A stretch of DNA of 61,779 nucleotides, counting the filler, from Nitrospinota bacterium (GTDB taxonomy: Bacteria; JAUXIQ01): assembly GCA_030620925.1 (NCBI GenBank). It is 7 parts of 7 records of this genome, joined end to end, with 100 filler letters (N's around TTAATTAATTAA, not from the genome) between each part and the next. Parts side by side here need not be neighbours in the genome. Positions count along the whole stretch, not along the records: positions 39,285 to 50,831 come from JAUXIQ010000025.1; 6 more parts are not named here. One strand, 5' to 3'. Positions within the stretch are counted from its first letter, which is position 1; each line of letters opens with the position of its first letter. The notes under the pieces are model-generated. The model did not search any database and was not told the DNA's origin. It worked only from the letters and a program-made list of their open reading frames with translations. The position numbers and the translations under genes are program-made. Below, one piece after another: positions 1 through 61,779 of this stretch.

Positions 1-543
1 GAGTATGGTTTCCCGTTTTATCTCACTGCCGGGAATTCATTGAAAGGATGTGCGATGGCCATGCAGGGCGAAGAGGAAGGTATTTCGCTCTTGCGCCAGA
101 GCCTCGCCGAAAGGCGGGCGATGGGTGCAGAAGAGTTTCGATCGTATTTCCTGGCTATATTGGCCGAGGCGTATTGTATAGTGGGGCATACCGATGAAGG
201 GCTTGCTACGCTCGAAGAGGCGCTGGCGCTGGTGAATAAAAATGGGGAGCGCTTTTGTGAGGCAGACCTGCATCGCATCAAGGGGGAGCTATTACTGGCG
301 CAATCTGAGGGTAATCAGGCAGGGGCGGAAGCCTGTTACAATAAGGCCCTGGAGGTCGCCCGGAGCCAGCAGGCGAAGTCGTTTGAACTCCGGGCGGCCA
401 TGAGCCTGGGCCGACTGTGGCAGAGTCAGGGCAAACGCCAGGAAGCCCGCGACCTGCTGGCCCCCGTCTACGACTGGTTCACCGAAGGTTTCGACACCGC
501 CGACCTCAAAGACGCCAAAGCGCTCCTCGAAGAATTGTCGTAA
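1..543 (+). CDS. C-terminal TPR portion of an adenylate/guanylate cyclase or AAA-ATPase-TPR regulator (5' truncated)
   Basis: Frame is open from base 1. It ends in the stereotyped tail ELRAAMSLGRLWQSQGKRQEARDLLAPVYDWFTEGFDTADLKDAKALLEEL. Confidence 0.8.
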   Translation, partial: EYGFPFYLTAGNSLKGCAMAMQGEEEGISLLRQSLAERRAMGAEEFRSYFLAILAEAYCIVGHTDEGLATLEEALALVNKNGERFCEADLHRIKGELLLAQSEGNQAGAEACYNKALEVARSQQAKSFELRAAMSLGRLWQSQGKRQEARDLLAPVYDWFTEGFDTADLKDAKALLEELS

Positions 544-628
544 TAGGATTTACCTGAAGACACCTTAAATTTTAGTAAAACAAAACGATTTGTACTGTTT
601 TGACTGATAATTTAGCTATTTTAAAAAC

Positions 629-775
629 ATACCCGCCCATTCATGGGTGGGTATTTGACAACCCCGCCGCCAGGCTGGGATCGAACCCCGTCACTTGTGG
701 CGGGGTGATTTTCCCCCGGACAAGTCCGGGGGTTCGAAGTACACATGATGCTCCCATCCATGAATGGATGGGTAT
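629..775. repeat. Nested REP-like palindrome cluster (A-B-B'-A')
   Basis: Four hairpins lie at 629-654, 681-706, 713-737 and 753-775. The outer pair are inverted copies of each other, as are the inner pair. Confidence 0.7.
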
Positions 776-923
776 CCCGCCTTGTGGAAACCCTTCGACT
801 ACCCCATCCGAGCTTGACTAAAAATCGCCTGATTATCGGCAAGCTCTTAGCCAATGTAATTGGTTGTTCTGTAATCATAAAAACAACATATCAAAGTACC
901 GGTTTTTCAGGCATTACCTGAAG

Positions 924-1685
924 CTAAATCATGGTGAGGCCGCCGCTGACGCTCATGGTCTGGCCGGTGACGAAATCCGAATCGGATGAAGCCAGGTACG
1001 AGACCGCAGCGGCTATATCCGCCGGCTGGCCTATCCTCCTCAAAGGCGTGGCCCTGATAAGGGTCTCGGAAACTTTCTTCGCCCGCTCCGTGCCCCCGGA
1101 CGTCTCGTAGTAGAGGGCCGTCTCCGTGGGGCCGGGGCACACGACGTTGACGTTTATCTTGTGCCTGGCCAGCTCACGGGCCATGGTCTTTGCGAAAGAG
1201 ATAATCGCCCCCTTGCAGGCGGCGTATATGGCCTCGCCCGAATTCCCCACCCTGCCCGCGTCGGAGGATATAAAAATTATCTTCCCTTCCGCCTGGTCGA
1301 TCATGCCCGCCAGCGCGGCGTGGGTGCAGTATATGGCGCTCATCAGGTTTATGGCGATCAGTTTTTCCCACAACTCCTCGGTGGTGTCGATGAACAAGGC
1401 CTGCTTATCCCACCCCACGTTGTTCACCAGCACGTCTATCTTCCCGAACCGGTCGAAAACCTGAGCGACGGCGTCGTCCACCTGCGCCTTGCTGGTGACG
1501 TCGGTCTCCAGCGCCAGGGCCTCGCGGCCCATGTCTTTTACTAATTGTGCGGTCTCCTGCCCGTTCTTCGAGTTGATTTCAAGAACGGCGATGTCCGCCC
1601 CCTCCTCGGCCAGCCGCAGGCAGACGGCTCGACCGATGCCGCCTCCTCCGCCGGTGACCACAGCCACTTTTTCCGTCATACGCAT
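924..1685 (-). CDS. SDR family oxidoreductase, BadH-like (2-hydroxycyclohexanecarboxyl-CoA dehydrogenase-like)
   Basis: Motifs TGGGGGIG, NNVGWD, SDAGRVG and YAACK. Start placed at ATG 1685 after a GGGAGG SD. Confidence 0.8.
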   Translation of the reverse strand: MRMTEKVAVVTGGGGGIGRAVCLRLAEEGADIAVLEINSKNGQETAQLVKDMGREALALETDVTSKAQVDDAVAQVFDRFGKIDVLVNNVGWDKQALFIDTTEELWEKLIAINLMSAIYCTHAALAGMIDQAEGKIIFISSDAGRVGNSGEAIYAACKGAIISFAKTMARELARHKINVNVVCPGPTETALYYETSGGTERAKKVSETLIRATPLRRIGQPADIAAAVSYLASSDSDFVTGQTMSVSGGLTMI

Positions 1686-1864
1686 ACCAGTCCCTCCCCT
1701 GGATAGTAGTGATAGCCAGCTTCGCATTTTATGATAAGATGACGCCAGCATAAATTAACTGCGCTCATCTTGCAACAACCGGTTTGCCGACCTCTTCTCG
1801 ATGCCGGGAGAGCGCGGGGGATAAAACCTTTTATGATCGCTATTATCGAAGGAGGAATCATGCC

Positions 1865-2653
1865 ATGTATAAATGGGTAACCTACGAAAAGAGCGGCCCT
1901 ATCGCCACCATAACCCTGAACCGCCCCGAACGACTGAACGCCCTGAATTTCAACGTCATCGAAGAGCTGGTCAGGGCTTTCGGCGAAAGCGCGCACGACC
2001 CGGAGGTGCGGGTGGTTATCCTCACCGGAACGGGGAGGGCCTTCTGCGCCGGGGACGACCTCAAAGGTATGATACCCGACGAGCCGCCAGTGGCGCCCAT
2101 CCCCGAGGACGGTTACAAACAGCGCACCGAGGGCTATCCGCGGGCGATTATGGCCATCCGCGACCTGGAGAAACCGGTCATCGCCAGGATCAACGGGCCC
2201 GCCCACGGCGCGGGCTGCGAGATGTGCCTGGCCTGCGATTTCCGCATCGCCGTGGAGACGGCCACCTTCGCCGAGCCTTACGTCCTGAGGGGAATCAGCT
2301 CCGGCGTGGTGCTCCTGCCCCGCTACATCGGCCTGGGCCGGGCGACGGAGATGCTGTTCACCGGCGAACCCATCTCGGCGCAGGAGGCGGAGAGTATGGG
2401 TATGTTGACCAGGGTGGTTCCGCCCGATAAGCTCGATGAAGCCGTAAACGAGCTTGCCGCCAAGATGGCCAAAGCCGCCACCAAAGCCCTGGGCTACACC
2501 AAGAGGGCTATCAACCAGTCCCTGGGCGTCGGTCTGTATGAGGGGTATCAATACCAGGCATACGCCACCTTCATGTCCAACCTCACCGAGGATATTGTCG
2601 AAGGGAAAAAAGCCTTCGCCGAAAAAAGACAACCCGACTTCAAAGGCAAATAG
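1865..2653 (+). CDS. Enoyl-CoA hydratase/isomerase (crotonase) family protein
   Basis: Motifs TLNRPERLNA, AFCAGDDL and GAGCEMCLACDFR. AGGAGG SD at 1850-1855. Confidence 0.9.
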   Translation: MYKWVTYEKSGPIATITLNRPERLNALNFNVIEELVRAFGESAHDPEVRVVILTGTGRAFCAGDDLKGMIPDEPPVAPIPEDGYKQRTEGYPRAIMAIRDLEKPVIARINGPAHGAGCEMCLACDFRIAVETATFAEPYVLRGISSGVVLLPRYIGLGRATEMLFTGEPISAQEAESMGMLTRVVPPDKLDEAVNELAAKMAKAATKALGYTKRAINQSLGVGLYEGYQYQAYATFMSNLTEDIVEGKKAFAEKRQPDFKGK

Positions 2654-2731
2654 GTTAGCTGCAGTGCTTCTCGGACATCGAGACAGGCCGCCGTGGAAAG
2701 GTGCTCCTTGTTAGAAAAGAGTATGCCGGTA

Positions 2732-2831
2732 NNNNNNNNNNNNNNNNNNNNNNNNNNNNNNNNNNNNNNNNNNNNTTAATTAATTAANNNNNNNNNNNNN
2801 NNNNNNNNNNNNNNNNNNNNNNNNNNNNNNN
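2732..2831. other. Artificial contig linker
   Basis: N44 + TTAATTAATTAA (stops in all six frames) + N44. Confidence 0.98.
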
Positions 2832-2957
2832 CCTCCCTTGACCCCGCCTGCCACGGGGCAAGCATGGAGGGGAAAAAGGGGAGGGGGGATTTGAAAAGAG
2901 CAAAAGAAAACGGGTTTGCAAGGGTAGGCGAGATTCTTCGCTTCGCTCAGAATGACA
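2832..2957. repeat. REP-like repeat remnants at contig edge
   Basis: Contains AAAGGGGAGGGGGGATTT and AGATTCTTCGCTTCGCTCAGAATGACA (2931-2957). The 13-mer CTTCGCTTCGCTC recurs at 44736-44748. Confidence 0.5.
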
Positions 2958-3015
2958 GGATAGAGATGTTGTAGAGATAATTCTGTTCCGCGTGGCGCAG
3001 GATCGTCCGGGGAGG

Positions 3016-5292
3016 CTACCGTTTTTTGAGGGCAAAGTATATCTTTTCAGGAGTGAGAGGCAAATCGTGAATCCTGACCCCAACGGCATCATAGATGGCG
3101 TTGCTCAGAGCCGCTGCGGTAGGGGCGAGGACGCCTTCACCGATCCCCTTCGCCCCGTAAGGGCCTTCCTGGTGGGCTTCCTCAACGATGATAGGGATTA
3201 TATGGCCGGGTGTTTCATGAACGGTACCCATTTTGTAATCCAGGAAGTTTGAGTTGAGTATCCTGCCGTTTTCCATCTCTACTTTTTCCATGAGAGCGAT
3301 TCCCTGCCCCTGCACCACACCGCCTACGATCTGCCCCACTACCAAGTCGGGGTTGATGGCCTTGCCCACGTCGTGAGCGGCGGTGAACCCCACAACTCTG
3401 ACCTGTCCGGTCTCTTCATCCACCTCCACTTCGGCGCACTGGGTGGAATACATCCAGAATGCGCAGGGACGCTCCGACTGGCCTGTCTCCAGGTCGACGG
3501 TCTTTGACTTCTGGTTGAAAATCCCGCTTCCGATGAGGAGCGGGTAGCCGCCATGGACGAAAAGTTTTCTGAAGGGGATCGATTTTTCGGGCACTCCTTT
3601 TACGTAGACCATCCCGTTTTCCACTATCAGGTCGTCCGGGTCGGCTTCCAGGATTTCCGCCCCTCGCTCGCGGACCTGTCTCCTGGCGTCCTCGCAGGCG
3701 AGCCTGACGGCGTTGCCCATGTTGTAGGTGGCCCGGCTGGAACCGGTCATGAGATCGAAGGGGGTGGTGGCCGTGTCGTTGAGGGCCACGGTGATCTTTT
3801 CCAGGGGCACCTTAAACTCCTCGGCCACCATCTGGGCCAGCACCGTGTTAGACCCCTGCCCCAGCTCCACCACCGCCTGACGCAGCTCCAGAGAGCCGTC
3901 GATCTTCACTTCCACGTAGGCGCACGCCGCGCCCGGGGCCATGCTGTATTTGTGCGCCGAAGCCATGCCCTTTCCTCCGGCGGGCGGCAGGGGGGGCTGG
4001 TTGAACTCCGCGGCCTGCGTGGCCTTCATGATGGTCTCTTCGAGACCCACGCTCTGAAGCTTCTCGCCGGTGGCGGAGATGGCCCCGTTGCGATAGATGT
4101 TCTTAAGGCGGATGGCGATGCGGTCCATCCCCAGCTTTTCGGCTATGATGTCCATCTGCGATTCGATGGCCCATTCTATCTCCGGGGTCCCGAAGCCGCG
4201 AAACGCGCTGCCCGGCACATTGTTGGTGTAGACTCCGTAAGAGTCTATCTTTACGTTGGGGATGTCATAGGGCCCGGAGCCTCCGAAACCGGCGTTGGTA
4301 ACGATCATGGAGGTCATGCCCGAGTATGCGCCGGAATCCATGATAACTTTCACCTCCCGGGCCAAAAGGGAGCCGTCCTTCTTCACGCCGTCCTTGAGGT
4401 GGGTGATAACCGGAACACGGTTGTTGCCGGAAAGGAATATCTCTTCACGGGTAAAGACGATCTTGACCGGCCGTCCCGCCTTCATGGCCAGTACCGTGCA
4501 GATGGCGGCTGCGCTTATATCGCCCTTGCCCCCGAACCCACCTCCCACGTAGGGGACGATGATGCGGATTTTGTTGCGATCGATCCCGGTCAGATCCTGG
4601 AGGCTACGCTGCATCCACCTTATGCCCTGGGTGCTCACCCAGCAGGTGAGGTTTCCCTGCCCGTCTATGTCGGCAACCACCCCGAAGGGCTCCAGGTAGC
4701 CGTTCTGTATCATGGGTGCGGAGAAGCGGTTCTCCACCACAATGTCTGCCTCCCCGAGCGCCTTCTCCACGTCCCCTTTGCGCAGTTGAAAGTGGTTATG
4801 GATATTCGAATTTTCCACGCAGCGGGCCAGGGGCTGTAGCAGACCATATTCCGCCAGGTGCTCATGTATCAGAGGCGCTTCGGAGGCCATGGCCTCCACG
4901 GGGTCGAAAAGGGTAGGGAGTTCCTCATACTCGACTTCGATGAGGTTGCAGGCTTCGAGCGCGGTTTCCTCATCATCGGCCGCCACAGCCGCCACGTAAT
5001 CCCCGACGTAGCGCACCTTCTCCCGGGCCAGCATGGGCTGGTCCAGGTAGCAGGCGCCGTGTCTGGCGTCGGGCACATCTTTTGCCGTTATTACCGCGCG
5101 CACGCCGGGAAGCCGTTCAGCCGGAGATGTGTCTATCCAGGCTATTCCGGCATGGGGGTAAGGACTGTGAAGAATTTTACCCCGCAGCACGCCCGGCAAC
5201 TGGACGTCATCCACATACACGGCCTTGCCCATGACCTTTTCCCTGGCGTCCACCCTGGGGAGCTTTTCTCCCACCACTTTCAGCTCAGTCAT
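3016..5292 (-). CDS. Xanthine dehydrogenase family molybdopterin-binding large subunit
   Basis: Motifs VGGGFGGKG, AFRGFG, ELGQG and GPYGAKGIGE. Likely start is MTELK at 5292. Confidence 0.92.
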   Translation of the reverse strand: MTELKVVGEKLPRVDAREKVMGKAVYVDDVQLPGVLRGKILHSPYPHAGIAWIDTSPAERLPGVRAVITAKDVPDARHGACYLDQPMLAREKVRYVGDYVAAVAADDEETALEACNLIEVEYEELPTLFDPVEAMASEAPLIHEHLAEYGLLQPLARCVENSNIHNHFQLRKGDVEKALGEADIVVENRFSAPMIQNGYLEPFGVVADIDGQGNLTCWVSTQGIRWMQRSLQDLTGIDRNKIRIIVPYVGGGFGGKGDISAAAICTVLAMKAGRPVKIVFTREEIFLSGNNRVPVITHLKDGVKKDGSLLAREVKVIMDSGAYSGMTSMIVTNAGFGGSGPYDIPNVKIDSYGVYTNNVPGSAFRGFGTPEIEWAIESQMDIIAEKLGMDRIAIRLKNIYRNGAISATGEKLQSVGLEETIMKATQAAEFNQPPLPPAGGKGMASAHKYSMAPGAACAYVEVKIDGSLELRQAVVELGQGSNTVLAQMVAEEFKVPLEKITVALNDTATTPFDLMTGSSRATYNMGNAVRLACEDARRQVRERGAEILEADPDDLIVENGMVYVKGVPEKSIPFRKLFVHGGYPLLIGSGIFNQKSKTVDLETGQSERPCAFWMYSTQCAEVEVDEETGQVRVVGFTAAHDVGKAINPDLVVGQIVGGVVQGQGIALMEKVEMENGRILNSNFLDYKMGTVHETPGHIIPIIVEEAHQEGPYGAKGIGEGVLAPTAAALSNAIYDAVGVRIHDLPLTPEKIYFALKKR

Positions 5293-5307
5293 CCTCACCA
5301 CCATCCG

Positions 5308-6162
5308 TTATGACGCCGCTTGCAGCGCCCTGGAGACGGCCCGTCTGGTCATGACGCCCACCATCTCACGTTTATACTGTTCCGAGCCGCTGGAGTCGGA
5401 CAGCGGACTGGAGGCTTCCATGGCCGCAGCGGCGGCTTTACGTAGAGAGCTTTCATTCACTGCACGGCCCCGAAGGGCCTCCTCAGCCTCCTTCACTCTG
5501 ATAGGTGTCGGCCCCACTGCGCCCAGGACGATTCCGGCCTCGATACATCTCTGTTTGTCATCATCCAGGGTCACCAGCGCCGCGGCCCCGATTGTGGCCA
5601 TATCACCTTCTCGCATGGCGTATTTCTCATAGCTCACCCCGGTGCGGGCGGATAGCCGGGGCAGTCGGATTTCGGTTAATATCTCGTCCTCGCTCAGGCT
5701 CGTCTGGTAATAGTCGATGAAGAAATTCTCCAGAAGCACTTTCCTTTCGCCCTGCGAATTGCGGAGAGTCGCCTCCGCCCCCGCTGCTATAAGCGGTGGA
5801 GCCAGGTCGGAGGCCGGATCAGCGTGGCAGAGGCTGCCTCCCACGGTGCCCGCGTTTCTCACCTGGACGCATCCGATGCGCTCCGCCGCCCGGCTGAGCC
5901 AGGGGAATTTATCCCTTACGAGAGGGTTTTTCTCAAATTCCCGGTGCTTGCATAATGCGCCGATCCGGAGCTCATTCGCATCATCAGAGATATATCTCAG
6001 GGAATGGATTCCCTCGATATCCACAAGGATGTCAGGCTCGACCAGCCTCTGTTTCAAAAGAATTGACAATGCCACACCACCGGCGATAACCCTGGCCCCC
6101 TCTCCGTGCAGGGCCAGGAGCGAGCAGGCTTCCTCAACCGTTGCCGGTCTGGCATATTCCAT
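5308..6162 (-). CDS. Xanthine dehydrogenase family FAD-binding medium subunit (CoxM-like)
   Basis: Motifs IAGG and QVRNAGTVGGSLCHADPASD. Confidence 0.92.
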   Translation of the reverse strand: MEYARPATVEEACSLLALHGEGARVIAGGVALSILLKQRLVEPDILVDIEGIHSLRYISDDANELRIGALCKHREFEKNPLVRDKFPWLSRAAERIGCVQVRNAGTVGGSLCHADPASDLAPPLIAAGAEATLRNSQGERKVLLENFFIDYYQTSLSEDEILTEIRLPRLSARTGVSYEKYAMREGDMATIGAAALVTLDDDKQRCIEAGIVLGAVGPTPIRVKEAEEALRGRAVNESSLRKAAAAAMEASSPLSDSSGSEQYKREMVGVMTRRAVSRALQAAS

Positions 6163-6181
6163 GTTGAGCTCCCTTTCCTTT

Positions 6182-6649
6182 TCAGGCTGATCCAGTGCTC
6201 CCGTTCTCCAACCGCGATTTGAGCCTGGCGGTAAACTCCTTGTTCTGTTGCTTGAATTTTTCCTTGAAGATGGCGAACCCGAATTTTGCCAACTTCCCTA
6301 CTATGTTTATCTCAGACCGAAAACCCACCTCGGTCTCACCTTCCGACAGGGATTTCAGGTCCAGCGAGTTCTTGAGGTCGAACGTCGAGGCGCGGTCGCT
6401 GTCCTTCCCCCTGGCCGAGGATTTCAGATGATAGGGGGGCTTCTTTTCGTAGACGGTAATCCTCAGGGTGGGCTTGGCGGTTATAAAACCCAATTTAGCT
6501 TTGAGGGTGACCTCGAAGGTATCCTCATCGATGGTGTTCACCGCCTCGCAGCCGGGAACACAGGACCCCATGGCCTGCAAATCCATCAGGAAGTCCCAAA
6601 CCCTCTGCACGGGCGCTTTCACCGTGAAGCTTTCTTCGATAACCGGCAT
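6182..6649 (-). CDS. CoxG/SRPBCC family protein
   Basis: FTVKAPVQRVWDFLMD...SCVPGC pattern, located inside the Mo-hydroxylase cluster. Confidence 0.85.
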   Translation of the reverse strand: MPVIEESFTVKAPVQRVWDFLMDLQAMGSCVPGCEAVNTIDEDTFEVTLKAKLGFITAKPTLRITVYEKKPPYHLKSSARGKDSDRASTFDLKNSLDLKSLSEGETEVGFRSEINIVGKLAKFGFAIFKEKFKQQNKEFTARLKSRLENGSTGSA

Positions 6650-6704
6650 CGAGAGACATCCCTTCTCAGAAATTAGAGCTGACTCGACCCCCGAGTCGCG
6701 GGGT

Positions 6705-6848
6705 TCATTCTTTCTCGCTCAGCGCTTTCAAGACCTTCTCCGGGGTTATGGGCAGCTCCGTTAACCTAACCCCTACTGCGTCGTATATGGCGTTTCCGAT
6801 GGCAGGCGCCACGGCCACCATGACCGATTCCCCTATCCCCTTTGCCCC
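6705..6848 (-). CDS. C-terminal fragment of a second xanthine dehydrogenase family Mo-binding subunit (cut by gap)
   Basis: Not in the ORF track. Translates GAKGIGESVMVAVAPAIGNAIYDAVGVRLTELPITPEKVLKALSEKE*. Confidence 0.88.
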   Translation of the reverse strand, partial: GAKGIGESVMVAVAPAIGNAIYDAVGVRLTELPITPEKVLKALSEKE

Positions 6849-6849
6849 G

Positions 6850-6949
6850 NNNNNNNNNNNNNNNNNNNNNNNNNNNNNNNNNNNNNNNNNNNNTTAATTA
6901 ATTAANNNNNNNNNNNNNNNNNNNNNNNNNNNNNNNNNNNNNNNNNNNN
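6850..6949. other. Artificial contig linker
   Basis: N44-TTAATTAATTAA-N44. Confidence 0.98.
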
Positions 6950-6950
6950 G

Positions 6951-7676
6951 AGTCTTTACGATTTTCCCGGCGATGATATACCCGTAGTAAAGGGTAGCGC
7001 ATTAGAGGCGTTGAACTGCGGCTGCTCCAAGGAAGACTGCGATAAGTGCAATCTGGTGTATGAATTGATGGCGGCGGTGGATGAGTATATACCTTTACCA
7101 GAGCGTGATATAGACAAGCCTTTTCTGATGCCTGTGGAGGATGTGTTCAGCATATCCGGCCGTGGCACGGTGGCCACGGGCCGTGTGGAGCGGGGTCAGG
7201 TAAACATAAGTGATGAGGTTGAGATAGTAGGTTTCGGCGAGACGACGAAGACGGTGGCCACGGGTGTGGAGATGTTCCGCAAGACGCTGGACAGCGGAGA
7301 GGCGGGCGACAATATAGGAGTACTTCTCCGCGGCGTAAAGAAGGATGAGATAGAGCGGGGTCAGGTGTTGGCGAAGCCCGGGAGCATAACGCCACACACT
7401 AAGTTTCGGGCCGAGACGTATGTATTGACCAAGGAAGAGGGTGGTCGGCACACGCCCTTTTTCAAAGGATATCGGCCTCAGTTTTATTTTCGCACCACGG
7501 ACGTTACTGGCGAGTCGCAGCTTCCGGAGGGTGTGGAGATGGTGATGCCCGGGGACAGCGTGAACCTCGAGGTATCGCTGATAACGCCCATCGCCATGGA
7601 GGAAGGTCTTCGCTTCGCCATACGAGAAGGCGGCCGCACGGTCGGTGCGGGGGTCATAAGCGAGATAATCGAGTAA
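6951..7676 (+). CDS. tuf: Elongation factor Tu (5' truncated)
   Basis: Motifs [38 protein letters not shown] and [13 protein letters not shown]. Confidence 0.98.
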
Positions 7677-7757
7677 CCCCCAGCCCGAGGGGCGCGCATA
7701 AATCGGATTTCGTTTGAGGTCAGCTTTTGTTTCATGAGATTATCAGGGGAGTGACAG

Positions 7758-8063
7758 GTGAATGAAAAGATAAGGATAAAACTCAAGGCGTATGACCACA
7801 GGATTCTGGACCAGTCCGTGGAAGAAATCGTGGATACCGCGGTGCGCACCGGAGCGAAAGTGGTGGGCCCTATACCGCTGCCCACGACCAAGAACCGGTA
7901 TACCGTCTTGCGCTCCCCGCACGTGGACAAGAAGTCCAGAGAACAGTTCGAGATTAGAACGCACAAACGGCTGCTGGACATACTTGAACCCACTTCAGAC
8001 ACCGTAGACGCTCTCATGAAGCTGGACCTTTCAGCGGGAGTGGACATAGAGATAAAACTGTAA
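7758..8063 (+). CDS. rpsJ: 30S ribosomal protein S10
   Basis: [12 protein letters not shown] and [14 protein letters not shown]. Confidence 0.98.
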
Positions 8064-8112
8064 TGGAGGGTCCATAGGCCCTGACAGCGAGGTATAGCCC
8101 AGAGGTTTAATC

Positions 8113-8775
8113 ATGTTGGATGGTTTGCTGGCTGAAAAATTGGGAATGATGCAGATTTTTTCTGAGGACGGTGAAGTCGTCCCCGTCACCGTGACGAGGG
8201 TGGGTCCTTGCTCTGTAGTGCAGAAGAAGACGTTGGAGCGGGACGGATACGGGGCCCTTCAACTGGGCTTCCAGGAGAAGGAAAAATCTAAAAACGTCAA
8301 CAAGCCCAGGAGCGGCCATTTCGGTAAGGCCGGGGTGCCTCCTACCCGATATCTGAGAGAGATGCGCGTCGACGATATTGACCGGTACGAGGAAGGGCAG
8401 GTGATAAAAGCGGAAGAGGTCTTCCGGCCCGGAGATTTCGTAGACGTGACCGGCGTCTCAAAAGGCAAGGGATTCGCCGGAGTGATGAAGCGGCATGGTT
8501 TCCGCGGGTCGAAGAAGACTCACGGCACCCATGAAACTTTCAGGGGGCCGGGCTCCATCGGGGCCGCCGCTTACCCTGGGAAAGTGTTCAAAGGGAAGAA
8601 ACTCCCGGGTAGAATGGGTGGGGTGAGAACCACGACACAGAACCTCGAAGTGGTCCATCTCATTGGCGAGCAGGATCTGATGCTCATCAGGGGTGCAGTG
8701 CCAGGGGCCCGCGGAGGTCTCTTATTGATAAGGAAAAGCGTGAAAAAGGGCGAACAGGAAGCCGTAAAGGAATAA
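8113..8775 (+). CDS. rplC: 50S ribosomal protein L3
   Basis: KLGMMQIF and SKGKGFAGVMKRH; operon position. Confidence 0.98.
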   Translation: MLDGLLAEKLGMMQIFSEDGEVVPVTVTRVGPCSVVQKKTLERDGYGALQLGFQEKEKSKNVNKPRSGHFGKAGVPPTRYLREMRVDDIDRYEEGQVIKAEEVFRPGDFVDVTGVSKGKGFAGVMKRHGFRGSKKTHGTHETFRGPGSIGAAAYPGKVFKGKKLPGRMGGVRTTTQNLEVVHLIGEQDLMLIRGAVPGARGGLLLIRKSVKKGEQEAVKE

Positions 8776-8779
8776 GTCG

Positions 8780-9403
8780 ATGCCGGAAGTTCAGGTGAGA
8801 AATCAATCGGGTGATATTGTGGGGACCATCCCCTTGAACGACGACGCCTTCGGGGGCGAAGGAAAAGAACATCTGATTCACGATGTGGTCGTAATGCAGC
8901 TTGCCAACCGGAGAAGGGGCACCGCCTCTACCAAGACCAGGGCTGCGATTTCGTACAGCACCGCCAAGCCGTGGCGTCAAAAAGGGACGGGGAGAGCGAG
9001 GGCGGGCAGCAGGAGGTCCCCTATCTGGCGAGGGGGAGGAATTACTTTCGGGCCCGCACCGAGGGATTACAGCTACAAGCTGCCCAGGAAAGTTCGGAAA
9101 CAGGCGCTCCGGGCTGCCGTAGCGGAAAAAGTTAAGAATAATGAGGTTATCGTCATCGACTCGCTGGAGATGAGTGAACCCAAGACCAAGCTTTTCAATG
9201 AACTCATGCGCAACCTGGGTATAGATGGCAGCACCTTGGTGCTTTTGGATGGTGAAAACCGTAATTTGCAGCTCTCGGTGCGCAACATCCCCGGCGTAAA
9301 AACTTTGCAGATAAAAGGTTTAAACGTTTACGATCTGGTATATCACCAAAAAATAATCGTGAGCAGGGATATTATCCCCGGTTTGGAAGAGGTTTTATCA
9401 TAA
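8780..9403 (+). CDS. rplD: 50S ribosomal protein L4
   Basis: KPWRQKGTGRARAGS. Confidence 0.98.
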   Translation: MPEVQVRNQSGDIVGTIPLNDDAFGGEGKEHLIHDVVVMQLANRRRGTASTKTRAAISYSTAKPWRQKGTGRARAGSRRSPIWRGGGITFGPAPRDYSYKLPRKVRKQALRAAVAEKVKNNEVIVIDSLEMSEPKTKLFNELMRNLGIDGSTLVLLDGENRNLQLSVRNIPGVKTLQIKGLNVYDLVYHQKIIVSRDIIPGLEEVLS

Positions 9404-9697
9404 ATGCGCAACGTATACGGAATTCTCAGAAAGCCCATAGTGACCGAAAAGAGCATCGAGAGCAACGAGACCGAGAACAAAGTCACCCTGGAAGTGGATA
9501 TAAAGGCCAACAAGACGGAGATCAAAAGGGCCGTGGAGGAGCTTTTCGGTGTTCGCGTGATCAAGGTGAACACTGCAAGGTTCGAGGGTAAGTATAAACG
9601 GTTCCGGTTTAAAATGGGCAAGCAGAGGGACTGGAAGAAGGCAGTGGTCACCCTTCAAGAGGGTGATCGCGTCGATTTCTTCGAAGGGATGCGTTAA
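9404..9697 (+). CDS. rplW: 50S ribosomal protein L23
   Basis: PIVTEKS and WKKAVVTL. Confidence 0.97.
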   Translation: MRNVYGILRKPIVTEKSIESNETENKVTLEVDIKANKTEIKRAVEELFGVRVIKVNTARFEGKYKRFRFKMGKQRDWKKAVVTLQEGDRVDFFEGMR

Positions 9698-9773
9698 GGA
9701 AGACCTCAGAGTCGAGCCGAGCTTATTTAATTAACGATGATTAGCTGTTGGATAGCGAGAGGGAAAGACAATA

Positions 9774-10601
9774 ATGCCTGTTAAGAATTTTAAACCTACT
9801 TCCCCCGGGAGGCGGTTTGCCAGCGTGGCCACTAATGATGATATCACTGCCTCCAGGCCGGAGAAGAGCCTGCTGGCGCCCATCAAAAAATCGGGGGGCA
9901 GGAACTCTAAAGGCAGGGTAACCGCGCGGCACAGGGGCGGGGGCCACAAACGGAGATACAGGATAATCGATTTCAAGCGTAACAAGGATGATATCCCCGC
10001 AAAGGTGTTGTCGATAGAATACGATCCCAATCGCAGCGCCCGCATCGCCCTTCTTCAATACGTCGACGGAGAAAAAAGGTATATCATCGCTCCTCAGCAG
10101 CTTAATGTCGGAGATACGGTCTACTCCGGAGAGCGGACGGACGTCAAGCCGGGTTGCGCTATGCCGCTTAAGAACATACCACTGGGCACCCTGGTGCACA
10201 ACGTGGAGCTGAAGCAGGGCAAAGGGGGGCAGATGGCCCGGAGCGCAGGAGTCTACGTTCAGCTAATGGCCAAAGAAGGTAACTACGTGCAGCTCAGACT
10301 CACTTCCGGAGAGGTGAGGAGCGTGCACATGGAGTGCCGGGCTACCGTCGGTCAGGTGAGTTTCCCCGAGAATGAGAATATATCCCTGGGGAAAGCCGGA
10401 CGGGCCAGATGGTTGGGCAGGCGCCCCAAAGTGCGGGGTGTAGCCATGAACCCGGTGGACCACCCCCATGGGGGTGGTGAAGGAAAAACCTCCGGCGGCA
10501 GACACCCGGTAACGCCCTGGGGTGTTCCCACCAAGGGTTACAAGACACGCAAGAAGAAGCTTTCCGACAAATACATAGTGAGGCCGAGAGGTAAGAGTTA
10601 G
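9774..10601 (+). CDS. rplB: 50S ribosomal protein L2
   Basis: EYDPNRSA and [13 protein letters not shown]. Confidence 0.99.
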
Positions 10602-10612
10602 GGGGTCAAGGC

Positions 10613-10897
10613 ATGAGCCGTTCCGTCAAGAAAGGTCCATACATAGAAGAGAAGTTGCTTAACAGAATAGAGCAGATGACCAGCACGGGAGAGAGGAAAG
10701 TGGTTAAGACCTGGTCGCGCCGCTCCACCGTTATTCCTGAATTTGTGGGCCACACCATCGCCATACATAACGGGAAGAGATTCATCCCCGTCTACGTTTC
10801 CGAAAATATGGTGGGACATAAACTGGGAGAGTTCGCTCCAACCAGAACTTTTCGGTCTCATAGCGGCCATTCTAAAAGGGTAACACGGCTGAAATAG
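10613..10897 (+). CDS. rpsS: 30S ribosomal protein S19
   Basis: KTWSRRS and [11 protein letters not shown]. Confidence 0.98.
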
Positions 10898-10969
10898 TTG
10901 AAATGTTGAGAGGAACGGTTTAATCCGTACCCAGCCCGTGAGCCGGGACAGGGGCATGAGGGAGAAGAG

Positions 10970-11302
10970 ATGGGAGCCAGAGCAGTTTTGATGTATGAAA
11001 GGATTTCACCCCGCAAAGCGCGCCTGATAGGGGACCTTATCAGGGGGAAAAATGTTGACGAAGCGCTTGCCATACTCGCCCTCACTCCCAAGGACGGGGC
11101 CCGTGTAATGGAGAAGCTGCTCCGCTCCGCCATCGCCAACGGCCAGGAGAAGGGAGAAGCCGACGATCCCGACGCACTGCGAGTAAGCGAGGTCCAGGTT
11201 AACCAGGGGCCCACTTTGAAGCGCTTCCGGCCCAGAGCAAGAGGCAGGGCCACCATGATCCGCAAGAGGACCAGCCACATTACGATGGTCTTGAGCGATT
11301 AA
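10970..11302 (+). CDS. rplV: 50S ribosomal protein L22
   Basis: [11 protein letters not shown] and RTSHIT. Confidence 0.98.
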
Positions 11303-11340
11303 GAGGATGGAGTCGGACACATTTATCAGGAGGTGAGGTT

Positions 11341-12003
11341 TTGGGACAGAAAGTTCACCCCACAGGGTTTCGGTTGGGGATAAACAAAAGCTGGAACTCC
11401 ACTTGGTTCGCCGGCAGGGAATATGGTGACCTGTTGCACGAAGACCTGAGCATAAGAAAGTACGTCAAAGGACGAATGGCTGCGGCCGGGATTTCCAAGG
11501 TGGAGATAGAGCGCACGTCGAAACTGGCCCGGGTTAACATTTATACCGCGCGGCCGGGCATAGTCATCGGCAAAAAAGGCTCCGAGGTGGACAAGCTCAA
11601 AGCAGAGCTGGAAAAGATGACCGGGAAACAGGTTTTTATAAACATAAAAGAAGTGCGCAATGCCGAGATAGACGCCCAGTTGGTGGCCGAAAACATAGCC
11701 CTCCAGTTGGAGCGCAGGGTCTCCTTCAGGCGGGCCATGAAGAGGAGCGTAACCACCGCCCTCAGGTTCGGAGCCAAGGGTATCCGTATAGCCTGTGCGG
11801 GAAGGTTGGGGGGGGCCGAGATGGCCCGCCGGGAATGGTATCGCGAGGGGCGCGTTCCGCTCCATACTCTTCGGGCGGATATAGACTATGGTATGGCAGA
11901 GGCCAGGACCACTTATGGAATTATTGGGGTAAAGGTCTGGATTTTCAAGGGCGAGATATTGAAGGCACAGGCGGGAAGTCCTAAAGCTGAAGAACGGGCA
12001 TAG
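11341..12003 (+). CDS. rpsC: 30S ribosomal protein S3 (TTG start)
   Basis: [12 protein letters not shown] and [22 protein letters not shown]. Confidence 0.98.
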
Positions 12004-12029
12004 GATATTCCTCATTGAGGTAGAGAGCG

Positions 12030-12437
12030 ATGTTATCACCCAAAAAAGTTAAACACCGCAAGATGCAGAAAGGGCGCAACGGAGGCACCGCCAGCAGGGG
12101 CAACAAGATAAACTTCGGGAGTTACGGGCTGCAGTCGCTGGAACCCGGGCGGTTGACGGCGCGGCAGATAGAGTCCGCGCGTGTTGCCATTACCAGGCAC
12201 GTCAAGAGAGGCGCCAAGGTATGGATTCGCATCTTTCCCGATAAACCCATCACCCAGAAGCCTGCTGAGACGAGAATGGGCAAGGGGAAAGGTACTCCTG
12301 AAATATGGGTGGCCGTAGTTAAACCGGGGACCATGCTGTACGAGATGAGCGGCGTAAATGAAGGCGTGGCCCGGGAGGCCATGAGGCTTGCCTCCCACAA
12401 GCTTCCCTTGGCCACCAGGTTCGTGTCCAGAGATTAA
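12030..12437 (+). CDS. rplP: 50S ribosomal protein L16
   Basis: WIRIFPDKP and RMGKGKG. Confidence 0.98.
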
Positions 12438-12451
12438 GGAGGGAAAGACTG

Positions 12452-12655
12452 GTGAAGGCTGAAGAGTTGCGGGAAGCTACCGACGAGGAGCTTCAGGAAA
12501 AGGAAGTAGAGATGCGCAGGGAGCTGTTCAACCTGAGGTTTCAACTGGCCACGGCGCAGATTGAGAACCCCATGCGCGTGCGGGTGGTGAAGAAAGATAT
12601 CGCCAGAATTAAGACTATACTGAGGGAAAGGCGGTCTTCGAGTTCCGGAAACTGA
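12452..12655 (+). CDS. rpmC: 50S ribosomal protein L29
   Basis: ELFNLRFQ and KKDIARIKT. Confidence 0.97.
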
Positions 12656-12696
12656 GTCCGTTGAGTTAAGTTCATACTTTACTGGGAAAAGACGAG

Positions 12697-13002
12697 ATGT
12701 CTGAAAATTACAGGCAAAAGACTAGAGAAGGCTTTGTGGTAAGCGATAAGATGGATAAGACCGTGGTAGTCAAGGTGGAGCGAATGTTCCAACACCCGGT
12801 TTATAAAAGGGTTGTGAGACGGTCCAAAAAGTACAAAGCCCACGACTCTCAAAATGGTTGCCGAACAGGGGACAGGGTGCGCATAGTGGAGACCCGTCCT
12901 TTGAGCAAGGATAAGAGATGGAGGGTGGTGGAGATTTTAGAGCGGCCGGAGGTCGCCGTGATTGGAGAAGAGCTGGATACCGAGAACCTGGACGGAGAGT
13001 AG
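12697..13002 (+). CDS. rpsQ: 30S ribosomal protein S17 with acidic C-terminal tail
   Basis: VVSDKMDKT and [11 protein letters not shown]. Confidence 0.97.
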
Positions 13003-13031
13003 TAGCGGGAGTCAGGCAAAGGATATAATCG

Positions 13032-13400
13032 ATGATTCAACAGGAAAGTGTTCTGGAAATAGCGGATAACTCGGGTGCCAAGCGGGTTAAATGTATCCGC
13101 GTCCTGGGGGGCAGCAAAAAGCGCTACGCCGGCCTGGGAGACATCATAGTGGTCAGCGTCAAGGAGGCCATCCCCAACGCCGCAATCAAGAAGGGGGAGG
13201 TCAGGAAGGCGGTTGTGGTGCGCATCAAAAAGGAGACCCGCCGCCCCGACGGCACGTACATAAGGTTCGATCAGAATGCAGCGGTGATCATCAACGAACA
13301 GGGAGAGCCGGTGGGCACACGCGTTTTCGGACCCGTTTCCAGAGAGTTGCGGAATAAGAATTTTATGAGGATAGTTTCCCTGGCTCCGGAGGTGTTGTAG
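13032..13400 (+). CDS. rplN: 50S ribosomal protein L14
   Basis: ADNSGAK and IVSLAPEVL. Confidence 0.98.
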
Positions 13401-13402
13401 AG

Positions 13403-13732
13403 ATGGGTTCCAAATCTAAGCTCCACATCAAGAAAGAAGACATGGTGGAGGTGATGGCCGGAAAGGAGAAGGGGAAGAGGGGCAAGATAATGAAGCTTCT
13501 GGCCCCCAAGAATCAGGCCATCGTAGAAAAAGTTAACATCGTGAAAAGACATACCCGCCCCGGCCAGCAAACCCAGCAGGGCGGAATAATAGAAAAAGAG
13601 GGGCCTCTGCATATATCCAATCTGATGGTTGTATGCGACAAGTGCAACAGTCCGGTAAGGGTGGGCCACATGCGTCTGCAGGACGGCAAGGGGGCCCGTT
13701 ATTGCAAATCATGCGGTGAATTAATCGACTAG
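13403..13732 (+). CDS. rplX: 50S ribosomal protein L24
   Basis: KOW-like GKEKGKRG and GGIIEKEGPLHISN. Confidence 0.97.
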   Translation: MGSKSKLHIKKEDMVEVMAGKEKGKRGKIMKLLAPKNQAIVEKVNIVKRHTRPGQQTQQGGIIEKEGPLHISNLMVVCDKCNSPVRVGHMRLQDGKGARYCKSCGELID

Positions 13733-13750
13733 AGCTATACGGAATGGATA

Positions 13751-14290
13751 ATGGCCAGATTAAAAGAGTTATATAAGGAAACGGTCGCACCACAGCTCAT
13801 CAAAAGGTTCAGTTACGGGAATCCCATGCAGGCGCCCAAACTGGAAAAGATCGTGGTGAACATGGGCCTGGGCGAGGCTATAACCAACGCCAAGTTACTG
13901 GAGTCGGGCGTTAAGGAGCTGTCCCTCATAACCGGGCAGAAGCCCATAGTGACCAGGGCCAAGCGATCGATAGCCGGATTCAAATTGAGACAGGGTATGC
14001 CCATCGGGTGTAAGGTAACGCTTCGCAAGGAACGCATGTTCGAGTTTTTCGACAGGCTGGTGAACGTGGCGTTGCCCCGTGTGCGAGATTTCAAAGGCGT
14101 TTCCGATAAGGGTTTCGATGGCCGGGGGAACTACACCCTGGGCATAATCGAGCAAATTATCTTCCCCGAGGTAGACCTGGAGGAAGTGGAGAAGTTGATG
14201 GGTATGGGGGTGGTCATCGTCACCACCGCCGGGACGGATGAAGAGTGCAAAGAGCTTTTGACGCAGCTTGGGATGCCGTTCAGGGCATAG
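13751..14290 (+). CDS. rplE: 50S ribosomal protein L5
   Basis: ITGQKP, LPRVRDF and [10 protein letters not shown]. Confidence 0.98.
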
Positions 14291-14313
14291 CAACTAATCT
14301 GGAAAGGGATCAC

Positions 14314-14499
14314 GTGGCGAAGAAGGCGCTCATAGCAAAAGCCAAGAGAGAACCCAGGTTCGCAGTGAGGAACTACCACCGATGTCCCCTGTGCGGGAGG
14401 TCCAGAGCATATATGAGAAAGTTTAAGATGTGCAGGATATGTTTCCGCACCCTGGCTCTCAGGGGAGAGATACCGGGAGTCATAAAAGCGAGCTGGTGA
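14314..14499 (+). CDS. rpsZ: 30S ribosomal protein S14 type Z (Zn-binding, 61 aa)
   Basis: GTG start at 14314. RCPLCGR...MCRICFR...[11 protein letters not shown]. Confidence 0.96.
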
Positions 14500-14587
14500 A
14501 AATTTCGGAATTGAAGCTCTCCCCCTTTCAGGATTTGTGCCCGGATATAGGCGGGGGAAGAATCTTGTGTAACTACAGGAGAGAAGT

Positions 14588-14989
14588 ATGGTAATGACGG
14601 ACCCCATAGCGGATATGCTCACCCGGATACGCAACGCTTTACTGGCCAAGCACGACAGCTTGGAAATCCCCTTCTCCGGGTTGAAAAAGGAGATGGCCGA
14701 AATATTAAGGGCCGAGGGGTACATAGAAGGCTGCGAGGTTGTTACCTCAGAGCTGGACCATAAAAACATAATGATAAAGCTGAGATACCTGGATGATGAT
14801 ACCTCGGTCATAAAAGGCTTAAGAAGGGTGAGCAAGCCGGGCCTGCGCGTATACGTCGGCAAGGATAAAACACCCCATGTTTTGAACGGGCTGGGAATCG
14901 CCATCCTTTCCACTTCAAAGGGGGTTTTGACCGATCAAGAGAGCAGGGAGAAGAGCGTGGGCGGGGAGGTGCTCTGCTACGTATGGTAG
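14588..14989 (+). CDS. rpsH: 30S ribosomal protein S8
   Basis: [14 protein letters not shown] and SKPGLRVY. Confidence 0.98.
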
Positions 14990-15064
14990 ACGGTCGCGCC
15001 GTTCCCGACCCTGTAAGATTGTGTAATAGGGCCCTATTAAACTGATACCATAAGGAATCCGGAT

Positions 15065-15601
15065 ATGTCTCGGGTGGGAAACAAACCCATAGAATTGCCT
15101 AAAGACGTCGAGGTGAAGATAGAGCGGCAGAGCGTGGAGGTCAAAGGCCCCAAGGGGGTGCTCACGCATAACCTGCCCGCCGAAGTGAGCCTGGATCAGA
15201 AGGAGAACATACTGGTTGTCGTCAAACAGTCATCCAGTCGACGTGCCGCGGGGATTCACGGCCTCACTCGAACGCTGCTCTCCAACATGGTGGTGGGGGT
15301 TACTGAAGGCTTTGAGAAGAGGCTGGAGATAAACGGGGTGGGGTATCGCGCCCTGATGCAGGGGAGAACCCTGGTGCTGACTCTCGGCTATTCACATCCT
15401 ATCAATTATGAACCCCCGGAAGGGGTTGAGATAGAGGTGAGCGGCCGCGCCGAGTTGGTGGTTAAAGGCATGGACAAGCAGAAGGTGGGCCAGGCCGCCG
15501 CCGATATACGCAGCTTCAGAAAGCCGGAGCCTTACAAGAGTAAAGGCGTGATGTATAAGGGAGAGAGAGTGCGCAGGAAAGCCGGAAAGGCCTCGGCTTA
15601 G
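15065..15601 (+). CDS. rplF: 50S ribosomal protein L6
   Basis: MSRVG, LGYSHP and KPEPYKSKG. Confidence 0.98.
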   Translation: MSRVGNKPIELPKDVEVKIERQSVEVKGPKGVLTHNLPAEVSLDQKENILVVVKQSSSRRAAGIHGLTRTLLSNMVVGVTEGFEKRLEINGVGYRALMQGRTLVLTLGYSHPINYEPPEGVEIEVSGRAELVVKGMDKQKVGQAAADIRSFRKPEPYKSKGVMYKGERVRRKAGKASA

Positions 15602-15703
15602 GGCTGTGGGCCCGGCTCCGGGAGGGCATACAGAGCGATTTTTCTGCTTTTTTTCGTAATCATATACTGAATAAGCGAGTAATATGCCTGGAGGTTCATT
15701 GAG

Positions 15704-16075
15704 GTGGACAAGATAAAAGCCAAGCGTCTGGCCAGACTGGCCAGGCACAGACGGGTCAGGAAAAAGGTTTCAGGTACTTCCCAGAAACCGCGGCTTTGCG
15801 TATACCGGAGCCTGAAGCACATATACGCCCAGCTTATCGATGACGCACAAGGGGTAACTCTGGCCTCCGCTTCTACGTTGAGCCCCGATTATAAGAAGAT
15901 GAAGCTATCCGCGGGCTCTAACAAAGAAGCCGCCAAGGCGGTAGGCCGGATTTTGGCGGATGTGGCACTGGAGAAGGGCATCCAGAGCGTGGTATTTGAT
16001 AAAAACGGGTATCGCTATCACGGCCGGATTCGTGCTTTGGCTGATGCCGTAAGGGAGAAGGGATTGCAGTTTTAG
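15704..16075 (+). CDS. rplR: 50S ribosomal protein L18
   Basis: [15 protein letters not shown] and YHGRI. Confidence 0.97.
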
Positions 16076-16089
16076 GGGCGAAAAAATAT

Positions 16090-16605
16090 ATGGAAAAGAA
16101 AGCTATCAGGAAGGAAGAAGAGAGCGGCGAAAAGGAACTGCTGGACAGGGTAGTGCACATCAACAGGGTGGCCAAGGTGGTCAAAGGGGGCAGGCGGTTC
16201 AGCTTCAGCGCCCTGGTGGTTGTGGGAGATGGTGCCGGGAAGGTCGGGATGGGGTTGGGAAAGGCCAACGAAGTCCCTGAAGCCATAAGAAAGGGCATTG
16301 AGAAGGCCAAGAAGAGCATGATAGAAGTCCCGCTCAGCGATACTACCATCCCTCACCAGATATGGGGGAAATTCGGTGCGGGCAGAGTGCTCATGAAACC
16401 CGCTTCCAAGGGTACCGGAATCATAGCAGGGGGAGGAGTACGAGCCGTTCTCGAAGTGGTCGGAATCAAGGACATACTAACCAAGTCCGTCGGTTCAAAG
16501 AATCCTCAAAACTCCGTCAAGGCCACTATGCAGGGCTTGAGAGAGCTGAGGAGTCCGGCACAGGTGTTTAGAATGAGAGGGAAGGAAGAGCCGGTTGCCG
16601 ATTAG
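16090..16605 (+). CDS. rpsE: 30S ribosomal protein S5
   Basis: [14 protein letters not shown] and GTGIIAGG. Confidence 0.98.
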
Positions 16606-16615
16606 GGAAGGCGGG

Positions 16616-16652
16616 AAGAACGGCCCTGCCCTGGATCGGCGGTCGTTTTTTT
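16616..16652 (+). terminator. Putative intrinsic terminator/attenuator between rpsE and rpmD
   Basis: AACGGCC-CT-GCC-loop-GGC-GGTCGTT followed by a T-run. Confidence 0.5.
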
Positions 16653-16734
16653 ACATGGTGTACCCAATGTGTGAGCATGTGGGTCTCAGGATAGTCTCTA
16701 CCTCATAAATCGCAAATGGTCTGAGGGATTACTC

Positions 16735-16917
16735 ATGTCCGGCAAGCTGGAGATAACTCTGAAGAAAAGCGGTATAGGCAAGCCGAAAAAGCATAAGAAA
16801 GTGCTCGTAGGGCTGGGCCTGACCAGGCTTAATAAGACAGTGGTGCGGCCCGATACACCTGAGATAAGAGGAATGGTAAATAAAGTCGTGCACCTGGTGG
16901 AATTCAAGGAAATTTAG
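16735..16917 (+). CDS. rpmD: 50S ribosomal protein L30
   Basis: ITLKKSGIG...LGL...PEIRGMVNKV. Confidence 0.96.
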   Translation: MSGKLEITLKKSGIGKPKKHKKVLVGLGLTRLNKTVVRPDTPEIRGMVNKVVHLVEFKEI

Positions 16918-16938
16918 CCCCGATAGAGGAAGCTACCA

Positions 16939-17379
16939 ATGAGATTGGGAGAGTTGAAAGCCCCGCCGGGGGCTAAGAAACGCAGGAAACGGGTGGGGAG
17001 AGGCCCCGGCTCCGGGCACGGTAAAACCGCCTGCAGGGGCCACAAGGGGCAGAATGCTCGTTCCGGTTCGGGGGCGCGGCCCTGGTTTGAAGGCGGCCAG
17101 ATGCCCCTGCAGCGGAGGGTCCCCAAACGAGGATTCACAAATATATTCAGGAAAGAATACGCCATAGTCAATTTGAGGGACCTTCAGGATTTCGAAGAAG
17201 GGGCGATCATAACACCGGAGCTTCTTGAGGAAAAGGGCAAGATTAATAAGCTCCTGGACGGTGTAAAAGTGCTGGGAGTGGGGGAGGTCAAGGTGCCCCT
17301 GACGGTGCATGCGACCAAATTCAGCAAAAGCGCTGCGCAGAAGATTGAAGCTGCCGGCGGCAAAACAGTGGTGATATAG
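16939..17379 (+). CDS. rplO: 50S ribosomal protein L15
   Basis: RVGRGPGSG and FEGGQMPL. Confidence 0.98.
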
Positions 17380-17381
17380 AA

Positions 17382-18689
17382 TTGGTTGGCAGCTTACAGA
17401 ATATATTTAAAATTCCCGAGCTTAAAAAGCGCGTCTTATTCACCCTGGCCATTCTGGCCGTATACAGGGTGGGGACGCATATTCCCGTTCCGGGGGTGAA
17501 CGGGGAGGCTTTAAGCGCTTTCTTCACCGCCAACCAGGGCACCATACTCGGTTTTTTCGATATGTTTTCAGGCGGCGCCCTGAGTCGGATGACCGTCTTC
17601 TCACTGGGCATAATGCCCTACATAAGCGCCTCCATTATACTTCAGCTCCTCACGGTGGTCGTTCCGCAGTTGGAGAAACTGAAGAAGGAAGGCGAGCTGG
17701 GCCGAAGGAAGATCACCCAGTATACTCGCTACGGCACAGTCCTTCTGGCCACTATTCAGGGTATAGGGATAAGCTTTGGTCTGGAGCAGCTGAGGAGCCC
17801 GCTGGGGGACATCATAGTCACCACCCCCGGGTGGCCCTTCCGGCTGTTGACCGTGCTGACCCTTACCGCCGGCACCGCCTTCATACTGTGGTTGGGCGAG
17901 CAGATAACCGAGAGGGGGATAGGGAACGGGATATCCCTCATCATATTCGCCGGTATAGTGGCCAGGGTGCCGCTGGCGTTGATAAACACTTTCAGGCAGG
18001 TGCAGGTGGGTGAATTGCAGTTGATGACCACCGTGGCCGTGATAGCCATGATGGGTCTGGTGATTGCGGCCATAGTGTTCGTAGAGACTGCTCACAGGAG
18101 AATACCCATACAGTACGCCAAACGAGTGGTGGGGAGAAAGATGTATGGTGGGCAGAGCACCTATTTGCCCCTGAAAGTCAACACTGCGGGGGTTATTCCC
18201 CCTATTTTCGCCTCATCCATCATTATGTTTCCGGCCACAATCGCCCAGTTCACAGCCTACCCGTTTCTCAGGGGCATTTCGGGGCAGCTTGTTCCGGGGA
18301 CGCTGGTATATTCGTCCATCTTCGTGCTGCTGAACTTCTTTTTCTGCTATTTCTATACCTCCATCATCTTCAATCCGGTGGATGTGGCTGATAATATGAG
18401 AAAATACGGCGGTTTTGTGCCCGGCATAAGACCCGGCAAACGGACTGCCGACTATATAGACAACGTGTTGACCCGGCTTACTTTCGTGGGCGCCATATAT
18501 CTTTCGGTGGTGGCCATAATGCCCGATATGCTTATCAGGTTCCTCAACGTGCCTTTCTATTTCGGAGGCACGGCGCTGCTCATCGTGGTGGGCGTGGGGC
18601 TGGATACCGTGCAGCAGGTGGAATCGCATATGGTCATGCGGCATTACCAGCCCTTCATGAAAAAAGGACGATTGCGGGGGAGGCGTTGA
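17382..18689 (+). CDS. secY: Preprotein translocase subunit SecY (TTG start)
   Basis: LGIMPYISASII, WLGEQITERGIGNG and PGIRPG. Confidence 0.98.
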   Translation: MVGSLQNIFKIPELKKRVLFTLAILAVYRVGTHIPVPGVNGEALSAFFTANQGTILGFFDMFSGGALSRMTVFSLGIMPYISASIILQLLTVVVPQLEKLKKEGELGRRKITQYTRYGTVLLATIQGIGISFGLEQLRSPLGDIIVTTPGWPFRLLTVLTLTAGTAFILWLGEQITERGIGNGISLIIFAGIVARVPLALINTFRQVQVGELQLMTTVAVIAMMGLVIAAIVFVETAHRRIPIQYAKRVVGRKMYGGQSTYLPLKVNTAGVIPPIFASSIIMFPATIAQFTAYPFLRGISGQLVPGTLVYSSIFVLLNFFFCYFYTSIIFNPVDVADNMRKYGGFVPGIRPGKRTADYIDNVLTRLTFVGAIYLSVVAIMPDMLIRFLNVPFYFGGTALLIVVGVGLDTVQQVESHMVMRHYQPFMKKGRLRGRR

Positions 18690-18783
18690 GGGCCGGAGCG
18701 GGCTTAGAGGCATGAAAATCAGGGGTATTATTCGGTCTGATGAAGAGTGAGGTTGGCATTTTTATTAAGGGGATATATTTAGT

Positions 18784-19428
18784 ATGAGGGTAATCTTGTT
18801 GGGGCCTCCCGGTGCCGGCAAGGGTACGCAGGCCGGGATGATAGCAGAGAAATATCATGTGCCTCAGATATCCACCGGTGATATCCTGAGGGAAGAAGTT
18901 AAAATAGAGTCGGAGCTCGGCAAACAGGCGAAATCTTACATGGATAAAGGGGAGCTGGTCCCCGATAAATTGATAATAGACATCATCGTTAAGCAGCTCG
19001 ATGAGGATGACAGCGGCAACGGTTACATCATGGACGGCTTCCCCCGCACCGTCAACCAGGCGGTGGCCTTCGCCAGCGCCTTGAGTGAAAGGGGGGAGCA
19101 GGTGGACAGAGTAATCAGCATCGAGGTGGAACGGGATGAGCTCATCCGCCGGTTAAACGGGCGGAGGACGTGCACGGAATGCGGTGTTAGGTACCACATT
19201 CACTTTGATCCCCCCCGAAAGGAGGGTGTCTGCAACGAGTGCGGCACGAAGCTCATACCTAGAGACGACGACAGCGAAGAGACGGTGCCCAACCGGTTGG
19301 AGGTTTACCGAAAACAGACCGAGCCCCTGATCGATTACTACAAGGGTTCGGGGGTTTTCGAGGCGGTGGACGGCGTCGGCTCTATAGAAGAGATATTCAA
19401 ACGGGTGGAGAAAGCACTGGAAGGGTAA
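18784..19428 (+). CDS. adk: Adenylate kinase with Zn-binding LID
   Basis: GPPGAGKGTQ, DGFPRT and CTEC...CNEC. Confidence 0.98.
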   Translation: MRVILLGPPGAGKGTQAGMIAEKYHVPQISTGDILREEVKIESELGKQAKSYMDKGELVPDKLIIDIIVKQLDEDDSGNGYIMDGFPRTVNQAVAFASALSERGEQVDRVISIEVERDELIRRLNGRRTCTECGVRYHIHFDPPRKEGVCNECGTKLIPRDDDSEETVPNRLEVYRKQTEPLIDYYKGSGVFEAVDGVGSIEEIFKRVEKALEG

Positions 19429-19436
19429 AAACGATC

Positions 19437-20201
19437 ATGATAATATACAAATCTCAGGAAGAGATTGAAAAGATAGCAACCGCGTGCAGGTTGGTTGCGG
19501 AGGTCTTAGAAGAACTCAAAAAGAACATCCGGGAAGATATAACCACGAAGGAGCTGGATAGGATAGCCGAAGATTTAATTATTAAAGGCGGAGCCAAGCC
19601 AGCTTTCAAAGGTTATAAGAAGGGGGGGCTTGTCTTTCCCAGCGCACTGTGTACATCCATAAACAGCGAGGTGGTGCACGGCATCCCTTCCAAGAGAAAA
19701 CTGAAAAAGGGAGATTTGATTAGTATAGACGTCGGCGTCTTAAAAGACGGTTACTACGGAGATTCCGCTTTCACCGCGGGTGTGGGGGAAGTGAAGCCCG
19801 AAGTCGAAGAGCTTATCAGGGTTGCCGAGGAGGCCCTCTACCTGGGTATTGAGCAGGCAGTGGAGGGAAAATATCTTTCAGACATCGGCCATGCTATTCA
19901 GAGCTTTGTAGAGGATCAGGGTTATTCGGTAGTGCGCGATTTCGTGGGGCACGGCATAGGGGCGAACCTTCACGAAGAGCCCCAGGTTCCCAACTTCGGC
20001 CCATCGGGTAGAGGGATCAGACTCAAGGAGGGGATGGTCCTGGCCATAGAGCCCATGGTGAATGTCGGCGAAAGCGCGGTGAGAGTGAAGGAAGATAACT
20101 GGACAGCGGTTACCGCTGACGGTTCTCTTTCAGCGCACTGCGAGCATACGGTGGCCATCAACGGAATCAGGCCGCGTATTCTCAGCAAACTGAAATCCTG
20201 A
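19437..20201 (+). CDS. map: Methionine aminopeptidase type I
   Basis: VVHGIP, GHGIG, HEEP and AIEPMVN. Confidence 0.98.
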   Translation: MIIYKSQEEIEKIATACRLVAEVLEELKKNIREDITTKELDRIAEDLIIKGGAKPAFKGYKKGGLVFPSALCTSINSEVVHGIPSKRKLKKGDLISIDVGVLKDGYYGDSAFTAGVGEVKPEVEELIRVAEEALYLGIEQAVEGKYLSDIGHAIQSFVEDQGYSVVRDFVGHGIGANLHEEPQVPNFGPSGRGIRLKEGMVLAIEPMVNVGESAVRVKEDNWTAVTADGSLSAHCEHTVAINGIRPRILSKLKS

Positions 20202-20270
20202 AATGGGAGGTTCGATTCCCTCAATGTCCTTTCGGGCGCCCCGGACCGATAGGCGAGAAAAAGGATGTAG

Positions 20271-20513
20271 ATGCCCAAAGAAGAAGCCATAGAAGTTGTA
20301 GGAACAGTAGTCGAGCCCCTTCCCAACGCTATGTTCAGAGTGGAGTTGGAGAACGGGCACAAGGTGCTGGCCCATATCTCCGGCAAGATGCGAATGCATT
20401 TCATAAGGATTTTGCCCGGAGATAAAGTAAAGGTAGAGCTCTCCCCTTATGACTTGAGCAGGGGGAGAATAACCTACCGCTATAAGTGCACACAGCTCCT
20501 TCCGTTGAGATAG
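20271..20513 (+). CDS. infA: Translation initiation factor IF-1 (8-aa C-terminal extension)
   Basis: [13 protein letters not shown] and [13 protein letters not shown]. Confidence 0.97.
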
Positions 20514-20574
20514 AGATATTCCGGCGCGGGCGGGGGGGAAGGTGGGGGCTGATTTTATTACCGGAGAAATGAAG

Positions 20575-20688
20575 ATGAAAGTAAGAGCCTCGGTAAAACC
20601 CATGTGCGACAAATGTAAAGTCATAAGGCGCAAGGGCGTGGTGCGCGTTATTTGTGATAACCCCAAGCACAAGCAGCGTCAGGGGTAG
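20575..20688 (+). CDS. rpmJ: 50S ribosomal protein L36
   Basis: Too short for the ORF track. Translates [37 protein letters not shown]. Confidence 0.97.
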
Positions 20689-20761
20689 AAACCTGAGTAT
20701 GGCCTCTTCGGTATAATAGAGGTTAAAACGGATTTAAACCGTAGAATGAGAGGAGCAGTTT

Positions 20762-21133
20762 ATGGCCCGTATAGCCGGTATTGATATTCCCAACGATAAA
20801 CGGGTGGAGGTGGCCCTCACGTACATACACGGTATCGGACGAACGTCAGCCAAGAAAATCATCCAGGACGCCCAGATTGACCCTAATCAGCGGGTAAAAG
20901 AGCTCACGGAAAAGGATATTATCCGTCTGAGGGAAATAATAGAGCAAAGCTATAAGATAGAGGGCGACCTCAGAAGAGAAGTGTCTTTTAACATTAAACG
21001 CCTTATGGATATAGGTTGTTATCGCGGGTTAAGGCACAGACGGTCTCTACCCGTACGGGGACAAAGGACCAGAACCAATGCCCGCACCAAAAAGGGGCCC
21101 GGTAGGAAAGTCGGCATGCGGGCGAAAAAGTAG
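20762..21133 (+). CDS. rpsM: 30S ribosomal protein S13
   Basis: MARIAG and [14 protein letters not shown]. Confidence 0.98.
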
Positions 21134-21141
21134 GGGGTGAA

Positions 21142-21540
21142 ATGGCCAAAACGAAAAAACAGAAAGGTTCACGAAAGAAGAGGGAAAGAAGGGCCATAGG
21201 CGAAGGCGTTGCTCACATCCAATCCACCTTCAATAACACTATCGTCACAGTAACGGATGTCTCCGGAAACGTACTCACCTGGGCCAGCTCGGGAGAACAG
21301 GGGTTCAAGGGGTCACGGAAGAGCACCCCCTTTGCCGCTCAGATGGCCGCCGAAACAGCGGGCAAGCGCGCCATGGATATGGGAGTCAATAAAGTGGAGG
21401 TGCGAGTAAAAGGGCCTGGAGCGGGGAGAGAGGCTGCCATAAGGTCTTTGAAAGCGGTGGGCCTGGAAGTGACTCTGATCAGAGACGTTACACCCATTCC
21501 ACACAACGGATGCCGCCCCCCCAAGCGGCGTAGAGTGTAG
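21142..21540 (+). CDS. rpsK: 30S ribosomal protein S11
   Basis: TFNNTI and [18 protein letters not shown]. Confidence 0.98.
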
Positions 21541-21585
21541 GGAAGCAGGGGGCGCAGTATAATAGGCCTTTAGAGGGAGGAAAAT

Positions 21586-22215
21586 TTGGCAAGGTATAAC
21601 GATGCGGTGTGCAAGCTCTGCCGGCGGGAGGGGGAAAAGCTCTTCCTGAAGGGAGAGAGGTGCCTGAGCGACAAGTGCGCGGTGGAGAAGAGGAACTATC
21701 CTCCAGGAGAACATGGCCGCAGGCGCAGGGTAAAGCAGTCCGAATACGGCATACATCTCAGAGAGAAACAGAAACTCCGACGCACGTACGGTCTGCTGGA
21801 GAGACAATTCAGCAACTACTTTGAGCTGGCGGACAAGAAGAAGGGGATAACCGGAGAGAACCTCCTGATGATGCTGGAGATGAGACTCGATAGCGTCGTT
21901 CAGAGGTTGGGGTTCGCCTCTTCCAAGAGCTCGGCCAGACAAATCGTCCGCCACGGTCATATAACGGTGAACGACAGAAAGGTGAACATTCCTTCCTTTC
22001 AGGTAAAGCCCGGCCAGGTCGTTGCTGTAAAAGAAAAGAGCAAGAAGCTGGAAGCTATCAAGAACTCACTGGAGGCCGTCGAGCACAGAGGTATTCCTCA
22101 ATGGCTTGATCTGGATAAAGATAACATGAAGGGCACCGTGATGGACGTGCCCACCAGAGAGGATATCACTTCACCCATAAATGAACAACTGATAGTCGAG
22201 TATTATTCAAGGTAA
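21586..22215 (+). CDS. rpsD: 30S ribosomal protein S4 (Cys-containing N-terminus, TTG start)
   Basis: [14 protein letters not shown] and [10 protein letters not shown]. Confidence 0.98.
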
Positions 22216-22296
22216 TCCACACCGCCTGTTGGCGGCCATCGGTAAGTAGTTCGCCAACCGAATTTGGTATCCGGATTTCGGAGGTGGAAGAAATAA

Positions 22297-23301
22297 ATGG
22301 AAGCTGTTTTAACTGAATTTCAGAAGCCCAAAAAACTGGAGTGTGAAAAGGAAACTCTCACTCCCACCTATGGAAGGTTTATCGCTGAGCCTTTGGAACG
22401 CGGCTTCGGCACTACCATGGGCAACTCTATTCGCAGGGTGTTGCTTTCCTCGCTTCAGGGTGCGGCGGTAACGGCGGTGCAAATAGAAGGTGCCTATCAT
22501 GAATTTTCCAGCATACACGGTATCGTTGAGGATGTCTCGGACATCATCCTGAATATCAAAGAACTTAAGTTGAGTAAATATGTTGAGCAGCCGGTGAACA
22601 TGTACATCCACTCAGAGGGAGAAAAAGTTGTAACCGCCGCCGATATTGAGACCGGCCCGGACGTGGAGATACTGAACCCTGATTTGCAAATCGCTACCCT
22701 CAACAAAGACGGAAAGCTCAATATGGAGCTTGTGGTGAAGACGGGCAGAGGCTACGTGCCGGCGGAAGATAACATTGAAGAGGGCATGCCTACCCAGATG
22801 ATACCTATCGACGCAGTCTTCGCCCCCGTCAACAAAGCAAATTTCGTGGTGGAAAAGACCAGAGTGGGCTTCTCCACCGACTATGATAAGCTCATTTTGG
22901 AAGTCCATACTGATGGCAGCATCAACCCCGAAGACGCCATCGCCCAGGCGGCGAAAATATTGAAGGACCACCTTCAGATTTTCATCAACTTCGAGGAGAA
23001 AGAAGAGCCTGAAGTGGATGAGGTGGATGAAGATAAGATCAAGATGGTGCAGAATCTGGCCAGGAGCGTGGAGGAGCTGGAGCTTTCCGTGCGCTCCGCC
23101 AATTGTCTGAAGAACGCCAATATAAAAACCATCCACGACCTGGTGCAGAAGACCGAGCAGGAGATGCTTAAAACAAGAAATTTCGGCAGGAAATCCCTCA
23201 ATGAGATAAAAGAGATACTGACGGCGATGAACCTGGTCCTGGGGATGAATCTTGAGGAGATGGAACTTCCCGAGCTGGAGGAGGAGCCGGCCGCCAACTG
23301 A
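22297..23301 (+). CDS. rpoA: RNA polymerase alpha subunit
   Basis: [21 protein letters not shown] and [10 protein letters not shown]. Confidence 0.99.
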
Positions 23302-23357
23302 GAGAGTATTGTTCACCTGTTACTGCAACGCACGGTTTGTGAAGAGGTCCCATCAGA

Positions 23358-23789
23358 ATGAGGCATATGAAACGCGGGAAAAAACTGGGTAGAAACGCAT
23401 CCCATAGAAAAGCTTTGATGCGCAACATGGCCGTTTCGCTTTTCAGGCACGAACGCATAGAGACAACAGAGGCAAAAGCCAAGGTGTTGAAGAGCTTCGC
23501 CGAGCGTATTATCACCCTGGCCAAGAGGGGAGACCTCCATGCGCGCAGGCTGGTAGCCGTGGACATAAACGACAAACAAATGGTGCAAAAGCTCTTCCAG
23601 GACCTGGGCCCTAGGTTCGCGGAAAGGAACGGCGGTTATACGAGGGTATTGAAGCTGGGCCACCGCAAAGGTGATGCAGCGCCCATGGCTCTGATTGAGC
23701 TCACGGATACAGAGGTCTTCGAAAAGAAGAAGCAGGAAAAAGAAGAGAAGGCCACAAGGAAACGGATAGAGGAAGAAGATTCGGGATAG
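23358..23789 (+). CDS. rplQ: 50S ribosomal protein L17
   Basis: MRH...KLGR and GGYTRVLK. Confidence 0.98.
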
Positions 23790-23817
23790 AGTAGGCAGTG
23801 CACAGGTTATGAATATG

Positions 23818-23849
23818 GGGGCAGATTAAACAATCTGCCCTTTTTCTTT
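23818..23849 (+). terminator. Intrinsic terminator ending the alpha operon
   Basis: GGGGCAGATT-AAAC-AATCTGCCCT followed by TTTTCTTT. Confidence 0.85.
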
Positions 23850-23920
23850 GATTACCGAAGTGATAAGATAAAAACCCAAAGGGGTTATGCGGTCTTTTAG
23901 GGAAGCGAGTGCCTGCAAAG

Positions 23921-24304
23921 ATGATCATCGGTGTCCCTACAGAAATAAAGGAAGACGAATACCGGGTGGGCATAACACCCGCCGGGGTCGCTGATTTGGT
24001 AAAGGGCGGCCATACTGTTCTAATACAGGAAGAGGCGGGCCGGGGAAGCGGAATCGAAGACGAAGAATTCATCTCCGCCGGGGCTCGAACGATAAAATCT
24101 CCTGCTGAGCTCTTCGAGCAGGCGGAGATGATAGTGAAAGTGAAGGAGCCCCTTCCCCGGGAGTATTCACTTTTCCTGAAAGGCCAAATACTGTGTACCT
24201 TCCTGCACCTGGCTCCCGCACCGGAACTTACCGATGCACTCCTTGAGAAGGACGTCATCGCTGTCGCCTACGAGACGGTGCAAATGGAAGACGGGACACT
24301 CCCC
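23921..24304 (+). CDS. ald: Alanine dehydrogenase (3' truncated by gap)
   Basis: MIIGVPTEIK..EYRV, VKVKEP, FLHLA and AYETV. Confidence 0.92.
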
Positions 24305-24404
24305 NNNNNNNNNNNNNNNNNNNNNNNNNNNNNNNNNNNNNNNNNNNNTTAATTAATTAANNNNNNNNNNNNNNNNNNNNNNNNNNNNNNNNNNNNNNNN
24401 NNNN
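24305..24404. other. Artificial contig linker
   Basis: N44-TTAATTAATTAA-N44. Confidence 0.98.
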
Positions 24405-24407
24405 AAA

Positions 24408-24998
24408 GTGTCCGCGAAAGATAACATCCGTCAGAAAATGCTCGCCTTGCGCAACTCTCAAGGAAAAGTTGAAACAGAAAGTAACAGCCGTAAAATCAAG
24501 GTCTGGCTTTTCAGCCTGGAAGTTTTTTCCAGCGCCGGAACGGTCTCCTTTTACCTCTCCACGGAAACCGAAGTGCAAACAGATGAGATGGTGAAAGAGA
24601 CCCTGGCTATAGGCAAGAAAGTAGTGGTTCCATATATAGTCGCCAGGGATGGTATTATGTCTTTCTCGGAATTGACGGACCCGGATGCGGAGCTGGTCCC
24701 CGGGCCTTATACCATCCGCCAACCCCGGAAGAAGTATTTGAGGCCGACACCGCTGGACAGAGTTGAACTTGTAATCGTGCCCGGATTGGCGTTCGATACC
24801 CGCGGCCATCGCCTGGGTTTCGGCAAAGGCTTTTACGATAAGATGCTGGCACAAAAGAAAGAAGGCACCTCCTGCGTGGGGCTCGCCTTCCGGTTTCAGG
24901 TTATGGACAATTTACCTGCTTTCAGTCACGACGTACCGATGGATTTCATCATCACCGAACAGGGAATAATCAGGATAGGGGAAAAGGGAACCGAATAA
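24408..24998 (+). CDS. 5-formyltetrahydrofolate cyclo-ligase
   Basis: VPGLAFD..GHRLGFGKGFYDK and HDVPMD. Typical position upstream of rny. Confidence 0.93.
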   Translation: MSAKDNIRQKMLALRNSQGKVETESNSRKIKVWLFSLEVFSSAGTVSFYLSTETEVQTDEMVKETLAIGKKVVVPYIVARDGIMSFSELTDPDAELVPGPYTIRQPRKKYLRPTPLDRVELVIVPGLAFDTRGHRLGFGKGFYDKMLAQKKEGTSCVGLAFRFQVMDNLPAFSHDVPMDFIITEQGIIRIGEKGTE

Positions 24999-25144
24999 AT
25001 ATTCTAGCTCTGTGGATTGAGACAACTGATCGTAAACACTTTCAGAAGCCCAGCACATTCGAAACGGCTGGTTATTCGCTCTAAACCGAAGGATAGAGGC
25101 TGAAGAATAGGGGCAGGGATGGAGCGTGAATAGGAGAATATGAA

Positions 25145-26731
25145 GTGGACGTACAGCTTGTGCAACTTTTACTGAATTTAAAGGGAATAGCTATTTACGC
25201 TATACCGTTCGTGGTGGGAATTCTAATAGGAGTCGTGCTGCGGAAAAAATTAACAGAGAGGAAGATAGCCTCCGCTGAAGAACAGGCCGCGAGTATAATC
25301 ACCCTGGCCGAAAAGGAAGCGCAGGCCAAAAAGAAAGAAACCATCCTGGAAGCAAAAGACGCACTGTACAAAGAAAAAGCCGATGTGGAGAAGGAACTCA
25401 AGGAAAAACGGACAGAGCTCAATAAGACGGAGCGTCGAGTAGTCGTCAGAGAAGAGAACCTCGATAAAAAGTCCGACCTCCTCGATCAGCGGGAAAAAGA
25501 AATTGCCAGAAAAGAGGAAAAAGCTTCCCAACGCCAAAATCAGTTGCTGGAACTCGAGAACAGGTACAACGAGCTTCTGGGCAAGGAAATGGAACGTCTG
25601 GAAAGGATAGCCCAGATGACCGTAACGGAAGCTAAAGAGGAACTGATGACACGCCTGGAATCCGAAGCCAAAGCCGAAGCCAGCAGCCGCCTGAAAAGAA
25701 TAGAAGAAGAAATCAAGGAAAGCGCCCAACACAAAGCTCAGGAAATTATAAGCAGCGCCATCCAGAAATGCTCATCGGAGCACGTGGCCGAAACAACAGT
25801 TTCAGTCGTCGACCTGCCCAACGACGAGATGAAAGGGCGCATAATCGGACGCGAAGGAAGAAACATAAGGGCCCTGGAGATCGCCACCGGGGTAGACCTC
25901 ATCATCGACGACACCCCCGAAGCCATAATCCTTTCAGCCTATGATCCCTTCAAGAGGGAAGTAGCGCGCCGCGCACTGGAGAAGTTAATGTCTGACGGCA
26001 GGATACACCCCGGCCGCATCGAAGACGTGGTGAACAAAGTAAAAAAAGAGATGTCGACCATCGTTAAAGAAGAGGGTGAACAGGCCGCATTTGAGACCGG
26101 CGTGGAAGGCATGCATCCCGAACTGATCAAACTCCTGGGTAAATTAAAATTCCGCTCCAGCTATTCACAGAACGTCCTCTTTCATTCCAAGGAGGTGGCA
26201 TACGTATGCGGAGCCATCGCAGCTGAACTGGGAGAGGATGCCCAGATGGCCAAACGGGCCGGTCTCCTTCACGATATAGGAAAGGCTGTGGACCACCAGA
26301 CCGAAGGAAGCCACACCCAGATAGGCGTGGAACTCGCCAAACGTTACAACGAACCAAAAATAGTAGTCGATGCCATCGCTGCACACCATCAGGATGTAGA
26401 GGCCAACTCGGTAATAGATGTGCTGCTGCAGGCAGGGGATACCCTCTCAGCAGCAAGGCCCGGCGCCAGAAGAGAGATGCTGGAAACTTACATCAAGCGC
26501 CTTCAGAACCTGGAAAAGATTGCAGACTCCTTCAAAGGAGTGGAAAAGGCTTACGCCATTCAAGCAGGACGGGAGATAAGGGTTATAGTCGTCCCCGAGC
26601 AGGTAAAGGATCACGAAGTGGGTTACCTTGCCAAGGATATAGCCAAAAAGATTGAGGGAGAGCTGGCTTACCCCGGAGAGATAAAAGTAACCATCATCAG
26701 GGAGACAAGGGCTGTGGAGTTCGCTAAATAA
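25145..26731 (+). CDS. rny: Ribonuclease Y
   Basis: N-terminal TM helix, coiled coil, KH domain ([14 protein letters not shown]) and HD domain (LLHDIGK). Confidence 0.97.
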
Positions 26732-26749
26732 TCCGAAAGGGAAAAAGCT

Positions 26750-27529
26750 TTGCGAATCCTGTTCATAGGGGACATAATTGGAAAGAAGGGCAGACGCACC
26801 GTCAAAGAAGTTATATATAAAGTCATAGAAGAACACCATGTGGATTTATGCCTGGCCAACGGGGAAAATGCAGCGGGAGGTTTCGGCATTACCCCCGACA
26901 TCGCAGAAGAGCTATTCGATCAGCCCATAGATGTCCTCACCTCTGGAAACCACATCTGGGACCGCAAGGAGATTATAGACTATATCGAGAAAGAAAAATG
27001 TCTCCTCAGGCCCGCCAACTACCCTCAGGAAGCACCGGGAAGAGGCTCGATAATCTTCACCACCACCAACGGTTTGAAAGTGGGCATACTGAACCTGGAA
27101 GGGAGGGTATTCGTCAGCAACATCGAATGTCCTTTCAAAACGGCCACCAGGGAAATCACCGCCCTTAAAAAGCAGACCCCCATAATAATCGTGGATTTAC
27201 ACGCCGAAGCCACCTCTGAAAAAATGGCCATGGGCTGGTTCCTGGACGGGAAAGTCAGCGCCGTTGTGGGAACGCATACCCATGTGCAGACTGCGGACGA
27301 AAGAATTCTCCCGGGAGGCACGGCTTATATAACCGACGTGGGCATGACCGGACCCCGAGATTCGGTGATAGGTATTAAAAAGGAACAGGTGCTGGAAAGA
27401 TTCCTGACCAACGTGCCCCAAAGGTTCGAATGCGCCGGCGGACAGGGCATGTTCTGCGCCGTAATAATCGACGTAAACGAAAACACCGGCCTCGCCAATA
27501 CCATCGAACGCCTCAACCTGCTTCCCTGA
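26750..27529 (+). CDS. ymdB: YmdB-like metallophosphoesterase
   Basis: GENAAGG, SGNHIWD, HAEATSEK and GTHTHVQTAD; follows rny. Confidence 0.93.
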   Translation: MRILFIGDIIGKKGRRTVKEVIYKVIEEHHVDLCLANGENAAGGFGITPDIAEELFDQPIDVLTSGNHIWDRKEIIDYIEKEKCLLRPANYPQEAPGRGSIIFTTTNGLKVGILNLEGRVFVSNIECPFKTATREITALKKQTPIIIVDLHAEATSEKMAMGWFLDGKVSAVVGTHTHVQTADERILPGGTAYITDVGMTGPRDSVIGIKKEQVLERFLTNVPQRFECAGGQGMFCAVIIDVNENTGLANTIERLNLLP

Positions 27530-27736
27530 ACCGCGGCACACAGAACGCCTGCCGATTCACGCCACAGTCCGCTGAGTCTGAATCTCAAACAATAGAGTGG
27601 ACAATACCATGCAAAAGGTGGTAGAAAACTGGAGACGTAATATTTTGTAACCAGTACATATATGATGGTATTTGTATTATATCCTTGGAATAGACTGCAA
27701 GAGCATTAACTCAAAAAAAATAGTCATCTCAGGGGA

Positions 27737-28444
27737 ATGATGGACCCGAAAATTGTCACCATGATGGCCCTCGGTTTTCTGCTGGGCATAGAGCACGCCT
27801 TCGACGCCGACCACGTGGTGGCCGTATCCACCCTTGTTACCAAGAATCGCAATCTTAAAAAATCTTCCTTCCTGGGCATATTCTGGGGCATCGGCCACAC
27901 CACAACCCTGTTGGCCGTGGGTCTGGCCATACTGACCTTAAAACTCACCATCCCCAGCAAATTAGCGCTTTCCATGGAGTTCGTGGTGGGCGCAATGCTC
28001 GTCTTGCTGGGCGTCATGGTGCTTAAAGACGTCATCATCAAACGGATTCACATACATTCCCATTCACACGGCAAAGGGTCGCACCTCCACCTCCACGCTC
28101 ACCAGGAAGAGAAAACCCACGCTCATCAACATCTCATCAAACCGGAATTCAGGTCCCTCCTGGTGGGAATGGTTCATGGGCTGGCGGGGAGCGCGGTTTT
28201 GATCCTTCTGGTGTTGACCGCCGCGCCTTCAATTTCCAGCGGCTTGTTCTACATCCTTACTTTCGGCATAGGCTCCATAACCGGAATGATGTTGATCAGC
28301 ACCCTCATCAGCCTCCCCTTTATAGTAACCGCAAAGAAATTCGAAAACCTGAACGAGAAGATCAGAACCGGCGCCGGCCTGGTAAGCGTTGGATTGGGCA
28401 TAGTCATCATGCTGGATATCGGCATCGGGAAAGGGCTTTTCTAG
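27737..28444 (+). CDS. Nickel/cobalt permease (UreH/NiCoT-like)
   Basis: HAFDADH (HX4DH) signature, WGIGH, a His-rich loop and VHGLAGS. Confidence 0.85.
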   Translation: MMDPKIVTMMALGFLLGIEHAFDADHVVAVSTLVTKNRNLKKSSFLGIFWGIGHTTTLLAVGLAILTLKLTIPSKLALSMEFVVGAMLVLLGVMVLKDVIIKRIHIHSHSHGKGSHLHLHAHQEEKTHAHQHLIKPEFRSLLVGMVHGLAGSAVLILLVLTAAPSISSGLFYILTFGIGSITGMMLISTLISLPFIVTAKKFENLNEKIRTGAGLVSVGLGIVIMLDIGIGKGLF

Positions 28445-28520
28445 CCGCCCGCCGTTTGGGGTAAGCCGCCCTGTAAGTCCAATACTCCGTTAAAACTTTT
28501 GCATAAGGCGATATCGCACC

Positions 28521-29591
28521 ATGCCATCGAAAAAGACTGTCAGCGATGATAAACGAGTGCTGGCAATGGATATCGGCTCCGGCACTCAGGACGTCCTCTT
28601 ATACGACCCGGAGATTCCCATTGAAAACTGTGTGAAGATGGTGCTCCCCTCCCAGACCACCATCGTGGGAAGACGCATAGACGAGCTCACCGGGAAGGGA
28701 AAACCCATATTCCTCACCGGAAACCTCATGGGGGGCGGGCCGTGCTCCGGCGCCATAAAGAACCACCTCAAAGCGGGGCTCACAGTCCATGCCACGGAGC
28801 TGGCCGCCAAAACCCTCAATGACAACCTCGATGAGGTGCGGGAAAAGGGCGTGGTCATCACCGAAAAAGCCCCTTCCGGGGCGGTGGAAGTGGAAATGAA
28901 GGACGTGGACCTGGATGCCATGCGTTCCGCGCTGGCGCAGTTCCACGTAGAGCTGCCTTCGCGGTTTGCGGTGGCTGTGCAGGATCACGGCCATTCCCCC
29001 GTTATGAGCAACCGTAAGTTCCGCTTCCAGCACTGGAGAAACTTTCTGGAAGAGGGCGGGTTAATAAAAGAACTCGTCTATTCCGACATCCCACCCTACA
29101 TGACCAGAATGCTGGCCGTTCAGCGAGACCTGCCCGGCTCCATGCTCATGGACACCGGCAGCGCCGCCATCTGGGGCGCATTCAGCGATCCCGCCGTCGA
29201 ATCCAGAAGAGACCAGGGTATTCTCATATTGAACGTGGGGAACCAGCACACCGTCGGCGTCCTGGTGAAGAACGAACACATCCTCGGCCTGTTCGAACAC
29301 CACACCCGCATCCTCGATCCCTCCAGCCTGAAAGACTTTGTGGAAAGGCTCAGGGCAGCTGCCCTCACCGACGAGGAGGTCTTCGGCAGCGGCGGGCACG
29401 GAGCCCATATAACCCCTCGCTACTCTGAGCAGGAGCCCTACCCTTTCGTGGCCGTGACCGGCCCCCGGAGAGGTATGGCCGCAGAACTGGGCTACTACTT
29501 CGCCGTACCCAACGGGGATATGATGCTGGTGGGTTGTTTCGGCCTGGTCAACGCTCTGTTGAGCACAGAAAAGCTCAACGGAGGCAATTAG
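28521..29591 (+). CDS. DUF1786 family protein
   Basis: DIGSGTQD, ENCVKMVLPS, AVQDHG, NVGNQHT, FEHHT and GDMMLVGCFG recognised as this family. Confidence 0.8.
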   Translation: MPSKKTVSDDKRVLAMDIGSGTQDVLLYDPEIPIENCVKMVLPSQTTIVGRRIDELTGKGKPIFLTGNLMGGGPCSGAIKNHLKAGLTVHATELAAKTLNDNLDEVREKGVVITEKAPSGAVEVEMKDVDLDAMRSALAQFHVELPSRFAVAVQDHGHSPVMSNRKFRFQHWRNFLEEGGLIKELVYSDIPPYMTRMLAVQRDLPGSMLMDTGSAAIWGAFSDPAVESRRDQGILILNVGNQHTVGVLVKNEHILGLFEHHTRILDPSSLKDFVERLRAAALTDEEVFGSGGHGAHITPRYSEQEPYPFVAVTGPRRGMAAELGYYFAVPNGDMMLVGCFGLVNALLSTEKLNGGN

Positions 29592-29667
29592 AGGCAACAG
29601 CGCGTTCCGAGGGACAAAATATCTTCCGAGGATTGTGCGGGGGTAAAACCCGCCCTATTCGTGGAAG

Positions 29668-30582
29668 TTAATAGTAAATAGGGTTCAGCTTGAGGTTTTT
29701 GCCCATGCCCAGCGTGGTATTGAAAAGCTCGTTTATTCTTTCCGTGCTCAAGGGAGAATCCGAATAAAAGTAGCGTTCGGGGCCGGGCTGGGCCCAGATG
29801 GTTATCTTACCGCCCCCGATGCCCACCACCTGGCCCGTTATATCCGCTGCCTGGTCGCTGGCCAGGAAGAGCACAGCGGGCGCTATCTCCGAGGGTTCAC
29901 TGAAGACGTTGATTACGTTTTTTGAGATGGGCTTGCCCGACTTCTGGCTGCTTTCGGCGCTGGCCTGCACATCCTTGGCCATGCGTGTCAGCGCCAGAGG
30001 AGCGATGGCGTTGCAGGTAACGCCGTAGCGGTCCATATCCCTGGCCACGGCGTAAGTTAACCCGATAATGCCCGCCTTGGCTGCGCTGTAGTTGGCGCAC
30101 CCCGTCTCACCCCGGGAAGCGTCGGAGGCCACGTTGATTATACGCCCGCTCTTTTGCTGTCGCATGTATATGGTGGCGAACTTGGTGCAGGCGAAGTGGC
30201 CTTTGAGGTGCACGGCGAGAACTACATCCCACTCCTCTTCGGTCATGTTGAAGATCATCCGGTCCCTAACTATACCGGCGTTGTTCACCAGGATGTCTAT
30301 CTTTTTATAATTATCCATGGCGGTTTGGATAATCCTCTCCGCACCCTGCATGGCAGCCACCGAATCGTAATTGGCCACCGCCTCACCCCCCGCCTTCTTT
30401 ATCTCCTCAACCACCTGGTCGGCGGGCTCCTTCGCTTCCCCCTCGCCGGAGACGGCCCCGCCCAAATCGTTCACCACCACTCTGGCCCCGGCCTCGGCCA
30501 TCAGCAAGGCCACCGCCCTGCCGATGCCCCTTCCGGCCCCGGTCACCACCGCCACTTTTCCCTTTAGCTCCATTTCATTCAT
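29668..30582 (-). CDS. SDR family oxidoreductase (3-hydroxyacyl-CoA dehydrogenase-like)
   Basis: TGAGRGIG, VVVNDLG, NNAGIVRD and YSAAK. Confidence 0.9.
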   Translation of the reverse strand: MNEMELKGKVAVVTGAGRGIGRAVALLMAEAGARVVVNDLGGAVSGEGEAKEPADQVVEEIKKAGGEAVANYDSVAAMQGAERIIQTAMDNYKKIDILVNNAGIVRDRMIFNMTEEEWDVVLAVHLKGHFACTKFATIYMRQQKSGRIINVASDASRGETGCANYSAAKAGIIGLTYAVARDMDRYGVTCNAIAPLALTRMAKDVQASAESSQKSGKPISKNVINVFSEPSEIAPAVLFLASDQAADITGQVVGIGGGKITIWAQPGPERYFYSDSPLSTERINELFNTTLGMGKNLKLNPIYY

Positions 30583-30943
30583 CCCCTATCACAAAAATTG
30601 TATACCGCCGGTCGCGACCGTATAAGTAAGAGCACGGCACGCCTTGCTCCCGCATGATTACGTCCGGAAGGCACCCTTCCAGGATAGTAGGAGCGGCATC
30701 TCGCCGTGACCATTTCCCCAGGGCAGGTTAACTCTCCCTCCGGCGGGCATAATACAATATCAGCCACACTCTGGCAACACCATTGATGCCGCCCCTGTTC
30801 ATTCCGTGCGATGCGGAAAAAATTATCAGGTAATAAAAGATTAATTTTTCATTATAACCCGTAATCTTTTCCCTTTTAATGGGCGATAAACAAGATGCGG
30901 ACTAACGCCGCAACGCGTGGCGTCCAAAGGGGAGGAAACACTC

Positions 30944-31653
30944 GTGAAACCGGAAGAAAGGGTCGCGCTGGTAACGGGAGCCAGCTCCGGCATCGGCAGG
31001 GCGGTCGCCCTGCTGCTTGCTCAGCGGGGCTTCACCGTCTATGGGACGAGCCGCAACCCGTCGAGCTGTGAGAAGGTGCCCGGCGTGGAGTTGCTGCCCC
31101 TGGACGTGCGTTCTGACGAGTCGGTGAACGCATGCGTGAGCGCGGTGTCAAAGCGAACGGGGCGATTGGACATCCTTGTCAATAACGCCGGTCACGTGCT
31201 GGACGGTGCAATTGAAGAAACCGCGTTGGCGGAGGCAAAGGCGCAGTTCGAGACCAGCTTTTTTGGCACGTTTCGGATGATCAAGGCGGTGCTGCCGATC
31301 ATGCGCAGAAAGGAATCTGGACGGATCATAAACATCAGCTCACTGGCCGGGCTGACTGCTATTCCGTTCGTTGGGTTTTACACAGCAAGTAAATTTGCGC
31401 TGGAAGGGTATACCGAGGCGCTTCGTCATGAGGTCAAACCATTTAACATCCTGGTCTCGATAATAGAGCCGGGGTTCATCAAGACCAACCTGATAAACAA
31501 CCGGCAGAATACTGCCGATCGGATCAGCGACTACGACCCATGGCGCCAGAGGGCTTTAGAAGCGGTGCTGCAACACGAAAAAGAAGCCCCCGAGCCGACA
31601 CTTGTGGCCAAATGCGTTACTCGGGTAATAGAAAGCAAATCGCCTAGGCTGAG
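30944..31653 (+). CDS. SDR family oxidoreductase (3' truncated; start uncertain)
   Basis: TGASSGIG, NNAG, YTASK and IEPGFIKT. Confidence 0.88.
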
Positions 31654-31753
31654 NNNNNNNNNNNNNNNNNNNNNNNNNNNNNNNNNNNNNNNNNNNNTTA
31701 ATTAATTAANNNNNNNNNNNNNNNNNNNNNNNNNNNNNNNNNNNNNNNNNNNN
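31654..31753. other. Artificial contig linker
   Basis: N44-TTAATTAATTAA-N44. Confidence 0.98.
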
Positions 31754-31874
31754 ATCCCTTGCGATAGAAGGAGGGTCAGCGAAGAGCAGTAGAGAAGATG
31801 CTTGACTATGGGTGAAAATACCGGGAAAGGAGTTTCGGGGACTCCGCCCTCGGTGCAGCCCCCGGAGCTTTAAT

Positions 31875-32447
31875 TTACTGAAGGTTTTTGCTGAGTTGGT
31901 CGCTCCCCAGCCGGATGGCTTCCTTGTTCAGGGAGATGAGCTTTTCGTGGCGGGAGCCTTTGAATTTCACGTCCAGAAACTCGTCTATGGCGTCTATTGA
32001 AACGACGTTGTTCAAAGCCAGGTAGGCCCCCAGCAGGATCATGTTAGCCACTTGAGGGGAGCCCAGCTCCATGGCGGAATCAGTTGCGGGAACGGAAAAT
32101 ATGCTTATGTCTTTCCTGGTTATATCTTTAGGGTCGATAACCGAGCTGTCTATTATAAGCCGGCCTCCCGGCCCGACCTTCTGCTGATAGATTTCATGGA
32201 AGAGGGAATCCATCAGGATGGCATCCTGAGGATGGTGCACGATGGGCGAGCTGATCTCTTCATCGGAGAGGATAACCACGCATTCGCTTTCACCGCCTCT
32301 CATGGATGCCCCGTAATTCGGGAACCATAGCACGTGGTTGTAATGCACCATGCCCGCCTCGGCAAGCATTTTCCCCGCGGTTAAGACGCCCTGTCCGCCT
32401 ACTCCACCTATTCCCAGTTGACACCCCTTTTTAACGGCCTGTTCCAT
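31875..32447 (-). CDS. 2-oxoacid:ferredoxin oxidoreductase gamma subunit
   Basis: GVGGQGV, YGASMRGG and NMILLGA. Confidence 0.92.
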   Translation of the reverse strand: MEQAVKKGCQLGIGGVGGQGVLTAGKMLAEAGMVHYNHVLWFPNYGASMRGGESECVVILSDEEISSPIVHHPQDAILMDSLFHEIYQQKVGPGGRLIIDSSVIDPKDITRKDISIFSVPATDSAMELGSPQVANMILLGAYLALNNVVSIDAIDEFLDVKFKGSRHEKLISLNKEAIRLGSDQLSKNLQ

Positions 32448-32498
32448 TTACAGCCTCCGAATTTATATGGACGCGCATCATGAATCCGCATCCGGTAT

Positions 32499-33272
32499 CT
32501 AAACGTCTATTTTGGGTTCCACGTTCTTGTACTCGCCCAGAGGATACTCGGCGATCATGTTCTCAGTGAGAAAGGCCAGCGCCTCCTTGGGGGGCAGACC
32601 CCAGTTGGAGGGGCAGGCGGAAAGCAGCTCCAGAATGCTCATCCCCGGTCCGTCCAACTGTTTCTGGAAGGCGGTCTTGAGCATCTTCTTGGCTTTGGCG
32701 TAATTGGCCGGGGTGTTGACGCAGCAACGGGCGGCGTAAACCACCCCCTTCATGGTGGCGGCCAGCTCCGCCACGTGTAGCGGATAGCCCGTCTTTTCCG
32801 CATCTCGGCCGTCCTGCGTGGTCGTGGTGCGCATGCCCAGCAGTGTGGTGGGCGCCATCTGCCCCCGGGTCTGACCGTAGCAGGCGTTATTGAGGAAAAT
32901 GGTGGTCCACCGCTCGCCGCGCATCATGGCGTTCATGAAGTGGCCCATTCCGATGGCCCCCAGGTCGCCATCCCCCTGCATGCAAAACATGAAGGCATCG
33001 GGATGCACCCGCCTTATACCCGTGGCCACCGCCGGCGCCCGGCCGTGAAGGGCGGCCACGAAGTCCACGTCCATGTACCACGGGGTCTGCACGTAGCAGC
33101 CTGCAGAAACCAGCCCTATGGTCTTATCCGTCAGTTTCATCTCCTCCAGCACGGAGGCGATGAGCCGGATTATTATTCCGTAGTTGCACCCCGGACAGAA
33201 GTGGAACTTGTTATCGTTTATCAGCTTCGGTTTTTCGTAAGCTAGGCTCTTTCCGGCTGTTTCCGAGTTCAT
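32499..33272 (-). CDS. 2-oxoacid:ferredoxin oxidoreductase beta (TPP-binding) subunit
   Basis: FCPGC, HGRAPAVATG and QGDGD...NN. The ATG at 33272 overlaps the alpha stop (ATGA). Confidence 0.92.
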   Translation of the reverse strand: MNSETAGKSLAYEKPKLINDNKFHFCPGCNYGIIIRLIASVLEEMKLTDKTIGLVSAGCYVQTPWYMDVDFVAALHGRAPAVATGIRRVHPDAFMFCMQGDGDLGAIGMGHFMNAMMRGERWTTIFLNNACYGQTRGQMAPTTLLGMRTTTTQDGRDAEKTGYPLHVAELAATMKGVVYAARCCVNTPANYAKAKKMLKTAFQKQLDGPGMSILELLSACPSNWGLPPKEALAFLTENMIAEYPLGEYKNVEPKIDV

Positions 33273-34345
33273 ATTATCTTCTTTACCTCCTGGTAAACGT
33301 TGTCCGGGGTCAGCACGCCGCTGGGGGTGGGCAGGTCTCTCGCCCATACCCCGATGAGGTCTACAGGGGCTTTGCCCTGAGCGGCGAACTCCACGTCTTC
33401 CACTAACTGACCCTGGCTGTCCTCAACGGTTATGAGCCTCACGTCGCCCTCCGCCAGCTCCCGCAACTGCTCTATGGGAAAGGGCCACAGGGATATGGGG
33501 CGGAACAGACCCGCCTTCACCCCGTCGGCCCTGAGCTGTTTCATAACCTCGTGGGATATCCTGGCCGAGGAGCCGTAGGCCACCATTATCAGATCGGCGT
33601 CCTCTGTCTGATAAGTCTGGTATCTCACCTCTTCCCGCTCGATGGTCTTATACTTTTTATCCTGATGCAGGTGGTATCCGGGGATGCCTCCCTCTATGTT
33701 GCCCACCGCGGGGACTATCGTGTTGTGCGTCCCCCCGTTATTGCCCTTACCCCGCACCGCCCAATCCTTGGAGGGCAGGGGATCGAATTCGAGTGTTTTG
33801 AGCTCCAGCCGCTCGGCCATCTCACCCAGGATGTAATCGGATACGACGTAGACTATTATCCTGTATTTGTCCGCCAGGTAGAAGGCCGTCTGCATGAATT
33901 CGAACACTTCCTGGACGGAGGCCGGCGCCAGGGATATGCACCTGTAGCCCCCGTTGCCTCCCCCCTTGGTGAGCAGCCGGTAGTCGGTCTGTCCCTGCTG
34001 GACGGTGCCCCATCCGGGCCCCATCCGCACCACGTCCACCACCACCGCGGGCAGCTCCGACGCTGAGATTCCGCCCAGACCTTCCCCCATCAGGGCGATG
34101 CCCGGGCTGGAGGTGGAGGTCATGCAGCGGGCCCCTGCTGCTGCGGCTCCGAAGACCATATTGATGGCCGCCGTTTCGCATTCGGCCTGGACGTAAGAAC
34201 CTCCCGCCTTGAACATCTCCCTGGACATGAACTCAGGGATGGCGTTCTGGGGGGTGATGGGATATCCGAAAAAATATTTACAGCCCGAGTAGAGGGCCCC
34301 GTGGCCCACTGCTTCGTTACCGGTTGAAAGAATGGTCTCCGCCAT
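33269..34345 (-). CDS. 2-oxoacid:ferredoxin oxidoreductase alpha subunit (VorB-like)
   Basis: GNEAV, GYPITPQ, MTSTSSPG and FRPISLWPFP. Confidence 0.92.
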   Translation of the reverse strand: MAETILSTGNEAVGHGALYSGCKYFFGYPITPQNAIPEFMSREMFKAGGSYVQAECETAAINMVFGAAAAGARCMTSTSSPGIALMGEGLGGISASELPAVVVDVVRMGPGWGTVQQGQTDYRLLTKGGGNGGYRCISLAPASVQEVFEFMQTAFYLADKYRIIVYVVSDYILGEMAERLELKTLEFDPLPSKDWAVRGKGNNGGTHNTIVPAVGNIEGGIPGYHLHQDKKYKTIEREEVRYQTYQTEDADLIMVAYGSSARISHEVMKQLRADGVKAGLFRPISLWPFPIEQLRELAEGDVRLITVEDSQGQLVEDVEFAAQGKAPVDLIGVWARDLPTPSGVLTPDNVYQEVKKII

Positions 34346-34408
34346 GATGTCTTATTTCCTCTGCAAACGTTGAACAGTCTAATCCCGATTGTGTCTGCAC
34401 GCTGAAAC

Positions 34409-34654
34409 TCAATCCTCAGACACCGGTGTCTTGTCCTTATCGAACCTGTAGACGACTATGGCGGCGTCGGGGCACATGAAACCGCAAGTGGTGCATCCGG
34501 TGCACTCCTCCGGTTTGGCGAAAACGGGCATGAGCAGCCCCCGGCTGTTATATTTCTCGGTGGACATTTCTATACATCCCTTGGGGCAGAATTCCACGCA
34601 GAGCTCACAACCCTTGCAGTATTCCTCATTTATGGTTATCTCGCCTTTAGCCAT
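34409..34654 (-). CDS. 2x[4Fe-4S] ferredoxin-like delta subunit
   Basis: CKGCELCVEFCP and CTGCTTCGFMCP. Confidence 0.92.
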   Translation of the reverse strand: MAKGEITINEEYCKGCELCVEFCPKGCIEMSTEKYNSRGLLMPVFAKPEECTGCTTCGFMCPDAAIVVYRFDKDKTPVSED

Positions 34655-34902
34655 CTGGATTAACTCCCCTTTACTCTTGTTTAGTTACTGAGGTTAACTG
34701 ACGTTCACTATAATAGACAATCCGTGCTTGTTTGTCCATATTTCTTAGGGCATACCCGATACATCTTGGCATAATTAGATGGATTGTGGTAGAAGAATTA
34801 GTTTTAGCGCGATAAACGGCATATATTTCGTGTAAAATGTTAATGCATAAGAAGGCTTCAAGCAAATAAAAAAGGCTGGAGGCAAACGACGGGTCAACCA
34901 AC

Positions 34903-35772
34903 ATGCAGGAGATGATTGTGGTAGAGAACCGTGAAGAGCTGACGCTGATGGCTGTCCACGCCCATCCTGATGACGAATCAATCGGTACGGGCGGTATACT
35001 GGCAAAATATTCCGCCCTTGGGATGAAGACCGTCGTCGTTTACGGCACAAGGGGGGAAGCCGGTGGGATACAGAACCCGGAATTCGTCCCCCCCTCTCCA
35101 GCGGCGAAGATAGAAGAGATCAGGGCCATGGAGTTGGAAAAGGCCCTGAAAGTTCTCCGGGTGGGATCGGCCCACTTTTTGGGATATCGCGATTCGGGCA
35201 TGGCGGGTACGCCGGAGAACCTCGACCCGCGTTCCTTCGTTCAGGCGGATATGGAAGAAGCGATAGTCAGGCTGGTTAAGATAATCCGCAGCACGCGCCC
35301 CCACGTCATAGTGACTTATAACGAGAAGGGAGTATACGGGCACCCCGACCACGTGATGGCCCACAGGGTAACCACGGCCGCTTTCCAGGTCTCAGGGGAC
35401 TCCGCCCGGTATCCAGGGGAAGGACTCGAACCCTGGCGACCGGCCAAACTCTATTATACAGCCATCCCCAGGTCGAGGCTGGTCAAGATGGAGGAGTTTC
35501 TGCGGGCCAACAATGAAGAGCCCGGTTTCGATCCCGACTACCTGGGGACTCCAGACGAAAAAATAACCACCACTATAGACGTGAAGGAATACCTTCCTCT
35601 CAAGATTGAAGCCCTCAACTGCCACCAGAGCCAGGTAGGCCCTAACAGCTTTTTCAGGCGTCTGCCGCCGGAGTTCAGGGAAGAGGCTTTCGGATACGAG
35701 CATTACATCTGCGCCAACGGCCGCGACGGAAGCGACCGTAAGGAGACGGACCTTTTCGAAGGACTGGTATAG
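34903..35772 (+). CDS. PIG-L family deacetylase (MshB/Mca-like)
   Basis: AHPDDE, TRGEAG, YRDSGM, YGHPDH and HQSQ. Confidence 0.88.
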   Translation: MQEMIVVENREELTLMAVHAHPDDESIGTGGILAKYSALGMKTVVVYGTRGEAGGIQNPEFVPPSPAAKIEEIRAMELEKALKVLRVGSAHFLGYRDSGMAGTPENLDPRSFVQADMEEAIVRLVKIIRSTRPHVIVTYNEKGVYGHPDHVMAHRVTTAAFQVSGDSARYPGEGLEPWRPAKLYYTAIPRSRLVKMEEFLRANNEEPGFDPDYLGTPDEKITTTIDVKEYLPLKIEALNCHQSQVGPNSFFRRLPPEFREEAFGYEHYICANGRDGSDRKETDLFEGLV

Positions 35773-35778
35773 TCGGGC

Positions 35779-36744
35779 TCAGACCTGGGGCAGGACAAAC
35801 CCCCTGGCGTGAGTCTCGCAGAAATGACCGTGCTCGATGACGTCCTTGTAGGCGGATGTGGCGGCCAGGACGCCTTGGGCGGCCGAGGTTATCACCTGTT
35901 TCAGGTCGCCGGAGGCGTTGGTTACGTCACCCGAAGCGAATACCCCGTCGACGTTGGTGCGCATCATGTTGTCTACTATTATGTAGTTTCGCTCGTCCAG
36001 CTCCACCCCCAGGCTCCTGGCCAGCTCGTCCCTCGGATCGGCGCCTATCTCGACGAACAGACCGTCAAGCTCCAGGCGGTCGTTCCCGTTATAAGGGTTA
36101 TCCAGCACCACTCCTTTGAGCTCGTTATCTCCCAGCAGCTCCTTCACCTGGGTTTTGTAAAGGATTTTTACTTTGGGGATTCGGGAGAGGCGCTCGAGGT
36201 TTATGGGTTCACTACTGAGTTGTTCGCCTCTGTATATAACGAATACTTCGCTCACATACTGGCTGAGCAGAATAGCGCCTTTCACCGCCGAATCGCCCCC
36301 GCCCACCATGCCCACTATTCCTTCTCCGAAGAGGGGGCCGTCGCAGGTGGCGCAGTAGGAGACGCCCCTTCCCCTCAGCTCATCTTCCCTGGGAATTCCC
36401 AATTTGCGGCGCTCCCGACCCACGGCCAGGATAAGGCTCTTGCCCCGGTGTTCTTCACCTCCGGCGGTTACAGTGAAGCAGTGGTTTTCCCTGGACACGC
36501 TCTCGGCCCTGGCGGTTACCATTTTCACGCCCAGTGCCCCCACCTGCTCGTGCATCCTGGTTATCAGATCGTAACCGTCGATTGATTTATAGCCCGGATA
36601 GTTCTCGATGGTGGCCGCAGTGGCAGTTTCGCCGCCCAGCTCTTCCATAATTATCAGGGTGGCCATGTTGTACCGTGCTGAATAGAGGCCTGCGCTGAGC
36701 GCCGAGGCCCCTCCGCCTATGATGATCACGTCGTAGGTATCCAA
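35779..36744 (-). CDS. trxB: Thioredoxin-disulfide reductase family protein
   Basis: IENYPG, GVSYCATCDG, GGGDSA and GVFASGD. Confidence 0.85.
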   Translation of the reverse strand: MDTYDVIIIGGGASALSAGLYSARYNMATLIIMEELGGETATAATIENYPGYKSIDGYDLITRMHEQVGALGVKMVTARAESVSRENHCFTVTAGGEEHRGKSLILAVGRERRKLGIPREDELRGRGVSYCATCDGPLFGEGIVGMVGGGDSAVKGAILLSQYVSEVFVIYRGEQLSSEPINLERLSRIPKVKILYKTQVKELLGDNELKGVVLDNPYNGNDRLELDGLFVEIGADPRDELARSLGVELDERNYIIVDNMMRTNVDGVFASGDVTNASGDLKQVITSAAQGVLAATSAYKDVIEHGHFCETHARGFVLPQV

Positions 36745-36770
36745 AATCTGTTTCTCCCATCATTAATGGT

Positions 36771-37595
36771 TCATATTTGTCCCGATTCCACGGAATTCAA
36801 GAAATCCATGACTTCCCGGTTGAAATCCGCGGGCCTTTCCATGTTGAGGATGTGCCCTGTCCGGGGAAGCACGACCAACCTGGAGCGGGGTATATGCTGA
36901 TGCATGAAATCCGCAGGCTCGATGCATGGCATGTCCTCATCCCCCACAATTACCAGGACAGGCACCTCCAGTTTCTTCAGCTTATCCTCCAGAGACATTA
37001 TCGGCGGCCTCTTCATCTGCACGCCGCGGATGGTGTTGGCCAGGCCAACGGCATTGTTCTCCATCAACGCCTTCCTCTTCGAATCCTTAAGGTCGGGCCG
37101 CAGTTCCACCAGCCGGGTGTAGGAAGGCCCGCTCATATGCATATCCGCGAACCGCTCAATTTCGCCTTTATCCAGGATGTCGGTATATATCTTGAATTGG
37201 TCTATGAAACCGTCCTCCTGGCTTGAGCCGGAGCCCGTGCATGCCGATATCACCGCCTCCACGCGGTGGGGATGATTTATCCCCATGTGAAGCGCCACGT
37301 TGCCCCCCATGGACAGTCCGCACAGGTAGGTCTTCTCGATCCCCAATGCGTCCAGAAGACCCAGCGTTTCCCCGACCAGTATTTCCTGTGAATATCCGGA
37401 TGGTTCCGCAGGGCTTTCAGACCTCCCGTGGCCCCGGCAGTCGTAGCGCACCACCCTGTATTTCTCCAGCAGGTCGGGCATCTGTTCGTCCCAGCTATTC
37501 AGGTTTGATGAAAAACCGTGGATGAACACTATGGGGTGCCCCTGGCCTTCATCTTCATAATAGATGTTCACTCCATCAATTTTTACCGTAGGCAT
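36771..37595 (-). CDS. Alpha/beta hydrolase
   Basis: HGF, DCRGHGRS, GLSMGG nucleophile elbow and GH. Confidence 0.9.
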   Translation of the reverse strand: MPTVKIDGVNIYYEDEGQGHPIVFIHGFSSNLNSWDEQMPDLLEKYRVVRYDCRGHGRSESPAEPSGYSQEILVGETLGLLDALGIEKTYLCGLSMGGNVALHMGINHPHRVEAVISACTGSGSSQEDGFIDQFKIYTDILDKGEIERFADMHMSGPSYTRLVELRPDLKDSKRKALMENNAVGLANTIRGVQMKRPPIMSLEDKLKKLEVPVLVIVGDEDMPCIEPADFMHQHIPRSRLVVLPRTGHILNMERPADFNREVMDFLNSVESGQI

Positions 37596-37714
37596 TATTA
37601 GTCCTCCCTTTGAGATTTGTATGCATCGGTTTCAAAATGAACTACAGAATATTAGTTATATACGGCATGATATTGCAAAGGGAAAATAGACCGGGCTTGA
37701 GGCCGATAAAAACG

Positions 37715-39184
37715 TCACCGGTTCTTAAAGATGTCCCGAAGTATCCTGCCGGGGTCTATGCGGGTCTTCTCCTTATCTCGCTTTTGGGCATCATCCTGCG
37801 GGGTGGTCCGGGTGGGCGGAGGTTTACTCGTGCCACCGAAGATTTCCCCAAGAATGTCCGCCAGGCCCGTTTTCGATCCCTTCATGAACTGATCCTGCAG
37901 TTTTCGTCCCCCGTATTCCAGCAGCTTTTTCTGAACGAACTCCGCGTTGACGCTCACCGTAGGCTTGCTGATGGTGCCTCTTAACGTCAGCGGGACGACC
38001 ATGCGCCCTTCCCGGTTCATGAAAAATGCCCCTACGCCGCTCCCTCCTATTTTTCTGCTCAGCGCTTCCCCCAGGGTCACCTGTACATCGTAGGCCAGCG
38101 ACTTATCGAGCCCGATATGTCCCGACGCCGAGAGGCCGTATTCGCCGAAGCTCAGGGTTACCGGGTCGGTGTTCACCCTGCCTTCGGCCAGGTTGAATTC
38201 CCCCTTGAGCAGGTCGAAAGGGGTGGATTCCCGGTTTGAGATATTCAGACCGGCGAAACCGGTGAGAAGGGAGAGGTTGTTCAACAGCGAGAAGTTGGTG
38301 AAGCTACCACTCTCTATTCTGACGTTCCCTTTCCCTTTTAGAGTCCTGGAGATGGATTCAAAGCCCATTCCCGCGCCGCTGATGTCCAACGAAGAGGAGA
38401 GCCTGCCCCGCATGATTTTCCCCAGCTTGCCCTGGCCTTGCAGGGCGCGTTTTACGTCCATGTTGTTCAGGTCGGCGATCACTCTGAACGCAGGCTCGCC
38501 ACTGCTCATATCCACCCTGGAAACGCCCTGAAAGCGGCCCCCGTATATGTTGAAGGAGACGGGGTCTGCGGTGAGGACGCCCTCGGACATTTTTATTTTT
38601 GCTTCCAGCTCGGTGATCTCGAGCTTCTTGTGCACCAATCGCCCGATGTTTACGCGGCCCTCTGCATTTATACCCATGAGAGCTTTGATGGGAGCGGAGC
38701 TTTTTTCGTCTCCTTCCCGCATCGTTGCGGCCCGTGATTTACCGTTTCCGGCCTTCCTGGGGGGCAGAAAATCTTCGGCCAGGAACAGGGGGGATTGGAA
38801 GGAAAAGATGATTTTCGGTTTGGAGAAATCCTCCACCTCGGCTTCCAACCGCATCGCCGTTTTCCCGTAGAAGAGGCTCATCTCCCGTATCCTGGCATTG
38901 CGGCCGGAGAGGAGAATCTTGCCGTTGAGATCGTGCAAGGTTTTTCCCGTATCGGGAAACTCCAGCCTCACCCCCGATAAGCTGATGTCACCGGTTGCCG
39001 ATAGCTCTCGAGGTTTCTGTGCTTCCCCGCTCACCCTGAGGTTCAGGGCGGCCCGGCCGCCCGGGTTGTAAGCTTTAGCGGCAGGAACCAGGCGGGATAG
39101 CTGGTCGAGCGGAAAGCCGTTGGTGGTCAATTTGAGGTCGACGCGCGGCTTTTCAAAGTCGGTTATACCCCCGGAAAGCTGAGC
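37715..39184 (-). CDS. AsmA family protein, C-terminal part (5' truncated)
   Basis: Repeating beta-strand pattern, NIYGG, G-I-LD-SL-Y and VPLTLRGTISKP. Confidence 0.75.
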   Translation of the reverse strand, partial: AQLSGGITDFEKPRVDLKLTTNGFPLDQLSRLVPAAKAYNPGGRAALNLRVSGEAQKPRELSATGDISLSGVRLEFPDTGKTLHDLNGKILLSGRNARIREMSLFYGKTAMRLEAEVEDFSKPKIIFSFQSPLFLAEDFLPPRKAGNGKSRAATMREGDEKSSAPIKALMGINAEGRVNIGRLVHKKLEITELEAKIKMSEGVLTADPVSFNIYGGRFQGVSRVDMSSGEPAFRVIADLNNMDVKRALQGQGKLGKIMRGRLSSSLDISGAGMGFESISRTLKGKGNVRIESGSFTNFSLLNNLSLLTGFAGLNISNRESTPFDLLKGEFNLAEGRVNTDPVTLSFGEYGLSASGHIGLDKSLAYDVQVTLGEALSRKIGGSGVGAFFMNREGRMVVPLTLRGTISKPTVSVNAEFVQKKLLEYGGRKLQDQFMKGSKTGLADILGEIFGGTSKPPPTRTTPQDDAQKRDKEKTRIDPGRILRDIFKNR

Positions 39185-39284
39185 NNNNNNNNNNNNNNNN
39201 NNNNNNNNNNNNNNNNNNNNNNNNNNNNTTAATTAATTAANNNNNNNNNNNNNNNNNNNNNNNNNNNNNNNNNNNNNNNNNNNN
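39185..39284. other. Artificial contig linker
   Basis: N44-TTAATTAATTAA-N44. Confidence 0.98.
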
Positions 39285-39893
39285 CTTGGCGATAAGGTCC
39301 ATTATCTGCGCCTGAATGGTTACGTCCAGAGCGGTGGTGGGCTCGTCGGCAATAAGTATCTTCGGGTTGCAGGCCAGGGCCATCGCTATCATGGCCCGCT
39401 GACGCATTCCACCGCTCAATTGATGCGGGTATTCTAAAACGCGCTGTTCGGGGTCGGAAATTTCCACCGTCCTGAGCAGTTCTATCGCTTTCTCCAAGGC
39501 GTCTTTCTTGTTAAGATTCTGATGCAGGATGAGGGACTCGGCTATCTGATTGCCCACGGTGAAGACGGGATTGAGGGCGGTCATCGGTTCCTGAAAGATC
39601 ATGGATATATCGTTGCCGCGAATTTTCCGCATGTCTTCCAATGAGAGTTTCAGCAGGTCTACACCCTGGAACAGTACCTCTCCGGAGACGATCTTCCCTG
39701 GAGGCTGGGGGATGAGGCGGAGAATGGAAAGGGCGGTGACCGTCTTCCCGCAGCCGCTTTCACCCACCAGACCCAGTGTCTCACCGGCGTCCAGCTCGAG
39801 GTCCACACCGTCCACCGCCCGGCTTACGCCCTCGGAAGCGTAGAAATAAGTCCTCAAATCTGTTATGCGCAGAAGTTTATCAGTCGTGTTCAT
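39285..39893 (-). CDS. Oligopeptide/dipeptide ABC transporter ATP-binding subunit (OppD/DppD-like, 3' truncated)
   Basis: [27 protein letters not shown] and DEPTTALDV. Confidence 0.93.
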
Positions 39894-40107
39894 CGAGCAG
39901 TTCTAACCCTACTTCTATCTGCAATTCGGCCAATATTTCTTTTACCTCTTTCAGGAAAGATGGGGAAACGGCTATGCGGATAAGTCCTTTTTCGGGGTCG
40001 ATGGTGGTTACTGTGGCCAATCCCTCGTATCCTTCCATGGTGTGGCTCACGTAGGCGATGTCTTTCCTCTGCACGCGGGCATTTAAAAATAGGGTTTCCA
40101 TTCTCAT
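39880..40107 (-). CDS. DUF4911-like small protein
   Basis: DIAYV...[13 protein letters not shown] pattern. It overlaps the oppD start; its own start is 40107 or 40101. Confidence 0.65.
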
Positions 40108-40250
40108 TGTGTAAGCGGATAAGAACAAAGTTTTTTCTTGCACCGATGACCGGTTGGTCTGAATTGATTTTTTAATATAACATAAGGCGATAATAGAGTA
40201 AACCACTCTCGATAAAATAGTGGCAGGTCGGCGCTTGAAAAAAATTAAAG

Positions 40251-40279
40251 TTGACACCAACTTAAACGTTTAATAGATT
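40251..40279 (+). promoter_or_regulatory. Sigma70-type promoter of the rhomboid gene
   Basis: TTGACA-17 bp-TAGATT, then an AGGAGG SD. Confidence 0.6.
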
Positions 40280-40310
40280 TCTATAAAATATAAAAGGAGG
40301 TATTTTCGTT

Positions 40311-41117
40311 TTGTCACGTTATTACATGCGTTCCTCGGAATACGGCACTGGATGTTCTCCTACCCCTATAGTCAAGAGGCTGCTGATAATCAACATCGTC
40401 GTATTCTTGGTCGCATCGGCCTTTCCTCGCTCGGTTTTATATCTTGGACTCCTACCTTTCGCCGTCACCCACGGGCACTGGTACTGGCAGTTCCTCACCT
40501 ATATGTTTATGCACGGCGGATTCATGCATATTCTCTTTAATATGTATGCGCTGTTACTGTTCGGAAGCCAGGTGGAGGGGGCGCTGGGCAGCAGGTCGTT
40601 CCTGCGCTTCTACCTGGTCACGGGAATAGGGGCTGGCATTATAACCTATCTTTTCGACATCGATGCCAGGATACCTACAGTGGGCGCATCCGGTGCGATT
40701 TTCGGAATACTGGTCGCCTATGGCATGATGTTCCCCAACAGGATCATTCTGGCCTTTTTCATAATCCCCATGAAGGCATGGCAGTTCGTCCTTTTCTTCG
40801 GTTTCATTGAACTCATGGCATCTATCTCCTCCGGCGGGACGGGCGGCGGCATCGCCCACAACGCGCACCTGGGCGGCCTGGGCATCGGGTTTCTCTACAT
40901 ACGCTACGGCGAGAGGGTGAAATACTACTGGCGGGGCATAAGAAGGGGCTGGCAGGATTCACAGCGGCACCACGAGGCTCAGCGGGAAACGGAATCCCAG
41001 GATTATATACGCCGAGAGATAGACCCCATTCTGGATAAAATCTCGAAGTCCGGCATTCACAGCCTCACCCGCAAAGAAAAAAAGAAGCTCAAAGATGCCA
41101 GAGACCGCCTCCGCTGA
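40311..41117 (+). CDS. Rhomboid family intramembrane serine protease
   Basis: WQFLTYMFMH, HILFNM, GASG and AHLGG, plus a C-terminal ILDKI..SG..SLT domain. Confidence 0.93.
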   Translation: MSRYYMRSSEYGTGCSPTPIVKRLLIINIVVFLVASAFPRSVLYLGLLPFAVTHGHWYWQFLTYMFMHGGFMHILFNMYALLLFGSQVEGALGSRSFLRFYLVTGIGAGIITYLFDIDARIPTVGASGAIFGILVAYGMMFPNRIILAFFIIPMKAWQFVLFFGFIELMASISSGGTGGGIAHNAHLGGLGIGFLYIRYGERVKYYWRGIRRGWQDSQRHHEAQRETESQDYIRREIDPILDKISKSGIHSLTRKEKKKLKDARDRLR

Positions 41118-41318
41118 TTTTTTGTAGTTTTGAAACAACCCTTCCTGTTGGGTAGCTGCATCGATATCCCCGGTACCCATTTCCGCAGTACAGAAAAATC
41201 TCCCTCCGGGCAATCCCTTGTTGATTAGAGGACATTTCTGAAGTAAACTCCCTCCGTATCAGCGGTCTGAAAACTGCTATTCTCAAATCCAAGGATCAGT
41301 ATATTCAAGGGGGAAAAA

Positions 41319-42497
41319 ATGGACTTTCATCTCACCGAAGAACAGAAAAGGCTTAAAAAGACGGTGCGAGACCTGGCTGAGAGCGAGTTCAGAGACAAAG
41401 CGCACATCTGGGACCAGAACGATGAGTTCCCCCGTGAAAACGTCATGAAGCTCGCCGAAATGGGGCTGTTGGGGATCACCATACCCAAGGAATACGGCGG
41501 GGGAGGGGGGACCATATTCGATGTGGTGCTGACCATCGAGGAGCTGGCTCGCGTCTGCCGGGCGACGTCCACCATTCTGGTCACCCAGGTAGGAGACGCC
41601 GAAGCCATCAAGGAACACGGAAGCGATAACCTCAAAGAGAAATACCTGCCGGGCATGGCCAAAGGCGAGATTCTCTCCTGCATCACCATCTCCGAGCCGC
41701 AGGCAGGCTCAGACGTTACCGCCATGTCCACCACCGCCGAGCTGGACGGCGATTCCTACGTCCTTAACGGCATCAAACACTTCATCACCAACGGCGACGT
41801 GGCGGACCTCTACATGGTCTTCGTGCGCTACGGGAAGGAGTCCAGCGGCGCACACGGCATAGGCTCCATCCTGGTGGACGGCGGCACGCCGGGCCTCATC
41901 GTGGGCAAGAACGATATCATGATGGGAATCAGGGGCGCCGGCCACCCGGAGATAATCTTCGAGAACTGCCGTGTACCCAAGGAGAATGTTCTGGTGCAGG
42001 GTGATCCGTCAAACAACGAGGGGTTCAAAAAAATATTGGCCTCCTTCAATTCCGAGCGTTGTTTCAACTCCGCCAACTGCCTGGGCATCGCCCAGGGCGC
42101 ATTCGACGAAGCCCTGAAATACTCCCAGGAGCGGGAGACCTTCGGCAAGAAGGTATCCGATTACCAGGGCATACAGTGGATGCTGGCGGATATGGCCATT
42201 AAGCTGGAAGCATCGAGATGGCTCCTCTATCGCGCCGCCGTCAACGGCTCAGAAGGGCATCCCGAGCTGCTGGAGGTCTCCATCGCCAAGACTTTCGCCA
42301 ACGATATGTCCCTCGAGGTATGCAACGCCGCCATGCAGATTCACGGCGGCTACGGCTACTGCGTCGAGTTTCCACTTGAAAGAGCATGGAGAGACGCCAG
42401 GGCATATTCCTTCGGTGCGGGCACGCCGCAGATACAGCGCAACATGATCGCCCAGCAGCTACTCAGGGGAAAGCTGGATGTTATAAGAAACAGATAA
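41319..42497 (+). CDS. Acyl-CoA dehydrogenase
   Basis: SEPQAGSD, NGIKHFITNG and MQIHGGYGY. Confidence 0.95.
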   Translation: MDFHLTEEQKRLKKTVRDLAESEFRDKAHIWDQNDEFPRENVMKLAEMGLLGITIPKEYGGGGGTIFDVVLTIEELARVCRATSTILVTQVGDAEAIKEHGSDNLKEKYLPGMAKGEILSCITISEPQAGSDVTAMSTTAELDGDSYVLNGIKHFITNGDVADLYMVFVRYGKESSGAHGIGSILVDGGTPGLIVGKNDIMMGIRGAGHPEIIFENCRVPKENVLVQGDPSNNEGFKKILASFNSERCFNSANCLGIAQGAFDEALKYSQERETFGKKVSDYQGIQWMLADMAIKLEASRWLLYRAAVNGSEGHPELLEVSIAKTFANDMSLEVCNAAMQIHGGYGYCVEFPLERAWRDARAYSFGAGTPQIQRNMIAQQLLRGKLDVIRNR

Positions 42498-42517
42498 ATC
42501 GCTACAACTCACCTGTT

Positions 42518-42548
42518 AAAAGGGGTGGCATCCTGCCGCCCTTTTTTT
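42518..42548 (+). terminator. Intrinsic terminator
   Basis: AAAAGGGGTGGCA-TCC-TGCCGCCC followed by T7. Confidence 0.85.
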
Positions 42549-42849
42549 CTTGAAACTGTATTGGGAAAATAGACGGTAAGTATTCGGAATGAATATAATG
42601 TCTTGACTATATGTCTGGTCAAGGGACGAGTATTTTCACGCCTCAGGAATAGACTTGCCGCAGTGTCCCCTCCAGTTAGCTATCCCCGGTTATAAAAATG
42701 CGTTTCCTCACAGGTAATATTTATCCGTCAATGAAGTAAATCGGTCGTGAATAATCTAATGTAGGTTGTAGAAACTGCCGAATAAATTTTTATACATCAT
42801 CTGATTATTGATGTTTAGGACCTACAACTTTATTTAAGGAGTAATCCTG

Positions 42850-43551
42850 ATGAATAAGGTAATGAAGGGCGGCGTAGCTTGGCGGTTGAGTGTGCTGATG
42901 GCGGTCTTTATGGTCATCGGTTTTATCGGTAACTCATGGGCTCAAGAGGCCAAAATAGACCTGGAAGCGCTTACCAATGAGACTCAAAAGATGGCTTCCG
43001 ATCCGGATAAGATGACCCTTATTTGGTGGATTCCGGAAGAATATTGGCTGGCTTCTTTTTCTCAGGACCCTTCAATATCGGACGCCCAGGCTGAGGAGCT
43101 TGTGAGTGTTCTTCGTCCCTATACGCTTATTCTTGCAGTGGACGGTAATATAGGAACAATGGGAGGCGTAACATATAAATCTGAAGAAGTCATGAGAGCC
43201 GAGATACTGCTTAAAGATGTTAAGGGCAATGCATACCGCCCTTATGGAGAAGATAAGATTACCCCTGACGCAAAAAACTTCATGGCAATAATGAAACCGA
43301 TTTTTGCGAATATATTGGGCCCCTTTGGCGAAAACATGCATTTTTTCCTCTTCCCGGCCAAAAACGGCGGTGTCGAGTACATTGCTCAAGCCAAGATGGA
43401 GGGGGGCTTCACTGTCAAAATGGGCGAAAGAGAGTTCAAGTGGAGATTGCCTTTAGGCTCGGTTCTGCCGCCGAAAATATGTCCGGTAGATGGTGAAAAG
43501 TTGAACGGCTCATGGAGATACTGCCCGTGGCACGGGGTAAAACTGGACTAG
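42850..43551 (+). CDS. Hypothetical exported protein with C-terminal Cys/His zinc-ribbon-like motif
   Basis: AAGGAG SD, signal peptide ending SWA-QE, and CPVDG...CPWHG. Confidence 0.7.
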   Translation: MNKVMKGGVAWRLSVLMAVFMVIGFIGNSWAQEAKIDLEALTNETQKMASDPDKMTLIWWIPEEYWLASFSQDPSISDAQAEELVSVLRPYTLILAVDGNIGTMGGVTYKSEEVMRAEILLKDVKGNAYRPYGEDKITPDAKNFMAIMKPIFANILGPFGENMHFFLFPAKNGGVEYIAQAKMEGGFTVKMGEREFKWRLPLGSVLPPKICPVDGEKLNGSWRYCPWHGVKLD

Positions 43552-43614
43552 CAGGGCGTGGATAAATATAGAGTACTGCCCTAAGAGATTTAACTTTATT
43601 ATGAGAGTATTAAT

Positions 43615-44175
43615 ATGAAAACCGTTGAATTCACCAACGAGCAAACGAAAGCTACAGTCTCATCCCGAGCTGAGAGTGTGCAATTTTCCAACGCACAGTC
43701 CGTGTGGAAATTTGTTCTACTTGCGGTATTGACTTTCGGCGTATATGAGATCATCTGGTTCAACCGTAATTGGAGGCAGCTAAAGGCGCACAAGAATTTG
43801 GATATCAGACCGGGCTGGAGGACAGTGGGTCTTTTTGTACCCTTTTATGGACTCGTTTTAATCTACCGGCAACTCAGTGATATAAGAGAATTCTCAAAGG
43901 AAGTAGGACTCGAGAAACTTTTTTCTCCGGGGTCGACTCTCCTTTTTTGGATGATTTTTACAGCCGCTTGGAAAGCCCCCGATCCCTATTGGCTTATAAG
44001 TAATCTTTCCGTGGTGCCACTGGTGGTCGTTCAAGGGGTATTAAATTCTTATTGGAAAAATGAACAGACGGGCCGGGCTGAGAGGAAAGGGTTTTCCGGG
44101 GGACAAATTGCATTATTGGTTATAGGCGCGATAGCTTGGGTTCTGGTACTTATCGGAATGTTTGTGTCGGAATGA
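43615..44175 (+). CDS. Hypothetical membrane protein (DUF4234-like)
   Basis: LTFGVYEIIWF..NW motif and about five hydrophobic segments. Confidence 0.65.
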   Translation: MKTVEFTNEQTKATVSSRAESVQFSNAQSVWKFVLLAVLTFGVYEIIWFNRNWRQLKAHKNLDIRPGWRTVGLFVPFYGLVLIYRQLSDIREFSKEVGLEKLFSPGSTLLFWMIFTAAWKAPDPYWLISNLSVVPLVVVQGVLNSYWKNEQTGRAERKGFSGGQIALLVIGAIAWVLVLIGMFVSE

Positions 44176-44354
44176 AAAATTCACAACATGCGAAATCATG
44201 AAACATATTACTCTATATTATCAATAACATCAGAGTAATATATTAACATATTACGTCATAAGTTCAATAACTGAATTTAATATTCACTGGCGGGAAACGC
44301 TATCCTGTACACCCCCTTGATTGGAGTAAAAACAGAAGCGACCCGGCTGGTAGA

Positions 44355-44382
44355 AAGGGGCGAGCTTTACAGCTCGCCCCTT
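44355..44382. terminator. Perfect 12-bp GC-rich hairpin, possibly a bidirectional terminator
   Basis: AAGGGGCGAGCT-TTAC-AGCTCGCCCCTT. Confidence 0.6.
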
Positions 44383-44659
44383 AATATTTTATCCGCTAAT
44401 TACCTGCTTTTAAAACCCGATTAAGGCTCACCGCACGGGACATATCCTCTGGTAGTCAATACCGGTTTGTGTAATCTTACAGACGGCAAAATTGGGGTCG
44501 TTTGGGCAAGAAAAAAAGACCTTGGTTTATCACCATAAAAACGGTCTCAATTGTAGCTTGTAACTCATTGTATATAAAAAGATATTCAGCACAGACCTTG
44601 GATTGTTGCATCTATTCTATAGAGGGGTGTATAACCAGGATTCAAGGAACTCAAAGAAA

Positions 44660-44710
44660 ATTAACCACAAAGACACTAAAAACTAAAGCTTTAGTGTTTT
44701 TGTGGTTAAT
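44660..44710. repeat. 21-bp inverted repeat (REP/MITE-like)
   Basis: ATTAACCACAAAGACACTAAA-9 nt-TTTAGTGTTTTTGTGGTTAAT, with one G-U pair. Confidence 0.7.
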
Positions 44711-44970
44711 CTACCTGTGTTAATCTGTATGCACCCTTCGCTTCGCTCGAGAGCAAGCCTGCGGTTAGTATTGGTGTATTTGTGTTGAGTTTTTTAGGCG
44801 ATTGGAGGTTGCTTAAGCAAGGGGGTGGGTAGGGGCAACCTCGCAGCAACGTTCGGTGTTGGGGGAACGCGAGGCGATCTGAAAAGAAATTTAGCGTTGA
44901 ATATACCTGTCGGATATGAGAATAATAGAACATCAAATAGGTGGGGATTTCTCGAAAAATGGGGGGGAAA

Positions 44971-45597
44971 ATGAAAATCTACGATGTCTCAGTTCCAATA
45001 CACGAGGGGATGCACGACTTCCCAGGGAACCAGCCCTATACTAGCACCCGTATTTTGAACATGGACGATGGCGCCATTGCCAACCTCACCTCTTTTACAA
45101 TGAGTGCCCACACCGGAACGCATGTAGACGCCCCGCTCCATTTCGTACGAGACGGCCGCAACATGGATGAGATGGACCTGAGCGTGTTGATAGGGCCCGC
45201 CGTGGTATACCGATTGGATTCGGAGGAGAGAATAGAGCGGGGAGACCTGGAACAACTGAACCTGAAAGGAGTTGAGCGCGTCCTGTTCAAAACGTCCAAC
45301 TCCGGCCTGTGGCGGAATGAAGGCTTTCAGACGCAGTACATTTATATAAGCGGCGAGGCGGCGCAGTATCTTGTAGATTCAGGAGTAAAACTGGTGGGGA
45401 TAGACTACCTTTCCGTTCAGCAGTACGACAGCGAGGACATATCACCGCACACTGCCCTGCTGGGAAACGAAGTGGTGTTGCTGGAAGGCATAGACCTGTC
45501 AGAAGTGCCCCCTGGCAACTACCAGTTGGTGGCCTTACCCCTGAAGCTGGTGGGAGCCGAGGGCGCGCCTGCAAGGGCGGTTCTCATAGATGAATAA
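44971..45597 (+). CDS. Cyclase family protein (kynurenine formamidase KynB-like)
   Basis: HTGTHVDAPLH, GIDYLS and GAEGAPARA. Confidence 0.9.
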   Translation: MKIYDVSVPIHEGMHDFPGNQPYTSTRILNMDDGAIANLTSFTMSAHTGTHVDAPLHFVRDGRNMDEMDLSVLIGPAVVYRLDSEERIERGDLEQLNLKGVERVLFKTSNSGLWRNEGFQTQYIYISGEAAQYLVDSGVKLVGIDYLSVQQYDSEDISPHTALLGNEVVLLEGIDLSEVPPGNYQLVALPLKLVGAEGAPARAVLIDE

Positions 45598-45609
45598 GCG
45601 CAAACAGGT

Positions 45610-45638
45610 TTTACATTTATTATGGAAAGTGTTAGAAT
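45610..45638 (+). promoter_or_regulatory. Sigma70-type promoter of the FeS-AOR-moaD operon
   Basis: TTTACA-17 bp-TAGAAT with a TGn extension. Confidence 0.55.
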
Positions 45639-45698
45639 CGGGCGCTCAATTTTAGTTATGGGTAGCGAACCTTCAAAACGCTATAGGAGCTTCAAGAC

Positions 45699-46193
45699 AT
45701 GGGAGCCAAAAAAATCTTCAGCGTGGACAGCCGGTTGTGCGTAGGGTGCAAGCAGTGCGAGTTGGTCTGCTCGCTGACCAAGACGGGCACTTTCAACCCC
45801 CATAAAGCGCGCATACGCGTCACCAGGAACCAGGTTAAAGGGAATTATGTACCTGGTATCTGTTACCACTGCAAGCAGCCGAAGTGCCAGCAGGCGTGCC
45901 CTGAGGACGCCCTGAAGCGAGACATAGAAACCGGAGCGGTGGTGCTGAACGAGTCGCTGTGCTCGGGCTGCCGCGCCTGCGTGGTGGCATGTCCCTTCGG
46001 CGCCGTCCAGGTAGACCCCGACGGCAATATCCTCAAGTGCGACCTGTGCGGCGGAGACCCCACTTGCGTTAAATACTGCTCCGAGCGGCCGGAGAACAGC
46101 AGCCCGCTAATGGCTAACCCCGAGGGGGCCAAAGCGCTTCAATACGTGGAGCCCCACCAGGTAACATATACCAGGCGCTATGCCCAGCTCTAA
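45699..46193 (+). CDS. 4x[4Fe-4S] electron-transfer subunit (AorA-like)
   Basis: CVGCKQCELVC, CYHC..PKCQQACP, CSGCRACVVACP and KCDLC...CVKYC. Confidence 0.92.
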   Translation: MGAKKIFSVDSRLCVGCKQCELVCSLTKTGTFNPHKARIRVTRNQVKGNYVPGICYHCKQPKCQQACPEDALKRDIETGAVVLNESLCSGCRACVVACPFGAVQVDPDGNILKCDLCGGDPTCVKYCSERPENSSPLMANPEGAKALQYVEPHQVTYTRRYAQL

Positions 46194-46290
46194 AAATACT
46201 TTTACGCATGATATTTCGGATTGCAACCATGATGAAAGAGAAGCATTCATGCTTGCAATCGGATCCAGTGTGGGTAATAAGGAGTAGGCG

Positions 46291-48258
46291 ATGTACGGCT
46301 ACGGCGAGATACTCAGGATAGACTTAAGCTCTGGAGACATAAGCACGGAGCCTATCCCTTCTCAGGTCATCCGCAAATATGTCGGTGGGGAGGGGATAAA
46401 CGACTGGCTCCTGTGGCAGCATTTTACGAAGGTCGATCCTAAAATCGACCCTAAAGGGCCGGACAACGTGCTCATCGCCGGTCTAGGACCGCTGGGAGGC
46501 ACCGCCACCGGTTTGGGCAGCAAGATGAAGTTCACCTTCAAGGGCCCGGCCTGGAACATGTTCGGGGACAGCGTTGCAGGAGGCACTTTTGGTACGGCCA
46601 TGCGTTATGCGGGCTACGACCACATAGTGGTAACCGGCCGGGCGGATAAACCCGTCTACATCTGGATCGATGACGACAAGGTGGAGATACGGGATGCTTC
46701 AGCCCACTGGGGTAAGGGAGTGAAGGAGGCCGTGAAGGGCATCCGCGACGAGCTTGGGGATACGGATATGTCGGTCGCCTGCATAGGACAGGCCGGCGAA
46801 AACCTGGTCTCGTACGCTTCCGTGACAGTCACCGAAGAGCGCTCTGCGGGCCGCACGGGAGCGGGGTGCGTGTTCGGCTCCAAGAACCTGAAGGCCATCG
46901 CCGCCCGGGGCAGCAAGGGCATTTCGGTTTCCGATCCAAAAGGATATTTAGAAGCGACCGATGAGATATATCACCGCCTTAAATCGGATCCCACTCACTG
47001 GGGTTTCAGGAAAAACGGCACGCTCGGGGTGGTGGGCTTTTACGACAGGATCGGCGGCAACGCTTACCGGAATAACCAGTTTTCCATGGTGCCACCGGAA
47101 AAGATCAAGGTAATGCTGGCCCGCTGGTTCGCCGATAACATGAAGACTCACGACTTTGCCTGCTCCACGGGCTGCACTATGGGCTGCTGCCAGATATGCG
47201 AAGTCAAGGGACATGAATCGCCCCTGGCAGAGCGTTACAAGGGTCTGACGGGCGAGGGCCCGGAATACTTTACGGTGGCCACCTTCGGGATGGGATGTGA
47301 TATACCCGACTATGCGGCAATCACCCATTTTCACCATGCCTGCAACGACTACGGCATGGACCTTGGGGAGATAGGAGGCGCGGTGCCCTTCCTCATGGAG
47401 CTATGGGAGAGAGGCATAATTGATGAAGAGGACACCAAACGCTGGTGCGGCGAGCCCATCCGCTTCGAATGGGGTAACGTGGAGGCGGTGGAGAAGACCA
47501 TTCAGTCAGTGGGCCTGCAAAATGATCGTCTGGGAGAGATACTGAAGGACGGTCTGGTCAAAGCGGCCCAGAATATCATGGAAGAGAAAGACGTGCCGGT
47601 GCAACAGTACGTAATCCACGGGAAGGGGGGCGCCACCTTCCACGAGGAGATAAGGTCTTTCCCCATCTGGGCCTTAAACTTCGCCGTGGCCAGCAGGGGT
47701 TGCGACCACCTCAAGGGCCTCAACATGATGGATAAGGGCTTTCGCAAGGATATCTCAAAGGCATGGTTCGGGAGCGAAAAGGCCGGAGAGGGATACACTC
47801 CTGATCTCAAGGGAAAAGCCGCGGCCCGGAGCGAGAACCACACCACGGCTATCAATATCACCGGTGTCTGCGTGTTCCGGACGGCGTTGAATCCGCTCAA
47901 TATAGATTTGGATCTCATGGCTCGCGCCTATACCGCGCTCACAGGAATCGAGCTGAATGGGGAGGAACTTTACCTGGCCGGTGAGCGGACATATAATCTG
48001 GAAAAAGCTTTCAATTCGAGGTTGGGCCTCCGCCGCGAAGACGACACCCTCTGCGACCGCTGGATGAAGGAGCCCATCAAGGAAGGGCCGGGAAAGGGCA
48101 TGAAGGCTGAGGATTGGTTCGATGATCTACTTGATGAGTATTACGAATACCACGGTTGGGATAAAAAGACCTCCCTTCAGACCCGAAAAAAGCTGGAGGC
48201 GCTGGATATGGTTGATGTCCTGGAAGTGCTGGAGAATGAAGGTGCCGCGACGGAGTAA
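46291..48258 (+). CDS. Tungsten-dependent aldehyde:ferredoxin oxidoreductase family protein
   Basis: ILRIDLS, CIGQAGEN, GRTGAGCVFGSKNLKAI, CxxGCxxGC, GPEY and SRGCDH. Confidence 0.93.
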   Translation: MYGYGEILRIDLSSGDISTEPIPSQVIRKYVGGEGINDWLLWQHFTKVDPKIDPKGPDNVLIAGLGPLGGTATGLGSKMKFTFKGPAWNMFGDSVAGGTFGTAMRYAGYDHIVVTGRADKPVYIWIDDDKVEIRDASAHWGKGVKEAVKGIRDELGDTDMSVACIGQAGENLVSYASVTVTEERSAGRTGAGCVFGSKNLKAIAARGSKGISVSDPKGYLEATDEIYHRLKSDPTHWGFRKNGTLGVVGFYDRIGGNAYRNNQFSMVPPEKIKVMLARWFADNMKTHDFACSTGCTMGCCQICEVKGHESPLAERYKGLTGEGPEYFTVATFGMGCDIPDYAAITHFHHACNDYGMDLGEIGGAVPFLMELWERGIIDEEDTKRWCGEPIRFEWGNVEAVEKTIQSVGLQNDRLGEILKDGLVKAAQNIMEEKDVPVQQYVIHGKGGATFHEEIRSFPIWALNFAVASRGCDHLKGLNMMDKGFRKDISKAWFGSEKAGEGYTPDLKGKAAARSENHTTAINITGVCVFRTALNPLNIDLDLMARAYTALTGIELNGEELYLAGERTYNLEKAFNSRLGLRREDDTLCDRWMKEPIKEGPGKGMKAEDWFDDLLDEYYEYHGWDKKTSLQTRKKLEALDMVDVLEVLENEGAATE

Positions 48259-48315
48259 AATCCAACCTTTGTTAAACAAAGCAACTTCCCAAGGCTCACG
48301 TTCAGGAGGTATGAA

Positions 48316-48588
48316 TTGGTAATCAAGGTAAGGTTCGAGGGGCCCATAAAAGACGCTGCGCGGTCCGAAGGGGAGGATATAAAACTCGAGGGTACTAACG
48401 TAGGGCAGCTTATCGGCGCCCTTGCCGACAGGTACGGCCCTCGCTTCAAGGAATTCCTGATCGATGAGGAGACCGGGGGGTACAAAGAGGGGATACTAAT
48501 ACTCTCCGGAGGACGACGAATGGACCTCGACACGGAACTGGAAGAGGGGCAGGAACTGGTCTTCATCCCCGCCATAGCGGGCGGCTAA
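48316..48588 (+). CDS. MoaD/ThiS family sulfur carrier protein
   Basis: Ubiquitin-like size, C-terminal PAIAGG and AGGAGGT SD. Confidence 0.9.
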   Translation: MVIKVRFEGPIKDAARSEGEDIKLEGTNVGQLIGALADRYGPRFKEFLIDEETGGYKEGILILSGGRRMDLDTELEEGQELVFIPAIAGG

Positions 48589-49112
48589 TCTTCTTCCTCC
48601 AGGTAGGCTATGTAGGGCAGCCCCCGATGTTTCTCGGCCATATCCAGGCCGTAACCCACCACAAATCGGTTCGGTATATCGAAGCCCACGTAATCAAGGT
48701 GCAGAGGGGTACTCCGGCGGGCCTGTTTGTTCAGCAGTACGCAGACCCTGATATCAAGAGGGTTTTCCTGGCGAAGATGGTTGGTGAGAAACTCTAAAGT
48801 GAGGCCCGTATCCGCCACGCAGTCAACGATCAGAACGTGTTTATCCCGCACCGAGCCTGAGGGTCCTGATGAGAAGCTTATCCGGCCCGAGGAGTCTGTT
48901 CCGTCACCGTAGCTGGATAGGCGCACGAAATCGCATTGGTGATCGATCTCCAGCAGGCGCATGATGTCGGCCATGAAGACCAACGCCCCCTTGAGAACTC
49001 CCAGGAGCACTACTTCCTTTCCTCGATAGTCATCGGAAATGGAGGCCGCCAACTCCCTGACCCTGGCTCTGATAGTCTCTTCGTCCAGGAGGGGGACGAT
49101 TTTCTGTTTCAT
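48585..49112 (-). CDS. hpt: Hypoxanthine phosphoribosyltransferase
   Basis: GVLKGA..FMAD, SSYG, DTGLTL and FVVGYGLD. Confidence 0.9.
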   Translation of the reverse strand: MKQKIVPLLDEETIRARVRELAASISDDYRGKEVVLLGVLKGALVFMADIMRLLEIDHQCDFVRLSSYGDGTDSSGRISFSSGPSGSVRDKHVLIVDCVADTGLTLEFLTNHLRQENPLDIRVCVLLNKQARRSTPLHLDYVGFDIPNRFVVGYGLDMAEKHRGLPYIAYLEEED

Positions 49113-49425
49113 GCAGACTTTCCTCGCCCACTCAGTATTTCTCCGGTGTTAAACGGCCCGGAGGCGAAAATTACTGCTCAGTAAACTTATTATAGCAGAC
49201 ATCGGAGCTGAACTGGTATTCCTGGCTTTAAAGTGCGGGTTCTCCCGAGGCGCCATTGAGCCGCAGTTGCGGGGAGCGGGTGGATGTGGTAGCATGAGGG
49301 CTTTCAAAACTGTGGTGGAGGGATTTGATAGTATCGCCCCTGCAATGTATATTAATGGATATTGTAATAGTCATATTTAATAATTGCGAAGTTGAGCCTT
49401 TGGGAAAAAAGTAGAGGATTCAGTT

Positions 49426-50604
49426 ATGGGCAAGAGCTATCAGGAAATGCTTAAGGAGATTAAGGAGCAGATCAAAGAGGTCACCATAGAGCAGGTGAAC
49501 GAGATGCTCAACAACGGTGATCGGGTCGTCCTCCTCGACGTGCGCGAGAAGGACGAATGGCGTGAGGGCTATATAGAGGGGGCCGTAAACGTCACCCGCG
49601 GCATGCTGGAGATGCAGATAGAGCGGTCTCTCACCGATAAAGCCGCCAAAGTTATCTGCTACTGCGCGGGGGGCGTGCGCTCGGCTTTCACGGCCAAAGT
49701 CATGATGGAGTTGGGCTACGAGGACGTGTCTTCCATGGCCGGGGGTTTTAACGCCTGGAAACAGGCGCGTTACAATTTTGTAAAAGACAGGATGCTGAGT
49801 TCTGACCAGTTGAGCCGATACAGCCGCCACTTCATGCTTCCCCAGCTGGGAGAGAAGGGGCAGGGCAAGCTCCTGGACGCTAAGGTGATTATGGTGGGCG
49901 CAGGCGGACTCGGTTCCCCCGCGGGCCTGTACCTGGCCGCTGCGGGAGTTGGCACTATGGGTATTGTCGATTCCGACGTGGTGGACGTCACTAACCTTCA
50001 GCGGCAGGTGCTGCATAAGACGGCCGACGTGGGCAGGCCCAAGACGGAATCGGCCAAAGAGACCATCAACGCCATCAATCCCGACGTCGAAGTAATCACC
50101 TATCAGGAGAAGCTCACATCCGAAAACGTAATGGACATCATTGAGGACTACGACGTGGTGGTTGACGGATGCGACAACTTCCCCACCCGTTATCTGGTAA
50201 ACGACGCCTGCGTCCTGGCCGGCAAACCCAACGTCCACGGCAGTATTTTCCAATTCGAGGGTCAGGCCACAGTGCTGTCGTCAGGCGAGGGACCCTGTTA
50301 CCGCTGCCTCTATCCTGAGCCGCCTCCTCCGGGCATGGTCCCCAGCTGACAGGATGCCGGAGTGCTGGGGGTCTTACCCGGCATAGTGGGCCTCATACAG
50401 GCTACCGAGGCGGTCAAACTCATCCTGGGCGTGGGGAACACGCTGGTGGGCAGGCTCCTGCTGTATGATGCCCTGGACATGAAGTTCAGAGAAGTTCGTT
50501 TAAAGAAGGACGATGGGTGCCCCATCTGCGGCGTAAGCCCCACCATAACTCACCTGATCGACTATGATGAATTCTGCGGCTTGAGCGTAAGCCAGACCAC
50601 TTGA
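49426..50604 (+). CDS. moeB: Rhodanese-MoeB/ThiF fusion adenylyltransferase, predicted selenoprotein (UGA at codon 308 read as Sec), 392 aa
   Basis: ORFs 49426-50349 and 50362-50604 are in the same frame. The junction reads [23 protein letters not shown], where the family has PSC..xGVLGVLPG. Also present: rhodanese YCAGGVRS, RYSRH, GAGGLG, NLQRQ, CYRC and CPIC. Confidence 0.88.
50350..50388 (+). promoter_or_regulatory. Candidate bacterial SECIS element
   Basis: ATGCCGG (50354-50360) pairs with CCGGCAT (50378-50384), with a G-rich apex about 17-21 nt after the UGA. Confidence 0.65.
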
Positions 50605-50688
50605 TTCTGAAACGGAATTCCGGGGGACGTGCCTGATATCAGATGTTGAGGCGTGTCCCCCATTTTTTAATCCGAAGGGGGAACGACC

Positions 50689-50831
50689 ATGATAAAGCGG
50701 GTATTCGCATTCAAGTATGCGGAGGGGCAACCGGTGGACGAGATGGAGGATTGGTACCTGGATCAGCACACCCAGCTTGCCAAGAAGATGCCGGGCATAG
50801 TGCGCTACGTTACCTACAAGGCTATCCCCCA
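50689..50831 (+). CDS. EthD-like (dimeric alpha-beta barrel) protein, 3' truncated
   Basis: WYLDQH..LAKKMPGIVRY pattern and AAGGGGG SD. Confidence 0.65.
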
Positions 50832-50931
50832 NNNNNNNNNNNNNNNNNNNNNNNNNNNNNNNNNNNNNNNNNNNNTTAATTAATTAANNNNNNNNNNNNN
50901 NNNNNNNNNNNNNNNNNNNNNNNNNNNNNNN
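50832..50931. other. Artificial contig linker
   Basis: N44-TTAATTAATTAA-N44. Confidence 0.98.
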
Positions 50932-52292
50932 ACTACAGCCGTCGCCACCAGAATCAGCGCCGCGTATCGCCATCTCCTCCCGAGATCAATCCCCCTTGAT
51001 AACGAAGTTGCCAGGAATATGGCGGTAAAAAAGATGAAGAAGGTCATCAGTTTATAGAACAACAGATAGAAAAAAAGAAAAGCCAGCAGCATATAGAGTA
51101 GCAGCTCTTCAGAGGGGGTGCTCTTTCCCGTTACCGCTCTTTTAAGGTAAACGCCGACGGAGATGGAAGCGGCTATAAGAGGAAGAAAAAAGTCGTTGAG
51201 GAACATGAAAAGTGTGGGGCTGGTGTAAGGGGGGACCCAGTAGTGCCGGGCCTCGAAAGGGAGAAGTGAAGGCGTATCCGGTTTGGAGAGAAAGCGCAGC
51301 CGGGTAAAGAGCGTCTCCCAGGCGTGAGAATAGTAAGCCGTTTCGGGCTTGAGGGCCCATAAAATAGCCGCGGCCGCCGCGAACACCGCAACCGACACAA
51401 GAGGTTGCTTCAGCTTAAGCTGTGTTATGCCAGCCCCCAGGACGGCGTATGTGATTATCATCCCGGTTGACAGGGGGAAAAGGTCGTATTTGAGGGGTGT
51501 ATCCAGAAGCAGGCTGGCCGCCACGTTTGTAATGGCGAATATGGCCAGCAGTTTCACGGCCATGGCCCTTCGGCTGTTATAAAACATCATGAAAACGAAA
51601 AACGTGGTAAGAGTCAGGTAATAAAACCTGTTCACCTTCCATGTTACAAGACAGAGTATCAGGAACAGGGCCGAGAGGAGGGCGAAGCGGTAAAAATGCG
51701 GCGGGTTTTCGTCTGATCCATTTCCCGCTCTCGGGCCGATTCCTTCTTTGCGGCGGTCCATCGCCCGGATCAGATAATAGAGGTGCAGCCCCAGCGGTAG
51801 GAAGGCGATCTGTTCCCGGTAGATTTCGTTACCCAGCGATCTCCGCAAGGAAGGCATCGCCACGGCGAAGAAGACGGCCGATAGCAGGGCTGCACTCCTG
51901 CTTCCTGTGGTGTGCAGAGCTATCAGGTAGATGGGTATTACCGTGAGCAGCCAGAAAAACCTGAGGAAGTGTCTGATTAAAGTTTCAAGCGGGAGACCGG
52001 TGAATGATAATAACCTGTAAGAGTATCCCATCAGGTATTCTTGTGCGATGGTGTCTGTGCGTGTGTTGAAGCCGTTGGGGTGTTCCACGGCGGTGTCTAA
52101 TTGCGGAATGGTTCCTTCCCGGGCGACCATTCGGATATATCGATACCTCTGAGCGGACTCGATGGGGAAGGCGCTGCGGTCGGTATACCCCATGCGATGG
52201 AAGATTTGCGCCCTGACGGCCATGCCGACCACGATTATCAACACCAGGATCAACGCTGAACTAAAGGGGCCGATGATTCTATTCTCTGCCAT
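50932..52292 (-). CDS. Polytopic GT-C fold glycosyltransferase-like protein (DPY19/STT3-like), 3' truncated
   Basis: An N-terminal TM helix, a loop with FPIESAQRYRY...DTAVEHPNG, many further TM helices and YREQIAF. Confidence 0.6.
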
Positions 52293-52293
52293 C

Positions 52294-52728
52294 TTACCTC
52301 AGGAAGGTGAAAATCATTTTATGAGCTTTTCTCAGGACGTCTTTCAGGTTTTCAAAATCGAGCAATTCCTCCGCCTCCCTCAGCGTCGCCCATCGGTATT
52401 CTGAGTGCTCTTCTGAGAGGCTGACCCTGAGGTCTCTCTTTTCTCCGAGGAAATAGTCCACTTGCTTTGGTTTCAAAACGCCCTGCTTGCGGACTTTGTA
52501 GGTTATAGCGACTTGAAACCCATCCGTCAGGGAAACGTCATCGCTGCCGGTTTCTTCCTTAAGCTCACGGAGCGCCGCGTCGAGAGGGGCCTCGCCGTGA
52601 ATGACATGCCCCTTGGGCAGACCCCAGTATCCGTCTCTGGAGCTTTTCAGAAGCAGGAAGCGCGCCGTTTCCTCTTCCCGTATGAAGACCACTAAACCGC
52701 AGGAGCGAATTAGCTTTGAAGCCTCCAA
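52294..52728 (-). CDS. Nudix hydrolase (Ap4A hydrolase-like)
   Basis: WGLPKGH...AALRELKEETG Nudix box and LSEEH. Confidence 0.88.
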   Translation of the reverse strand: MEASKLIRSCGLVVFIREEETARFLLLKSSRDGYWGLPKGHVIHGEAPLDAALRELKEETGSDDVSLTDGFQVAITYKVRKQGVLKPKQVDYFLGEKRDLRVSLSEEHSEYRWATLREAEELLDFENLKDVLRKAHKMIFTFLR

Positions 52729-52919
52729 TCTGCATTTTCTCCGTGGGCGTTATGTAAGGCATGAGGGGAGAATCAAAAAGCTGTTGATATTTATTAAGAT
52801 GAGTATAAAATTTAAATCTGTTAATTTATATCACGATAAGGCGTATAATACCATTGGGTATTCACCAATGGTATTTCTTTGTAAAAGTGTTGCAAATTCT
52901 TTTTCAGGTAAGAAGGCGG

Positions 52920-53645
52920 ATGACTATATTTCCAAACGATGATCCCAGGAAAATCGAAGGTGAAGAGCTCGAGGCTCTCAGAGAGCAATTGCTGAAGGAC
53001 AGCCGTCTCTCTATCATGGACGACCATCCTCTGGTGGTGGATGCCATCACGCGCATGCGGGAGAGCACCTTATCCCAGGAAGAGTACGAGCGGTCCGTCA
53101 AGACGGTGACCAACCTGCTCCTATACAGGGCAACTTACAACCTGCCGCTCCTGAACCGAAATATACCATTGAAAAAAGGCGATATATACCGGGGCCGGGT
53201 TCTGGAGGCGGGCGTTATACTTGTCCCCATCATGAGGGCGGGGCTGCCTATGGAAGAGGAAGCGGGGAGATTTCTGCCTGCGGCTTCCGTGGGTTTCGTG
53301 GTTGCCGAGAGGGACGAACGCACCGGCCGGGCTAAGGTTACCAGTTGCAAGCTTCCTCTACTCGAAGGGAAGAAGACCTTCTTTCTCGAACAGGTCGTCG
53401 CCACCGGAGACACAGTGTGCAAGGTATTGGAAGTGGCCGAGAATGAATATCGGGCGGATGACATGACACTCCTCTGCTGCATAGCGGCCCCCCAGGGCAT
53501 CTTTCGCATACTGGACGAGTATCCCGAGGTAAAAATATTCCTGGGCCATCTGGACGAGACGTTGGACGAAAACTACTTCTTATATCCCGGTATAGGTGAT
53601 GCCGGCGACAGGACGTTCGGCAACTACCATAAGCCGGAATTCTAA
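52920..53645 (+). CDS. upp: Uracil phosphoribosyltransferase-like protein
   Basis: HPLV, VPIMRAGL, ERDERT and PGIGDAGDR. The PRPP motif is divergent. Confidence 0.8.
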   Translation: MTIFPNDDPRKIEGEELEALREQLLKDSRLSIMDDHPLVVDAITRMRESTLSQEEYERSVKTVTNLLLYRATYNLPLLNRNIPLKKGDIYRGRVLEAGVILVPIMRAGLPMEEEAGRFLPAASVGFVVAERDERTGRAKVTSCKLPLLEGKKTFFLEQVVATGDTVCKVLEVAENEYRADDMTLLCCIAAPQGIFRILDEYPEVKIFLGHLDETLDENYFLYPGIGDAGDRTFGNYHKPEF

Positions 53646-53665
53646 TTTGAAGTCCATCTTTTATT

Positions 53666-54187
53666 ATGAAAAAAAAAGGGTTAAGTACGCTTCTACCCCT
53701 GCTAATATCGATGGCGGTGCTGGTTTTGGGCTCACAGACAGTCCAGCTGACCATGGCCGGTAGCGCCCGGGCAGGAGAACTTCGCGACACGGGCCATTCC
53801 GAGGAGGGCATGGAGCGAGTCTATGGGAGGGGCATAGATGCGTTCAACGGGAGGGACCACATAGAAGCGATCTTCTGGTTCGATCTCTTTCTCGACGCTT
53901 TCCCCGAAGCCCGTCTGGCCGGCAACGCACTCTACTGGAAGGGCGAGGCTTACTATTCCATGAAGGAGTATGGAATAGCGGCGGAAGCTTTCGCCGAGGT
54001 GTTGAGTCGCTTCCCAAAGGGAGATAAGGCCGGACCTGCTACTTTGAAACTGGGTCTCAGTTATCTGGCGATGGGAGATAACAACAAAGGTAAGAAATAC
54101 TTGAGAAAAGTTATATCCACCTTCCCGGGCACCGACTCGGCAAGCCAGGCCCAGAGACGGCTTAAAAGCCTGGGGCGGAATAAATAG
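53666..54187 (+). CDS. Exported TPR protein (CpoB/YbgF-like)
   Basis: Signal peptide, NALYWKGEAYY, FPKGDKA..ATLKLG and FPGTDSA. Confidence 0.75.
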   Translation: MKKKGLSTLLPLLISMAVLVLGSQTVQLTMAGSARAGELRDTGHSEEGMERVYGRGIDAFNGRDHIEAIFWFDLFLDAFPEARLAGNALYWKGEAYYSMKEYGIAAEAFAEVLSRFPKGDKAGPATLKLGLSYLAMGDNNKGKKYLRKVISTFPGTDSASQAQRRLKSLGRNK

Positions 54188-54228
54188 CGGGAAGCCGCCG
54201 GTTCACTTAACCTCAAGTCACAATTATC

Positions 54229-54870
54229 TTGATTGGAGCGGAAAAAGGCGTGGAACTGATTCTTATAAGACATGGCGAGACGATGTGGAACAGGGAGAGG
54301 CGCACCCAGGGTTTCAGCGATATCGAGCTTACCGAAACCGGGTTTGCGCAAGCCAGAATGCTGACCGAGGCCCTGGCCTCCAGGAAGCTGCAGGCCATCT
54401 ATTCCAGTCCCCTCATACGGGCCGTCAAGACCGCAGAGGCGATCGCTGAACCTCATGGACTGACCATTAATGAGCTGCCCGGCCTCATGGAGCTGAATCA
54501 GGGCGACGTGGAAGGGTTGACCTTCCAGGAATTGCGAACAAACCACAGAGACCTTCTCGATGAATGGATAAAAAATCCCTCCCACCTCAAGATGCCCAAC
54601 GGGGAATCGATGAATGATTTGCAAAACAGGGGGTGGGCGGCGGTAGAGAAAATATTTCAGGCTCACCTGGAGGGCGCAGTTGCCGCCGTCAGTCACAACC
54701 TGTGCATAACATCCATTTTGTGCAGGGTGCTCGATTTGCCTCTAGAAGGATTCAGACGCCTGAGGCAGAACAATGCGGCTATTAATATAATTGAAAAGAC
54801 AGAGGAGCGGGGAATAGTTCTGACCCTCATGAACGACACCTGCCACCTGCGGGGGATTCACACCGTATGA
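54229..54870 (+). CDS. Histidine phosphatase family protein (CobC/PhoE-like)
   Basis: LIRHGET.WN, SSPLIRA, GES, VSH and MNDTCHL. Confidence 0.9.
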   Translation: MIGAEKGVELILIRHGETMWNRERRTQGFSDIELTETGFAQARMLTEALASRKLQAIYSSPLIRAVKTAEAIAEPHGLTINELPGLMELNQGDVEGLTFQELRTNHRDLLDEWIKNPSHLKMPNGESMNDLQNRGWAAVEKIFQAHLEGAVAAVSHNLCITSILCRVLDLPLEGFRRLRQNNAAINIIEKTEERGIVLTLMNDTCHLRGIHTV

Positions 54871-54892
54871 CCTTTCTTCCGGCGGTCTCCTC

Positions 54893-55359
54893 TCAGCCGC
54901 CGTAACTGTGACCATAGTCGGATTCGGATAGTGGGATACCCTCTCGTATAGAAGCCGCTTCAACTACCTCGCCTACGAAGATGGTGTGATCGCCGGTGTC
55001 ATGTGAGAGAGTTATACGACATTCCAGATAGGCCAGGGCGTCTTCCAGGATCGGGCAGCCGGTAAGACCATCCCTGTAGTTTATCCCCTCAAACTTGGCC
55101 GATTTGGGAATCCCCCGCGCCATAAACCCGTCCACAAGCTCCTTTTGTTTCCTGTCCATTATGTTTATGGCGAAGGCCTCCGATTCCTTTAACATGCCGT
55201 GGGTATACCTTTCCTCTGAAATGCATATCATCACCAGGGGCGGCTGATGCGAAACCTGCGAGACCCAGGTACGGGCATGCCGTTTATCTCATTGCCGCGC
55301 CGGGTGGTCAGCAGGTAGGCCCCGTAGCTCAACCTTTTGAGGGCTTGGCTTCTGTCCAT
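54893..55359 (-). pseudogene. Flavin reductase family protein with a 1-nt frameshift
   Basis: ATG 55359 gives MDRSQALKRLSYGAYLLTTRRGNEINGMP. The homologous continuation TWVSQVSHQPPLVMICIS...GDHTIFVGEV is in another frame, with the break near 55270. Confidence 0.8.
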
Positions 55360-55468
55360 TATGATAACCCCCTTCGATTATGGTAATGGTCTGTGGGTCT
55401 TGTTTTGCCCGGAGTTGAGTAATAGTATATTTTGAACTATAGTACTTATTCTTTAAAGAGGGAAAGCG

Positions 55469-56290
55469 ATGAATGAGAAGATAAAAATCGTGGATGCGCT
55501 CGATAGACATATTGTGCTCGACAGGCCGGTGCGGCGGGTGGTATCCCTCGTGCCCAGCATCACCGAGACGCTGTTCGGCCTGGGAGCGGGGGACAGGGTG
55601 GTGGCGGTAACCGAATACTGCACCCACCCTCCCGACGGGGTGGCCAACAAGGAGAAGGCAGGCGGAGTCAAGAACCCCGACATAGAGAAGATAGCGCGGC
55701 TCAAACCGGACCTGGTCATAGCCAATCGGGAAGAGAACCATAAAAAGCACATAGAACAGCTCGATGAATTGGGCATCCCCTTTTTTGTGACCTATCCCAG
55801 AACGGTGGAGCAGGGCATCCGGATGATCAGGGACCTGGCCCGCCTGACGGATACGATGGAGAAGGCAGAAGAGCTTATTCCGTCCATCGAGGAAGCCTAC
55901 AGACAGACCCTGGAGATGGTGGAGAAGAGGGGACGCAGGAAAGTCTTTTGCCCCATCTGGAAAGACCCTTACATGTCCATCAACAGAGACACTTACATAC
56001 ACGATGTCCTCCGGAGCGTCGGTGGAGAGAACATTTTCGCAGGCAGTGAGGACCGATACCCGAGGGTCTCCCTGGAAGAGATCGTAGAGGCTGATCCTGA
56101 GGTGATCCTGCTGCCCGATGAGCCCTACCGCTTTACCGAGGACGACCTGTCCGATTTCACCGCTCATCCGGAAATGGCCGCAGTGAAAAATGGTGAGATC
56201 CATCTCATTGACGGGAAAATGGTCACCTGGTACGGGCCCAGAATAGGCGCGGCGTTGACGACCCTCCGGGAGCTTTTGATCCCTCGATAG
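55469..56290 (+). CDS. BtuF-like cobalamin/iron-siderophore binding protein (helical backbone metal receptor)
   Basis: RVVSLVPSITE, YCTHP, LKPDLV and WYGPR. No obvious signal peptide. Confidence 0.85.
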   Translation: MNEKIKIVDALDRHIVLDRPVRRVVSLVPSITETLFGLGAGDRVVAVTEYCTHPPDGVANKEKAGGVKNPDIEKIARLKPDLVIANREENHKKHIEQLDELGIPFFVTYPRTVEQGIRMIRDLARLTDTMEKAEELIPSIEEAYRQTLEMVEKRGRRKVFCPIWKDPYMSINRDTYIHDVLRSVGGENIFAGSEDRYPRVSLEEIVEADPEVILLPDEPYRFTEDDLSDFTAHPEMAAVKNGEIHLIDGKMVTWYGPRIGAALTTLRELLIPR

Positions 56291-56308
56291 CCCGGTTATG
56301 CCTCATCC

Positions 56309-57502
56309 CTACCCCAGGTATTTGAGCACCGACCTCAGCATCACCTCTGCGCCCACGCTCATGGCGTCCTCATCGAAATCGAAGCGCGGATTATGGTGGG
56401 GATTTACGAACCCTTTTTTCTCGTTTCTTGCGCCCACTGCGAAGTAGCAGCCGGGGACCTGCTCCATGAAGAAAGCCATGTCCTCCGAGCCCATGGCAGG
56501 CGCCGTTGCCAGAATGTTTTTGGCTCCTATTGTTTCTGTTGCCGCCTGGGATACAAAGGCGTTCATGGTCTCGTCGTTCACCAGAACGGGATAATTGAAG
56601 ATGTAATCCAATTTAAATTTTGCCCGCATGGATGAAGTAACACCGGCGATTATTCGCTTCAACCTTTTGGGCATATCCAGCCTTACCTTAGCGTCCAGGC
56701 AGCGTACGGTGCCCTTCATCTCCACCGTATGGCAGATGATATTGAAGGCCGTCCCACCGCTGATCGTGCCGATGGTGACCACCACCGGTTTCATGGGGTC
56801 CACCTCCCTGCTTACTATGGTCTGTATGGTGTCCACCACCTTGCCCGCCACCACGATGCTGTCCACCGTTTGATGGGGCATGGCGCCGTGCCCGCCTTTG
56901 CCTTTTATGGTTATGGCTATCTGGTCCATGGAGGCGAGCCTGGGGCCGGGGGCGGTGGCTATCATACCCACAGGGATGTCTGTGCATACGTGCATGACCA
57001 ACGCGGCGTTCACTCTGGGTTTCTCTAAAACCCCTTCATCCAACATGGGTTTGGCTCCACCGGGGCCTTCCTCGGCGGGTTGAAAAAGGAATTTTATGTT
57101 TCCCTTAAGCGTTTCTTTATGTCCGGTGAGAATGTCGGCCACCGTCAGAAGCATGGCTGTGTGGCCGTCGTGACCGCAGGCGTGCATTGCGCCATCGTTT
57201 TGAGAAGCGTAATCGGTTTTATTTTCTTCGGTCAGGGCAAGGGCGTCCATGTCCGCCCTGATGAGCAGCGTCTTCCGTGTCGCGCCTGCCTGCAGGAGAC
57301 CGGTGACCCCGGTGCCGGCGATCCCTTCGTTCACTTTAAGGCCCAGGGCCTTCAGTTTGTCGGCGACTATACCTGCGGTCCTCTTTTCTTTGAAGCCGGT
57401 TTCCGGGTTCCTATGGAAATCTCTTCGCATTTCGATCATCTCGCGCTTTTTGGCGGCTACGGCATTTTTGATATCGAAGGGTGTTCGTGTTGGGCGCGGC
57501 AT
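56309..57502 (-). CDS. M20D family amidohydrolase
   Basis: RADMDAL, MHACGHDGH, FQPAEEG, SEDM and HHNPRF. Confidence 0.93.
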   Translation of the reverse strand: MPRPTRTPFDIKNAVAAKKREMIEMRRDFHRNPETGFKEKRTAGIVADKLKALGLKVNEGIAGTGVTGLLQAGATRKTLLIRADMDALALTEENKTDYASQNDGAMHACGHDGHTAMLLTVADILTGHKETLKGNIKFLFQPAEEGPGGAKPMLDEGVLEKPRVNAALVMHVCTDIPVGMIATAPGPRLASMDQIAITIKGKGGHGAMPHQTVDSIVVAGKVVDTIQTIVSREVDPMKPVVVTIGTISGGTAFNIICHTVEMKGTVRCLDAKVRLDMPKRLKRIIAGVTSSMRAKFKLDYIFNYPVLVNDETMNAFVSQAATETIGAKNILATAPAMGSEDMAFFMEQVPGCYFAVGARNEKKGFVNPHHNPRFDFDEDAMSVGAEVMLRSVLKYLG

Positions 57503-57805
57503 CAGTTACCTCCTTTCGATTATGGACAAGACAACACTCATCAGGGGCGGCTTACCCGCTTCGGCTGTTCTTTTCCTGAATGCCTATTATCCATAAAATA
57601 AAATAAATTTCCAATTTATATTTATGTGTTATTAAACGAAAAATGAAAAGTGTTATAATACCCGCCATAGTCGGTAATGATCTGTTGGCGGCAGGCACTA
57701 CTTCTCGGAACGCTGAGCCCGCTTTCGATAAATAAGACTGAGGCATTGGATTGACCGCATGCCGCCTCTTCTCAATGATCCTGTGAGGACGTTTGTGGAG
57801 CGGTT

Positions 57806-58621
57806 ATGATGAGATGGGGAATGGTTGAAGTAGTGGTGGAGGGTGTGACTTCCTTTCTGCTCTTCCATGAGTTTCGCAGGTTGTTGAAGGTCGCCGCGTT
57901 GTGCAGAAGGAACGATATAAAATGCTCGCAGAGCATTACCCTGGCCGCCATCACTATCAGCCTGTCGGGAATATTTATAGTTTTCTTCATCTCCGGCCTG
58001 GGGGCTTTACTTAACGTTGCCGACTCTCCGTCCCTCGTTGCAGGTAATCAAGAAGATGGTCGCATTTTTCGCAGAGTGTACGTTGAAAAGGTTCTGGATG
58101 GCGACACCGTTCAGCTTTCAACCGGCGAGAGGGTGGTCTACAAGGGTATCGACTCCCCGGAGCCGGGTGGTGGTGCGGGTTGGCTGAGCGAATATTCTTC
58201 AGCGGCTAAGGAACTCAATAGACGACTGGTAGAGGGAAAGCGTGTGACTCTCGAAATGGAGAAGGCACAGAGGGATAAATACAACCGCATAGTAGCCTAT
58301 GTTCATGTAGACGATGTTTTTGTGAACGCCGAGCTCACCAGCCGCGGCCTGGCGATGGCCGTCATTTACAGGCCGGAAGACAGGTACAACCTGCTGTTAT
58401 CCCGGCTCCAGGAAGAAGCTAAGTCGTTCAACCGCGGCATATGGAAATATGCCGTTTCTGCGGAGGATGAATTGGAGAAGCCTATAGTCGGGAACAGGAT
58501 GACAAAGATATATCATCTTCCTGAAGACAGATACTATGATTTGATAAACCCTCTGAACAAGGTCTATTTCGTCACTGAGGAGGCTGCCGGTTCAGCCGGG
58601 TACCGCAGGGCTAAATATTAA
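57806..58621 (+). CDS. Thermonuclease (SNase) family membrane-anchored protein with Ada-like C-terminal domain; start uncertain
   Basis: VLDGDT, GIDSPE, DKYNRIVAYV, NAEL..RGLA and RGIW; C-terminal GN..TKIYH...F.TEE.A...GYR. Confidence 0.82.
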   Translation: MMRWGMVEVVVEGVTSFLLFHEFRRLLKVAALCRRNDIKCSQSITLAAITISLSGIFIVFFISGLGALLNVADSPSLVAGNQEDGRIFRRVYVEKVLDGDTVQLSTGERVVYKGIDSPEPGGGAGWLSEYSSAAKELNRRLVEGKRVTLEMEKAQRDKYNRIVAYVHVDDVFVNAELTSRGLAMAVIYRPEDRYNLLLSRLQEEAKSFNRGIWKYAVSAEDELEKPIVGNRMTKIYHLPEDRYYDLINPLNKVYFVTEEAAGSAGYRRAKY

Positions 58622-58726
58622 TCGCTTTCAGAAGGTTTTTTTTATTGATAAAAGAAGAACAGCTTTTATATTGTATAATACCGATGGCAGGGGAAAAATT
58701 AACAGCATAACTTGTGACCTGGAATA

Positions 58727-59253
58727 TGGGAAATTCACTATTCTTCAACAGCAGGCAAGATGAGTACTTGCGCGAGGCTCTCGAAATTGCCGAGATGCTG
58801 GCAAGTCGACGCTACTGTATATCCAGCAGGGAATGGGGTCGTTATCCCTATGACATCAAGACACTAAGGCAGCTAAGAAGTGAGGAGATCACGGATAGAG
58901 GGTTCGCCCAACTGGCCAAATACTCCCGGGAAGGAGAGTATCATCGCCGCAAGGGGAGAATAGGAGAATTCTACAGGATTTGCGTTCAGGATCACATAAT
59001 TTTGAACGCTCTCGAACGCAGCAAAAACATATCTCTGAGGCCTCTGCTCCTATACATCACTACCCACGAATTGGTGCATATAGTCAGGTTCAGTCATTAT
59101 GAGGAGGACTACGATATCTATGGCGAAGAACGTGAGAAAGAAGAAGGGGAAGTTCACAACATAACTTACGACTTGCTGAAAGACGTGAATTACGACGGTA
59201 TGGAAGAAGTGATAAATGTTTATGAGTGGGCGCGCACGACCCCTGTTTCATGA
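58727..59253 (+). CDS. Hypothetical protein with HExxH motif
   Basis: LLYITTHELVHIVRF and a downstream EEGEVH. Confidence 0.7.
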
Positions 59254-59283
59254 GTCTTCGCTGCTTTTTTGAACCAGCAATGT

Positions 59284-59312
59284 TTGACAGAAAATAATTA
59301 TGGATATATAAT
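59284..59312 (+). promoter_or_regulatory. Consensus sigma70 promoter
   Basis: TTGACA (59284-59289), 17 bp spacer, TATAAT (59307-59312). Confidence 0.9.
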
Positions 59313-59338
59313 TAGCACTCTAACACGCCGAGTGCTAA
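59312..59338 (+). promoter_or_regulatory. CIRCE element (HrcA operator)
   Basis: Perfect TTAGCACTC-N9-GAGTGCTAA. Confidence 0.95.
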
Positions 59339-59378
59339 TAAAGAGAGGCACATCAGAAGCTGAAAGGAGGACGTAGAG

Positions 59379-59669
59379 GTGCCCATTTATGAATACAAGT
59401 GCCGAAAATGCGGCCACGGGTTTGAAATGATGCAGCGCTTCTCAGACCAACCCGTCAAAAAATGTCCGGAATGTTCCGGCACTGTGGATAAGCTTATCTC
59501 TCAGTCTACTTTCCACCTGAAGGGCTCGGGCTGGTATGCCACTGATTATGGCAAGAAATCACACGGTGGTAAGCCGGGCAAGAAAAAATCTGAGGACAAT
59601 GGCAGCACCGAGTCCGAAGACAAGGGCAGCGCCGAGAAGGAAACTAAGACCAAAACGGTTGATAAATAG
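59379..59669 (+). CDS. FmdB family zinc ribbon protein
   Basis: MPIYEYKCRKCG...CPECS...FHLKGSGWYATDY with an AGGAGG SD. Confidence 0.93.
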   Translation: MPIYEYKCRKCGHGFEMMQRFSDQPVKKCPECSGTVDKLISQSTFHLKGSGWYATDYGKKSHGGKPGKKKSEDNGSTESEDKGSAEKETKTKTVDK

Positions 59670-59715
59670 CTTATATATTAATCAGATAAGACTAAATAAA
59701 TTAAACCATTACATG

Positions 59716-59746
59716 AAGACCCCCGGAGTCAGCTTCGGGGGTTTTT
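59716..59746 (+). terminator. Intrinsic terminator
   Basis: AAGACCCCCGGAG-TCAG-CTTCGGGGG followed by T5. Confidence 0.85.
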
Positions 59747-59777
59747 ATATGGAACTTAAAGACAACCATTCCCGCAA

Positions 59778-60860
59778 TTAGAAGAAGTGGACCTTTATGC
59801 CTATCTCTCTCAATATATCCCATATGTCTTCGACGGTTATGCTGTCCGCCTTTTCCAGAACTGAATCGGCACGTATCAGCACGCTCTTGAGTTCGGGCGC
59901 CAGTTCGTTGAAATTGTCAAGCGCCTCGGGTAGTTTTTCACTGGCAACGGAAAGGTTGTTGAGAGTCGTCGCCGCATCTTCAGCGATCTGAGGGGATTTC
60001 TGGCTGAACGCATTGCTTATACGCATGAGGTCCATCGAGAACTTATCAAATCGGCTGGAGTACTTGGGATAATCCTGTACGAGGCTTTCGCTCACCGTCC
60101 GAAGGTTGGTCGATATAGTGGAAATATCCTCCGCCATCTTTGGAGCGTGCTGTCTGAATATAGTCGTAGCCTCCTCTACGTTGGCTATGGTGCGCTCCAC
60201 GGACGGACGGTTGTCGGAAAATGCCTGGGAGGCTTCGTTTATAATCCGGTCCATGTTGTTCACCATACGATCTATACGGGGCTTGTTTTCCGAAACTAGA
60301 ATTTTGGCGTCGCCGGTTACGGATTCCAGGTTGGTTATTATGTTCCCGATGGCCTCCGATTTGCCCTCAAGTGATGAGGCGAGCGTTTTCACTATTATCC
60401 GCACGTCCCTGGGGTCTATCTCTTTAAATATCGGTCCCATTATGCTCACAAGCTGGTCTATCTCAACCGAAGAGACCGCTTCGGTTATCACGTCACCGTC
60501 CTTGAGCAGGGGGGCGGTTGTGGATACGGGCAATATGGCCAGGTACTTCTCGCCCAGCAGGCTCTTTGAGCGCACGGTTGCACTCACGTCGCTTCGTACG
60601 TCGAATTTTTTATCCAGGACGATGGTGAGGATGGCGTGGTCATGTTCCACCCCCAGCTCTTTCAGGCTTCCCACCTTCACACCGGCGATCATCACGTCGG
60701 CTTCCTGGACTAACCCTGAGGCGTCATCCAGCACCACCTGTACTTTCACCCCATCTTTTATCGAGATCCCTCCGATTTTCAGCGATAGATAGCCCAGGAT
60801 GGCGGCGGCGGCTATAATGAAAAGCCCCAGGGCGATCTCGTTTTTATAAGTCCTTCGCAT
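59778..60860 (-). CDS. mlaD: MCE/MlaD family protein with long helical extension
   Basis: N-terminal TM helix, ASGL...V.IAGVKVG and SLLGEKY. Confidence 0.88.
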   Translation of the reverse strand: MRRTYKNEIALGLFIIAAAAILGYLSLKIGGISIKDGVKVQVVLDDASGLVQEADVMIAGVKVGSLKELGVEHDHAILTIVLDKKFDVRSDVSATVRSKSLLGEKYLAILPVSTTAPLLKDGDVITEAVSSVEIDQLVSIMGPIFKEIDPRDVRIIVKTLASSLEGKSEAIGNIITNLESVTGDAKILVSENKPRIDRMVNNMDRIINEASQAFSDNRPSVERTIANVEEATTIFRQHAPKMAEDISTISTNLRTVSESLVQDYPKYSSRFDKFSMDLMRISNAFSQKSPQIAEDAATTLNNLSVASEKLPEALDNFNELAPELKSVLIRADSVLEKADSITVEDIWDILREIGIKVHFF

Positions 60861-60961
60861 TTTGATATCCTCCGGTTTAAGGAAAAGGTCATTATGAATG
60901 ACGGTCGGGCTCTTCTCCCATTATATTGATATTCTGTTCATCCCCTTCCTATAGAGACAAT

Positions 60962-61741
60962 TCATGTCCCGCGCCGCGAGATGTCTCTGGGTATTGGAAG
61001 TCTGCCCATCCCCTCCGCGAAACAGCGCGAAAAAAATTCCTTGAGAACAGGGTTTTCTGAGTGGGCTCTCTCTTCAGGTGTGCCGAACTCCAGGAGCTTG
61101 GTGTCGTAGAGCAGCCCCACCTTGTTTGCTATGGTCATTGTGCTGTATATATCGTGGCTGATTACCACGAAAGTGATGTTGAGCTTCCGGTGCATCTCCA
61201 ATATGAGCGCGTCTATGGCGTTGGCCGTTATGGGATCGAGGCCGGAAGAGGGCTCGTCGAAGAAAACTATCTCCGGCTCCAGGGCGATGGCTCTGGCGAG
61301 CCCAACGCGTTTGCGCATGCCGCCGCTCAGCTCGGACGGCATCATCTCTTCTATCCCTTCGAGTCCCACCAGGAACAGTTTTTCGGCCACTATTTTCTTT
61401 ACTTCGCTTTCCTTCTTCTTGGTATGCTGGACGATGGGGAAAGCCACGTTTTCCCCCACGGTGAAGGAGTCGAACAGGGCGCCGTCCTGGAAGAGCATCC
61501 CGAACTTGCACCTGAGCCTGTATATGTCTTTCTCGCTCATAACCGTGACGTCCTGCCCGTCGATCATTATCCGGCCCCGGTCGGGCTTGATGAGACCTAC
61601 TATTTGTTTAATGAGAACGCTCTTGCCCACTCCGCTGGGGCCTATGAAAACAGTTATCTTGCCCCCCTCTATATGGCAGGATACGGAGTCCAGCACTTTG
61701 TTATCTCCGAAGGATTTGGTTACGTCTATCAGTTCTATCAT
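60962..61741 (-). CDS. mlaF: MlaF-like ABC transporter ATP-binding protein
   Basis: GPSGVGKS, FQDGALFDS, LSGGMRKRVGLARA and DEPSSGLDP. Confidence 0.92.
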   Translation of the reverse strand: MIELIDVTKSFGDNKVLDSVSCHIEGGKITVFIGPSGVGKSVLIKQIVGLIKPDRGRIMIDGQDVTVMSEKDIYRLRCKFGMLFQDGALFDSFTVGENVAFPIVQHTKKKESEVKKIVAEKLFLVGLEGIEEMMPSELSGGMRKRVGLARAIALEPEIVFFDEPSSGLDPITANAIDALILEMHRKLNITFVVISHDIYSTMTIANKVGLLYDTKLLEFGTPEERAHSENPVLKEFFSRCFAEGMGRLPIPRDISRRGT

Positions 61742-61747
61742 TGCCGG

Positions 61748-61779
61748 TTAACCATACATCAGTTCGCTTAAAAAGTAAT
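61748..61779 (-). CDS. Probable C-terminus of MlaE permease (window edge)
   Basis: Reads YFLSELMYG* immediately upstream of mlaF. Confidence 0.5.
   Translation of the reverse strand, partial: YFLSELMYG

Follow-up and report, generated by a model that had tools for sequence, protein, structure and literature searches.

The window analysed here (the whole 61,779-nucleotide stretch of DNA, filler included, from a Nitrospinota bacterium) carries on its plus strand an ORF of 307 amino acids at 49426-50349 and, in the same frame, a GTG-started ORF at 50362-50604, the two being separated by a single in-frame TGA. When this TGA is read as U, the halves become one frame of 392 residues that closes with a second TGA. 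The features of the gene and of its upstream neighbourhood are collected in Table 1. The hairpin that follows the second stop resembles an intrinsic terminator, with an MFE of -26.4 kcal/mol and a z of -4.26, and 0 of 200 shuffles folded equally well. By folding, such a hairpin is present after the second stop only, not after the internal TGA; it is absent from the list given by a consensus terminator scan.

Table 1. Features of the rhodanese-MoeB gene and of the cluster upstream of it, in window coordinates.
Feature	Position	Strand	Basis or detail
Ferredoxin-like gene	45699-46193	+	Upstream cluster
Tungsten-type aldehyde:ferredoxin oxidoreductase gene	46291-48258	+	Upstream cluster
MoaD/ThiS-like 90-aa protein ending Gly-Gly, candidate substrate carrier	48316..48588	+	Pfam ThiS, E 3.4e-6
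Whole gene, rhodanese-MoeB through one internal TGA	49426..50604	+	392 codons + terminal TGA
Rhodanese domain, residues 21-113	49486..49764	+	Pfam PF00581, E 1.4e-21
Cys80 TGC codon, rhodanese active-site cysteine, CAGGVR loop	49663..49665	+	Sequence
ThiF/MoeB adenylyltransferase domain, residues 132-366, spans TGA	49819..50523	+	Pfam PF00899, E 8.5e-86
First zinc-site CxxC, C291/C294	50296..50307	+	Aligned with MoeB C172/C175, ThiF C169/C172
In-frame TGA, proposed Sec308, E1 crossover loop	50347..50349	+	Alignment to structures; TGA/Cys column
SECIS-like hairpin	50357..50389	+	Fold; conserved in 12 TGA forms, mostly disrupted in 69 Cys forms
Second zinc-site CxxC, C365/C368, 3' of TGA	50518..50529	+	Aligned with second CxxC of MoeB, ThiF
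True stop codon, also TGA	50602..50604	+	Sequence; all 12 TGA forms close 84-93 codons past internal TGA
Intrinsic-terminator-like hairpin, then AUUUUUU, directly after true stop	50622..50668	+	Folding

Read through, the gene encodes an N-terminal rhodanese domain and a ThiF/MoeB domain whose match covers profile positions 1-237 of 238 (Pfam PF00899). Over its full length the protein matches NCBIfam NF006444 (PRK08762, 'molybdopterin-synthase adenylyltransferase MoeB', 387 positions), scoring 566.3 bits against a cut-off of 449, with residues 5-386 on profile positions 3-385 of 387; this architecture is the same as that of 69 related loci with Cys at the position of the TGA. The predicted activity of such a rhodanese-MoeB would be the adenylation and thiocarboxylation of MoaD.

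Residue correspondences were taken from HMMER alignments to the solved structures 1zud, 1zfn, 1jw9 and 6yub, with positions counted from the alignment rows. Residue 308, the residue encoded by the TGA, aligns to E. coli ThiF Cys184 (1zud) and E. coli MoeB Cys187 (1jw9), and also falls on the crossover-loop Cys of C. thermophilum Uba4 (6yub, Cys202), 14 residues past the CxxC of Uba4. The Gly-rich ATP motif, the catalytic Asp and both CxxC zinc pairs all align to MoeB and ThiF, one zinc pair lying on each side of the TGA. The original prediction had described two ORF halves in one frame split by a single TGA, a 392-aa product if that codon is Sec, a TGA at the place of MoeB Cys187 and ThiF Cys184, one CxxC zinc pair to either side and a rhodanese Cys within CAGGVR. 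The sequence and the structure alignments agree with it on each of these points.

Among characterised proteins, E. coli ThiF (1zud, 1zfn) and MoeB (1jw9) belong to the same fold family as the window protein (E 9e-62 and 7e-56) but have no rhodanese domain and receive sulfur from separate sulfurtransferases. Eukaryotic Uba4/MOCS3 (6yub, 6z6s) does combine an E1-like adenylyltransferase with a rhodanese domain; it differs in having Cys rather than Sec and in carrying the rhodanese at the C-terminus, whereas that of the window protein is N-terminal. Against the MoeZ profile NF005902 the window protein scored 439.5 bits, under the cut-off of 647, and matched only in its MoeB part. The N-terminal rhodanese, together with this score, rules out a MoeZ/Uba4/MOCS3 arrangement.

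The TGA column was compared across the 80 top-ranking loci of species-representative genomes. Eleven of them have TGA at this place (L001, L006, L009, L020, L037, L046, L053, L054, L070, L072 and L079), 55 have TGC and 14 have TGT; with the window this gives 12 TGA forms. Since the codon is TGA in 11 of the 80 and Cys in the other 69, a TGA at this Cys site is more than chance. In every TGA form the break consists of a single codon in the Cys column and leaves the frame unchanged, and in all 12 the open frame persists for 84-93 codons past the TGA and keeps the second CxxC. Across the 60 codons after the TGA, the window and L001 share 34 identical codons and differ by 21 synonymous and 5 non-synonymous changes; the 60 codons before the TGA gave 31 identical, 24 synonymous and 5 non-synonymous. 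The frame after the TGA is under purifying selection. The three closest proteins in a collection of 5.8 billion, P0002 (96% identity), P0027 (82%) and P0067 (82%), all stop at ...PPPPGMVPS, which is the same residue.

Lineages sharing 60-83% identity retain the TGA, and its carriers include Nitrospinota, Tectimicrobiota/Entotheonella and some unplaced MAGs. In a maximum-likelihood tree of 81 proteins, one starred set of 14 rows contains all 12 TGA forms, the other two rows being the Cys forms L061 and L064. L001, a Nitrospinota MAG, is the sister of the window with a support of 100. Path lengths inside the 14-row set reach ~1 change per site, indicating that the TGA has been kept over a long divergence. 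A single origin of the TGA forms is possible on this tree.

We also examined the site in Logan contigs from four runs of four studies; these contigs are assembled sequence, not raw reads, they drop rare variants, and one of the runs may be the source of the window. Contigs spanning the TGA were present in every run (X1, 49900-50403; X2, 50167-50419; X3, 50277-50427; X4, 50129-50378), and no difference from the window at the TGA codon is listed in any of the four. The differences that are listed amount to 50319 G>A, 50322 G>T and 50560 G>A, of which the first two are, by the reading frame, synonymous third-position changes. One X4 contig links 50335 to 50449, omitting 113 bases; its side is 26 letters long, and such sides often come from a foreign organism.

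Downstream of the TGA lies a SECIS-like hairpin with an 8-bp upper stem (50362-50369/50377-50384), a 7-nt loop GGUCUUA (50370-50376) and additional lower pairs. With the U of the UGA taken as nucleotide 1, the upper stem joins 16-23 to 31-38, the lower pairs are 11-43 and 13-41, and the 8-bp stem begins 12 nt past the UGA. All eight upper-stem pairs can form in 10 of the 12 TGA forms versus 1 of the 69 Cys forms. Pair 17-37 forms in 100% of the TGA forms versus 3% of the Cys forms because the former encode Ile or Val where the latter encode Leu; apart from Sec in place of Cys, it is this Ile/Val instead of Leu, five codons into the 3' arm of the hairpin, that sets the gene off from the NF006444 proteins. 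Two further pairs each involve two synonymous sites: 18-36 is formed in 83% of TGA forms versus 36% of Cys forms, and 21-33 in 83% versus 35%.

Among the nine distinct TGA-form sequences, 95.6% of cells were paired versus 30-61% in slid registers, pair 18-36 was seen as CG (4), GC (2) and AU (1), and the observed covariation score was reached by 8 of 500 shuffles. Loop nucleotides G25 and U26 are invariant in all 12 TGA forms. Covariation on both sides is seen at one pair only, and seven of these 12 forms are closely related to one another. The need to encode the conserved peptide GVLGVLPG already sets much of the stem. Folded alone, the window hairpin is no stabler than its shuffles, of which 64 in 200 are at least as stable (z -0.42), and Rfam gave no match in the window at gathering thresholds. 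From the aligned sequences, the hairpin matches a SelB-type element in its position and its loop, and it appears to be specific to the TGA forms.

The Sec machinery was examined in five genomes with the TGA form (G001-G005) and in the window. Matches to selA, selB and selD above curated cut-offs were present in 5/5 of these genomes, with selA and selB adjacent, and in three of them the selD gene carries an in-frame TGA of its own. Four have a tRNA-Sec of 97 nt whose anticodon is TCA; in the remaining genome, that of the nearest relative (G001), whose assembly is fragmented and incomplete, the sole tRNA-Sec match over the cut-off is a tRNA-Trp. No tRNA gene was found in the window, nor was selA, selB, selC or selD seen there. 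Because selA is also present in 5/5 Cys-form genomes tested, the Sec trait is common in these lineages and does not alone distinguish TGA from Cys forms. The predicted Sec decoding in the window's organism rests on this machinery in its relatives.

Three of the TGA-form genomes (G003, G004 and G005) have no ThiF-family match above the Pfam cut-off other than the TGA gene. Two of these, G004 and G005, matched on one contig apiece, also encode MoaD-like and MoaE proteins side by side and give six ThiS-family matches per genome, and these MoaD/ThiS-family carriers need an E1-like activator, which argues against a dead gene. G001 has in addition a stand-alone Cys-form MoeB, 70% identical, in a cluster of PLP enzyme, ThiS-like, MoeB and DsrE genes; given this second MoeB, the Sec form may be one of two E1-like enzymes in the lineage of the nearest relative.

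We consider it very probable that 49426-50604 is one whole gene for a 392-residue selenoprotein in which Sec replaces the crossover-loop Cys. The original prediction that the UGA is decoded as Sec draws support from the TGA/Cys column, the hairpin of the TGA forms and the machinery of relatives. Two checks that it had proposed also came out in its favour, namely the presence of the TGA in sequencing data, where the contigs of four runs show no difference, and the alternation of TGA and Cys in homologs with conserved downstream codons (11 TGA versus 69 Cys; 21 synonymous versus 5 non-synonymous changes).

If the UGA instead terminates, the locus would yield two polypeptides, a 307-aa N-terminal part and an 80-aa C-terminal part restarted at the GTG at 50362, which would then assemble. 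A GTG-started ORF does exist at this position, and the 307-aa form is a called gene in public protein sets. However, just two of the 12 TGA forms have GTG at the restart codon, neither GTC (nine forms) nor GTA (one form) being a start codon, and a split enzyme would part the two CxxC halves of one zinc site. It also gives no reason why the break should always be one codon, in the Cys column and with the frame unchanged, and leaves the TGA-form-specific hairpin unexplained, so that we regard it as very unlikely. Reading of the UGA as a standard amino acid (Cys, Trp or Gly), by a near-cognate tRNA or under a reassigned code, would suit the fact that the column elsewhere is Cys and that the tRNA scan and Rfam revealed no Sec machinery in the window. 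Yet TGA terminates 21 of the 54 long stop-to-stop frames in the window, the end of this very gene included, indicating that the codon is not reassigned. This reading also has to contend with a hairpin whose place and loop suit a SelB-type element and with the full set of sel genes in relatives; we judge it highly improbable.

We give almost no credence to a nonsense mutation that has left a pseudogene or a truncated, inactive enzyme. The standard code does give a truncated ORF, and the second, Cys-form MoeB of G001 could cover the function. Such a mutation is nevertheless at odds with a TGA retained in lineages 60-83% identical and found in the contigs of four studies, with the excess of synonymous over non-synonymous changes against L001, and with the genomes in which this is the only ThiF-family gene.

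Reading through the TGA as Sec places the gene in a known family. The Sargasso Sea data of 2005 yielded 11 sequences of a selenoprotein family then new, 'Molybdopterin biosynthesis MoeB protein' (PMC1088965); 19 sequences were listed from GOS in 2008 (PMC2398784), and the family appears in reviews of 2022 (PMC9312934) and 2026 (PMC13188914). As these catalogues describe them, the published members are, like the window gene, COG0476/PF00899 homologues that contain a UGA in frame, have many Cys counterparts and are predicted to carry a bacterial SECIS; the window gene shows the corresponding ThiF/MoeB homology, Sec/Cys pair and SECIS-like hairpin. This column is the obvious candidate for the Sec position of the published proteins, which likely share it together with the N-terminal rhodanese fusion. 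A literature search for a biochemical study of a MoeB selenoprotein found catalogues only. The original prediction had called MoeB selenoproteins rare and biochemically uncharacterised; the latter part stands as far as this search goes, and the family itself is on record, having been catalogued since 2005 (PMC1088965). The window gene is a further member of this catalogued, biochemically unstudied family, and for that reason the finding extends knowledge and overturns none.

Annotators should treat the locus as a single selenoprotein gene rather than as a pseudogene or a pair of genes. Standard gene callers truncate it, and the 307-aa cut form of its closest relatives is already in public protein sets. 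For the biology, the gene would place selenium at the catalytic Cys of an ancestral E1-like enzyme, at a residue whose thioester and acyl-disulfide chemistry is still being worked out in Uba4 and ThiF. Sec and Cys versions both exist in nature, with Cys paralogues even in one and the same lineage, and lend themselves to comparison in working out the role of this residue. MoeB C187 is probably dispensable, in line with a report that it forms no thioester (PMC13139853).

The crossover-loop Cys of Uba4 reacts with the adenylated carrier to give a thioester, after which the rhodanese persulfide generates an acyl disulfide and the thiocarboxylate is released; according to the same reports, only the crossover-loop Cys and the rhodanese Cys are required (PMC7527816, PMC11662940). 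ThiF Cys184 makes an acyl disulfide with ThiS (PMC12596934), and a paper of 2026 denies thioester formation for both ThiF Cys184 and MoeB Cys187 (PMC13139853). By analogy, we propose that Sec308 has the role of Uba4 Cys202 or of ThiF Cys184, opposite Cys80.

In the mechanism that we envisage, the hairpin would direct SelB to the UGA, and the MoeB domain of the resulting protein would adenylate the C-terminal Gly-Gly of a MoaD/ThiS-like sulfur carrier. Sec308 would then attack the adenylate to form a selenoester; because ThiF Cys184 and MoeB Cys187 are reported not to form thioesters, this step may not apply. A persulfide on rhodanese Cys80 would displace Sec308 to give an acyl disulfide, which Sec308 would in turn resolve, so that the thiocarboxylated carrier leaves and a Cys80-Sec308 selenenylsulfide remains, to be reduced later. 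Selenium would be expected to speed the nucleophilic and leaving-group steps, that is, the attack and the resolution. This chemistry is inferred by analogy with Uba4 and ThiF, and the identity of the carrier is likewise an inference.

Taken together, and tentatively, Sec308 and Cys80 might constitute a self-contained Se/S relay running through selenoester, acyl disulfide and selenenylsulfide, by which one polypeptide would thiocarboxylate every sulfur carrier of the cell; it would be the sole E1-like enzyme in some lineages (G003-G005), and both relay residues would be Sec in at least one relative (L009). We regard this joint reading as possible but rather doubtful.

A three-gene cluster lies ~840 bases upstream of the gene on the same strand, beyond an oppositely oriented phosphoribosyltransferase gene. 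Its MoaD/ThiS-like protein scored 45.8 bits against TIGR01687 (moaD_arch), under the cut-off of 49.5. The cluster hints at pterin-cofactor sulfuration; for an activity on MoaD, the MoaD-like neighbour is circumstantial evidence. The adjacency of the MoaD-like neighbour is kept in 0 of the 80 related loci; when 13 neighbouring window proteins were searched against these loci, none was conserved beside the TGA forms (0/11).

To look for further selenoprotein genes, the window was scanned for in-frame TGA junctions, of which 58 were listed. Six of these, hand-picked to lie outside longer ORFs of the other strand or frame, were scanned with Pfam, and no selenoprotein gene was found among the six; one is a flavin-reductase gene with a frameshift, not a selenoprotein.

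Two by-products of the analysis stand out as the most interesting: genomes whose sole E1-like enzyme comes from the TGA gene, and locus L009, which has a second TGA at the column of the rhodanese catalytic Cys, reading U-A-S-G. We found no description of such a two-Sec E1-like enzyme in the literature. The forms listed for rhodanese-type selenoproteins are UxxS, UxxG and CxU (PMC13188914); the U-A-S-G of L009 fits the UxxG form, whereas the window gene has Cys80 (TGC) in its rhodanese domain and the proposed Sec at the MoeB site only.

A locus from a MAG labelled Deltaproteobacteria (L009) contains two in-frame TGAs, at 1454-1456 and 2138-2140. One falls in the MoeB crossover-loop column (the ThiF Cys184/MoeB Cys187 position), and the other occupies the site of the rhodanese catalytic Cys (VVY-TGA-ASGLRS vs CYCAGGVRS in the window), with a predicted hairpin 3' of this rhodanese-site codon. 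Judged from this single locus and its sequence, the L009 product could be a rhodanese-MoeB with two selenocysteines. In another TGA-form locus, L020, the tblastn match (694-2329) is 1636 bases wide vs about 1180 expected for the gene, and past the second CxxC its C-terminal tail is unlike that of the other TGA forms.

For three relatives' genomes (G003, G004 and G005), the TGA-containing rhodanese-MoeB is the sole ThiF-family match over the Pfam cut-off. Despite this single match, G004 and G005 each have a MoaD-MoaE pair as well as six ThiS-family matches. The incomplete assembly of the nearest relative, G001, carries a cluster (L086, contig C350, 421-3039) of genes for four proteins: a cysteine-synthase-like, PLP-dependent enzyme; a ThiS-like protein with AGGV at its C-terminus; a stand-alone MoeB; and one that is DsrE-like. 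In this MoeB the Sec column holds Cys, and its identity to the MoeB domain of the window is 70%. The cluster resembles a pathway of the CysO/CysM type, present in G001 beside the Sec form. One in-frame TGA also lies inside the selD match of each of G001, G002, and G003; if it is read as Sec, SelD would be a selenoprotein in these genomes.

Features in the window and in the genomes of relatives that carry the TGA form
Feature	Sequence	Position	Strand	Remark
Cluster: 4Fe-4S ferredoxin-like protein, aldehyde:ferredoxin oxidoreductase (AFOR_N/AFOR_C), MoaD/ThiS-like protein	window	45699-48588	+	just 5' of Sec gene
Flavin-reductase-like gene, N-terminal piece	window	55231-55359	-	42 aa
Flavin-reductase-like gene, second piece	window	54893-55234	-	113 aa, Flavin_Reduct domain
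N-run places	window	2732-2831, 6850-6949, 24305-24404, 31654-31753, 39185-39284, 50832-50931		
selD match	G001 C25	14433-14876		one in-frame TGA
selD match	G002 C684	3-299		one in-frame TGA
selD match	G003 C9	120631-121554		one in-frame TGA
Only ThiF-family match	G003 C5	74435-75136		Pfam cut-off
Only ThiF-family match	G004 C1	2435706-2436410		Pfam cut-off
Only ThiF-family match	G005 C1	1763923-1764627		Pfam cut-off

The MoaD/ThiS-like protein encoded 5' of the window Sec gene is 90 aa long and has a C-terminal GG. Paired 44-base N runs, separated by 12 bases, occur at six places in the window. The nearest begins 228 bases past the stop of the Sec gene, which is untouched; a small ORF (50689-50883) and the start of a membrane-protein ORF (50880-52292) extend into it.

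On the minus strand, a flavin-reductase-like gene (54893-55359) is split over two frames. Because its two pieces overlap, the sequence suggests a one-base frameshift near 55265-55275. The break, which is not a Sec site, may be an assembly error or real.
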